Shown piece after piece: positions 1 to 53,639 of a DNA stretch of 53,639 bases. The stretch comes from a virus (lineage: Duplodnaviria > Caudoviricetes): the IMG/VR virus record IMGVR_UViG_3300025723_000054, positions 1-53,639 of that record; one strand, given 5' to 3'. The notes under the pieces are model-generated. The model searched no databases. It worked only from the letters and a program-made list of their open reading frames with translations, and was not told where the DNA came from. A program made the position numbers and the translations under genes. Each line of letters begins with the position of its first letter. Position 1 is the stretch's first letter.

Positions 1-44
1 TTCTGTTGTAAATATTGGAGTAAATTACATAATAAACTATAGTT

Positions 45-368
45 ATGATAGATAAGAAAGAATACGTTTTATGCGCCGCAATATGGTATAAGGAATTACC
101 ATTAAAGGAGAATTATCAATTCGAAAACAGACCAATAAATTGTGATAAAGGTTATGTTAGTTGTGGGTTTAGGCATAACAATTGCATGTGGTCAATGACA
201 TCACTTACGGGGTTAAGAAGTGTTTTACCAGAAGTTGGTGAATACGAACAAGGCTTCCTAACGTCTAAAAATAGATTTGTTAATCGGGGAGAAGGGGCTA
301 TTATTGCTTTTGAAGCTGGTCAGATTAGTGAAAACAAGAAAACTTTATATTCAGACGACATATACTAA
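45..368 (+). CDS. hypothetical phage protein
   Basis: 107 aa ORF; stop overlaps the next start (TAATG). Confidence 0.7.
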   Translation: MIDKKEYVLCAAIWYKELPLKENYQFENRPINCDKGYVSCGFRHNNCMWSMTSLTGLRSVLPEVGEYEQGFLTSKNRFVNRGEGAIIAFEAGQISENKKTLYSDDIY

Positions 369-1372
369 TGGAAAAGAAATTTAAAAATGGTTTAGTGTTA
401 GGTAAACTTTACCCATTTCATAGTGGCCATAAATACCTTATAGATAGCGCATTAGAACAATGTGAAGTTGTCCATGTAATGGTTTGCTCATTAAAATGTG
501 AAACCATTGATGGTAAATTAAGGTATGAATGGGTTAGAGATACATATAAGGATAATCCTAATGTTGATGTAATTCATTGTACTGATGAAAACCCTCAACA
601 CCCACCAGAGTGTGCCAGCGTTGACGAGTTCTATAACAACTATTGGGTTCCAAGTGTATATCGTTGTATTAAAGAGCTTGATGTAGTTTTTACATCTGAG
701 GAATATGGTGATGAATTTGCTAAATACTTAGGTGTAAAGCATGTATTAGTCGATAAAGAAAGAAAAACATATCCAGTATCAGGAACGGCGGTAAGAACTA
801 ATCCGTTTGATAATTGGGATTTAATTGATAACAATGTAAAAAAATACTTTATGAAAAAGGTTGTAATTATGGGACCTGAATCTGTTGGTAAATCAACGAT
901 GATTAAGAAACTGGCAGAACATTTCAATACAAACTATATTGAGGAGTTTGGTAGAACATATACTGAACTTACAGGCACTGATAATCTTCAAATTTTTGAT
1001 TTTGAAGCGATTGCGCATTGGCATAATCAACATATTGAAAAAGCTGAACCTTGTAAGCTTCTTTTTATTGATACTGAAGCGATAACAACCAAGATATTTG
1101 GTGACATGTACCTTGGTGAATGTGAATCAAAGTATATCAATGAGATAATCAATAAACAGAAATTTGATTTATGTTTAGTTTTGAATGTTGATGTTCCTTG
1201 GGTTGATGATGGTACAAGAGACTTTCCAGAAGGTCGTGAGGAACATTTGGCAACAATTATACACGAACTTGATGTAAGGGGCCGTGAATATGTCTTAATT
1301 ACTGGGGATAATTATGAAGAAAGATTTCAAAAAGCATTGAAAGAAGTGGAGAAGTTGGGATATTTATTATAA
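368..1372 (+). CDS. nadR: NadR-like bifunctional NMN adenylyltransferase / ribosylnicotinamide kinase
   Basis: N-terminal GKLYPFHSGH (HxGH) nucleotidyltransferase motif; C-terminal GPESVGKST P-loop, EFGR, DT, and WVDDGTR motifs; no HTH domain. Confidence 0.9.
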   Translation: MEKKFKNGLVLGKLYPFHSGHKYLIDSALEQCEVVHVMVCSLKCETIDGKLRYEWVRDTYKDNPNVDVIHCTDENPQHPPECASVDEFYNNYWVPSVYRCIKELDVVFTSEEYGDEFAKYLGVKHVLVDKERKTYPVSGTAVRTNPFDNWDLIDNNVKKYFMKKVVIMGPESVGKSTMIKKLAEHFNTNYIEEFGRTYTELTGTDNLQIFDFEAIAHWHNQHIEKAEPCKLLFIDTEAITTKIFGDMYLGECESKYINEIINKQKFDLCLVLNVDVPWVDDGTRDFPEGREEHLATIIHELDVRGREYVLITGDNYEERFQKALKEVEKLGYLL

Positions 1373-1378
1373 AATATC

Positions 1379-2815
1379 TTGATGGAATCAAATATAAGAC
1401 TAGTTTTAAGGGAAGGTCTTGATAAGACAATAAAGTGTAAAGAATGCGGATGGCATTGGAAGCAATCTGAATCTACTAAGGAAGAAATGTATAAGTGTCA
1501 TAAATGTGGGCATGATAATACACCAAAGTTAAACGAAAACATACAACAAGCGGATAAGTTATACTTTAATACTGGTGTATTATCACCAGAAGTTCGTGAA
1601 ATAATTTTAAGTATAACACATGGGGATAATTATACAAGGTTAGTTGCCGATTTATGGTACTATTTTACTAAAGGAAGAGAAAAACCTAATAATTACGATG
1701 GTGAGATAAGAATAATGAAAAGATTTTACAATGAATTAATTAATTATGATAAAAACTTATTCCCTGTAAAATATAATTTAGTTGATTATGGTGAAACTCA
1801 ATCTAATGATAAGCATATTATTACATTATATGCGATATTAATGGAGCGTGAACAGTTAGTTAAAGAATACCGAAAATTACCTTCAATAGCCGCAAGAAAT
1901 TTAAAACGTATAACTAAAATTGTTGGTGAACGTGAGTATATTTTTAAAGAATTAGATGAAAAATTGACTCAATTAAATGCAATTCTAAAAACCATTCCTA
2001 ATACTGAGAAGGGCCAGCAAGTATTAAATAAAATCTTTGCTAGTAATAACACACTTAATCAAATGATTGAGGTTGGTGAACATTTCCAACATGCATTTAA
2101 TATGATGAGTGATGGTGAAGATAAAGACGATTTAATTGAAGCAATTCAATATCTTGATGCTGAAATTATAGAAGATAGCAATAATATTTTAGTTGTTAAA
2201 GTTAATGACGCTGATTCAATGCAAAGAATTGGTACAATGTCAATGTGGTGTTTTGCAAGACCAAACTCATATAGTTATTGGGAACAATATGCGCCACACG
2301 GTTATGTTTATGTTGTATTTGATTTTCATCAAGATAGTGATGACGCTAAATTTATGATGGTAATTTTACCAGATACTGATGAAGTTTATGCATCAACAAA
2401 TGTTCCACTAGAAAGCATCGGTATTGAAAACCCATTTGGTTATCTAAAGCATATTGGTGTTGATATATCATTATTAGACCATAACCCGAATGATTATGAT
2501 TATCAAGAACCTCAAAGCGATAGACCATACGTTGACCCTAATCAATTATCATTATTTGAATCATTAAAGAAAAAAGTAATAAGTGAAGCGTTTGATGATA
2601 CCGATTTGTATATCAAAGACAAAGTTATTAAGGGGTTTCATTTAATGCCGTTTAATGGTGGTTTTAGTAATTCATATACAACAACAAATAACCAAGTTTC
2701 TGATAAACTTATTCAACAAATGAATGCTTGGATTAAAAAAGCCTTCCCAGCTTCACCAATTTTTGTAAAAAGGGAAGCAATGTATAATAAAATTCAATTT
2801 TTTAAGCGAGGTTAA
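1379..2815 (+). CDS. hypothetical protein with N-terminal Zn ribbon, possibly virion-associated
   Basis: CKECG...CHKCG; preceded by ATATTTATT motif at 1360; IRLVLRE-type N-terminus. Confidence 0.6.
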   Translation: MMESNIRLVLREGLDKTIKCKECGWHWKQSESTKEEMYKCHKCGHDNTPKLNENIQQADKLYFNTGVLSPEVREIILSITHGDNYTRLVADLWYYFTKGREKPNNYDGEIRIMKRFYNELINYDKNLFPVKYNLVDYGETQSNDKHIITLYAILMEREQLVKEYRKLPSIAARNLKRITKIVGEREYIFKELDEKLTQLNAILKTIPNTEKGQQVLNKIFASNNTLNQMIEVGEHFQHAFNMMSDGEDKDDLIEAIQYLDAEIIEDSNNILVVKVNDADSMQRIGTMSMWCFARPNSYSYWEQYAPHGYVYVVFDFHQDSDDAKFMMVILPDTDEVYASTNVPLESIGIENPFGYLKHIGVDISLLDHNPNDYDYQEPQSDRPYVDPNQLSLFESLKKKVISEAFDDTDLYIKDKVIKGFHLMPFNGGFSNSYTTTNNQVSDKLIQQMNAWIKKAFPASPIFVKREAMYNKIQFFKRG

Positions 2816-2838
2816 AGATTTTTCCGTATATTTGCAAA

Positions 2839-3273
2839 ATGAAACAGTTGATTAAGGAAAAACTTAGGGAAGAATTATTGAATGAGAGTAGGCTCCCATT
2901 CAGTATGGACTTACCTGCCGATATACTTCAAATCAAGGATGTATTTAAAAATAATAAGTACGACCTTTTTGTTGTTGGTGGTGCGGTACGTGATGCTGTA
3001 TTGGGTAAAAAGCCAAAAGATTTTGACTTAGCTACTGATGCGGTACCCGATGTGGTTGAACGTATAATGCAAGCTGCTGGTTTTAGAACTCTTGGAACTG
3101 GTAAGTCATTTGGCGTTATCAACGTCTTTACTGAAACTGGTGAATATGAAATAGCAACATTTAGGTCAGATAACTTTATAACTAAGGAACCATCATTAGA
3201 AGATTTTAAAGAATATTTAAAGTCAGTAAATTATGACAGGTTTGAGCAATTTCAAAACTATTTAATGAAATAG
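2839..3273 (+). CDS. cca: CCA-adding tRNA nucleotidyltransferase, N-terminal piece
   Basis: VGGAVRD, KDFDLAT, GKSFGV and EIATFRSD class II nucleotidyltransferase motifs; ends before the RRD motif. Confidence 0.9.
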   Translation: MKQLIKEKLREELLNESRLPFSMDLPADILQIKDVFKNNKYDLFVVGGAVRDAVLGKKPKDFDLATDAVPDVVERIMQAAGFRTLGTGKSFGVINVFTETGEYEIATFRSDNFITKEPSLEDFKEYLKSVNYDRFEQFQNYLMK

Positions 3274-3308
3274 CGACTTTTAGAGTAATTCATAATATTT
3301 ATTATTAA

Positions 3309-4031
3309 ATGGATATTATGAATGAATCTAAATTTTATGTTTATGCTTATTTGGACCCAAGAAAAAGTGGTAATTTTATTTATGGGGAATATGTTTTTGA
3401 TTTTGAACCTTTTTATATTGGTAAAGGTTATAAGAATAGATGTAATGAGCATCTACGAGAATCTTCATTGAAAGAATCGTCTTTTAAAAATAATAAAATT
3501 AAAAAAATATTATCGCTAGGTTTAGCACCAATTATATTAAAAATTAGTGTAAATATTTTTGAACATGACGCTTTTGATTTAGAAAAAAAATTAATAAGGA
3601 TAATAGGTCGATATGATTTAGGTTGTGGTCCACTTACAAATCTAACTGATGGTGGTGACGGTATAACAGGATTAATAAAAAGTACAGAACATAGACACAA
3701 TTTAAGTGTTAGTAGTTTAGGTAAAAAAATGTCTAAAGAAGCTAGAAAAAAAATTAGTGATTCTTTGATAGGTAAAGTTGGTCGAAATACTGGAAATAAA
3801 CATACTAACGCAACAAAAAAACAAATATCTGAAACTAAAAAAGGTACTTTAAGTTGGAATGCCACACCAGTAATTCAATTAACAAAGGATGGTGATTTTA
3901 TTAAAGAATGGGTTAGTGCAAGTGCTGCGGCTAAAGAATTAAAGTTAAGTCAAGGTAATATCTGGTCAGTGATTAATGGTAATAGAAATAAATGTGGAGG
4001 TTTTAAATGGAAATTAGCAATGAGTATTTAG
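3309..4031 (+). CDS. GIY-YIG-family homing endonuclease with NUMOD3/NUMOD1-type DNA-binding repeats
   Basis: YVYAYLDP...FYIGKG...R, LTNLTDGGDG, KKISDS/KQISET repeats, C-terminal WVSASAAAKEL...GFKW. Confidence 0.85.
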   Translation: MDIMNESKFYVYAYLDPRKSGNFIYGEYVFDFEPFYIGKGYKNRCNEHLRESSLKESSFKNNKIKKILSLGLAPIILKISVNIFEHDAFDLEKKLIRIIGRYDLGCGPLTNLTDGGDGITGLIKSTEHRHNLSVSSLGKKMSKEARKKISDSLIGKVGRNTGNKHTNATKKQISETKKGTLSWNATPVIQLTKDGDFIKEWVSASAAAKELKLSQGNIWSVINGNRNKCGGFKWKLAMSI

Positions 4032-4318
4032 AAAAATGCATAATTTGGAATAAACTTAGATTTTATGGTGATATTAATATCCATAGAAATAATATTATAA
4101 ATTTTTATGCTAATCGTAATTTAATCAATGGTGAAATAAATGCTCAAATAGCACTTAACACTTTTAAAAATTTAACTGAATTAAATGAAAATTTAATTAA
4201 CTTAATACCCAATTTTAGTTTGAGGTACCTTTATAATCGTTTAGCAATTTGTATAATTGAAGAAGATTATATTAAGGCTGAAGAATTTAAAAATAAAATT
4301 TTTAATTTTAAAAAATAA
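4007..4318 (+). CDS. hypothetical protein inside the split cca locus
   Basis: 103 aa very AT-rich ORF; C-terminal EEDYIKAEEFKN resembles a UVR-type motif. Confidence 0.5.
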   Translation: MEISNEYLEKCIIWNKLRFYGDINIHRNNIINFYANRNLINGEINAQIALNTFKNLTELNENLINLIPNFSLRYLYNRLAICIIEEDYIKAEEFKNKIFNFKK

Positions 4319-4320
4319 TT

Positions 4321-5220
4321 ATGAAACATTGGATTGAAATAGCAAGAGAATTTTTTCCTAATGAATTTGATACATATATTAGAAGTCTTTCTACTGGAGA
4401 CGGTAGAAGGCCAGATTCTGTTTCATTTACCAACATTGAAACTGATGTTAAGCGTAGGGACTTAACTATTAACGCTTTATTCTACGATATTGATAAACAT
4501 CAAATTGTTGATTTGGTTAACGGTGTCTCTGACTTAAAAAAGGGTATTGTAAGAACTGTTGGTCACCCAGTTGATAGATTTAATGAGGATAAGCTAAGAA
4601 TACTTAGAGCAATTAGGTTTGCCGCTAGATTTGGTTCTGATTTGGATGCCGATATTGACGCAGCATTAAAGAGGGATGCCAGTCTTGGTGAAGTTTCTGG
4701 TGAGAGAATTAGGGATGAATTTATCAAGGGGATTAAATCAGCTAAATCTGTAAAGCATTTTCTTGAGTTATTGGATAGATACCAATTGTTCAACTTTATC
4801 TTTAAAGGTTTACATGTAAATAAAGAGTTCTTAGATGATAAGAACGTTATTTTACAATTAGCTGTGTTGTTGAAGGGTAATTCAAGTGCCGCTATTAATA
4901 AGGGGTTAAATAATTTGAAATATCCAGTTAACGAGATAAAGGCTGTTATATTTCTCTTGAATTTATTACACTTAAGCGTTGATAATGCAGTAGCGTTAAA
5001 GCGACAAGAAAAGAATGCGCCAATATCTAGGCATCAAATTATAGCTTTTGCCAACAGGGAGAAGTTAGATAACAAGTTAATCAATGCATTTTTGAACTTT
5101 GAGTTAAGTGTGTCGGGTGAGGAAGTTATGCAGCAATTCAATCTTAAGCCAAGTAAAGAGCTTGGTGATACAATTGATAGATTAGAAAAAGAGAACTTCT
5201 TGAAGTTATTAAATGCGTAA
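4321..5220 (+). CDS. cca: CCA-adding tRNA nucleotidyltransferase, C-terminal piece
   Basis: DGRRP, DVKRRDLTINAL, RFNEDKLRILRAIRFAARF and VSGERIRDE motifs. Confidence 0.9.
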   Translation: MKHWIEIAREFFPNEFDTYIRSLSTGDGRRPDSVSFTNIETDVKRRDLTINALFYDIDKHQIVDLVNGVSDLKKGIVRTVGHPVDRFNEDKLRILRAIRFAARFGSDLDADIDAALKRDASLGEVSGERIRDEFIKGIKSAKSVKHFLELLDRYQLFNFIFKGLHVNKEFLDDKNVILQLAVLLKGNSSAAINKGLNNLKYPVNEIKAVIFLLNLLHLSVDNAVALKRQEKNAPISRHQIIAFANREKLDNKLINAFLNFELSVSGEEVMQQFNLKPSKELGDTIDRLEKENFLKLLNA

Positions 5221-5459
5221 CTATGGATAAACTAAAAAAGCATGTTATCAGGCTCAAGGCTGCAACTAAAAGCACTCATTGGGTAGATAACATGCATTTT
5301 AAGCACAGGCTTGTAATAAGCGTATATCATGCGCTTAAAGAGGTTGACTTAATAAAGCAAAAGCTCATAACACCAATTACACTGGAAGAATTTTTGGATA
5401 AATTATAAATAATATTTAATCTATCGAATTTTGTTATATATTTATAATAAAATTTATAT

Positions 5460-5822
5460 ATGGCTAAGTATTTAGTAATTTTTTCTGACAATCATAATGA
5501 TGAATTTGATGTGAATGGGTTTAGATTGATGACCGAAAGAGAAGTTGAGAGCTTTGAAGAAATCGCAAATAGTATTACCTTCAATTTTGATTATCATGCA
5601 AATACCGAATGTTTATCATACGCTAACGGTGAAGATTTTTTATCCAGAATTGAAATTAAATTAATTAGTAATGAAGAATACCAATCATTAAAGAAATTAT
5701 TTGATGGTCAATTTGGTATCTTTATTGGTGAAGAATATCTAAAAACTGTATTAGATGGTGATGATGATTCGAGTGATTATGGTGATGATACAGAAGATGA
5801 GGATGAAGATGAAGATTGGTAA
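5460..5822 (+). CDS. hypothetical protein with acidic tail
   Basis: 120 aa ORF, D/E-rich C-terminus, ATATTTATA motif upstream. Confidence 0.65.
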   Translation: MAKYLVIFSDNHNDEFDVNGFRLMTEREVESFEEIANSITFNFDYHANTECLSYANGEDFLSRIEIKLISNEEYQSLKKLFDGQFGIFIGEEYLKTVLDGDDDSSDYGDDTEDEDEDEDW

Positions 5823-5836
5823 TTAAATAATTTAAA

Positions 5837-6163
5837 ATGAGTAGATTAGTTCATTGTAATAATGAACCATACGATGTTTATATTGGCCGTCCTAGTATTT
5901 GGGGGAATCCTTTTACACATATTTCAGACAAGGAAACATTAGCTGAGCATGTAGTCAGTAATAGGGCCGAGGCTTTAGAAAAATACCGTGAATATATAAC
6001 TAACAACCAAGAATTAATGTCCAAAATTTTAGAATTGGATAATAAGGTTCTTGGTTGTTTTTGTATAACAGATGGTTCGTTTCCAATACCTTATGTTTGT
6101 CATGGGCAAATACTAATTGAATTATTAAATAAAGCTAAATTTAAAATTCTGATGAAAAAATAG
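5837..6163 (+). CDS. DUF4326-like protein
   Basis: DVYIGRPSIWGNPF, LGCFC and CHG motifs. Confidence 0.8.
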   Translation: MSRLVHCNNEPYDVYIGRPSIWGNPFTHISDKETLAEHVVSNRAEALEKYREYITNNQELMSKILELDNKVLGCFCITDGSFPIPYVCHGQILIELLNKAKFKILMKK

Positions 6164-6198
6164 TTGCAAGTTCTTTATTTAGTTGGTATATTTGCATT

Positions 6199-6267
6199 AT
6201 GAGTAAACAAAAAGAATTTTTTATACCAGATAATAAGAAGATTATTGGTGTAGATTTTGATGAATAA
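6199..6267 (+). pseudogene. orphaned 5' fragment of the HAD phosphatase gene (MSKQKEFFIPDNKKIIGVDFDE*)
   Basis: Follows a TATATTTG promoter and matches the N-terminus of ORF 7039 (ENKKIISCDFDG). Confidence 0.75.
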
Positions 6268-6312
6268 CTCTAAAAATTAGACTTTTTTTAAATTTACTGA
6301 TATTTATATATT

Positions 6313-7029
6313 ATGAAAGTAATATATGCAATTTTAAATAAAGTAACTAATTATAGGTATATTGGTTCCGCTATAAATTTCTATGATAGAAAAAGAAGAC
6401 ATTTAAGTCAATTAAGAAAAAAAGAACATCATTCAATTTTATTACAACGAGCTTGGGATAAATATGGTGAAGATAATTTTGAATTTATTATTTTAGAAAA
6501 TGTTGAAACTAAAGAATTATTAATACCTAGAGAACAATGGTGGTTAGATAATACGCCTAATGAATATAATATCTGTAAAATAGCTGGTAATTCATTAGGT
6601 GTAAAACGTAGAGCTGAAACTAAAGAAAGAGTTAGACTAGCTAATTTAGGTTTAAAACATCCAGAATGGCGAAACAATATTAAAAGTGAAGCTCAGGGTG
6701 GTGAAAATCATTGGCAATATGGTAAAAAAATGCCAAATCATGTAAAAGATAAAAAATCAAAGTCTATGAAGATATGGTGTGAAAACCATGTTTCACATAG
6801 GAAAGGTGTTAGGAATTCTGATGAGGCTATATTAGAAATGCGAAAAAAGTTAATGATACCAATAATACAGTTAGATTTAGATAATAATTTTATTAAAGAA
6901 TGGGAATCAGCTAAGACTGCATCTAATGAATTAAAAATTTGGGCTAGTAATATAGCCGCTTGTTTGAAAAAAAAGAAAAATAAAGCAGGTAATTTTAAAT
7001 GGGTTTATAAAACTGAATATTATGAATAA
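6313..7029 (+). CDS. GIY-YIG homing endonuclease (Seg-like)
   Basis: VIYAILN...YIGSA...R...H, LQRAWDKYG, EQWW, YNI; NUMOD-type C-terminus. Confidence 0.9.
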   Translation: MKVIYAILNKVTNYRYIGSAINFYDRKRRHLSQLRKKEHHSILLQRAWDKYGEDNFEFIILENVETKELLIPREQWWLDNTPNEYNICKIAGNSLGVKRRAETKERVRLANLGLKHPEWRNNIKSEAQGGENHWQYGKKMPNHVKDKKSKSMKIWCENHVSHRKGVRNSDEAILEMRKKLMIPIIQLDLDNNFIKEWESAKTASNELKIWASNIAACLKKKKNKAGNFKWVYKTEYYE

Positions 7030-7038
7030 AGAATTTTT

Positions 7039-7425
7039 TTGGCTGAGAATAAGAAAATTATATCGTGTGATTTTGATGGAACTCTTGCCACCAAATCATA
7101 TCCTGAATGTGGTGAATTAATTGAACATGCAAAAGAAGCGGTAAATGCTTTGTACGATGCTGGGCATTACATAATAATTTGGACTTGTAGGATGGATGAA
7201 TCGTTAGATTTATGTCGTGAATTTTTGGCTAAGCATGGTATTAAACATCATATAGTAAATGAACATCATCCAGAAATGATTAGACACTATGGTAATAATA
7301 CAAGAAAAATATCAGCCGATATTTACATTGATGATAAACAAGTTGGTGGACTACCGCCATGGTCTGAAATCATGAAAATTTTGAAGGAACAACATGACAT
7401 AGAACATGATTTCAAAGTTTCTTAA
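7039..7425 (+). CDS. HAD-superfamily phosphatase
   Basis: DFDGT, IIWTCR and KISADIYIDDK motifs; start uncertain (see findings). Confidence 0.85.
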   Translation: MAENKKIISCDFDGTLATKSYPECGELIEHAKEAVNALYDAGHYIIIWTCRMDESLDLCREFLAKHGIKHHIVNEHHPEMIRHYGNNTRKISADIYIDDKQVGGLPPWSEIMKILKEQHDIEHDFKVS

Positions 7426-7481
7426 AAAAAAGTTGCATAGTTAAAAAATAGTTCGTATATTTGCACTCTTAATAAAACAAT

Positions 7482-7934
7482 ATGATAACAGTTAGTTTAG
7501 CGAAAGCTTTGAAGTTAAAGAATAAAGCGGTTGAAGATTATAACACAGCAACAAGCGAAGTTATGTTTAACAACTCTAAGGATGTTGATGAAACAAAAAT
7601 CCTTGATGCTAAAGAAAGGTACGAAGATGTGAAAACATTGATGGGTTCATTGATTGAGTTAAAAACAAAAATTCATGAAGCGTCAGCACCGATAAGGTCT
7701 AAGATATTTGAATTAGGGGAGTTGAAGAATTTGTTGTCTAGGGTAAAAAGCCTTAACACTAAATCTGGTGTTGTTAAAGAAAATCAATATGGTTCTGGCT
7801 TGGTAACAAGAACTTTTGAAGCGGCAATTTCTGAGGCAGATAAAAAAGCTGAGATTACAAGAATTGAAGCGTTAATCGTTAGCATTCAAGATGCTATTGA
7901 CGATTTCAATACAAATACAACGATTGAAATCTAA
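7482..7934 (+). CDS. helical coiled-coil protein resembling the DIP1984 family
   Basis: SLAKALKLK N-terminus and IQDAIDDFNTNTTIEI C-terminus; family recognised from memory only. Confidence 0.55.
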   Translation: MITVSLAKALKLKNKAVEDYNTATSEVMFNNSKDVDETKILDAKERYEDVKTLMGSLIELKTKIHEASAPIRSKIFELGELKNLLSRVKSLNTKSGVVKENQYGSGLVTRTFEAAISEADKKAEITRIEALIVSIQDAIDDFNTNTTIEI

Positions 7935-7941
7935 AAATAAT

Positions 7942-8133
7942 TAACACATCATTACGGATTTTTTGTTATTTTTTGATACCTTATTAGAGAAATCTAATGA
8001 CATATACTGGCGATATTGATATTGTATTCAAAATTCAAGATTCAATCTTATCAATCTTCAATAGTCAAGGTTCAAAATTCCACAACAATTTAAAAACTTT
8101 CAGAACTTACTTAAATGAAGTTTTGGTGTGTTA
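7942..8133 (+). ncRNA. putative structured RNA with about 7-nt TCAA repeats
   Basis: Ends AACACATCA/TGGTGTGTT can pair; TCAA at 8028, 8035, 8042, 8051, 8058, 8065, 8072. Confidence 0.5.
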
Positions 8134-8136
8134 TAT

Positions 8137-8230
8137 ACAGGGGTAGCTCAGTTGAAGAGCGATGGGTTTAGTATAATTAGAACAGTTTACTAAACCCCAT
8201 AGGTCGAGATTTCGTTAATCTCCCCCTGTG
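8137..8230 (+). ncRNA. tRNA-like RNA with elongated anticodon hairpin
   Basis: Acceptor ACAGGGG/CCCCTGT; D arm GCTC/GAGC; T arm GAGAT/ATCTC; anticodon arm extended by TTTAGTA/TACTAAA with a 14-nt loop. Confidence 0.7.
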
Positions 8231-8581
8231 CAAAAAAAAATAAATTTGGTAGATTAAAAATAACTTTGTATATTTGCATTCTATTAAAAAGTTCTTTAAA
8301 ATATTTTACTTATTAGGTTCCTATTTAATCGAGAAATAGGTTTGGATAGTATCATGACGGAGCAAGGGGTAAGTACGAATAAATTTTTAAATTTGAAAAA
8401 GCTTAGGTCCAATCGGCTATAGCGGTATGTGAGGGAAGTGAGATTGGAAAATCCTCCACATTTAAATTGATAGTGAAATATATATCAGCCTCTATATCAA
8501 ATTTATTTTTTTTAAGACTTTACACTTTTTAAAAAAGTGATATATTTATAATTAACGGGGAAACCCATAAACAAAAAGATA

Positions 8582-8659
8582 ATGATACAAGTAAACAACA
8601 TATTTGATTTTAACATTGAAGCAGCTGAGGCCGATTTTGGTACCCAGAGGTTAAGGTAA
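8582..8659 (+). CDS. putative attenuator leader peptide MIQVNNIFDFNIEAAEADFGTQRLR
   Basis: 25 codons after an A-rich initiation region, downstream of ATATTTATA (8542) and immediately upstream of a terminator. Confidence 0.75.
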   Translation: MIQVNNIFDFNIEAAEADFGTQRLR

Positions 8660-8687
8660 TGTCGTTACTTGTAAGAGAGATTAAACG

Positions 8688-8719
8688 AAGCCCTTAACCC
8701 AAAAAGTTAAGGGTTTTTT
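8688..8719 (+). terminator. intrinsic terminator (attenuator) upstream of the tRNA array
   Basis: AAGCCCTTAAC-CCAAAAA-GTTAAGGGTTT followed by a T run; its 5' arm CCTTAACC is also complementary to GGTTAAGG at 8649-8656. Confidence 0.85.
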
Positions 8720-8726
8720 ATTTCAC

Positions 8727-8800
8727 GGATGGTCAGCATATTGGTGTATGACGCTCCCCTGTCACGGGAGAGATTGCGGATTCGAATTCCGTACCATCCG
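8727..8800 (+). tRNA. tRNA-Asp(GUC)
   Basis: GGATGGT/ACCATCC acceptor; CTCCC-CTGTCAC-GGGAG; T loop TTCGAAT; discriminator G; no encoded CCA. Confidence 0.85.
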
Positions 8801-8802
8801 CA

Positions 8803-8887
8803 CGGAAAAGATTCCTAGGGATAGGAACTATCTTGACAAAGATAAGTACTGCACGAATCATTATAAGTTCGAATCTTAATTTTCCGC
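8803..8887 (+). ncRNA. atypical tRNA-like RNA (GAC in a 6-nt loop)
   Basis: CGGAAAA/TTTTCCG; TTCC/GGAA D arm; TATCT-TGACAA-AGATA; AAG-TTCGAAT-CTT. Confidence 0.55.
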
Positions 8888-8923
8888 AGTAGAGAATCAC
8901 AACTCTAAAAAAAATGTGAAACT

Positions 8924-8997
8924 GGTCTATGGATGTGGCATGGTGTGGCTACTGGATTGTCAATCCAGGGAGACGGGTTCGATTCCCGTATAGACCG
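8924..8997 (+). tRNA. tRNA-Asp(GUC)
   Basis: GGTCTAT/ATAGACC; CTGGA-TTGTCAA-TCCAG; ACGGG-TTCGATT-CCCGT; discriminator G. Confidence 0.85.
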
Positions 8998-9152
8998 CAA
9001 AAAAAGTACTGTTGTACGTGAAACGGTAATTTCACCACAATAAGACTTTTCTGATATTATCAAGTTTACCGATAAGATAATAACAGTTTTGTTCCCTTTG
9101 TCCCGTAGCTAAGGACGGTTCCTCACTGGAACCCATTAAAGGGAACGCTAAC

Positions 9153-9225
9153 GGGTAGTGTAGCTCACATGGTAGAGCGAGGGGAGAAAGCCCCTGCGTA
9201 GGTGGTTCGATTCCACCCCTACCCA
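9153..9225 (+). ncRNA. tRNA-like RNA with 6-nt anticodon loop AGAAAG
   Basis: GCTC/GAGC D arm; AGGGG-AGAAAG-CCCCT; GGTGG-TTCGATT-CCACC; bulged acceptor stem. Confidence 0.7.
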
Positions 9226-9273
9226 CAAATTAGAACAACCAGAGCATGACTTGGATGGTGTCTAATTAAAAAC

Positions 9274-9368
9274 GGCGAGAAAACTCCCATACTGGAATTT
9301 GGGAATTATCTTGATAAAGATAGGTACGGCAGATAAAAACATTATAAGTTCGAATCTTATTCTCGCCA
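9274..9368 (+). ncRNA. atypical tRNA-like RNA (GAT in a 6-nt loop), paralog of 8803-8887
   Basis: GGCGAGA/TCTCGCC; TATCT-TGATAA-AGATA; ATAAG-TTCGAAT-CTTAT; long unpaired variable region. Confidence 0.6.
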
Positions 9369-9409
9369 CGAAATGGGTTGAAGATATACATTGAGTGGAA
9401 TCTTCACAT

Positions 9410-9482
9410 GGGGGTAAAGCTCTAGTGGATGAGCACGTGCTTTGCAAGCATGAGGTTGTGGATTCGAGTTCCACTACCTCCA
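9410..9482 (+). tRNA. tRNA-Ala(UGC)
   Basis: GGGGGTA/TACCTCC with G3:U70; CGTGC-TTTGCAA-GCATG; discriminator A. Confidence 0.9.
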
Positions 9483-9594
9483 CAGGATTAAAATCTGTCC
9501 GAATGGTAGTAGGACATAAGTGAGAAGGGAGTGCGAGTCTCCATCTATACCAGTTCGAGTCTGGCATGGGCAGAAAAGCAAAAAATTATGATTT

Positions 9595-9671
9595 GGGGGT
9601 TGGGACTGCATAGGAGTGGTCACTGCACTTGCAATGCAGAAATCAGAGCGAATCGTTCTCGCTAACCTCCA
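9595..9671 (+). tRNA. tRNA-Ala(UGC), divergent T loop
   Basis: GGGGGTT/AACCTCC with G3:U70; CTGCA-CTTGCAA-TGCAG; AGCGA-ATCGTTC-TCGCT. Confidence 0.8.
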
Positions 9672-9739
9672 CAGGTGTGGTTTAAGATGTTTGTCCACCG
9701 AGGCTGTTCTATTTAATCATAGAATAACAAACATCATAT

Positions 9740-9812
9740 GGTACTCAAGCTAACTTGGTAGAAGCATCAGACTGAAAATCTGGGGGACTCGGCTCGGAAC
9801 CGAGGAGTACCA
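9740..9812 (+). tRNA. tRNA-Phe(GAA)
   Basis: GGTACTC/GAGTACC; TCAGA-CTGAAAA-TCTGG; CTCGG-CTCGGAA-CCGAG. Confidence 0.85.
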
Positions 9813-9828
9813 CAAAAATGGAAATGAC

Positions 9829-10029
9829 ATGGAGTTAGAAGACTTACCAATTAGTGAATTGGAAAGAATTGTGGGTGAAGCAACAGCGAGGGCTGCTGAT
9901 GAAGCTATGAAAATCATGGGCTATAATGTTATTGCGTTGAATGGTTGGGTTGTTAAATTATTTCCTGATGGAAGTATTGAAAAGATTAAGGAAATACCTA
10001 AGTCTAACACACCACTAAAATTAGATTAA
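9829..10029 (+). CDS. hypothetical protein
   Basis: 66 aa ORF between tRNA genes. Confidence 0.6.
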   Translation: MELEDLPISELERIVGEATARAADEAMKIMGYNVIALNGWVVKLFPDGSIEKIKEIPKSNTPLKLD

Positions 10030-10091
10030 AAGTTCTTTGAAAAAGATTTGTTAGATTGAAATAAAAGATGTATATTTGCAATATAATAAAC

Positions 10092-10351
10092 GGGTAAAAA
10101 ATAGCATACAGCACACAAGCGAATTTTGGTTTAAGACACTGTTAAGGTGCGCTACCAATTAGGATGTTATTTCTGAAGACGTTTTAAGTTTGTCTCTTTG
10201 TGACGGAACACATTAACTGAATAGAAATCAGGGGAAAATTCTTAAGGCCCTAGTAAGATAGTTCTAATTGTCGGTCATCAGGAAAAATTAAGAAGGATTT
10301 AAAGATATTCCGACTTTAAATAGGCCCTTAAATGTTATTTGTTAGTTACCC
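10092..10351 (+). ncRNA. putative structured ncRNA, about 260 nt
   Basis: Lies between two TATATTTG promoters; termini pair (GGGTAA/TTACCC and AAATAGCAT/ATGTTATTT); no ORF in the track. Confidence 0.5.
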
Positions 10352-10480
10352 AAAAAGGTTGTATATTTGCAAAGAAATTCAGATAGAACAACGCCGAGGA
10401 AATAAGCCTTTGGTATCTGAGTAACGAATTTCAAATTAGGTAATTGAGTTTGAGATGGAGTAGTTAGAAAGATTGTTTAT

Positions 10481-10553
10481 GGGACTGTAGCTCAGTTGGT
10501 AGAGCATTAGATTGAAGCTCTAGGTGTCGTGGGTTCGAACCCCTCTGGTCCCA
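10481..10553 (+). tRNA. tRNA-Phe(GAA)
   Basis: GGGACTG/TGGTCCC; canonical D arm; TTAGA-TTGAAGC-TCTAG. Confidence 0.9.
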
Positions 10554-10614
10554 CAAGATGCTCTGACCGTTCAGAGAATTGAGTAGATGAAACATAGGTC
10601 GTCTAGTCACAAAT

Positions 10615-10707
10615 GGCGAGATAGCTCAGAATGTTAGGTGCTAAGTACTAGCATGAGGTAGAGTAGTCCGAAAGGATTGGACGGTGGTTCGAATCCATCT
10701 TTTGCCA
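10615..10707 (+). ncRNA. anticodon-less tRNA-like RNA
   Basis: GGCGAGA/TTTTGCC; hairpin inserted in the D loop; anticodon arm is GTCC-GAAA-GGAT; GGTGG-TTCGAAT-CCATC. Confidence 0.75.
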
Positions 10708-10777
10708 CAAATTTTTTAATAGTTCTTTGAATCAATACTTTTTTTAGGGTTCGACATATTTATATATAAATCATTAT

Positions 10778-11560
10778 ATGAATTTATGTAAAAAATGTGG
10801 AAATAGGTTTGAACCAATTAAAGGTTTAATAAATTATTGTTCTTTAGAGTGTAGAAATAGTAGAACTTGGAGTGAAAGCGATAAATTAAAAAAATCTGTA
10901 GTAGCTAAAAATTCTGAAAAAGTAAAAATTGCTAATAAAATTAACGCTAAAAATAACGTTGGTAAATTTAGAGTTGATAGGGTTATAAATATTTGCCCTG
11001 TTTGTAATAACGAAATCTCAAGTCTTTCAACAGTTAATACCAAATATCATAAAGAATGTTATAAAACAGTATCTGGCGGCTATCGTAAGAATAGTGGTCG
11101 TGGTAAATGTGGTTGGTATAAAGGTTATTGGTGTCAAAGCTCTTATGAGTTAGCGTTTGTTATTTATAATTTAGAAAACAATATAAGTTTTGAACGTAAT
11201 AATGATACTTTTGAATATATTTTTGATGGTAAAATTCATTTATATTTACCAGATTTTAAAATAGGTGATAAATATGTTGAAATAAAGGGTTATTATAATG
11301 AACAAGTTTTTGAGAAGATTTCAGTTTTAAAGGATAATTTAATATTGCTTGATAAGTCAAATATGACACATATTTTTTCTTATGTTGTTGATAAATACGG
11401 TAAAGATTTTATTAAACTATTTGAGGGTAATCCACATAATCAATTAACTACAACTTGTAGGGAATGTGGTAAACCTTGTAAAAGAAAAAATCTTTATTGT
11501 AGTAGAGTTTGTTCTGGAAAAGGTGTTAGTAAATTAAATAAAAATGCTATGGTCGACTAG
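10778..11560 (+). CDS. PD-(D/E)XK endonuclease with Zn-finger motifs, probable homing endonuclease
   Basis: SSYE...YLPDF...VEIKG; several CxxC and YCSxxC motifs; own ATATTTATA motif; stop codon lies inside tRNA-Glu. Confidence 0.8.
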   Translation: MNLCKKCGNRFEPIKGLINYCSLECRNSRTWSESDKLKKSVVAKNSEKVKIANKINAKNNVGKFRVDRVINICPVCNNEISSLSTVNTKYHKECYKTVSGGYRKNSGRGKCGWYKGYWCQSSYELAFVIYNLENNISFERNNDTFEYIFDGKIHLYLPDFKIGDKYVEIKGYYNEQVFEKISVLKDNLILLDKSNMTHIFSYVVDKYGKDFIKLFEGNPHNQLTTTCRECGKPCKRKNLYCSRVCSGKGVSKLNKNAMVD

Positions 11561-11631
11561 TGGCTCAGGTCGCATCCCTTTCAAGGATGTGGGGAGAAAT
11601 CCCCTCACGGGTTCGAATCCCGTCCATAGTA
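11546..11631 (+). tRNA. tRNA-Glu(UUC) with long variable arm
   Basis: GCTATGG/CCATAGT; CATCC-CTTTCAA-GGATG; variable arm GGGGA-GAAA-TCCCC. Confidence 0.85.
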
Positions 11632-11669
11632 CAAAAGTTCTTTTATTTATTAAAATAAATTAGTTAATT

Positions 11670-11873
11670 ATGGGAATGTTTTCTGAAATATCAAATGGTG
11701 GAAATGCTAAATTAATCGGTGAAAAGATATTATTAGCTGTTGAAGAAAATCCTGAAACAAAAGAGTTTGTAAGAAAGTATTTTTTACCAATTTATAACGA
11801 TTTTGTTGTTGATGCATATGGTTGTGAGAATAAAGAGGTTGATAAAAAAATCTTTGAGCTATTTGGCCCATAA
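11670..11873 (+). CDS. hypothetical protein
   Basis: 67 aa ORF whose end overlaps the next tRNA. Confidence 0.55.
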   Translation: MGMFSEISNGGNAKLIGEKILLAVEENPETKEFVRKYFLPIYNDFVVDAYGCENKEVDKKIFELFGP

Positions 11874-11947
11874 TACAATTGGGTGAGTGACCGTCCTTTC
11901 AAGTCGGGGCCGTAAGGTCAGAGTGGGTTCGATTCCCATGTGGGCTA
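11865..11947 (+). tRNA. tRNA-Glu(UUC) with long variable arm
   Basis: GGCCCAT/GTGGGCT; CCGTC-CTTTCAA-GTCGG (one mismatch); variable arm GGCC-GTAA-GGTC. Confidence 0.8.
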
Positions 11948-12139
11948 GGCTATCAAGTTAACTTACCGCTATGAGGTGATAGCTAGAAACAGGTAATGCT
12001 GGCTAAATTGTTAACGAGTTGTAAAGAGACTCTTAAACTGGAAAGATACCATAAGAGACGGTGGTAAATGCTTTACGACAAAGAATTGGTTCATTAATGA
12101 AATGGTTTTTGATGTGATATATTAATCAAAAAGAAAACT

Positions 12140-12472
12140 ATGGAAAAGATGAATGAATTTTTAGAATCATTGAGGGTAACACCAATATATGAGGGTTTCT
12201 CTGACAGAGAAGATGTGTTTGCACAGTTTGCAAAAACTGAAGACACAGACATACAAATCGTATATGCAAACTATGTTTGTGAATGTTATGAAGGAAGCGC
12301 AAGCGTAATTTATTACAGAGAATCAACAGGTAAGTATTATGAAGTGTATGGTGGACATTGTTCATGTTATGGGTTGGAAGACCAATGGAATGGCGATGAA
12401 GAAATAGTGGTTGCAGAACTGCTAAATCGTGTGGTTGAGCTAAATGCTCTCTACAAAAATTGGGCCCAGTAA
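12140..12472 (+). CDS. hypothetical phage protein
   Basis: 110 aa; YEGSA...GGHCSCYGLE motif. Confidence 0.75.
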   Translation: MEKMNEFLESLRVTPIYEGFSDREDVFAQFAKTEDTDIQIVYANYVCECYEGSASVIYYRESTGKYYEVYGGHCSCYGLEDQWNGDEEIVVAELLNRVVELNALYKNWAQ

Positions 12473-12532
12473 AGCCTCTTGCGCAAGCAATGTAACTGGT
12501 GGAGATAACCTTCGGGTGACGCTCTCCAAATC

Positions 12533-12606
12533 GGGTGGTTAGCTCAGTTGGTTAGAGCGCATGGGTATCCCCCTAGAGGTCGTTGGTTCGAGTCCAGCAC
12601 TGCCCA
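12533..12606 (+). tRNA. atypical tRNA, apparent anticodon AUC (Asp)
   Basis: Canonical D and T arms; GGGTGGT/ACTGCCC; anticodon arm CATGG-GTATCCC-CCTAG has two mismatches. Confidence 0.55.
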
Positions 12607-12792
12607 CAATGACAAAGAGATGGTCAGGAAGTAACGGTCTCCCTCGCTTTAATGAGGTTGATATGTGGGGAAATGCTGACAAATCCGTCTCGCATCCACA
12701 TTATAGGATTGACAGTTTGCGGTAAGACGCTTTGGTTTTTGAAATAGGAAAAAACCTAATTATCTACTTACAATAATCTCATGTAAGGAAAT

Positions 12793-12879
12793 GGTGCGGT
12801 AGCTCAGTTGGTAGAGCAATGAGGACCAGCAATGGTCATGAAAACTCATGTGTCGGTGATTCGATTCCACCCTGCACCA
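12793..12879 (+). ncRNA. tRNA-Phe-like RNA with a GNRA hairpin inserted in the anticodon loop
   Basis: ATGAG-[GACCA-GCAA-TGGTC]-ATGAAAA-CTCAT; acceptor GGTGCGG/CTGCACC. Confidence 0.75.
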
Positions 12880-13009
12880 CGATTGTTAAAACGCTGGCTT
12901 CGTTTTGAAATGATAGATAACATGCCACTGTGTAAAAACGAACAGAAACACTATCAAGAAGGAAAGTCTGCAACTAAACCTGCTTAGCTTTTGGAATGTA
13001 AAGGCAAAT

Positions 13010-13141
13010 GTGTATGTAGCATAAAATGAATGCACTAACGAAAGTTAGGTTGTTTTTAGATTACCTCAGGTTAGACTCCTGAGTTAAAGAGGTTAATGGT
13101 AATCTATTGAAAACTAGAAGGTTCATCCCCTTCCATACACA
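13010..13141 (+). ncRNA. anticodon-less tRNA-like RNA with very large variable arm
   Basis: GTGTATG/CATACAC; GCAT/ATGC; CTAAC-GAAA-GTTAG; TAGATTACC/GGTAATCTA helix; GAAGG/CCTTC T arm. Confidence 0.7.
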
Positions 13142-13393
13142 CTATATAATGAAAAAAATGGATATTGAATTGTTTAAGAAAAATTATACACCATTGATGA
13201 TGTCATTGGTTAACACACTAGCTAAAAAGCTTGAGTATGAAATTAAGCATGATATATCTACTGGAAATCATCATATTATCATGAAAGCAAAGTATAAAAT
13301 TGAGACTTTAGCTGAATGTAAAATGTTGTTAGAGGTTTACGAAGGTTGCCCAATTTGTTTTAAATTGGATTGTCAAAGTGACCATAAATAAAT

Positions 13394-13467
13394 GGAATAT
13401 TAGTAGAGTTGGTTACAATATCCCCCTGTCACGGGGAAGGTCACGGGTTCGAATCCCGTATATTCCG
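13394..13467 (+). tRNA. tRNA-Asp(GUC)
   Basis: GGAATAT/ATATTCC; TCCCC-CTGTCAC-GGGGA; ACGGG-TTCGAAT-CCCGT; discriminator G. Confidence 0.9.
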
Positions 13468-13603
13468 CTGGTTAGTTCTTTTTTGGTTACTGTAGGAACA
13501 AATAGGGAAGCACCCCGATAAAGACCCGTTCAGCGGTCCTTTTGATTTCATGAGTATTTAGGTCCTTCAGTGGCTACAAGAAAGGTGCAAGCTGACCAAA
13601 TTT

Positions 13604-13673
13604 GGAGATTTGGTGTAATTTGATAGCATGGCCCACTGTCTGGGTTGGCGAGGTTTAAGTCCTTAGTTCTCCG
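13604..13673 (+). ncRNA. degenerate tRNA-like RNA (Asp-like)
   Basis: GGAGA/TCTCC ends with discriminator G; GGCCC-ACTGTCT-GGGTT; GAGG-TTTAAGT-CCTT. Confidence 0.5.
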
Positions 13674-13677
13674 CAAA

Positions 13678-13787
13678 TGTTCTGATAGAATACTGGTTGT
13701 ATTCGCAATATGTAAGAGCCCATATACCAATTGCTGCTTTATGGGACAGAAAAGTTGAGGGGAAAGTTCGATTCTTTCGAAGGACAC
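13678..13787 (+). ncRNA. tRNA-like RNA with hairpin in an expanded anticodon loop
   Basis: TGTTCT/AGGACA; GAAT/ATTC D arm; CAAT...CCCATA/TATGGG...GTTG; GAAAG-TTCGATT-CTTTC. Confidence 0.55.
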
Positions 13788-14277
13788 GTTAATAACAAAA
13801 AAAAAATAATGAAAACAGTTAATATAGTTTTATTATATACGAGAAATAATTATGCTGATAATTTTATAGACGATGATGGTAAAATCAGTCATTGTAGTTG
13901 GAAATATTCTAATTATAGGTTTGTAAAACAAACAACTAAAGGAGTAGATTTGCATGTGGTTCAAAAACCAACTGATGATTTCAAATTGGATGATATGGCA
14001 TTTAATCCATTTTTAAAACCATATCTGTGGCGTAAAAGACGTATTGGTGAAAAAAATAAGGTTGATTTACATCCTTATACGGTGAAAATAATTAAAAATA
14101 ATCTTAATTATTTAGAAATAGAATTCATAATGGACTATTTAAATAGTCTTGATAAAATACCATTTGGTAAGGTAATAACAATAAATATAAAAAATTGAGC
14201 GCAATGAAACAGCTGGACGCATTTGGCTCACAGAGCAATATATAAAGTTCTGTGAGGATAAAAAAATCGAATTTAAG

Positions 14278-15057
14278 ATGGAAGAAAGTATCAAATCCTA
14301 TGATGATACAACCCTATTCTGCCCATCAGGTATGCAACAATTTAAGTCCTTATTCAAGGATGTAAATTACAGGGGAACACAGTCGAATATTCAACCATGT
14401 CTACGGTTGAACGACATTGAAGAAATTGGTGATGGAACGCATCTACTATATTTCAACATGATTGGGTTATTCTCATTCCGAGAATTAACTCTTACTTACA
14501 CAATTGATTTTTGGTTTGAATTTTTAGGTACTATTGGTATTATACCAGATTATGTTACTATTCATCCAGATAAGTTGGACTGGAAGGAACTTTATGTTAA
14601 GCATAACGTTGAGGTTAGGCTTGATGAAGGATGCCTTTGGACTGATGGCGATATAGGTGGTTATTGTACTGAGTTCTATAAGAATGATATTGAGATTGGT
14701 AATATTGTCAATACTCTAGGAACATGCATTGACGTTGGTTTTGGTCTTGAGAGATTAGAATTGATACTTACTGGTAATAAGCCATCTAAAGAAAGTACAT
14801 TAAGGGAGAGTATAATGAAAATTATTGATAGTGGGGTATTGCCGAGTCATAATAAACAAGGTCATATTTTAAAGAAACTATTACGTCTTTGTTATAGAGA
14901 AGGTATTGAGATTGACCATCAATTATATCGTGATGAAGTCATAAGAAATGACAAGATAAAACTTAAATGGGAACGTTTAAAAGAAAAATTTAAACACATG
15001 CCTGATGAATGGTTTTGGAACACACATGGAATTGATGTAACGTTATTTAAAAAATAA
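14278..15057 (+). CDS. alaS: minimal alanyl-tRNA synthetase (aminoacylation domain only)
   Basis: DTTLF..SGMQQFK, QPCLR..DIEEIG..H..FNMIG.FSF, EIGNIV and IDVGFGLERL motifs; no editing or C-Ala domain; reading frame is open upstream to about 14191. Confidence 0.85.
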   Translation: MEESIKSYDDTTLFCPSGMQQFKSLFKDVNYRGTQSNIQPCLRLNDIEEIGDGTHLLYFNMIGLFSFRELTLTYTIDFWFEFLGTIGIIPDYVTIHPDKLDWKELYVKHNVEVRLDEGCLWTDGDIGGYCTEFYKNDIEIGNIVNTLGTCIDVGFGLERLELILTGNKPSKESTLRESIMKIIDSGVLPSHNKQGHILKKLLRLCYREGIEIDHQLYRDEVIRNDKIKLKWERLKEKFKHMPDEWFWNTHGIDVTLFKK

Positions 15058-15341
15058 TTTTGTTGTCTCAAAATTAATATGTATATTTGCACCATGAGAA
15101 TAATTAATTTAATAGAGTCAATTGAAGGTAAAATCAATCAGATTCAATCGTTTTTAGTAGTTGATGAAAAGTTAGCAGCAGAAGTGCAAGCTAAAGTTGA
15201 AACTAAGTTTATTGAGGCAATTAATGACCATACAAGCCCTGCCATCTTATCAACTGAGAGTGAGCAATATTGGTTGGAAAAGGGTCATTATACCAACAAG
15301 AACTATCAGTTACAAATTGTTTCATCTTATACTGCACAATA

Positions 15342-15617
15342 ATGAAAAAGTACGTAATTTCTTCGATAATGTTGTGTCTAATTTTTAGCTGCACAACTAA
15401 CACATCTAACGATAATCGGGTTTTATCAAATAAACCTAGTGGCGTTGATACTTTAAATCTTGGTGATGCTATAACACCAATTGTTTCAAAAAGATTTGAA
15501 ATGAATGGTATGAGCTATATTAGCTTTTCAGAAGCATGTGGCTATACATCACCTTTTATTATCAATTTAACTAAAGACAGCCTTGAGGTTGCTTTATTAC
15601 GTAAAAAATTAAAGTAA
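15342..15617 (+). CDS. putative lipoprotein
   Basis: MKKYVISSIMLCLIFSC lipoprotein-type signal; start refined from the track. Confidence 0.6.
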   Translation: MKKYVISSIMLCLIFSCTTNTSNDNRVLSNKPSGVDTLNLGDAITPIVSKRFEMNGMSYISFSEACGYTSPFIINLTKDSLEVALLRKKLK

Positions 15618-15618
15618 T

Positions 15619-16779
15619 ATGCGAATAGTATTCACTGGTGGCCCTAGTAGTGGTAAAACAACCATCATCAATCAATTAGCATTGGATGACTATAATGTTG
15701 TTCAAGAACCAGCAAGACAGTTATTAACTGTTCACGGAGATGTATTGTTCACGGAACGTGAACGCTTTCAAACTCTATTAGAAGATTTATGTGTTGAAAA
15801 TTATAACAATAATCCAAACGCATATTATGATAGAGGATTACATGATGAGATTGCATATCGTAGAAAATTTGGCACACCAATTAGTGAAAAGCTAGACGCT
15901 GAGTGTAAGAGATTAAAGTATGATATTGTATTTGTTTTTCCACCATGGAAAGAAATCTTTGAAAATGATGCGATAAGAAAAGAAACATTTGAAGAAGCTG
16001 CATCAATATACGATGGTATTGTCGCTGGGTATAAAGAATATGGCCACGAACCAATCGTTGTTCCATTTGGAAGCGTTGAAGATAGAATTGCCTTTATTAT
16101 TAATGAGGTTAAAAACAAAAAGAATTATATCAAATATTGGGCCAATTCTTGTCCAACTAATTTAGCCTTTATTGATAATATTATTAATAATGATTTATTA
16201 TTAAGATACCCTACGCATATTTTATCAAACGCTGGTAAGGGAAAGACAGCTATTTTAGCAACAATCACGTCTAATCTAGTTAAACAGGATAATAAAAGAA
16301 TCTTTATTTTGACTGACAGTGCCGCTAGAGATTTTACAACTAAGTTTGCATCAAATATTACTGGCGTTAGCATGAAGGATTTAATGATTCTTGATGGGGA
16401 TAAACTAAAAGAGACCGTTAGTAATCATAAAGGTACTAACTCAAAAGCTTTTATTAAGTTTTTACCACAAGGTACCAAACTTGAAGAATATTTTGATACC
16501 TTAGCAATGAACATCGAATTTAATAATTTTAATTTTTTGATGCTCGATATACCAAGTTTTAAAGGCGTTGACGAATTAATTAGACGAGTCAAGTCTAGGT
16601 TTGGAATACCTGTATTTTCAACTAAACACTTAATAAAATTTGGTACGCCATTAGACCAAAATCTTAATAATTTCATTGTATTAAATGATGAACAAAATGC
16701 AGTTGATATTTTAACCAAAGATTATTGTGTTTTGGACCATCCTATTGAAATGAATTTTGACCCACTAAAAATTCGTTAA
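15619..16779 (+). CDS. AAA_28/NadR-type P-loop kinase fused to a degenerate RecA/DnaB-like domain
   Basis: TGGPSSGKTT, EPAR, DRG, PPWKEIF..D..RKE; second P-loop-like NAGKGKT. Confidence 0.7.
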   Translation: MRIVFTGGPSSGKTTIINQLALDDYNVVQEPARQLLTVHGDVLFTERERFQTLLEDLCVENYNNNPNAYYDRGLHDEIAYRRKFGTPISEKLDAECKRLKYDIVFVFPPWKEIFENDAIRKETFEEAASIYDGIVAGYKEYGHEPIVVPFGSVEDRIAFIINEVKNKKNYIKYWANSCPTNLAFIDNIINNDLLLRYPTHILSNAGKGKTAILATITSNLVKQDNKRIFILTDSAARDFTTKFASNITGVSMKDLMILDGDKLKETVSNHKGTNSKAFIKFLPQGTKLEEYFDTLAMNIEFNNFNFLMLDIPSFKGVDELIRRVKSRFGIPVFSTKHLIKFGTPLDQNLNNFIVLNDEQNAVDILTKDYCVLDHPIEMNFDPLKIR

Positions 16780-17054
16780 AATGATTAATTGGAAAGAAGA
16801 AAGAGCAATTAAAAATTATTGTGGTTATTGTGATGGTATGCCACCAAGTTCACCATGTAATGGTCATTGTTTTACTGGTGTAAAAGACGCTGAAAAGAAT
16901 AGAGTTGACCATGTGTTAACAATGCTTAAAAAGATACCAGAACAAATCGAAGAGCTACAAAAAAAGGAACAAGAGTATAAAGATGCATTATCAGCTTAAT
17001 ATTTTTGGTTGGTAATCTTTTTATTCGTATATTTGCAATCTAAAAATAATACAA

Positions 17055-17618
17055 ATGACACATAAAATTGCCCATCAATTGGGAATTAAACTTTCTGGTA
17101 ATGAAACATCAAGTGAAGTTGAAGAATTAATAGTTAAACAGTTAGAAACCGTTCCGTATATACCATATCCAACAGCCTTTCATACGGTGGATATAATTGC
17201 TACTCGTAGCGGTTCATATCAAAATGCTGGTCATGTAGAAGTACTTTTAGGCCGTAAACATAACGCAACTCAGTGGGTTTTTATTGGTGGATTTGTTGAA
17301 CCAACGCAAACTGCTGAGGCGGCTGCTCTTCGTGAGTTACATGAGGAAACGAATGTATTGATTGAAAATGAAGATAGAATCGAATACATCGGGTCATTAT
17401 TTATTGATGATTCTAGGTATAAAGATTCACCTCATAAGATAACAACTAGTATTTTTACTATCTTTTTAACAAGGGATGAAGCATCGCAAGCTAAAGGCGG
17501 TGACGATATTGCTGAGGTTAAATGGGTAAGACTTGATGAAATTTTACTGTTGTTAAAAGAACATCATGTACCATTATATAATAAGTTTATAAGCTGGTAT
17601 AATGAATATAATTCCTAA
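17055..17618 (+). CDS. NUDIX hydrolase (ADP-ribose pyrophosphatase-like)
   Basis: GGFVEPTQTAEAAALRELHEET Nudix box; TVD and GGDD motifs. Confidence 0.85.
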   Translation: MTHKIAHQLGIKLSGNETSSEVEELIVKQLETVPYIPYPTAFHTVDIIATRSGSYQNAGHVEVLLGRKHNATQWVFIGGFVEPTQTAEAAALRELHEETNVLIENEDRIEYIGSLFIDDSRYKDSPHKITTSIFTIFLTRDEASQAKGGDDIAEVKWVRLDEILLLLKEHHVPLYNKFISWYNEYNS

Positions 17619-19482
17619 TTTAATCTTCAATGTTTAAATATATATTTTTATTTGGTTTAATACTTTTTTGTTTCTATCTTGTAATTGTTGGTACCAGTAG
17701 TGCTAAAGATAAAGAAATAAAAATGATATGTATTAAGTCACATATTGTTACTGATAGTCAATACTCGGAACGGTACCATAATTGGAATATATATAAAACA
17801 ACAATTTGTGATTCATGTATTTATGACACAGTTAAATTTGACATACCATATGAGTAAAATAATTGAGGTTGGTGATATTGTTAAACCAACAAAAGAAAGT
17901 GGTTACACATTAAGGTGTGGTAGTGGTATGTATGGTGCTGCGGTAGTTATATCTGTAGCTCCGTTTATATTGGTTTCAGAAGAAACAGATATGCGTTGGT
18001 CAGCTACCGTTCAAATTGGTGATTTTGAAATTGTTGGAAAGACTACGAAAAAACATTTGAAAAAATGTATGCGTAGAATAAACGATTAAATATGAGCAAA
18101 GTACAAGAATATCTCGAAAAAAAACGTGTTGAAGCTTTAGGATTACCTAAGTTATGGCTTGTTAAATCACACTATAAAACTGGTGTTAACGAACCAAAAG
18201 AAGTACAGACTAAAGAAATCTATAAATCTGGTACTAGAAGTTATAATGACGGACCTTATATTGATGTCTATAAGTATAGACTAGATGGTTATCCATACGA
18301 AATTGATATTGAAGATGGTGCGAAGAGTGGAATAGACCATGGATATGGTACTGGCTTTGGTGACTTATGGTGTTGGACAAATGCATGTTTCTTTACAAAA
18401 GAAGATGCTGATGCGTTTTACATAAAAGAAAATAAACGTCTTGAAGAAAAGCCAATTAAGAATGCTATTGAAATTATGCTAAATGCTAAGCCTTATCAAG
18501 AAATTCTTGAGAAATTTGCTAGAGAAAAGTATAATGAGAAATTTAAGGACACGCCAACACCTTATAACTCATTTCATCATTACACAAGCTATGACGTTAT
18601 TGACAACAATACAATTAACGTTAATTATGTTTACGGTGCTGGTGATATGGAATTTAATGATTCATTTAAAATAAACTTAGATTAACTATGGAGATTACAT
18701 ACGAAAACATGCATAAGGGTCTTGAACATGCTGAGGTTAGGGATTTTATATCTTCTCAACTCTGTGAGGTCCAAGAAAAGATTAATAAAAATCGGCCAAA
18801 AAGGATTGAACTAGTTAATGGCGATTATATGCGTTATCGTATTGAAACACTTGAAAATGAAATTAAGGTTAAACAATATGAGCTTCAGTTAGTCAATAAT
18901 TTGAATGCATTAATTACAATCATGAAATCTTTTAATTGGAAAGATTATGACGTTTCTGACCACATCAAGTGTAAAACTGAAGTTGGTTATAGAAACTTTA
19001 TTGGAACCATTGAGGAACACGAAAATCTATTAATTTTTTAATAATGACAATACCTATTAATATTTGGGACGATTTCTATGATGATGGATATGTCCCACAA
19101 GGTAAAACCCAAAATACATACATTTATGTTGAGGAACCAGATATACCCTTAGAAAAACAAGAAGCGATACTACAAATTTTACTGGAACACTTAAAGACCA
19201 ATGTTAGGTTAGAAGGGGTTACACTTAACCTATTTTTTAATGATACATCTTTAAAATATCCTCAATTCATCGGTACTGAAAATGAGTGGATGCTTTTTAA
19301 GCGTTGGGAAATAAGAGTAGATAATTTAACGCATAAGCGTTTAGATAGCCTTGTAGGTGAGTTAAATAACGCTCATTTAGATTATGAAGGTGTGCCGTTT
19401 AGAATTTATTCCGAATCATAAAAAATAATTTTGCCAGTATCAAAAAAGGTTGTATATTTGCATCACAATAAAAATAAATTAT

Positions 19483-21147
19483 ATGAACATTAAGGATTAC
19501 AAAAAGAAAATTCACAAAGTACCTAGAATTTTAATTCCAGATGCTTACACAATTGGTTCAAACGATTTTGAATCTGAAAAAGCTAAAGAAAAATCAGTCT
19601 ATTACATTACAGCTAGGCGATTGCTCGACAAAATCAATCCTGTTCTCTACAACGAAAATGACACTCGTTATTTACTTTCACATTTTGGCCGTATTATCGA
19701 ATATATCTTCCTTGAGCCTGTTACAATGGAAGAAATTGAAGAAGCTGACAGATATTTGGAACTTGCAAAAGTTACAACTCATGGGTTAGCTAAATTCTAT
19801 TATCCAAGGGAACTTTGGGTTAGAATAGTTAATGAGTTTGGTGGTCGTATTCCAATTGAAATTAAGGCTCTTCCAGAAGGTAGTGTTTTCTACCCACACG
19901 AACCAGTTATTGAAATAAAGAATTTGGTTAAGGGCTTTGGTGTGTTTGCTGCAATGTTTGAAAGTAAGTTATTGCACATTTGGGCATCAACCGAAATGAC
20001 AACTCAATTAGAACACTGGGTTCTATACTACAAGGAATTACTTGATAACGTATATGGTGATTCTAAATCTGATGATGAGAAAGATTTCATTGCTCGTTTA
20101 ATGGTTCATAATTTTGGTGATAGGGCTGGTATCTGCCCACAAGAATCTGATTGGTTAGGTGAAACTGCTTTGCTTTCATTTGCTGGTACTGATACATTCT
20201 CTGGTGGTTATTGCGCTTGGAAAAATAGTAATGAACAAGCTGGTGTTGCTTTATCAGTTTCTGCTTTAGCGCATAGGAACGTTGAATCATACGAAACTGA
20301 GTTTGATTGCTTCAGAGCTTTGTATAACTATCTGAAAGATGGTGAAATTGGTTCATTTGTTGCTGATTGTAATGACTTCTTTAAAGCTGTATATACAGTT
20401 ACGGTTAACCCTAACGGTAGAGTGGACCCAAATTGTCTTTTAGGTCTTGCAATTGAATCAAGGACAACTGGTAATGGTAAGGTTGTTGTTGTTCGTCCTG
20501 ATAGTGGCGTTGCTGTTGACCAAGTACTTTGGTTATGTAATTTAGCAAAGAATCATGGTTTATATCGTGAAATTGTTATTGGCGATAAAACATGGTATGG
20601 TGCAACATTCCTTAAATTCATCGAAGGTGATGGTATGAAGTGGGAAACAATGAAGGAAATTAACGCTGCTTTGTTGGCTGAAGGTTTCTTACCATGGGAA
20701 TGGGGTCTTTATGGTGTTGGTGGTGGACTTCGTAACGATATTAAGCGTGACAATGGTTCATTTAAATATGCTCTTTGTGCTGTTGGTGATGAAGATTCAC
20801 CAAGAGTTAAATTCTCTGAAACTGCTGGTAAGTCTACGCTTGGTGGCCCATTCAAATTGCTTCGTGACCCAGATTCTTTAGCTAATGGTGTAACAATCGT
20901 ATTTGCACATGAGGCTGGTGTTGATGCTAGAGTTGTTTATTACGATGGTACCAAGGGTGATGAATGCTTTGGCGACATTATGGCTGAGGATAACAACGAT
21001 ATTAAATATCGTATCAAAGACCAATTGTCTTGTATGCCAAGTAGATTGATTAACGATGTACCTGCCAGCGAAGCTGTTATTAATACTCGTTTAGAGATAT
21101 TGGCTAAAAATGCTCCTGAGAAGTTAGAATTCTTCAACGCAAAATAA
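19483..21147 (+). CDS. nicotinamide phosphoribosyltransferase-like protein (NAMPT or NARP1 Namat-like)
   Basis: DAY, LPEGS, HNFGDR, SALAH, VRPDSG, EGDG and GVGGGL motifs; start moved to ATG 19483. Confidence 0.85.
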   Translation: MNIKDYKKKIHKVPRILIPDAYTIGSNDFESEKAKEKSVYYITARRLLDKINPVLYNENDTRYLLSHFGRIIEYIFLEPVTMEEIEEADRYLELAKVTTHGLAKFYYPRELWVRIVNEFGGRIPIEIKALPEGSVFYPHEPVIEIKNLVKGFGVFAAMFESKLLHIWASTEMTTQLEHWVLYYKELLDNVYGDSKSDDEKDFIARLMVHNFGDRAGICPQESDWLGETALLSFAGTDTFSGGYCAWKNSNEQAGVALSVSALAHRNVESYETEFDCFRALYNYLKDGEIGSFVADCNDFFKAVYTVTVNPNGRVDPNCLLGLAIESRTTGNGKVVVVRPDSGVAVDQVLWLCNLAKNHGLYREIVIGDKTWYGATFLKFIEGDGMKWETMKEINAALLAEGFLPWEWGLYGVGGGLRNDIKRDNGSFKYALCAVGDEDSPRVKFSETAGKSTLGGPFKLLRDPDSLANGVTIVFAHEAGVDARVVYYDGTKGDECFGDIMAEDNNDIKYRIKDQLSCMPSRLINDVPASEAVINTRLEILAKNAPEKLEFFNAK

Positions 21148-21156
21148 TTTTAAACT

Positions 21157-21196
21157 AAGGATTCTATCTAATAATGGTAGAATCCTTTAATTTTTT
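21157..21196 (+). terminator. intrinsic terminator
   Basis: AAGGATTCTATC/GGTAGAATCCTT hairpin followed by a T-rich tail. Confidence 0.65.
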
Positions 21197-21514
21197 GATG
21201 GTATTTAAATAACTAAATTATGAGTGAGATAAACATTTCATTAGATTGCGACAGCATATCTATAAATCCCTCTTCACATAGAAGAATTTCTGTAAACCTT
21301 GATAGTGTTGACGAAAGCGATGTATTAAATCATTTCAAACTAAAAGATGTTATAGCACATTTTGGTATCGCTGAGGTACTGGATGAAATTGGTGTTGATG
21401 AAGCTAAAGACCATTTTGATTTGGTCGAGGAATCTGAACAAAGTGATGGTGATTAAATTAATTTTTTGTTAGTTTCATTTATTTCTCGTATATTTGCGTA
21501 AACAATTTTAAAAC

Positions 21515-22498
21515 ATGGTAAAGATAGCTAGTTGTTCTTCAACAAAGTATTTGTTAGATAAGTTCGTTAATCCTGAACTTGTTGGTTATAAAGTAGAACT
21601 TGAGACTAAGAAATTCTCAGATGGTGAAATGGCCGTTCAATATTTAGAATCAATCCGTGGTCGTGACCTATTTCTTCTGGCCGACACTTCGCAAAATTTA
21701 ACTGAGCTATTATTAGCCCTTGATGGTGCTATCAGAAGTTCCGCTAAATCAATAACTGTTATATTACCATACTATGGTTATGGTCGTCAAGACAAAAAAG
21801 ATGGGCATAGAGGTTCATTAGGTGCCTCAGTTATGGCACATGCTTTACAATCATTTGGTGTTAACCGTGTTGTTTCAATTGACCTTCACGCCGACCAAAT
21901 TCAAGGGATGTTTCATATTCCATTAGAACATATTAAAGGTCACAGCGTATTCATTGATTTTGTTCAAAACAATATTGACCTAAGTAATGTAATATTGTGT
22001 TCACCAGATGCTGGTGGTGTTCATAGGGTTCAAAAATACGGTACCAAGTTGAACTTACCAATGGTCTCTATTAATAAGAGAAGAGATAAACCAAACTCAA
22101 TAGCTTCAATGGAGCTTATTGGTTCGGTTAAGGGTAAGAATGTTATGATTATTGACGATATGGTTGATACTTGTGGTACTCTTAAAAAAGCTGTTAGTTA
22201 CTTGAAAGCTGAAGGTGCATTAAAGGTTTACTACATTGCTACGCACCCAGTATTAAGCGGTGAAGCATTTACAAACTTAGTATCATCAGAATTAGATGAA
22301 TTAATTATTAGCGATACGGTTCTTGTTGATGATATTGAGGGTAGTTTAGATTATGCTAAAATATTTCTTCAATACGAAAGTGATGATTTTGTATCTAATA
22401 ATTTAAAAGTTCATCAAGTATCTTGTGTTCCAGTATTGGAAAAGGTTATTATCAACTTGATAAATGATGAATCAATTTCTGAATTAAATAATCTATAA
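21515..22498 (+). CDS. prs: ribose-phosphate pyrophosphokinase-like protein (PRS or NARP1 Adps-like)
   Basis: FSDGE, PYYGYGRQDK, DLHADQIQG, SPDAGG, KRR and IIDDMVDTCGT motifs. Confidence 0.9.
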   Translation: MVKIASCSSTKYLLDKFVNPELVGYKVELETKKFSDGEMAVQYLESIRGRDLFLLADTSQNLTELLLALDGAIRSSAKSITVILPYYGYGRQDKKDGHRGSLGASVMAHALQSFGVNRVVSIDLHADQIQGMFHIPLEHIKGHSVFIDFVQNNIDLSNVILCSPDAGGVHRVQKYGTKLNLPMVSINKRRDKPNSIASMELIGSVKGKNVMIIDDMVDTCGTLKKAVSYLKAEGALKVYYIATHPVLSGEAFTNLVSSELDELIISDTVLVDDIEGSLDYAKIFLQYESDDFVSNNLKVHQVSCVPVLEKVIINLINDESISELNNL

Positions 22499-22885
22499 AA
22501 TGAATTGGGGACAATTAAAAAAGAAAATTAATAGTCTTTCAGAAGAAGACTTAAAAAAAGATGTAATCTTTATTGCTGAAGATAAGTCTTTTAGTGGGGT
22601 TGTTCATAGAGCGATAAAGGCTAAAACTAATTTATTTTACGCTTATGATGATGACCCAGCTTGGTTGATGACAAAAACTGAATTAAAGGAACGTGGATTT
22701 ATTGAAGAAGAATTAAATCAAATTGAAGTTTACGTTTCAAAAGGTGACTTATTTCTTGAAGTAACAAATTAAATAATCTTTAGAGGATAAAGCGACAGTG
22801 CTTAGTATACCCAGTGGTTGGCTCACATAAAATGAATCGTAGAAAAGCGAGGTGCTAGACCACCGTTCCTTTTAAAATATAAATT

Positions 22886-23404
22886 ATGGCAAACCCAATT
22901 ATACATGCCGAGAGTTCGGTAAAACAATGGGGTGGTAAGATAGAAGACTATTTACCACTTCACGAGAAAATGGATTGTTCTAAGTCTTGGATTAGCGATA
23001 ATCGCCATCGAGTACTTACGCATACTATGTTTTGGATTAAAGAAGTGATGATACCAATATTTGGTTCATATATTACCATTGAGAATGATAAGAAAGTATC
23101 CGTTAAAGATATTTGTGAGCGTCATATCTTGGAAGACTTTAAAATGAAGTTTATACCAACACCTCAAGACTTTATTCAAGAAATGGATTTTAAGCCTTGG
23201 ATGCAGAATGGTAATGGCGTATGCCCATCAGCTGCTAAACTTTATAAGGATATTTTACCACCTCAAGAAACAGGTAATGGTATTTTAAAAGAAAAGTCTT
23301 TGGAAGAGAAAGAAACACCAAGAAGAGTAATACCACAAGTTGGTAAGATTTTAGATGGTAGGCGTAGAGGTGGTGAGGATTACAGTAGAAAAATATTAGA
23401 TTAA
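22886..23404 (+). CDS. DUF6915-like protein
   Basis: MANPIIHAESS..WGG..EDY..H..D.SK....HR...H pattern. Confidence 0.6.
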   Translation: MANPIIHAESSVKQWGGKIEDYLPLHEKMDCSKSWISDNRHRVLTHTMFWIKEVMIPIFGSYITIENDKKVSVKDICERHILEDFKMKFIPTPQDFIQEMDFKPWMQNGNGVCPSAAKLYKDILPPQETGNGILKEKSLEEKETPRRVIPQVGKILDGRRRGGEDYSRKILD

Positions 23405-24356
23405 ATATGACTTTATTAGAAAAATTCTCTAACGAGAACATCAAAAAAGAAATTATTTCCCGAATTGAAACAGAATTTGGAAAAGAACATGGGGTAAAAA
23501 TAGCCCTATTTAAAGCTATCAGTGAGTATAATGATGAGGTTAATAATTATGACCCAATTCTTATATTAATTGGTAAGGATTACAATGAAATTGAGCATAA
23601 AATAAGACTTAACGGGTTATATCCAACTCAAGATGAGCAGTATAACGCCTATGAAGAGCTAAATGATTTGCTTTATGTTAATGACGTTACAATAAATTTC
23701 TAATGGCTAAAGTAGAAGTAGAAAAAATTGTTGATGCTGGCGAAATTGATTTATGTTTCTATGCAGTAATGAGCAAGGATGGTAAATGGTTTCGCAGTAA
23801 AGGTTATAATGGTGGTGGTGATTCTTGGGTAGATAACGTTGGTAAAGCTAAGTTATATACTAAAGTTGGCCCAGCTAAAGCTGTTATCACATGGTGGTCA
23901 AAACACTACCCAAATTTTGGTACACCTGATTTGGTGCGCATCATTGCAACTAGCTATGAAGTAATAGACCAAAATGCAAGAGTTCAAAAGAAAATTGAGG
24001 ACGATAAGATTAAAGAAATTAATCGTCAAATTAAAAGAGCTCAGGATGAAATTGATTATCTTTCAAACAAGAAAGATTCTGATACAAAAAAGTTAGCTGA
24101 ATTGAGAATTAAATTAGCTAAAGAGAAAAACAAATTATTGTAGTTATGAAATTTGATTGGTTTGATAGAATATACGCTTTTATATATGCCTTATCCACAT
24201 CAGTAATGGTATCTATAGCTATTAATGGTATCTTCAAGATAAATGGTGGCGAAAAAGCATTATTGATTGAGTGTGGCATGTTTATTTTTTTCTTGATTGT
24301 AATAGTCTTTAAAATTAAACTGGAAAAAATAGAAGAACAAGTTAAAACTAAAAAGG

Positions 24357-25073
24357 ATGAATAAAAAGAAAAAGGTAATCGGACTTTCGTTCTCTGGTGG
24401 TCTTGATTCAACATACTTACTATGGAAAAATCTTGAATTAGGTAACATAGTTATGTGTATTTACACAAATATTAAAAATAATGAAGTTAAAACATTAGCG
24501 GAAAAAAAGTCCGTTAAAGCAATCATTAAAAAATTTCAAGAGAAATATGGTTATAATCAAGTTCAATTAATAGAAAATTCAATTGAAATTGGTGGACATT
24601 CATGTGTAATTTTTAACCAAGTTCCAATACATTTATTCTCAATACAATATTCGAACATAAATATTGAGGAATTTCAGATTGGCTATTGTATGAATGACGA
24701 TGCAATTTCGTATATGAATGAAATTAAAAAAGCTTGGGCTAGTTATAAACCATTTTTTGATAACAAACAACCAAAGTTAACATTCCCGTTAAGTAAAGTA
24801 CATAAGAAAATCATGCTTAATGAGTTACCACATGATGTAGCTGAATTAGTTTTTTCATGTGAAATGCCTAGGCAGGTAGATACAAATGATTTTCAAATAT
24901 GTGGGCATTGTGACCCATGTAAAAAGTATTCAAACATGGGTGGTTATTATGATTTAGCTAATCTTTTTTATAAAAGAGGTAACACTAAATCATTATTGTC
25001 CTTGAAATCCTCTGATGAGGAACTAGATGGTGAATTAGAATTTTCAGAAGATAAAAATAAAGTAAATGGATAG
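24357..25073 (+). CDS. QueC-like PP-loop ATPase
   Basis: SFSGGLDS; C-terminal SC...CGHCDPC Zn site. Confidence 0.75.
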   Translation: MNKKKKVIGLSFSGGLDSTYLLWKNLELGNIVMCIYTNIKNNEVKTLAEKKSVKAIIKKFQEKYGYNQVQLIENSIEIGGHSCVIFNQVPIHLFSIQYSNINIEEFQIGYCMNDDAISYMNEIKKAWASYKPFFDNKQPKLTFPLSKVHKKIMLNELPHDVAELVFSCEMPRQVDTNDFQICGHCDPCKKYSNMGGYYDLANLFYKRGNTKSLLSLKSSDEELDGELEFSEDKNKVNG

Positions 25074-25536
25074 TTTAATATTTAAACCGCCAATGAATAT
25101 CGCTAAGAGAGATATGACAAAAAAGTATGTCTTCCTAGCTGGTAGTATAGAAATGGGTAAGGCTGAAGACTGGCAAGCCGAAATGACCGAGTTCTTCAAT
25201 TTACATGATTGGGGTGTATTCAATCCTAGACGTGATGATTGGGACCCAACATGGGTTCAAGACTTCGAGAATCCTCAATTTGCTCAGCAAGTTAATTGGG
25301 AATTAAATGGGTTAGATAACGCCGATTTAATATTAATGAATTTTGTACCAAATACAATATCGCCAATATCACTTTATGAATTTGGTAGGTATTCAACTAG
25401 TGGTAAAATGTCAGTCGTTTGTCCAGCTGGATATTTCAGAAAGGGTAATGTTGAAATTGGTTGTCATAAAGATAATCTACCATTATTTGAAAGTCTTAAA
25501 GATTACAAAAAATATTTTGTTTCAATAACAAAATAA
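25066..25536 (+). CDS. nucleoside 2-deoxyribosyltransferase-like protein
   Basis: VFLAGSIEMG, NPRRDDW, QVNWEL and SPISLYEFG motifs. Confidence 0.8.
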   Translation: MDSLIFKPPMNIAKRDMTKKYVFLAGSIEMGKAEDWQAEMTEFFNLHDWGVFNPRRDDWDPTWVQDFENPQFAQQVNWELNGLDNADLILMNFVPNTISPISLYEFGRYSTSGKMSVVCPAGYFRKGNVEIGCHKDNLPLFESLKDYKKYFVSITK

Positions 25537-25967
25537 TCCGTATATTTGCATCAAATAAAAGTTAGTTATGAAAGTTTATGTTGTTAAAGTCATTTCAGGT
25601 GCGCATAGTTCCTCAACTGAAACAATCATAGCAGATAAATTAGTAACCTCAAAAGGTTGTCATTTTTTCTATGTTGATGGTGAAATTTCATGTATTTTTC
25701 CAGTTGAAAGAACAGTTATTAGCTCAATTACATCAAATAAAAGTTAGTAATGGATAATATAATTGGCGAAGTTTTTGTTAGATTGATAAAATTATTATTA
25801 GTTATAGTAGTTATAGGTTTTGTATGCATTGGATGGTTAGTATATAATGTTGCAACAAATGATGGTGCGATAAAATCGCAAGTTAAGCCAACTATTGATT
25901 TTGAATTAAAAGCTAATGGTAAACAAATTGATACAATTTGGATTGTTAAAGGAATAAAACATTAATA

Positions 25968-26405
25968 ATGGAAAAAATAGGTTTTTATATTGGTTCTTTC
26001 AATCCCTTTCATAAAGGACATCTTAACATCCTTTTAAAGGCTGAGCAGATTTTCGGTAAGGTAATAATTGGTCGGGGCGAGAACAAGAAAAAGGTTAATA
26101 ACCCAATCTTTCCAATGCCAAATTTTGATAAGTTTGGTGTGGGTCGTTTTGAAGTTGTTGAGTATAAAGGTTTAGTCACTAAGTTTATTGAGACGTTACC
26201 ATACGATGTTACAATCGTTAGAGGGCTTAGAAACAGTACTGACCTTCAAGTTGAAATGGAGTTGTACAATTGGTTAAAATATCTTAAACCAGATATTAAA
26301 GTTGTATCATTATTTTGTGATTCCGAATATGAATTTATAAGTAGTTCTGGTATAAGACTCTTATTGGATGAAGGTGGTGATGAAGGTAAAGATTTAATGA
26401 TATAA
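25968..26405 (+). CDS. coaD: phosphopantetheine adenylyltransferase-like protein
   Basis: GSFNPFHKGH, IVRGLRNSTD and ISSSGIR motifs. Confidence 0.8.
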   Translation: MEKIGFYIGSFNPFHKGHLNILLKAEQIFGKVIIGRGENKKKVNNPIFPMPNFDKFGVGRFEVVEYKGLVTKFIETLPYDVTIVRGLRNSTDLQVEMELYNWLKYLKPDIKVVSLFCDSEYEFISSSGIRLLLDEGGDEGKDLMI

Positions 26406-26533
26406 AATGAAAAAAAGTTGGTGGTACGGGGTCATGTGGTCTTTTTGGCTAGGGTATTGGTTAGGTAATTTAGGTTGCGATGGTTCGCAATTCTAGTTGA
26501 TTTAGAAGCTAAAGCACGAAAAAATAATAAATA

Positions 26534-27250
26534 ATGAATTATAAAGTCTACATACAATCGGTTAATAATTTTCCAATATCAGATTGGGCTGTTTCCGCAT
26601 ATCTTGGATTTAAAGAAAAACAAATGAATATTGTTTTCTTTGAAGACATTGAAGAGGTTCCAGTTTCTAAATTTAACATTGTCGTTGCTTATATTGAGGA
26701 CACGAATAAGTATTTAGCTAAGTTAGGTCTTGGACCTAAGATTGCGTTAAATATACCCGATGAACTATTGAAGTATGCTGGCCGTGAGGTTAGATATATG
26801 ACCATGGGGGAATTTAAGAAAGAAACTAAGGTTCCAATATTTGTTAAGCCAAATAGACGTAGTAAAGAATTTGTTGCTGGTGTGATACGTAAACTATCTA
26901 GTAAAACAATCTTCTTCGATGAGGTTGAAGATGATACACCTGTACTAGTATCTGAGGTTGTTGATTTTGTTTCTGAATATCGTGGTTATGTAATTAATGG
27001 TGAGTTAAAAGGTATTAAGCATTATCTTGGCGATTTTAGAGTGTTTCCTGATATGAAGGTTGTAGATGCGGCAATAGCTGATTATACAACTCAAACAGCT
27101 GGTTATTCAATTGATTTTGGTATAACTAGTGATGGACGAACATTACTTATTGAATGTAATGATGGGTGGTCATTGGGTAATTATGGTCTTGATGATACAA
27201 CCTATTCAACGTTATTAACTAAGCGTTGGTTGGAAATGATGAAAGAGTAA
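26534..27250 (+). CDS. ATP-grasp protein (DUF4343-like)
   Basis: FVKP, SEYR, IDFG and LIECNDGWSLG motifs. Confidence 0.8.
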   Translation: MNYKVYIQSVNNFPISDWAVSAYLGFKEKQMNIVFFEDIEEVPVSKFNIVVAYIEDTNKYLAKLGLGPKIALNIPDELLKYAGREVRYMTMGEFKKETKVPIFVKPNRRSKEFVAGVIRKLSSKTIFFDEVEDDTPVLVSEVVDFVSEYRGYVINGELKGIKHYLGDFRVFPDMKVVDAAIADYTTQTAGYSIDFGITSDGRTLLIECNDGWSLGNYGLDDTTYSTLLTKRWLEMMKE

Positions 27251-27279
27251 ATTATTAATTAACATAAAAAAAAACAGTT

Positions 27280-27735
27280 ATGAGTTTATTAAGTTTTGCC
27301 ATATTTGGCAGTTGGGTTTGGGCAGCAATTTTTGCTGGAGTTCTATTGATTTTGTTATTTACGTCTGAGGCGTTGGAACAAGGGTTTATCGCTCTAGTTT
27401 CATTTGTGGTGTTCTTGTTGATTAACCACTTCTGGGGTAACATTCCCGTCTTCTCGTATTTAACGTGGGTTAACATTGGGGTGTATTTAGGCTTAGGCTT
27501 TGTATTCTCGATTATTAGGGTATTCTTCTATGGTCGAAAGCAAGCAAAAACTAATAGTAAGCCTAATTTAGCTAATCTTGGTGGTAATGTTTGTCGATGG
27601 TGGTTCCTTTGGCCAGTATCAGCCTTAGTTTGGATTTTATCAGACTTGGCGAAGAATCTTTGGGATTTCATCTATCAACTATTGGGTCATGGTTTCGAGT
27701 ATATCTTGGAATTAGGGTTCAGAAGTGCTAAGTAA
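27280..27735 (+). CDS. membrane protein
   Basis: Several hydrophobic segments. Confidence 0.7.
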   Translation: MSLLSFAIFGSWVWAAIFAGVLLILLFTSEALEQGFIALVSFVVFLLINHFWGNIPVFSYLTWVNIGVYLGLGFVFSIIRVFFYGRKQAKTNSKPNLANLGGNVCRWWFLWPVSALVWILSDLAKNLWDFIYQLLGHGFEYILELGFRSAK

Positions 27736-28131
27736 TTAAAAAATAAATTTGGTGGAATGAAAATTCCACCTTATTTTTGTATTCAAGTAAGGAAATGGAA
27801 AATTTAGAACTTTGTGATTGTGGTAAGGTAGCGGTTTGGTGTTACATGCCAGGTTTTCAAGAAGGTAGTCCATATTTCTGTGATGATTGTATATCATCCC
27901 CAGATGATGCTGGTTGTTCATGTAATTGGCATTATTCTAAAAGTGGTAGACATGATGAAATAGAACTACCAGAAGGTATAGAAGGAAAAGACTTTAAGTA
28001 CATTGTTCGTGAGGATATTACAAAGGAAGATGGTATTTGGATTCACTTAGACGAAAAGGGTAGACCATACCCATGTGCTGAATATTGTTACTCTGAAGAA
28101 GGTTTTGAAAAAGATTAAAAATAATAATTAT

Positions 28132-28620
28132 ATGTTTCCTACAGAAAAAGATTTTGTAATTGGTGACCCTCAGATTGAGGAAGGGTTAAAAACTCAACCA
28201 TCATATACTCCAAATAATGAATTAATCATTCGTGAGTATAGTAATCCTAAGATTTCAGTTTGTGCTTTGATTTATGGACCTAATGGGGGTATTATTGCTG
28301 TCTCTCGTAGAGATGACCACGAAGCGTTTGGTCTTATTGGGGGTAAAGTTGATGAAGGTGAAACAGTTCTTGAAGCTCTATATCGTGAGACTTTTGAAGA
28401 AACTGGGTTAAAGATTCTTACAAATGAAAGAATTTTTCAACGAGTTGATGGAGAATACATATGTTTTACTTATCTTTGCACTGCCGAGGGTGAAATTAAT
28501 ACCGATAACGAAGTTGGCGATAAAAAAGGTGTTGTTAAAGAAGTTAGCTGGGATGTATTATTCAATGGTCCTTTTGGCGATTACAATCGTGAACTCTATA
28601 AATTTATAAACAATGAGTAA
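28132..28620 (+). CDS. NUDIX hydrolase
   Basis: GGKVDEGETVLEALYRETFEETG; start refined from the track. Confidence 0.85.
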   Translation: MFPTEKDFVIGDPQIEEGLKTQPSYTPNNELIIREYSNPKISVCALIYGPNGGIIAVSRRDDHEAFGLIGGKVDEGETVLEALYRETFEETGLKILTNERIFQRVDGEYICFTYLCTAEGEINTDNEVGDKKGVVKEVSWDVLFNGPFGDYNRELYKFINNE

Positions 28621-29179
28621 TTTATTAAAAGATAAGACAACCGTTGGTGTCATTATTTGTCGTATGCAGGTTCCGTATTTGACTGAATCTCATAAAGCTA
28701 CTATTAATACTGTGCTAGATAGGCATGATAGAGTCGTTATATTTCTAGGAGTTAGTAATACACCTATTTCAATTAAGAATCCTTATACATTCTATTTTAG
28801 AAAACAGATGATTGCTGGCACGTTTGCTGACCAATTATCCGAAGGTGGTATTGAGTTAAATATTGTTCCATTACCTGACATGCCAGACGATAACGCCGCA
28901 TGGGTTAAACAACTAGATAATTTAGTTGGTTGTTTTTTATCATTAAATGAAACCGCAAGACTTTATGGTGGCCGTGATAGTTTTATACCTTATTATGTAA
29001 AAGATAAGGGTAAATTTGAGTGTACTGAGTTGGCACCAAGAGATTATGATTCAGGTACTGAATTACGACAAATGGAAGCTATTAAACAGCCTGTATATTC
29101 TCGTGAAACAGCGCAAGCAATCCTTTGGAGTATTAATCAATTAATACCTAAAAATAATGGAGTTAACAACAATTCTTAA
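28613..29179 (+). CDS. NadM-like NMN adenylyltransferase
   Basis: RMQVPYLTESH (degenerate HxGH), KNP...R..MI and SGTELR motifs. Confidence 0.7.
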   Translation: MSNLLKDKTTVGVIICRMQVPYLTESHKATINTVLDRHDRVVIFLGVSNTPISIKNPYTFYFRKQMIAGTFADQLSEGGIELNIVPLPDMPDDNAAWVKQLDNLVGCFLSLNETARLYGGRDSFIPYYVKDKGKFECTELAPRDYDSGTELRQMEAIKQPVYSRETAQAILWSINQLIPKNNGVNNNS

Positions 29180-30368
29180 AAGATATACTAATTTAGGGTA
29201 TGTTGTAAAGGGTCTTGATAGGGATTTAGAAGTTGATTCAATCATTAAATGGATATATGATGAGTTCAACATCTATATAGGTGTTCAATATTGTGACACA
29301 AAACTTAATGATTTAAGAAGCTATAAGAAATTCTCAGCTTATTCACTTTGGAATGTTGGTGAAGAATATAGTAATCGAAGTTATTCTGAACGTAATGGCT
29401 GGTATTCAAATCCTTATGACGCAAAGTATCATCACATTTGTTATTTTTGTAGGGTGTTAAGGTTCCAATTTTTTGGTGGTAAAGTAAAAAATCAATATAA
29501 AAGATTTAGATAATGAAGAAATTTAAAATAAGTTACCTAGATGATGGTAAAGGTGGTTCAGGTTTTTGGGATGGTCCATATTCTAAAATTGAGTTAATTG
29601 AAAATAAGTATGACCCTCAATTGACGGACGTTAAAGTTTATGTTTTGGACGAAGATAATGATGATAATGAAATTGTTTCATTTGAATTATTCGGTTATAA
29701 GATTGAAGCAATCGACTATGATGTTGATGAAGATGACGATGAAGATGACGATACTGTAGAGGTAAAATCTAAGTCATGGTATGATATATTTTCAATTGAT
29801 TACTTCGATTTGGCTGTTGGAATACTTATCGGTTATTTTATATTCCATCACTAAAATAAATTTGGTGGGGTTAAATAAATCATATATATTTGCAGTATAA
29901 ATAATTTAAACATGGAAAATAAGTACGTTAAGTCAACTGATGTTAGTGTAATTACAGTTAGAGAAAAAAGTGTTGCTGATATTGAGTATCATCTATTAAA
30001 ACCTGAAAAAAAGAATTTTTGGGGTACAGTTATACAAAAGTATCAGCCAGAAGGGTATCGTTTAATTGGTTGGGGTACAACAGGAGATTTTTACACTAAG
30101 AGTCCGTATGAGTTCGCTATAGAATTTAATAAACGGACTCAACGAAACATTACATACGTTGATGGTGTGTTTTATTACCTACCATCAGTAATCATTTCAT
30201 ATAGACCTGATAAGTATCCAGATACCTACTATTTCGATTCTTATGATGAAGCAGTAAAGTTTGCTGAACGTTTAGCTGGATTATGCAATTTAATTGCAAT
30301 CTTCGAAAAATAATTTTGGTTAATTCGAGAATATTCAGTATATTTGCAACATAAATTAAACTCTTAAT

Positions 30369-30656
30369 ATGAAGAAATTATTCCCGTTGTTACTATTAAT
30401 CTTGTTAGTAACAAGTTGCGCACAAGACAAGACGATTAATGGTGTTACTTATCGCCCTTATGGGTTACTTAATGAGGGGTCATGTAAAAATGATTCAATT
30501 TATTATGAAGTAAGTGGTCCAGCTGTATTCTCAGGTGTTGTTTTCTCTGAGTTGTTCTTTATACCAACAGTTTATACATTTGGTTACAATTTGTATGAGC
30601 CTAAGAGTACAATGCAAGAGCATAAATACAGCCCAGATAAGGGTGTTAAAAATTAA
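30369..30656 (+). CDS. putative lipoprotein
   Basis: MKKLFPLLLLILLVTSC signal. Confidence 0.65.
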   Translation: MKKLFPLLLLILLVTSCAQDKTINGVTYRPYGLLNEGSCKNDSIYYEVSGPAVFSGVVFSELFFIPTVYTFGYNLYEPKSTMQEHKYSPDKGVKN

Positions 30657-30734
30657 ATTTGGTGAATTAAATAATGGGTTGTATATTTGCAATGTGAATA
30701 GCAATCAATCGCAATTAGTTCATTGAAATATATG

Positions 30735-31150
30735 TTCTGCCCTTCGGAAACTTAGGGGTGAAAGTCTTGGAAAAGAGGTTAGTTCACTCGATAAAAGAGG
30801 TCTTAATCTTGCAGCTTCCATCAGAACATATTCTTGATTGTAAAGCAAACAAATGTACATCTAGTCTTAGAAAAGTTGGCAGTAGTACACTGCCCTGCGT
30901 AGCAGTCAAGAAATTTACCTTTGCTTCTACAAGCAACACATTTGAACCACTATTAGGGCCAGTAAGGTCTGGCATGGAGTGTAAGGCTTAGCGGCTAAAC
31001 ACATTCAAAACCAATTAGACTTGGTATGTCTATCTTTTGTGAACTTGTAGAGAAATAACTAATCAGCTCCCTTGGAAGGAGTTAATACTGGAAAACCCAG
31101 TACGTAGGCCACGTTAAGATAAGCGTTAAGCAAGTTATTTAAAGCAAAGG
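30735..31150 (+). ncRNA. putative large structured ncRNA, about 400 nt
   Basis: Follows promoter (30682) and boxA-like site; higher GC than flanks; hairpins GGCAGT/ACTGCC and TACTGG/CCAGTA; precedes tRNA-like genes. Confidence 0.5.
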
Positions 31151-31155
31151 TTTAT

Positions 31156-31239
31156 GGGGAATTAGCTCAGTTGGTAGAGCACTTGGCCAAGGCGAAAGCC
31201 GCAACCGAATGGTCGGAGGTTCGAACCCTTCATTCCCCA
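31156..31239 (+). ncRNA. tRNA-like RNA with a GNRA hairpin in the anticodon loop
   Basis: GGGGAAT/ATTCCCC; canonical D and T arms; TTGG-CCAA-[GGC-GAAA-GCC]-GCAA-CCGA. Confidence 0.75.
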
Positions 31240-31307
31240 CTAAGAATGTTCCTATCAAAGGGCGATAGGCTAAGCAGGTGGGCTGCACTTGGCATTCTTT
31301 TCTTTAT

Positions 31308-31399
31308 GGGGCGTATGGTGGTAACGGATTTGCCATAGACGCATTGCTGAAATAAGTTATGTAAGTCGCACAGTAAGGGTTCGATTCCCTAACGCTCCA
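31308..31399 (+). ncRNA. 92-nt RNA resembling a tmRNA tRNA-like domain
   Basis: GGGGCGT/ACGCTCC-A with G3:U70; AGGG-TTCGATT-CCCT; no canonical anticodon arm and no room for a tag ORF. Confidence 0.6.
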
Positions 31400-32186
31400 C
31401 TTAATGATTAATAAGTTATAATCCTTGTGGTGTAAAAAACACGCATGAGTTGCAAGTAGAAACCTTGTCAAGGATGCCAAAGTGAACTTATGGACTTGAA
31501 ATGTCTAATCATTTTGTTGGGATATGGTAGTACGTAAAGGTGAAGCGTATAATTTGAAAAGATTAACGGGATGGACCGAAAGTTACCTAAGTCCCAACTT
31601 TATTTTAAAATGGAAAAGTTAAACTTATATGAAATATTGGTACCAACGCAAACTAACGAAGGAAAACCTATTAAGACTAGGTTTCATAAAGTTTGGGATG
31701 CAAAGGTAAGAGCTATAACAGGCGGTTTAACTATAACACCACCAGTTAAGGGTCAATGGGTATCAATAGATGGGGAATTATTCAATGAAAGAATGATACC
31801 AGTAAGGATAGCGTGTACAGAAGTTCAAATTGATAAAATTGCTGATATTACAGCTAAGTATTACAGTCAGAAAGCTGTATTTTATTATCTCATTTCAACA
31901 ACAGTTATAATCAAAAAATATTAAAAATGCATACAGAAGGACAAAAGGTAATTGCGATTAACAACAAGCCATTAGCTGGCAGAAGTGTTGCACCAAAATT
32001 GGAAATTGATAAGGAATATGAAATCCTTAGCATAGTATTGGACTCTAAGGGTAATCAACACTTAAATGTTGGTTTAAAGTCTGAGTTAAATTATGTAACA
32101 AGTTTTGAAACTGGTGAGGAATTACCAGACGGTGATAAGATTCACTGGTGCCACCCATCACGTTTTAAATTAGTTGAAGTTGCCTA

Positions 32187-32540
32187 ATGGTCAAGGTGAT
32201 TGTTGCAGGTGGTCGTGATTTTCAAGATTATCCATTACTTAAGGCTAAACTTGATAAAATACTTCACGATGTTAATGATTCAATTGAAATAGTATGTGGC
32301 GAAGCTAATGGTGCTGATACACTCGGTAAACAATATGCTATTGAAAATCATTATCGAATCGCTTCGTTTCCAGCTAATTGGGATAAAAATGGTAAAGCGG
32401 CTGGGTTTATTAGGAACGAAGAAATGGCTAAATATGCAACTCATTGTGTGTGCTTTTGGGATAAAAAATCAAAAGGTACTAAGCATATGATTGATTTAGC
32501 TAATCAATACAAGTTGAAATTAAGAGTAATAAATTATTAG
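32187..32540 (+). CDS. SLOG-family protein (DUF2493/YspA-like)
   Basis: VAGGRDF, GEANGAD, AGFIRNEEM and SKGTKHMI motifs. Confidence 0.85.
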   Translation: MVKVIVAGGRDFQDYPLLKAKLDKILHDVNDSIEIVCGEANGADTLGKQYAIENHYRIASFPANWDKNGKAAGFIRNEEMAKYATHCVCFWDKKSKGTKHMIDLANQYKLKLRVINY

Positions 32541-32775
32541 ATTGAAGACATGGGTGAGAAGTAAGCCCCATATTGCTACGGCGATTAGTTAAGTTAAACT
32601 TTAACGTCAATCTTTAGAATCAGTAAATGGGTTAACCTCGACTAGAAATTAGTAATAAAACGTTGTGTATTACTAAAGGTAAAAGCCGATTAGATTTAGT
32701 AGCAAACTTTTGTATATCGGTACTGATTCTTTTTTTTTCTTGTTTTGCTGGATATTTATATAAAAAGTAAATACT

Positions 32776-33012
32776 ATGGCAAACATTAAATTCGACTGGT
32801 CTGGATATTGGAGTCCAACACCTAAAAACATTAGAAAAGCCGCAGATGCTTTATTAGCTGGTGCTATGACTGTTTCAACATTTACATTCTTAAATGATTA
32901 TAAAACAGTATCTATCGCAGTATTAATAGTAGCAGGTGTCGCTAAGTTCTTATCCAACTTCTTTACGGATGGTACTGATAGTACTACTCCTCCTACAACA
33001 GGAACTAATTAA
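32776..33012 (+). CDS. putative holin
   Basis: 78 aa with two hydrophobic segments; ATATTTATA motif upstream; near the endolysin. Confidence 0.55.
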   Translation: MANIKFDWSGYWSPTPKNIRKAADALLAGAMTVSTFTFLNDYKTVSIAVLIVAGVAKFLSNFFTDGTDSTTPPTTGTN

Positions 33013-33014
33013 TT

Positions 33015-33042
33015 AAAAAACCCACATTATGTGGGTTTTTTT
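33015..33042. terminator. bidirectional intrinsic terminator
   Basis: AAAAAA-CCCACA-TTA-TGTGGG-TTTTTTT. Confidence 0.8.
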
Positions 33043-33673
33043 ATTTGCATTATTGAAATAAATGTCGTATATTTGCTACATGAGTAAGTTATACGGTTTT
33101 TTAAATATCATTATAATAATTTTTGAGATTGTCCTATTAGGATATTTCTCAGATTTGTTATATGCTGATTGGGATAAAAATCCTTTAACTAGAGATTATT
33201 TTTCATTACTTATAATTGGTGAAATAGGGCTAGAATTGTATCTTAGGGTCAAAAATAAGACCAAAAACTTAAACTAAAAATAAAAATATGAGTATTATCG
33301 GAAAAGATGAAAGGGTAATTGATGTATTAACATCTATGTTAGCTGACAAGACTATAACAGTGGATTATGTTAGATTCCTTCTTGACGAAAGGAAAATAAT
33401 CCTTGAAGAATTTGTTGAAATCACTAAAACTAACTAAATGAAGAAAGCTATTAAATTAATCGTTGCTAGGATAATGAAAGCTAGGTATCTTACCTTAATC
33501 TTATCTACTTATTGTATCTTAGTTGCAATAGCATTAGCTATCCGTACTGAACGTGAAATAGATTTAAATTTATTTACACTTGAGGCGGTTCTAAGTATTG
33601 TATTAACTTTGATATTTTCAGTATCAATTGGTGAGTTAATCGGTAGATTAATGGATGCTTATAAAAAGCAAAT

Positions 33674-34201
33674 TTAAGCGGTAAAACTGATAGAATTAAG
33701 TCTATTAGTCCAACCATGTTCAAATACTTTTTGGCTTGGATTAGCAGCTATAATTCCAGCATATCTAGCAGCTCTTTTTTGGTATAACTTAGTAAATAAG
33801 TCTTTAGCGTCAGCGTGATTAACAGCATCGAGAGTTTTTGGACCAAATTGACCATCAACGGTTAAACCTAATATTTGTTGAACGTATTTAACTATTAATA
33901 TACGACCCATATTGTATGCTCCATCAACTATAAATTCGGCTAGTGATTGATTATTGATTGTATCAGCTTTAAAGAAATCCCAATATAATTTTTTTGCAAT
34001 CTTAAAAGCATCTGGTTCAGTTAGGTCTCTAACATCTTTCCAGTCAATAACGCCGTCATGATTTTCATCGAGGTTATATTCATGTAAATCATCAGTAATT
34101 AATCCGAATTTAGTTGCACCAGCGGTGTCTTTTGGGTTGTTTTCAAATACAACACCTTCTGCTTTTTTAAGTTTTTCCCAATAAGGTTGAAAATTTGCCA
34201 T
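33674..34201 (-). CDS. endolysin, glycoside hydrolase family 108 with peptidoglycan-binding domain
   Basis: EG...NPKDTAGATKFGL, VDGQFGPKT and F.HGW.NR motifs. Confidence 0.85.
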   Translation of the reverse strand: MANFQPYWEKLKKAEGVVFENNPKDTAGATKFGLITDDLHEYNLDENHDGVIDWKDVRDLTEPDAFKIAKKLYWDFFKADTINNQSLAEFIVDGAYNMGRILIVKYVQQILGLTVDGQFGPKTLDAVNHADAKDLFTKLYQKRAARYAGIIAANPSQKVFEHGWTNRLNSISFTA

Positions 34202-34242
34202 AGTAACTATTTTATAATAAATATTAATGAAGTAATAAAAAA

Positions 34243-34653
34243 TTACTTTCTAAGTATTTTGTTATAGAATAAATCAAAGGCTAAATTTCTAAAAATTGAT
34301 AATGCAATAAATAATATTGCAATATAGATTAAGTTAAACGGTAAACCAAGGGTTGATAGAATTGCTAAGATATTAAAGCCTTCCCTAATTAATTTACTAA
34401 TATGCCAAGCATCGGAAAATGCATCTGGCGTATTTATCTTCAACCCTAAAAAGTTAAATGTTTTATGACCTTTTGTTGAATCGTTGTCAATGTATTTATT
34501 TGTCCAACTGACAGCTGGGTTCCAGAATACAGGGTTTAATTTTGAAAAGATGCTAATTGAAAAATGGTCTTTTAATGTGTCCATAACAGCATCTAATATT
34601 CCACTACATGAGTAAAATATGATTGGTAAAATTAAGTAAATTAAGGTTGACAT
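34243..34653 (-). CDS. membrane protein next to the endolysin
   Basis: Hydrophobic termini; SWTNKY and DAWH motifs; ATATTTATA motif upstream on the - strand. Confidence 0.65.
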   Translation of the reverse strand: MSTLIYLILPIIFYSCSGILDAVMDTLKDHFSISIFSKLNPVFWNPAVSWTNKYIDNDSTKGHKTFNFLGLKINTPDAFSDAWHISKLIREGFNILAILSTLGLPFNLIYIAILFIALSIFRNLAFDLFYNKILRK

Positions 34654-34670
34654 AAGTTTTTATTATAAAT

Positions 34671-35283
34671 ATTTGTTTATTCGAGAATCTTTATGTATAT
34701 TTGTTCAAAAATAATTTATGATAGTTTCAAGAATTAATGCAGTTTATTATAATGACCCAGAAGATGGTTATGTATATGCTATTCTTAGTAATGATATAGA
34801 TGCTAATGTATTTGTTAAGGAATTAAATGATGGAATTGAACGATATAATAAAGATATTGAAGACTTTGAAAAAAAAACGTTCAGAATTAATACGTGAAAA
34901 TGGGGGTAATTTAAGACTAGTTGAGGTTTGTGGTGAAGATTATCTTGGGCCAGAACATCGACCTAAATTTCCACAACAAATACCTAAAGGTTTTAAAACT
35001 ATTCAAGAAGCATATCCTGAGATACATGCACAACGGTTACATTATGTGGCACATAATGAAAAATTAGAAAAAATCTATAGTACGCATAGAGAAAATGTTC
35101 ACCAAACTGTAAATAAACTTTTACAGGATGACATAAAACGTATTCGTGAAACACATCCAAATTATAAGATGTTTTTTAGTGATTATAGTTATTTTAATAA
35201 GATTTATTATACTTTTGAATTAACAAATTTTAAATTCTTGAGTAAATAAGATTTGTTTATTTGAGAATCTTTATGTATATTTG
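34671..35283 (+). repeat. 33-bp direct repeat of a promoter (34671-34703 and 35251-35283)
   Basis: ATTTGTTTATTYGAGAATCTTTATGTATATTTG, 32 of 33 identical. Confidence 0.85.
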
Positions 35284-37156
35284 CAAAAAATAAATTTATG
35301 TATTTCCCAACAGTAAACCCAGTTCCATTCATGTATCGCAATAGATACGGTGGGCTTCCAAGCGGTGGTGGAAGAAGGAATGATGACGATAATGATAAGA
35401 TACCAACTTGGTTCTGGATTATTGTTGGCATTGCAACAATCTTTTCTTGGGTTTTTTTAACTTTTTATAAATATTAACATGCAGAAGAGCGCAAATTGTT
35501 CATACAAACGTAACGGTGAAACTATTCCAAAGAAGAAATTCTTGAAGGTTGATGAGGCCGTTGCTGCTGCTGATTCTCAGAACAAGAAGGTTTCCAACAT
35601 ACACTTATTTACAGCATACAAATGTACAACTTGTTTTTTTTTCCATATTGGTAAATCACATAAGTTGAACCCAAATAATAATCTACATGAGCAAAAAAAC
35701 ACTAGTAATACACCCAGCTGATGAAACTACCAATATGTTATCAGTAATATATGCTGGTAAAGATTGGACTGTTATAACTGAGGATGTATCTTGGCAAGAA
35801 ATTGAAAAACAACTTTGGGCCCATGATAGAATTATCATGCTTGGACATGGTGATAAGAATGGGTTATTTGGTCATGGTCATTATATGATTGGAACCAATC
35901 AAGCTGAAATATTAGCTCATAAAGAATGTATATTTGTTTGGTGTTATGCTAATGAATATGTAATGAAGCATGGGCTAAAAGGATTCTATACTGGTATGAT
36001 AATATCAGAACATCAAGAAGCTAGATATTGCGCCGTAAAAAACTTTACCGCTAAAGACATTGATGAATCAAATGAAATATTCAGTGATGCCGTAAAGCAA
36101 GCGATTGATGTTGAAGATAAGGTTAGCCTTATCAAGGAATTATATGTTCCTAAAGATAACCCAATTATGATGTTTAACGCTGTAAATATATTTCAACGAT
36201 GAAAAAAGTAATAGCTGTTGTTCTATTGGTAACGTTATTCTCTTGCGATGATAGACCCTATTCAAGGAATAGGTCATTTTGCAATGATTTAGAAAGACAA
36301 AGAGATAATGTAATAATTAATCTAGGTAATCCAAATACGCCTGTAGCTGCGCTTATTGTTGCAGAAACTGATAGTATGTATCTTAGATGTGGTTGTGACA
36401 CTGTAAAATAATTTATATGGACGATATTAAAAACGCTAAGCATTTTCAAGAGCTAACATTCGAGACTCTTAGTAAATATATTGAAAGTGAAGCTAAAAAG
36501 GGTAATTCAAAATGGTATATACCGAATGGTATGTCTATGGGGGAACAGATGGCTGATGTGCTAAGAGAAAAAGGGTTTGCTGTATATATCGGTAACAATA
36601 TATCCAGTATTAGTTGGTAATCTAAGTAAAAATAGAAAATGATGAAAAAATTACATGAGTGGTTATTAAAAGATGAAAATTTTGGTTATTTATATCCACT
36701 TCCCCTTATTACGTTTATGATTTGTGTATTAATAGCGTCAAAAATATATATATCTACTTATTTGATGATTTATTTAATGATAGCTTCATTAATACCATCT
36801 TTATTTTATGTCTATTATTTAAAACAAAAATCTAAACCTCTAGGATTAGATACTAGGCTTTTAAAGAAGATGCGAGAAAATTGGACAATTATTAAGTACA
36901 ATGACCCCTTAGCATTTACTGGACCTAACGATATATATCGTGCATTATATAGAGGTAAGTTAATCAAATGCGCATGGGATTTAGATAAATCTCAAGTATT
37001 ACTTTTAATTGCTTATGCCTCAAAATATGGTAATAATAGCATATTTGATAGTACGTATAGTACACCTATTGAAAATGTTAAAGCTTACAGGTATGAACGA
37101 AAAAAAGAGCGACAAGAAAAAAGAAGACAACATTTAATTAAAACACTTAAACCAGT

Positions 37157-37717
37157 ATGGCCGTAGAACAAAAAATAGATGAATTTTTAAAACCTAATCA
37201 TGCGTTAGAACGCTTATTAAGGGAGTACAAAGAGTATGGTTATTTAGTAATTGCATACGATTTTGATAACACAATTTCACCGATGGGTGATAATACAGCG
37301 ACTTATAATCAAGTTATACAACTGATTAAGGACCTTAAGGCAAACATAAAGTGTAAGATGGTTTGTTGGACAGCTAATCCAAATCTTGATTACGTTGAGA
37401 AGTATTTAATTGCTAATAACATACCTTACAATGGTATTAATTGTGATGGCATTGAATTAAGCTATAATTCCAGAAAGCCAGCTTTTAGTGCTTTATTAGA
37501 TGATAGAGCTGGGTTAATTGAAGTCTATACATATTTGTCTGAGTTTTTAAAGATAATTATTGCCGAAAGAAAGGGTAGTTTAGGCTACTTTAGACTTAAA
37601 TCTGACCATACAGTACGTATTGAGGAATCTGAATACTGGAAATTGCCTTGGAATGAACAAAGAGTTTGGGAACAAGTAACAGTAATTAAAAAGTTCGATG
37701 TGGACGTGGAGGATTAA
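37157..37717 (+). CDS. HAD-superfamily protein
   Basis: AYDFDNT, WTA and KP....LLDDRAG motifs. Confidence 0.75.
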   Translation: MAVEQKIDEFLKPNHALERLLREYKEYGYLVIAYDFDNTISPMGDNTATYNQVIQLIKDLKANIKCKMVCWTANPNLDYVEKYLIANNIPYNGINCDGIELSYNSRKPAFSALLDDRAGLIEVYTYLSEFLKIIIAERKGSLGYFRLKSDHTVRIEESEYWKLPWNEQRVWEQVTVIKKFDVDVED

Positions 37718-37719
37718 CA

Positions 37720-38220
37720 ATGGGAACATATAAAGAAATAGAAGGTGACTTAATAAAACTAGCGAAAGAGGGAACTTTTGACGTAATATCTCATGGTTGT
37801 AATTCTTTTTGTACTATGGGTGCAGGTATTGCGCCTCAAATGGCTAAAGCATTTGGTTGTGATAAGTTCACTCTTGAGAGTCACTTTTATCGTGGCAATA
37901 TTAACAAGCTTGGTCAAATAGAATATGACTGGATTCATACGACAGCTGATGGTAAAGAATTACCTAAGCCATTGTATATTGTTAATTCTTACACTCAATA
38001 CCTATATGGTAAAAATCATGCTGATGGTGTTTCTAAGCCATTAGATTATGACGCTTTAACACTTTGTATGCGCAAGATAAATCATGTCTTTAAAGGTAAA
38101 CATATAGGATTACCAACCATTGGTGCTGGGCTTGCTGGCGGTGATTGGAATCGAATTAAGTCAATTATTCAAACGGAGTTGAAAGATTGTGATGTAACAG
38201 TTGTAATTTATAAAGCGTAA
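37720..38220 (+). CDS. macro domain protein (ADP-ribose processing)
   Basis: GDL, HGCNSFCTMGAGIA and PTIGAGLAGGDW motifs. Confidence 0.85.
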   Translation: MGTYKEIEGDLIKLAKEGTFDVISHGCNSFCTMGAGIAPQMAKAFGCDKFTLESHFYRGNINKLGQIEYDWIHTTADGKELPKPLYIVNSYTQYLYGKNHADGVSKPLDYDALTLCMRKINHVFKGKHIGLPTIGAGLAGGDWNRIKSIIQTELKDCDVTVVIYKA

Positions 38221-38850
38221 TGTGAAAAAGAAAAGGAAGCCTAGAGGTTGGAAACTAGATGGTACACGTTCTGAGGATATGTGTACTTGTTTAAGATTTC
38301 GTTGTGACCCTGACGGTATTAGTCCAAAGCTTAGAGCAAAGTTTGATAAGAGGATAGCTGAAGGAAAATGCCCGTCTTGTGGTAATAATCCTTGTAAATG
38401 TAAAAGTGGTTAAAAACAAAATTATGGCTGGAGATATTGAATGTGGTAATTGTGACGTTTGTAAAAAACAAAACGTTGTTGGTATTGAACGAACTTATTT
38501 TCGTTACGAGGAAATAAAATGTGAATGTCATGGTAATTGTCATTTTGAAATAGTTTATCATTGCCCAACATGTGTTCCTAAAGAACCAGTTGAAACTAAA
38601 CTAGTTATTCAAACTAGTAGGCTGCGTGAATTAGTAGTTAAAAAGATAATAAAAAATAATCAAGTGTTACTTTATGCTAAAAATCTATTATATATTTTTT
38701 TATCGTCAATTCATTTTAATAAGTTAAGTGATAATGACGTTAAAATAGGTAATTTATTATCTATTGATAAAGAAGTACGTGATTATCTTGATAAAAATCA
38801 AACACTATTAGATAATCCTTTTTTACATAATATAAAATCTGATTCGGAGA

Positions 38851-39426
38851 ATGATTAATGAGTTAGAATCAGTTAATGATAAACAAATTGTTTTATCTAA
38901 TGATATTACGCTTAAAGATATGTTTTCACATTTAGTTCTAAACATATTACCGTTTGAAGAGGCTAATATTGTATTAGCTGATACTGCGGAAAAGATATTG
39001 GATTTATGTGAAATTGATTTACCAGATGATGAAAGAGCTAAAGATGCCTTTCAAGCTATTAAGGAATACAATGAAGGTAAATTATTACCACATGAATTAT
39101 ACTTTAGGCGTAATGGTGTTGCTTATGCCGCTGAAGATTATCACGATGAAACTGGTAAAGATAGCAGACCATTATTAGCAATTACAGCTTTGGCTACAAG
39201 TATAACCCTTTATAATTCAAATATAAAGAATGGTTACGACAATGAAAAAGCTATTGAATCGGCTAAGAGTCCAATGAAGGTAACAATCGACCACCTCTTT
39301 AAAATTATCAATACCGAAGGTAATGAGGCATATAAGTTAACAGTTGAAAAACACATAATAAATTTGGGTATAGAAAAGAAACTACCCTCAGTAAATAAAT
39401 TTTTAGAAAATGGTAACAACGAATAA
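38851..39426 (+). CDS. Imm5-like domain protein
   Basis: ADTAEKIL...DERAKDA..A...Y..G pattern. Confidence 0.45.
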   Translation: MINELESVNDKQIVLSNDITLKDMFSHLVLNILPFEEANIVLADTAEKILDLCEIDLPDDERAKDAFQAIKEYNEGKLLPHELYFRRNGVAYAAEDYHDETGKDSRPLLAITALATSITLYNSNIKNGYDNEKAIESAKSPMKVTIDHLFKIINTEGNEAYKLTVEKHIINLGIEKKLPSVNKFLENGNNE

Positions 39427-39922
39427 GTACATGTTTTTTTGGGGCGAATTTTGTTCCCAATGGTACACCGCTAAGATGGTAATAGATGGTATTGAGTATA
39501 ATACCTGTGAACAGTATATGATGCATCAGAAGGCTCTATTGTTCAAGGATAATGAAATTGCTGCTAAGATAATGGCAACAAAAAATCCTGAACAACAAAA
39601 AGCCCTTGGTAGGCAAATAAAGAACTTTGACAGAGCTAAATGGGATAAACATTGTTTGGCCATTGTATATAAGGGTAATTTAGCTAAGTTCACACAAAAC
39701 GAAGACTTAAAGGAATTGTTACTTGCTACTGGCGATAGACTTATCGTTGAAGCAAGTCCAGTTGATTTCATTTGGGGTATTGGTTTAAGTGAACGAAGCG
39801 AATCTGCTAAGGACCCAGCTAACTGGATGGGTACCAATCTATTAGGTTGGGCGATAACACTTGTTAAACACGAATTAAAAAACATTGAAAATGGCAAAGA
39901 CAACAGTAACAACGACAATTGA
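39410..39922 (+). CDS. NADAR family protein (YbiA-like)
   Basis: SQWY, EQYMMHQKA..F.D, KALGR, KFTQN, EASPVDFIWGIG and GTNLLG motifs. Confidence 0.9.
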   Translation: MVTTNKYMFFWGEFCSQWYTAKMVIDGIEYNTCEQYMMHQKALLFKDNEIAAKIMATKNPEQQKALGRQIKNFDRAKWDKHCLAIVYKGNLAKFTQNEDLKELLLATGDRLIVEASPVDFIWGIGLSERSESAKDPANWMGTNLLGWAITLVKHELKNIENGKDNSNNDN

Positions 39923-40970
39923 GTTAACACCTGAGCAGTTAACTAAGTTAATAAAAAACTTCTTCAAAGAGAAAAAAGGAATTGATGTAACCAATGTTAA
40001 CTATAGGGTTAGTGACACATCAGATGACCGTTTTGGCGGTTCACCAAGTTATAATCTATCTAAGATAGAAGTCATTAACGAAACAAATCAAGATACTATA
40101 CTGTGACACATATTCAATTAGAAATTCTGGAAGGTAATTATTGGGAACATTTTAAATTTGCTAAAGATTTAGCACTAATATTTCCAGTTGATGACCCAAA
40201 AAGAAAGAAAATTGAAGTTGAAATGAATAGTATGTTAGATAAAATCAATGAAATTAAAAAGAAACTTGGTGATTTGAAATAAAACACCTATATTTGCATT
40301 CTAAAAATAATTCATTATGCGTTCATTTATTAAATGGTATCTAATAATCTCCCCGATTATTCTAGTTTTAATGTTAACAATTATGTGTCTACATTTTAAC
40401 ATACCAACAAGGTTGGAATTAGAATTATTCGTTTGTTTTACGTTAGTATTCTGTATTGTTTCAATAGTTTTCTTAGCGGTTTTTATGACAGACCCAAGAC
40501 TTAGTGAGGTTTGGTTTAATACAACAGAAGAACTGGAAAAAAAGATAACCGAAGTTGATACTTTAAAGAAGAAAATTATACAAATTGAATCAATAATTGG
40601 TGAACATGAGGCAATCAAATTTTATCACGCAAATAATAATGAAGCATAATGGAAACAAATACACTAGTAAGGCATAAAAAGCTTAAGACACTCGGTATTG
40701 GTTGTGTATCTAAAGTTCTAAAGAACTCGTTAAAGGTTAACTTTGGTCTTGATGATACAATGACAACGAAAGAGTCTCAGTTAGAAATTGTTGATGTTAG
40801 TAATACTGGCACTATTACGTTTCAAGAATATCGCTCAAGAATCTTGGACGATAAATCAACACTTGAGTTCGCCATTCTTGGTAATGAGTTAAAACACTTT
40901 GTTGGTATTGGTTGGATAACTTATAGGGTTGTCACTGAAAAAGATTTAAAGAACTATAAAAGAGTAATTC

Positions 40971-42200
40971 ATGAATAAGCTTAGAAATATTGCAATTATA
41001 GGTGGTGGTACATTCCAACCTATTCGTAATCATTTAGCTTTGGCTGCTCCAGCTTTTGGAACAACCGCAAGGAAGATAAGTGATTATATGGAATATAAAA
41101 CTAATCGGTCACTTCTTTATCTTACAAAGATGGCTTATCCACAATCTGGATTAATAACAAATGAAGATGTTGAACTATTAATTGATAATTTGCTGGAAGA
41201 TGAGGACCTTGGCACCATAATTCTTAATGTTGCCTTTTGTGATTATAAAGCAAAGCCAATTGATGGTATTGAAAATGATTGGCATGGTGAACGATTACAA
41301 ACTGCCGATGGTGATTTAACAATTGAGTTAACACCTACTGAGAAGATAATCAAAAAAATACGTATTAAGAGGCCCGACATTTTCCTTGTTGGGTTTAAGA
41401 CAACAACTAATAAGACTTCGGAAGAACAGTTCCTATTGGGGCTTAAAATGATGAAATCTGTTAAGTGTAATTTGGTTCTTGCTAACGACACTGTTACTAG
41501 AAATAATATGATATTAACTGCCGAAGAAACAATCTACGGTGAAACAACTGACCGTGATGCTGTTCTTAAGGAATTAGTTGACATTACATTGATGAGGTGT
41601 GACCTTACTTATAATCCATCGGATTTTATTGTAGCGGAATCGGCTAGTATTAAAAATACTCCAAGACCTTTTCAAGATGCAATTCAGTTTTTGATTGATA
41701 ATGGTGGGTTTATTGAAAACAACAGTAATGGCTTCACACCTGGTCATTTTTGCTGGCGCAATGGTCAATACTCCTTCCTATCCTCACAACGTAAAGCCAA
41801 TCATAACTTAGTTTTCACCGAGGGTATGAGCCAAGTATCAGTTTCACTTGATGAAAAGTTTAATGATGTCTTTACGGTATACGGTAAGAGAAAAGCATCG
41901 GTTGGTGCTAGAAGTCAATGGATGATATTACAGAGATTTCCTGAGTATGATTGTATTATACATACACATAATCCGTTAAAGGAAGGTAGTAAAATACCAA
42001 TTACGCCACAGAAGCCATTTCAATGCGGAAGCTTGGAATGTGGTATAAATACTGTTGACCACATGGGTGATTTTGGTAGTATAAAGGCCGTGTATCTTGA
42101 TAAACATGGTGCTAATATCTTATTTAAGAGTACTGATAATGTATCTGGAATAATTAATTTTATCAAGGAAAACATTGAATTGGGTATTAAAGTAAAATAA
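40971..42200 (+). CDS. CoaB/Dfp-like domain fused to a class II aldolase-like domain
   Basis: GGGT..PIR, AFCDY, KII..IR...DIFLVGFK and LVLAND motifs; C-terminal IIHTH and HG. Confidence 0.65.
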   Translation: MNKLRNIAIIGGGTFQPIRNHLALAAPAFGTTARKISDYMEYKTNRSLLYLTKMAYPQSGLITNEDVELLIDNLLEDEDLGTIILNVAFCDYKAKPIDGIENDWHGERLQTADGDLTIELTPTEKIIKKIRIKRPDIFLVGFKTTTNKTSEEQFLLGLKMMKSVKCNLVLANDTVTRNNMILTAEETIYGETTDRDAVLKELVDITLMRCDLTYNPSDFIVAESASIKNTPRPFQDAIQFLIDNGGFIENNSNGFTPGHFCWRNGQYSFLSSQRKANHNLVFTEGMSQVSVSLDEKFNDVFTVYGKRKASVGARSQWMILQRFPEYDCIIHTHNPLKEGSKIPITPQKPFQCGSLECGINTVDHMGDFGSIKAVYLDKHGANILFKSTDNVSGIINFIKENIELGIKVK

Positions 42201-42654
42201 TTTTATGATATATTTTTATATAATTTTATCTTGGTTATTATTAGCTAAGATTGTTTTTGATAAACAAACAGATTGTAATAAAAAGTTTAAGAGTACTGGA
42301 ATAAGTATAGCTGATGAAGCTAATTTAAATTTTAATGCTTGGTTAGTTGCAATATTTGCACCTATTAGCATAGTATTTTACGCTATAAAAATGATTTTTT
42401 TTAAACCTTGGAAATAATAAATTATGACAGCTGAACAAATTTTTGGGTTAATTGCGTGGTTACTTTTAGCTTATATAGTTTATTTTAAACAATTGAAAGC
42501 TACTTGGGAAAAGTCATTGTTTGTTTATAGTAATGCTAAAGGTATTGCATTTGTCCTTGCGATAGCTGCACCATTAACATTGGTAATATACGCAATTAGA
42601 GTAGTTTTTTTTGAGGATTGGGGATAATCTTGTATATTTGTAAAAAGTTTAAAG

Positions 42655-42996
42655 ATGATATTAATTAGTTCACCATATAGTCACCCAGATGTGACTGTTA
42701 AGATAAAGCGTGTTGAAAGGCTTGCTAAGTATATTGATGCCGAGATAAAGAAGGGTAATTTTGTGTTTTCGCCAGTACTATACGGTTTAACTGTATTGAA
42801 GTATGTTGACGGTAAGGATGATTGGCCGACATGGAAAGCTTTTTGTGAAAATGCCATATTGTCATCTAAAGAATTATGGGTTCTTAAGTTTGATGGTTGG
42901 GATAAATCAGCTGGTGTAAGCGGTGAAATACTATTTGCTACGCTTAATAAGATTCCTATTAAATACATTGATATTGAAGACGATGAAAAAATTTGA
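42655..42996 (+). CDS. DUF1937-like (nucleoside deoxyribosyltransferase fold) protein
   Basis: SSPYSHPD, VFSPV and DGWDKSAGVSGEI motifs. Confidence 0.75.
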   Translation: MILISSPYSHPDVTVKIKRVERLAKYIDAEIKKGNFVFSPVLYGLTVLKYVDGKDDWPTWKAFCENAILSSKELWVLKFDGWDKSAGVSGEILFATLNKIPIKYIDIEDDEKI

Positions 42997-43834
42997 GGTA
43001 CATATAACAGGCGATGAAACTATCAATGCTGAGTTAGATAAGTTAGGTATAAAGAATATCATGGTGGAATTGCTTCGCCGTGATTTGTCTGTTATAAGAA
43101 CTGAATATATGAGTTCATTCGTTATTGATTTTGAACGTTATGAGGAATGCTATGACTTTGTAAATAAACTTGCGTCTAATTTAAACGCAACTGTTTTACG
43201 TATAAAGATTGAATGTCCTGTTTATCTTGAATATATAGAGCGAAGCGTTTACATCGAAGCTCATTTCAAGGCCGATGGTTCCAACGTTAAATATCCATTA
43301 AGTAGGAACGTTAGGTCTGGTAAGTTAATAGGTACTGATAGGTCATATTCTAAAGAAGAGTACAATACCTTTATTGAGAAATGGAAAGCACATGAGGTAG
43401 AACTCTGTCTCTTCGATGATTTTATACGGGAAGACTTTGATTGGTTTAATGAATATAAGCATATTCCAGTATCTACAGGGATTAAGTTTTTAGATAATAT
43501 TTTAAAGGATGGTATTCCGAAAGAGTACTTAACTATGATTGGTCCGATTGGTGTTGGTAAATCGAACTCAGTAATGGATATAATGAGGCTAACAGCTAAA
43601 ACAACTGGTTATCATGTTGTTGCACCTAATAGTTTTGAGGAGTTAGAAAAAGAAGTCATTCGATGTCATTTAGCTGCGGAAGAGAATAGGCGAGCTGGGT
43701 TTATTCCAGTAATTGTTGATTATCAATCAAGATTAAGTGATAGAAAACCTTCAGATGAGGAAAAAACTCTTATTGATAATTTAAGTAAGAGTCTATCAAC
43801 AAAATTTAAGGACATTAAATTATTAAAAGAATGA
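42983..43834 (+). CDS. hypothetical protein with C-terminal RecA/DnaB-like fragment
   Basis: FEVHIT and RIKIE N-domain; STGIKFLDNIL..G....GPIGVGKS. Confidence 0.55.
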   Translation: MKKFEVHITGDETINAELDKLGIKNIMVELLRRDLSVIRTEYMSSFVIDFERYEECYDFVNKLASNLNATVLRIKIECPVYLEYIERSVYIEAHFKADGSNVKYPLSRNVRSGKLIGTDRSYSKEEYNTFIEKWKAHEVELCLFDDFIREDFDWFNEYKHIPVSTGIKFLDNILKDGIPKEYLTMIGPIGVGKSNSVMDIMRLTAKTTGYHVVAPNSFEELEKEVIRCHLAAEENRRAGFIPVIVDYQSRLSDRKPSDEEKTLIDNLSKSLSTKFKDIKLLKE

Positions 43835-46800
43835 GAGATTTAATCGGGTTAACTTTGATAATCATATCATTAGTACTTACGTTTACCTTTATAAGTAATA
43901 CATCAAATGATAGGTTTTGGCATAATCGGCCATATAAGTTAATTGAGAAAAATGAAGGGTTTCATCAATCAAAGGGTGAATATTATGCTGATTATTATTT
44001 TACTGTGAAGTATAATGATGACCCACACACTCTTTGGACTACATCTGTATCTGGTTCAAAGTACTTTTCACAACACGTTAATCAAACGTATAATGAGCGA
44101 ATTGAAACCAAATATTTTTATTTTGGTATGCTATATATTATACTATTATTAATTATTGGTTGTATCATTATAATGATTTAATTTTTTATTCAAAACAAAT
44201 TTCCTATCTTTGCAGAAATAAAACATAAAGTTATGAAATCAGTTTGTTTTGCGTATTTCGCCGATGGTAAATTTATAGGTTGGTACGGTGGTACCTTTGG
44301 TCCTGTATCAGACTCCCCTAAAGTATATTCGTCTCTTGAGTCTATGAGAGCGACTATAACTAAAAATCTTTCACATAAACTAAAAAAGATAAATGAAACT
44401 TCATTCGATGAAGCTAAAGGAACAGCTACTGGTTTAGCTGCATTTGGTCTATTAGAGTTTAGTGGTGAGGATGAACTTCGTGGTAAAGATGTTGAGTTGA
44501 GAGTTGTTGAATGCCCTGAATATGATGGCCCAAATCCAGATTTTGATGAAGAAGAATTTGATAAGTTATCAAAGGCTCATACAGTTTTAGTATTAGAACA
44601 TTTGAAAAGTCTTGGAATATCAACTGATGGTCATTCACCTGAACGTACAAAAGCGGTAATAGATTTTACTAAGCTTAATCCATCACCTAAATCTAATAAT
44701 TGGATATACTGTGATTACAATAAAGTAATAGAGTGGGCTAAAAACGAGCCAACTGAATTTATAGATGTTATAAAACCTCTTTATGGAGAACCCGTTTGAT
44801 TTAGTTAATTTTATTATACCATTGTGCTGGCTGCTTTCATGGGCAAGCATTTCATGTGTAGTTGTTTATTTTGTAAAACGTAAGAAATGACAAGAACAGA
44901 GTTTTTGATAAAGGAATTTAGGGGTTATCTCAAAAAGGATGAAACTGATATTGGGTTTATCTATCATAGGATATTTTCAATGTGTGATGATAACACATTA
45001 GGTATTGTATTGGATAGAATGTACGATAGCTTTATGGGTAAAAAGGACTATTGGTTTTATGAATTTCATAAATCAATTCGTCAAACTGACTTTTTAGAAG
45101 GTCTTTACCAGATAACTAACGTTGATAACCGTACTGAGGAACAGAAGTCTAGGCAAGATGAGTTATACAAGTCGTTGAGAGCTAAGTATGATGCTAGGCC
45201 CGATAAGGATGGTAAGTATATTTCATTAAGAGTATTTTCTTATGAGCATGGCTTAAAGGAAGAATGGGATGAATGGGCTAAGTTATCACAGATTTCACAG
45301 GGTGAGGTTAAAGAAAGTATTAGCGGTGCTATTGATGCTATTTTACATACCATAATTAATATGGATGTTGATGGTGTATTGGAAAGACTTCTTCGTATTA
45401 CGTTTAGAATGTATCAAGCTGAAGTTGAAGATAAAATTATAAAAGAATAATTATGCCATTTGTACATTTAGTTACTAATAGTCTTAATCATCATAAATCC
45501 GATGATAATAATGACCCTGATAATAGGTTAGGTGGAATTATGCTTGCAATAGCATTCGTATTATTTGTTTATTTTTGCGTTAATACATAATGTTATGCCA
45601 TGCACTAAATCAAAGTTTCCTAGTAAGCGAGCAGTAAATACTAAGGTTAATGTCTTGGTTAAGGCTGGCCACTGGAATAAGAAAGATAAGACAAATAGGG
45701 TGTATTACTGTGAAGAATGCCAATCTTGGCATATGACATCACTTGCTGAATACAACCCAACAGTTAAGCCGTTAGACGTTGTTGTAATGTTTAAAGAACG
45801 TTGGAATAATTTATTCAAAAAAAATTAGGCAATTTAAAAAGTTTTGACTATATTTGCATTTCAAATTATTAACAATAAAACAAAGAAAATGAGTACAGAA
45901 AATGAAAATGGCCAAGGCCAAGAGCAGCAACAAGATGCTGGTAAAGTTGAGAAACAGTTTAATGAAGTCTTAACTAAGATTAGGAGCATTCTTGGTGGCG
46001 ACAGCGATTCGTTACTACACCCAAAAAAGAAAGTTAAGGGTGATGTGTTTAGCGAAATCGTTGGTGAACTAACCAAAGAAACGGTTGAAAAAAACCGTGC
46101 TGAGGTTAAGGAAGAGTTAGGTACACTCTTAAAAAAGTATGTTGAATTGCAATCTGAAATCTCTAAGAAAGAGGAAGAATTGAAAAAGCTTAAGCAAACT
46201 AAACAAAAAGAGTTTACTGAGGCTGCGAAGAAATTCTTCAACAAGATTGAAAATGTTTACGACTTGGCTAAGAAAATGGTTGAAGCTTTGAAAGAGGCAA
46301 CAAGTAATTCTTCTGAAACAGAAGTAAAGTAAAAAAAAATATCGGTATGTTAATGAAACAAATTATGCCCGATGAAAACAATAGTAATTCTCAAGCTGAC
46401 CGCATTAGGCGGTCACTTGAGGACACTATTAGAGAAACAAATCGGGTTGCGGCAAGATGGGCATCAGACATTAATAAGTCACCAGCTGGTAAGCGAGGTA
46501 AACTAATGATAACTGTTGATGATGTGAGAAGTGTCTTCAACGGCTTTTTTAAAAAAATGCTTAAGCATCATATTTGTGATGATATTGAAGCAACAAGATT
46601 TATGTCTTGGAATAAGCCACATATTAGGTTAAATGAAGATACATTACAAATCATTAGCGTTGAATTTTTACAGATGAGAGATTCTGACCATAAGTTCAAG
46701 CCAATGATTACTAAAGCACTATCAGAAATTGTGCTACCAACGCTTCATTATAAAATTGAGGATGAAGCTAAGGCCGAAATTCAAAAACCTCTTGAGGTTA

Positions 46801-47341
46801 CCAACATTAGCTTTGATTCAATAACTAACATAAAGTTTTAATCATGAATGAATTTTTTACATATGACCCCGATAAAGCTGATGAAATAAGGGTTGAGGGT
46901 CAAAAGAATCTTCAAGAGTTAATGGAAGCAATCAAACCATTAAGATTGGAGCCTTGGTCTGATATTTCAAGAAAAAGCACCGATAAAGAAATTGAAGCTG
47001 GATTATTGAAGCGTAAGATTGATTGGTATGAAATATTCAATAAGTACTATGCTGAACATGACCCAGCGCAAATTAGTATACAAACGTTAACCCAATGGTT
47101 AATGAAAAATTATCAACCGCCACATAAGATAGTATGAGTAATCCAAATAATAATAGCTATGACGGAATAGTCATAAAGTATAATGGTGGACTTGGGGCAA
47201 TCCTTTGTTCGTCATGTAGGGTTATTATTAAAACTGGAAAGGATTTTACTGAGGAAGAATCCGCCTATTCTAGGGGTGAAATAAAGGAACGTTTAGAAGC
47301 AAGGTATTGTGATAAATGTCAAGAAGAATTAAACAAGAAAA

Positions 47342-48088
47342 ATGAGAGAGAAAATGATACTGAATAAAATATTAATAACACTGTTATTATCACTTTTAAT
47401 GATGATGTCTTATGGTCAATTTAGAACCAATACATCGTTAGGTGGAAATTATAATAATGGTAATTCTGGTTTGTTTTTAACAACTCTTCAATCAGATATT
47501 CAGTTTGATTCTACTAAATTTCATCCATCAATACAACCCTATTTTTGCTATAGCCAAGTTAAGTCTGGCGGTGAATGGGTTACTAAACAACGTGAAAGCT
47601 ATCTAGCCACATCACTTTATACCAAATATAATGGTTACAACCTATATCTCTTTACTGATGTTGAAAATTCATTAGTTAAACAATTTAACATAAAGGCATC
47701 AGTTGGCTTTGGTATTGGAAAGTACTTAAACTTTAAAAACTCATTTTTATCAACATCTATAGCTTTAATGCCTGAGTATTATTCATCGTTCACAAATATG
47801 ACCGAAAAATCACTTAGATTATCATTAAGGTTACATTATAACGCAAGCGGTAAAGTCAATTTTAATACCGTTACATTAGTTCAGCCAGCAATATTAATGG
47901 ACCCATTTATTGGTTATGGAAATAATTTTAACTTTAGGTCAACTAATAGTTTATCTTATCCAATAACTAATAGTCTATCTATTGGTTGCCAAGTATTAGT
48001 GGCGACTTCAACGCTTTCTACGTATACAGTACCTACATTAAAGGCTACTGATTTAACAACATCTTTCATTATAATTTACAAGCGATAG
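47342..48088 (+). CDS. putative outer-membrane beta-barrel protein (DUF481-like)
   Basis: Signal peptide; alternating amphipathic beta pattern; terminal strand with aromatic residue. Confidence 0.6.
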   Translation: MREKMILNKILITLLLSLLMMMSYGQFRTNTSLGGNYNNGNSGLFLTTLQSDIQFDSTKFHPSIQPYFCYSQVKSGGEWVTKQRESYLATSLYTKYNGYNLYLFTDVENSLVKQFNIKASVGFGIGKYLNFKNSFLSTSIALMPEYYSSFTNMTEKSLRLSLRLHYNASGKVNFNTVTLVQPAILMDPFIGYGNNFNFRSTNSLSYPITNSLSIGCQVLVATSTLSTYTVPTLKATDLTTSFIIIYKR

Positions 48089-48089
48089 T

Positions 48090-50381
48090 ATGGCAAAATT
48101 AACTAGTTTTCCAAGCACTGGATGCTGTAATTCAACTGATAAACGTTTATTAGATTTCTTAATTGAACGTAATAACGGTAAAAGTGTAAAACTTGAGGGT
48201 CGAAAATCAGTTGGATGGAATAATAACTCATATTGGCCAGTAGCAAATATTGACAATAGTACTAAACCTAGATATGAACTAAAAGATTTGTTACCGTTTC
48301 TTGGTGATAATTCTGATATTTCTAAATTTCAACCCTTTAAAATACATGATGAGATTGAGATTGGAACTAGAGTAATAGCTATTAAAAATGATTCAGTTGA
48401 TGATGATTATCTAGTTGGTGATAAAGGTTTAGTTACTAGGGATATTCGTGATTCCATCGTTGAGGTAAAGTTTGATAAGGATATTGAACCAAAAACAGCG
48501 TTTAAATATCATTTAGCGTTATTACCAGAGCATGAAGAGGAAGCTTTAGTTGATGAAGATTCAGAATCTGTTGAAATTAAAAATATTAATTATATGGGTT
48601 ATACTCCGTTAAAAGAAAAGCCTAGAAAAAATAAAAGAGTTATTTGTTTACAAGATTCAACATCTTCTAATGAATATAAATGTGGTTGGATAGGAACTGT
48701 AATGGAAGATAATGAGGCAGCACCAACTGTTAATTGGGATAATGGTATAAAATCAATAGTTTATTATACAAATTTAGCATATGTTACACTTAAAACACAT
48801 AATATGATGAATGGTGAAGTTTATATGCTAAAGGATAGTGATGGATTTTGGTTGTTATTTAAGGTTAATGATAACTCTTTAGTTCCTAATACTGATGAAG
48901 AGACAATTAAAAGCGTTTCAGGAATTAATTCAAGAGGTAAATATAGACATGATTCTGTTCTACCTATTCGTAATAGAACAATTAATAAAGCTACTAATTT
49001 TCAGCGTGATTGGGTAGAGCATTGTATCGAAAAAGGTGAATTTGTAAGTGAAGTTGATTATGGCCGTATAAATATTGAACAACGGGAGATAAATGAATTA
49101 ATAGACAAAGCACATGATAAATACCCAATTGGTACATATGTAAAGTCATTATTTCATACCAATAATCCAATACTTAAAATAACTAGTGAGGTTTTTAGTT
49201 ACTACGCTGAACAAAAAAGAGTTGCAGGTATTGGTGAGACTAGTTTTTTACCCGTTGTATACTTAGATGGTAAATGGGCTGAAATTGTTGACGAAAGAGA
49301 ATTTAAAGCTGAGCAGTTGTTAATTGAAGCTAAAAGGCGTTATCCTGTTGGTAGTAAGGTATGTCCAGCGCATCTTGGTAAAGGGCCTTATTATATGATT
49401 ATCACTGAGGATTGTATTTTTAAAGCTACAGACTATGATGTTGTTTCCTATCTACCAAATTTTAATATTTCCTCAAATGATAGTAAATATGGTAATTCTT
49501 CTAATGCTAGGTTCATTTATTCAGATGGAAAATGGGCTGAGCTTTATGAGGAACCAACGGAATTTATTAGAGGTAAATGGTATATTGGGTTTCATCGTAT
49601 AGAAAACTTCATTTTTAAATTCGATGACCAAAAAGATAATAGATTTTATTATAGTGATATGGAAAATATTATAAGTCGTGGTGTACATTTGAGACATGGT
49701 AATTTTCTATATAGTGGTAACGATAAAGTTAGAGAAGTGACACAAGAAGAATTAGATAAATATTTAGAAGATGGTCATCCAGATAAAACTTGGGAACCTA
49801 AAGTTGGTGAAAATGCTGTCATGGTAGCAGCTGGTGGTTGGGGTTATCATCCTGATGATGATGGTTGTATTGCTACCATAACTGAAGTTTTTAAAAGTTC
49901 TTATGAAACAAGAAAATATGAAATTTCTGGTTATTTATTGAATCCTACAGTGCGTAATAGACCACCAGGCAGAGTAATTTTCGACCATGTTCCAATTTTT
50001 AGAGACAATGGTACCGTTGTGTGTCGTAAAGCTACTATTGACGATATGCTTAAAATAGTTGCAAAACCTATGACTTTTAACCCTACTTCATTTGAACCGC
50101 TATTTGATGCATCTGGCTCTATGGCTGAGAAAAAGTCAACTTTTGCTGATGTTAAATGTAATATTACAAGTCGTGAGCCGAGAGAAGATGAAATAATAAC
50201 AATGGCGGTACAAAAAAATAGGTATACACCAACACTTGATTTAAGTTCTCCTAAATCTAAGAAGGTTAAGAAGCCAGTACTTGATTTTAATGATGATTCG
50301 TTTAAGAATATGCCGTTTAATAGACCATTGGATTTAAACATAAAAAAAGAAAAAAAGAAGAAAATAAATTTGGTGTTGTAG
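48090..50381 (+). CDS. large multi-domain hypothetical protein with internal repeats
   Basis: Two A..(K/R)YP(I/V)G..V...Y.DGKWAE repeats plus SH3-like modules. Confidence 0.7.
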   Translation: MAKLTSFPSTGCCNSTDKRLLDFLIERNNGKSVKLEGRKSVGWNNNSYWPVANIDNSTKPRYELKDLLPFLGDNSDISKFQPFKIHDEIEIGTRVIAIKNDSVDDDYLVGDKGLVTRDIRDSIVEVKFDKDIEPKTAFKYHLALLPEHEEEALVDEDSESVEIKNINYMGYTPLKEKPRKNKRVICLQDSTSSNEYKCGWIGTVMEDNEAAPTVNWDNGIKSIVYYTNLAYVTLKTHNMMNGEVYMLKDSDGFWLLFKVNDNSLVPNTDEETIKSVSGINSRGKYRHDSVLPIRNRTINKATNFQRDWVEHCIEKGEFVSEVDYGRINIEQREINELIDKAHDKYPIGTYVKSLFHTNNPILKITSEVFSYYAEQKRVAGIGETSFLPVVYLDGKWAEIVDEREFKAEQLLIEAKRRYPVGSKVCPAHLGKGPYYMIITEDCIFKATDYDVVSYLPNFNISSNDSKYGNSSNARFIYSDGKWAELYEEPTEFIRGKWYIGFHRIENFIFKFDDQKDNRFYYSDMENIISRGVHLRHGNFLYSGNDKVREVTQEELDKYLEDGHPDKTWEPKVGENAVMVAAGGWGYHPDDDGCIATITEVFKSSYETRKYEISGYLLNPTVRNRPPGRVIFDHVPIFRDNGTVVCRKATIDDMLKIVAKPMTFNPTSFEPLFDASGSMAEKKSTFADVKCNITSREPREDEIITMAVQKNRYTPTLDLSSPKSKKVKKPVLDFNDDSFKNMPFNRPLDLNIKKEKKKKINLVL

Positions 50382-50432
50382 GAATAATACAGTATATTTG
50401 CATAGTAAATTAATAACAATAAAATAAAAAAA

Positions 50433-50861
50433 ATGGCAGGTAAAAGTACAGCTCAAGGAGCATTTGCAAAAAGAGTTATTGTAGCTCTTAAAGAAGGTGA
50501 TGAAAGTAAAGTACTTCGTTTTGAGACGAGACTTGGTAAGTATTTCGACAATCAAGTTGAAGACCGTGAGAAAAAGATTGAGAATTTGAGAGAGAAAATC
50601 TCTGATGCTGAAGAAGCACTTGAAGAATCAATCCTTAAGGTTGAACTATCAAGGATTATTCAGATTGAAAGTACTGATTCTTACATCCCTACTTATGTAA
50701 GTAACCTTAATAGAGGTCTTACAGTGGTTGAAGGATTTGAAGAAGAAATTGCTACTATTGAAGGCGAAATCGCTAAGCTTAAGAAGTTGAAAACTCTTAT
50801 CTTCGGTGAAGACAAGAAAGCTACTAAGGCTACTAAGGCTACCGATAGTGCAGCTGAGTAA
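50433..50861 (+). CDS. coiled-coil hypothetical protein
   Basis: Own TATATTTG promoter; E/K-rich heptads. Confidence 0.7.
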   Translation: MAGKSTAQGAFAKRVIVALKEGDESKVLRFETRLGKYFDNQVEDREKKIENLREKISDAEEALEESILKVELSRIIQIESTDSYIPTYVSNLNRGLTVVEGFEEEIATIEGEIAKLKKLKTLIFGEDKKATKATKATDSAAE

Positions 50862-51022
50862 TTGACGAATTGCTTGGTAAAATCCTGAATGTGGATTAAA
50901 CCCACATATACCGATAGGCTTCACCGAATTCGTCAGGTATAGGTGTAAGTTAAGGGGCTATGAACAAAGATAAAGTGCCCTATGAACTGGTGACGTGTGA
51001 ATTAACTATTCCAGTTATTTTT

Positions 51023-53639: not shown

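Follow-up and report, generated by a model that had tools for sequence, protein, structure and literature searches.

For more than 50 years it has been asked why phages carry tRNA genes (PMC10264068), and the locus described here raises a related question: what decides when such genes are transcribed? The DNA analysed (the window) is the whole of virus record IMGVR_UViG_3300025723_000054, 53,639 bases long, and its close relatives are pieces of genomes of about 350 kb (one of them, G002, is 45% complete with 160 kb). A member of the Bacteroidota is the probable host, because TATATTTGC, which fits what we take to be the promoter consensus of that group, TAnnTTTG, occurs 19 times in the window, always on the + strand, against 1.5 copies expected. 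An initial annotation of this DNA had read a short ORF and a terminator ahead of a tRNA cluster as an attenuator. Here, we report that the leader element is real, conserved and widespread, and we conclude with high confidence that the unit is a ribosome-mediated transcription attenuator with tRNA as its output.

Leader and tRNA cluster in the window

The sequence layout claimed in the initial annotation is found as described (Table 1). Its motif at 8542 is read directly as ATATTTATA at 8542-8550. The putative element TATATTTATA is by itself not enriched in the window (2 found, 1.5 expected); ATATTTAT lies within 80 nt upstream in 9 of the 45 leader families listed, compared with 2% of random positions, and a host-type TATATTTGC stands farther upstream of the leader, at 8269. 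Three related loci (L001, L026 and L129) likewise have a 5' hairpin like GGGGAAACCC ahead of the leader. The coordinates and peptide of the 25-codon ORF are confirmed, as are two exact complementarities, that of GGTTAAGG with CCTTAACC (8692-8699), proposed as an antiterminator, and that of TACAAGTAA (8586-8594) with 8665-8673, proposed as a third helix. This exact 8-nt complement of CCTTAACC arises in 39 of 20,000 dinucleotide shuffles of 8582-8687. The strong terminator, placed at 8688-8719, is a hairpin with a U tract at 8687-8721; the first tRNA, Asp (GTC), does begin at 8727, and the 13 nt between hairpin and tRNA hold no TAnnTTTG.

Table 1 Positions of leader, tRNA and promoter-motif features in the window
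Feature	Position	Strand	Basis
Putative promoter element TATATTTATA of the leader transcript	8541..8550	+	sequence
Small 5' hairpin GGGGAAACCC ahead of the start codon	8557..8566	+	folding
Leader ORF, 25 codons, class A (F/D/E/A)	8582..8659	+	ORF reading, 31 distinct homologous units listed
Candidate sensor codons 8-19, Phe/Asp/Glu/Ala 10/12	8603..8638	+	codon count
Predicted protector helix, strand 1, pairs with 8659-8673	8586..8601	+	folding, swapped-pairing test
Predicted protector helix, 3' strand	8659..8673	+	folding
Predicted antiterminator, strand 2 GGTTAAGG	8649..8656	+	complementarity, compensatory changes in homologs
Intrinsic terminator, hairpin 8691-8713 (5' arm = strand 3) and U tract	8691..8721	+	hairpin search
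tRNA-Asp(GTC), 13 nt past hairpin	8727..8801	+	ARAGORN, Rfam
tRNA-Asp(GTC), weak in Rfam	8924..8998	+	ARAGORN
tRNA, anticodon ambiguous	9153..9226	+	ARAGORN, Rfam
tRNA-Ala(TGC)	9410..9483	+	ARAGORN, Rfam
Atypical tRNA-Ala(TGC)	9595..9672	+	ARAGORN relaxed threshold only
tRNA-Phe(GAA)	9740..9813	+	ARAGORN, Rfam
Internal host-type promoter motif TATATTTGC	10071..10079	+	motif search
Second internal TATATTTGC motif	10362-10370	+	motif search
tRNA-Phe(GAA)	10481..10554	+	ARAGORN, Rfam
Internal ATATTTAT motif	10756		motif search
tRNA-Glu(TTC), long variable arm	11546..11632	+	ARAGORN, Rfam
tRNA-Glu(TTC), long variable arm	11864..11948	+	ARAGORN
tRNA-Asp(ATC)	12533..12607	+	ARAGORN, Rfam
tRNA-Ala(AGC)	12793..12880	+	ARAGORN, Rfam
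tRNA-Asp(GTC), last tRNA of the cluster	13394..13468	+	ARAGORN, Rfam

The earlier count of ten Phe, Asp, Glu or Ala codons among codons 8-19 is right. These residues make up 24% of the window's long ORFs (binomial 2.5e-5), and 6 of 11,750 twelve-residue windows reach 10/12. The core had nevertheless been picked post hoc, since all 24 codons after the start give just 10/24 (p 0.04), and the window taken alone is suggestive. Codons 2-7, 11 and 12 are non-cognate, which counts against the attenuator reading.

tRNA genes were called with ARAGORN, at default and relaxed thresholds, and with Rfam. The default setting gives 12 in the window: three Asp(GTC), one Ala(TGC), two Phe, two Glu, Asp(ATC), Ala(AGC), an anticodon-ambiguous gene at 9153 and Leu(AAG). 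The cluster at 8727-13468 comprises three Asp(GTC), Asp(ATC), two Ala(TGC) (one atypical), Ala(AGC), two Phe and two Glu, together with poorly classified tRNA-like genes; one of the Ala(TGC) genes (9595) and two tRNA-like genes (8137 and 10615) are called solely at the relaxed threshold or in Rfam. The Asp/Ala/Phe/Glu cluster of the initial annotation is thus present, but its number of nine was loose. Of the extra genes, Asp(ATC) and Ala(AGC) match leader codons, and the lone Leu(AAG), at 31156, lies outside the cluster and is ungated.

The region has further features of its own. The long variable arm on both Glu(TTC) tRNAs is unusual for Glu, and a wobble-position A is found in Asp(ATC) (12533), Ala(AGC) (12793) and Leu(AAG) (31156); in the relative G002, Phe(AAA) replaces Asp(ATC) at the same place (L019 16083), both being leader-cognate. 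Genes that resemble tRNAs and have abnormal anticodon arms or additional arms lie at 8137-8230, 9153-9226, 10615-10708, about 8803-8888 and about 9283-9369; two of these abnormal genes have a TCTTGAYAAAGATA segment in common, and the element at 8137 is present in duplicate in L019. Long structured non-coding stretches, at 10080-10470 and in L116, L119, L131 and L138, stand behind host-type promoters and before ungated tRNAs, with no Rfam match in the window. Directly after the cluster, 14278-15057 encodes a 259-aa stand-alone alanyl-tRNA synthetase catalytic fragment (Pfam tRNA-synt_2c), whose homolog (70%) in LR745206.1 sits within an Ile/Gly/Ala gated cluster. Homing endonuclease genes are found around and within the tRNA region (3309-4031, 6313-7029 and 10778-11560), and genes for NAD salvage (NadR-like, NAPRTase and PRPP synthetase) and a QueC-like gene at 368-1372, 19450-21147, 21515-22498 and 24357-25073. 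A CCA-adding enzyme is encoded at 4321-5220.

Conservation of the leader and its match to downstream tRNAs

The leader is too short for a protein-based locus search, so viral contigs were scanned with DNA patterns, which gave at least 31 distinct units of the window's class (class A). All 31 listed have a hairpin and U tract at the place of the window's terminator and Asp, Phe or Ala as the first tRNA behind it, and their clusters are mostly Asp/Phe/Glu/Ala with occasional other calls at the relaxed threshold. The ORF is conserved, a point on which the earlier reading hinged: insertions and deletions inside the core involve whole codons, those of a single base lie solely behind the core and alter the tail, and ORF length ranges from 25 to 30 codons as the tail varies. 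Among 19 distinct indel-free cores, differences number 237, 266 and 585 at codon positions 1, 2 and 3, and 215 of the 379 amino-acid changes remain within Phe/Asp/Glu/Ala. This pattern of indels and substitutions indicates conservation of frame and codon identity in the core and not of the peptide end. The start context is A-rich and SD-less, like that of phage genes, with A at -3 in 76% of leaders compared with 58% of long ORFs and 32% of antisense ATGs.

The first homolog found (L001) carries a second unit, in which a Leu/Val/Cys-rich leader precedes Cys, Val and Leu tRNAs. Mapping of tRNAs in related genomes and reading of each cluster gave four leader classes: A (Asp/Ala/Phe/Glu), B (Cys/Val/Leu), C (Trp/Ser/His/Ile/Met/Asn/Arg) and D (Pro/Gln/Tyr/Thr/Gly/Lys). 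The four gated clusters jointly cover 20 of 20 amino acids in G004, G005, G006 and G009 (G004 and G009 being near-identical) and 18 in G008. In a count over seven genomes, codons 8-19 are cognate to the cluster behind their own leader in 270 of 312 cases and to the other clusters in 35 of 864. The four clusters of the complete genome G005 hold 37 assigned tRNAs, with 45 Rfam matches genome-wide. Tiling of the code is not universal, as the complete genome G003 has C and D units only in the four tRNA regions examined, and ungated tRNAs occur in every panel genome too. Between the class C terminator and its first tRNA lies a conserved ORF of 56-60 aa (L026 462-632, L115 577), and homologs of the CCA-adding enzyme are encoded a few kb from class C leaders in many loci (L037, L040, L048 and others).

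Several searches and candidates yielded less. Two of the 18 stretches from the first class A pattern were real units, 3 of 38 class A pattern matches lay inside long ORFs and were excluded, and the 44 stretches from a class B pattern were mostly chance matches. The upstream 150-aa protein, used as a query, led to one close relative and to five distant loci that lack the leader, no cultured phage with the leader emerged from BLAST of GenBank phages, and one strict pattern found no tRNA-adjacent terminators in Atu_ph07 and CcrBL9, a result that does not establish their absence. L408 and L434 were rejected as gated-tRNA loci, having no tRNA. RNA runs were rejected as expression evidence: X3 has no leader coverage, and X1 and X2 are probably a relative's DNA, about 90% alike.

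The codon match also holds in a survey whose pattern (a 6-mer that leaders have in common close to their start, plus a U tract and a tRNA T-loop) does not require cognate codons. It gave at least 118 stretches in viral contigs and is silent on prevalence among tRNA-bearing phages, because the 6-mer was taken from known leaders. From these, 114 loci with 116 matches were analysed: 100 matches have a hairpin terminator and a short ORF bearing the 6-mer, 6 an ORF lacking the motif and 10 no unit. Among the matches listed, a start-distance filter gave 98 units, 74 peptides and 46 families, and the member with most tRNA types was tested from each family. In the 46 families listed, 0.639 of the 12 post-motif codons are cognate to the downstream tRNAs versus 0.248 under permutation (sd 0.025, maximum 0.353 in 10,000), and 0.956 of tRNA types are represented in their own leader versus 0.501 permuted; the ORF tail has no cognate excess (0.260 versus 0.240). 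Since these families share ancestry, their independence is overstated by the permutation p-values. Low-scoring families are mostly loci truncated after one tRNA. Hence, leader codons follow downstream tRNAs across the 46 listed families as well as within genomes, which is the covariation that the initial annotation had predicted. Many differing partitions occur (Tyr/Lys, His/Phe/Lys/Trp, Arg/Ser, Glu/Tyr, Ile/Gly/Ala and Gln-only), and units are present in GenBank records of 635, 636 and 735 kb (LR745206.1, LR756504.1 and LR756501.1). Exact codon-anticodon matching was rejected as a rule: in the viral families listed, exact matches fall below expectation (124 versus 151.5) and wobble-readable ones above it (290 versus 268). 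This preference might reflect slow wobble decoding that raises sensitivity, or mere base composition.

The same pattern gave at least 120 matches in GTDB contigs. Among the 120 listed, 17 are units with a motif-bearing ORF, 2 more are units without the motif and the rest are not units. The listed bacterial units are mostly from Bacteroidota or Balneolota, and some lie on phage contigs inside MAGs (L351, probably L292); L351, from a Methanobacterium MAG, bears units of classes A and B and is apparently a phage contig binned there by mistake. For the 11 distinct tRNA sets among the matches listed, the cognate fraction is 0.44 versus 0.19 (0/10,000), and the match is weak in single-tRNA units because just 1-3 core codons are cognate. 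The isolate Parachryseolinea silvisoli (L347) has a unit gating tRNA-Pro(TGG) and tRNA-Arg(GCG) among ordinary genes, and no such leader, bar one spurious call, at 27 other tRNAs (29 of 46 Rfam tRNA matches covered). The presence of the unit in a cultured bacterium opens it to study without phage isolation. In L361 a leader and tRNA-Tyr head genes for TPR, SPFH and RtcB proteins, with a divergent WYL gene (Pfam), and L364, L336 and L334, all from Bacteroidota MAGs, resemble this operon by protein N-termini. Units were further seen in contigs labelled Alphaproteobacteria (L337 1-1060, a tandem pair of units in a 3.3-Mb chromosome), Acidobacteriota (L373) and Syntrophus (L311), and on account of these the system may reach beyond Bacteroidota.

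Pairing in the leader RNA and modelled ribosome positions

The terminator 5' arm pairs better with its own leader than swapped arms do (-12.6 versus -8.0 kcal/mol, p 3e-11, 46 families listed), and the antiterminator reaches a shuffle p<0.05 in 32 of the 46 families listed. The pairing stretch lies after the sensing codons, and its end is a median of 15 nt ahead of the last base of the stop codon. Within class A the difference persists (own -9.2, swapped -7.8, p 0.003), and GGTTAAG:CTTAACC of the window is GGTCGAG:CTCGACC in L001 and L285, a case of two compensatory changes. With the register fixed by a motif rule, A-U/G-C and C-G/U-A swaps are seen in the antiterminator, and there are 100 Watson-Crick cells versus 87.9 shuffled (0/10,000). 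Tests on the class A alignment are weaker, in part owing to a register shift of the window row: RNAalifold finds no consensus pairs there, the pair count is modest (73.7% versus 70.7%, 14/500) and the covariation score stands at 35/500. The third helix ties the ORF start to the RNA just past the stop codon and encloses strand 2. Its pairing is -9.8 kcal/mol for own and -6.7 for swapped strands in the 46 families listed and not significant within class A (p 0.066); from folding, it reads as a protector or pause helix. The anatomy of the leader, its conservation, the covariation of its codons with the tRNAs and the covariation of antiterminator and terminator are observations, and they support the attenuation reading of the initial annotation.

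Each modelled ribosome covered 15 nt upstream of the A site and 10 or 12 nt downstream of it. On nascent RNA without the terminator 3' arm, antiterminator formation is about 1 up to codon 18/19 and about 0 by codon 21-22. With the whole hairpin present and folding allowed only 3' of the ribosome, it is 0.6-0.9 at codons 13-19 and 0 from codon 20, and stalls at codons 1-9 of the window favour the terminator; this codon 19/20 switch, which applies to the +10 nt footprint and moves one codon earlier with +12, coincides with the end of the F/D/E/A run. When folding is also allowed 5' of the ribosome, the terminator wins at equilibrium at all ribosome positions, and it is likewise the equilibrium fold of the free leader RNA. 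The footprint-masked folding suggested earlier therefore gives a switch in the nascent and 3'-only models and none in whole-RNA equilibrium; we think the 3'-only model is the more physical one. Among the 46 families listed, 42 switch between core and stop codon on nascent RNA; with the whole hairpin present, 21 switch and 14 hold the antiterminator above 0.5. In these models the switch must be partly kinetic, because the terminator wins at equilibrium and only 14 of 46 families keep the antiterminator against the whole hairpin. Cognate codons make up 298 of 397 positions before the modelled switch point and 90 of 266 after it (32 families listed).

In the nascent-RNA model any stall before codon 20 frees strand 2, and general inhibitors would probably trigger the switch as well. 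The leader could then be a general sensor of translation stress, whether from antibiotics, ribosome damage or uncoupling, in which codon identity is irrelevant; toiL, which such a sensor would resemble, answers several antibiotic classes (PMC12121999). We consider this hardly probable, as it explains neither the match of leaders to their own clusters (270/312 versus 35/864) nor the need for four differing leaders per genome.

A different account would take the terminator as a plain boundary or processing hairpin, with the tRNAs made from internal promoters and the leader either vestigial or coding for a small peptide. The initial annotation had itself raised internal promoters as a caveat, and the caveat is real: the motifs at 10071, 10362 and 10756 may allow distal tRNAs to be expressed separately, past the switch, and a promoter-like motif lies inside 17 of 28 class A clusters. 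The terminator as equilibrium fold of the free RNA would suit a boundary hairpin, too. Against it stand the 11 of 28 clusters without an internal motif, the 13-nt spacer free of TAnnTTTG, a peptide tail that tolerates frameshifts and a length range of 25-30 codons, and the compensatory changes in the window's antiterminator relative to its homologs. Taken together, these make a plain boundary very unlikely.

Proposed mechanism and relation to known systems

What we infer from this architecture is that the ORF is translated, that ribosomes stall on it and readthrough follows, which way the switch works and what its signal is. RNA polymerase would transcribe the leader with a ribosome behind it. 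If Asp, Ala, Phe and Glu codons are decoded fast, the ribosome would move beyond codon 20 and cover GGTTAAGG, the terminator would fold and transcription would end 13 nt short of tRNA-Asp. Shortage of even one of those tRNAs would make the ribosome stall in codons 8-19, leaving GGTTAAGG to pair with the terminator 5' arm, and the antiterminator so formed would let the Asp/Ala/Phe/Glu tRNA genes be transcribed. The new tRNAs would read the leader, relieve the stall and close a feedback loop, and the 5' protector helix probably holds an untranslated leader off. Related phages carry several such leaders as a panel, and each would report on its own subset of amino acids.

The likeliest signal would be loss of or damage to tRNA, by host tRNases or by decay of host tRNA during infection. 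Alternatively, the same attenuator could respond to amino-acid starvation as in trp, his and pheST, raising tRNA supply in a starved host. Uncharged tRNA stalls a ribosome just as missing tRNA does, so from sequence alone the two are mechanically the same, and they are not mutually exclusive signals. Grouping of leaders by amino acid rather than by exact anticodon would fit starvation, as would the truncated alanyl-tRNA synthetase after the cluster at 14278. We nevertheless regard starvation as an unlikely signal: more tRNA would presumably not provide a missing amino acid, groupings vary freely between lineages (46 families listed) and not along biosynthetic families, and one bacterial unit heads an RNA-repair operon. 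Tipping the balance to tRNA loss are the expectation that extra tRNA would cure it and not starvation, the link to RtcB, the CCA-adding enzyme at 4321 and the use of phage tRNAs against anticodon nucleases (PMC10264068).

We think it reasonably probable that giant phages with Bacteroidota-type promoters, and some bacteria, operate a modular surveillance panel of the tRNA pool, made up of a few attenuators, in which the attenuator of each class activates only its own replacement tRNAs; the leader codons would split the whole code, and some bacteria would also switch an RNA-repair operon. If true, one could read from the leaders which tRNAs are lost jointly when hosts and phages are in conflict, and any defence that targets tRNA could be monitored in vivo with a programmable reporter built on them. 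Each tRNA set would be conditional on slow decoding of its own codons, and because the switch is conditional, phage tRNAs would be an on-demand repair of a depleted pool rather than a standing fix for codon bias. The tRNA would feed back on its own synthesis, and the leaders would be natural multiplexed sensors of tRNA loss.

In E. coli, trpL, hisL, pheL, pheM/pheST, thrL and ilvL are ribosome-mediated attenuators of amino-acid operons. The phage leader would work like these classical attenuators and lies outside every amino-acid leader family: Rfam gives no amino-acid leader family at E<=1 in window 7900-14300 and no leader family at gathering score in six related loci. The T-box riboswitch senses the charging of a specific tRNA via its specifier loop and has no ORF. 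Both systems link sensing to tRNA through a choice between terminator and antiterminator, but the T-box itself binds tRNA directly whereas the leader has an ORF, and Rfam finds no T-box in window 7900-14300. E. coli toiL and stress-sensing uORFs share the remodelling of leader RNA by a stalled ribosome; as described in PMC12121999, toiL differs in using translation attenuation with Rho, sensing antibiotics generally and having a toxin-antitoxin output.

For tRNA genes, the closest parallel is the Anabaena trn operon and other long tRNA arrays, whose silent accessory tRNAs are induced by impaired translation and which share rtcB co-regulation and homing endonucleases in the array (PMC8421152 and PMC10272220). 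Control there is by promoter direct repeats and a repressor (TrcR), acting on one block and not codon-specific. Work on counter-defence supplies a likely purpose for the gated tRNAs, as phage tRNAs counter anticodon nucleases by replacing host tRNAs destroyed by defence (PMC10264068, PMC11555353 and PMC12409363); it concerns resistance of tRNAs to cleavage and not control of their expression, and PMC10264068 lacks promoter or attenuation terms. The terms attenuat-, leader and terminator are absent from the main text of PMC8421152, and attenuat- from the main texts of PMC7162821, PMC7824862 and PMC10264068. The full-text literature search found no attenuator for phage or bacterial tRNA genes, in agreement with the initial annotation as far as open full text goes; supplementary catalogues of RNA motifs or small ORFs could list such leaders.

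The comparison closest in mechanism remains that with the attenuators of amino-acid operons, among them pheL (PMC3082878). Common to both are a short leader ORF with sensing codons, a protector (putative in the phage leader), an antiterminator and an intrinsic terminator, and a stall that would lead to readthrough, with multivalent sensing as in thr and ilv. Unlike those attenuators, the phage-encoded leaders gate tRNA genes instead of biosynthetic enzymes or synthetases, so that the product reads the sensor; one leader would report on up to about 10 amino acids, and a panel of them tiles the genetic code. No earlier description seems to exist of a tRNA output, of such a feedback loop or of a panel that tiles the code; with them, attenuation would reach beyond enzyme operons and include tRNA genes and viruses.
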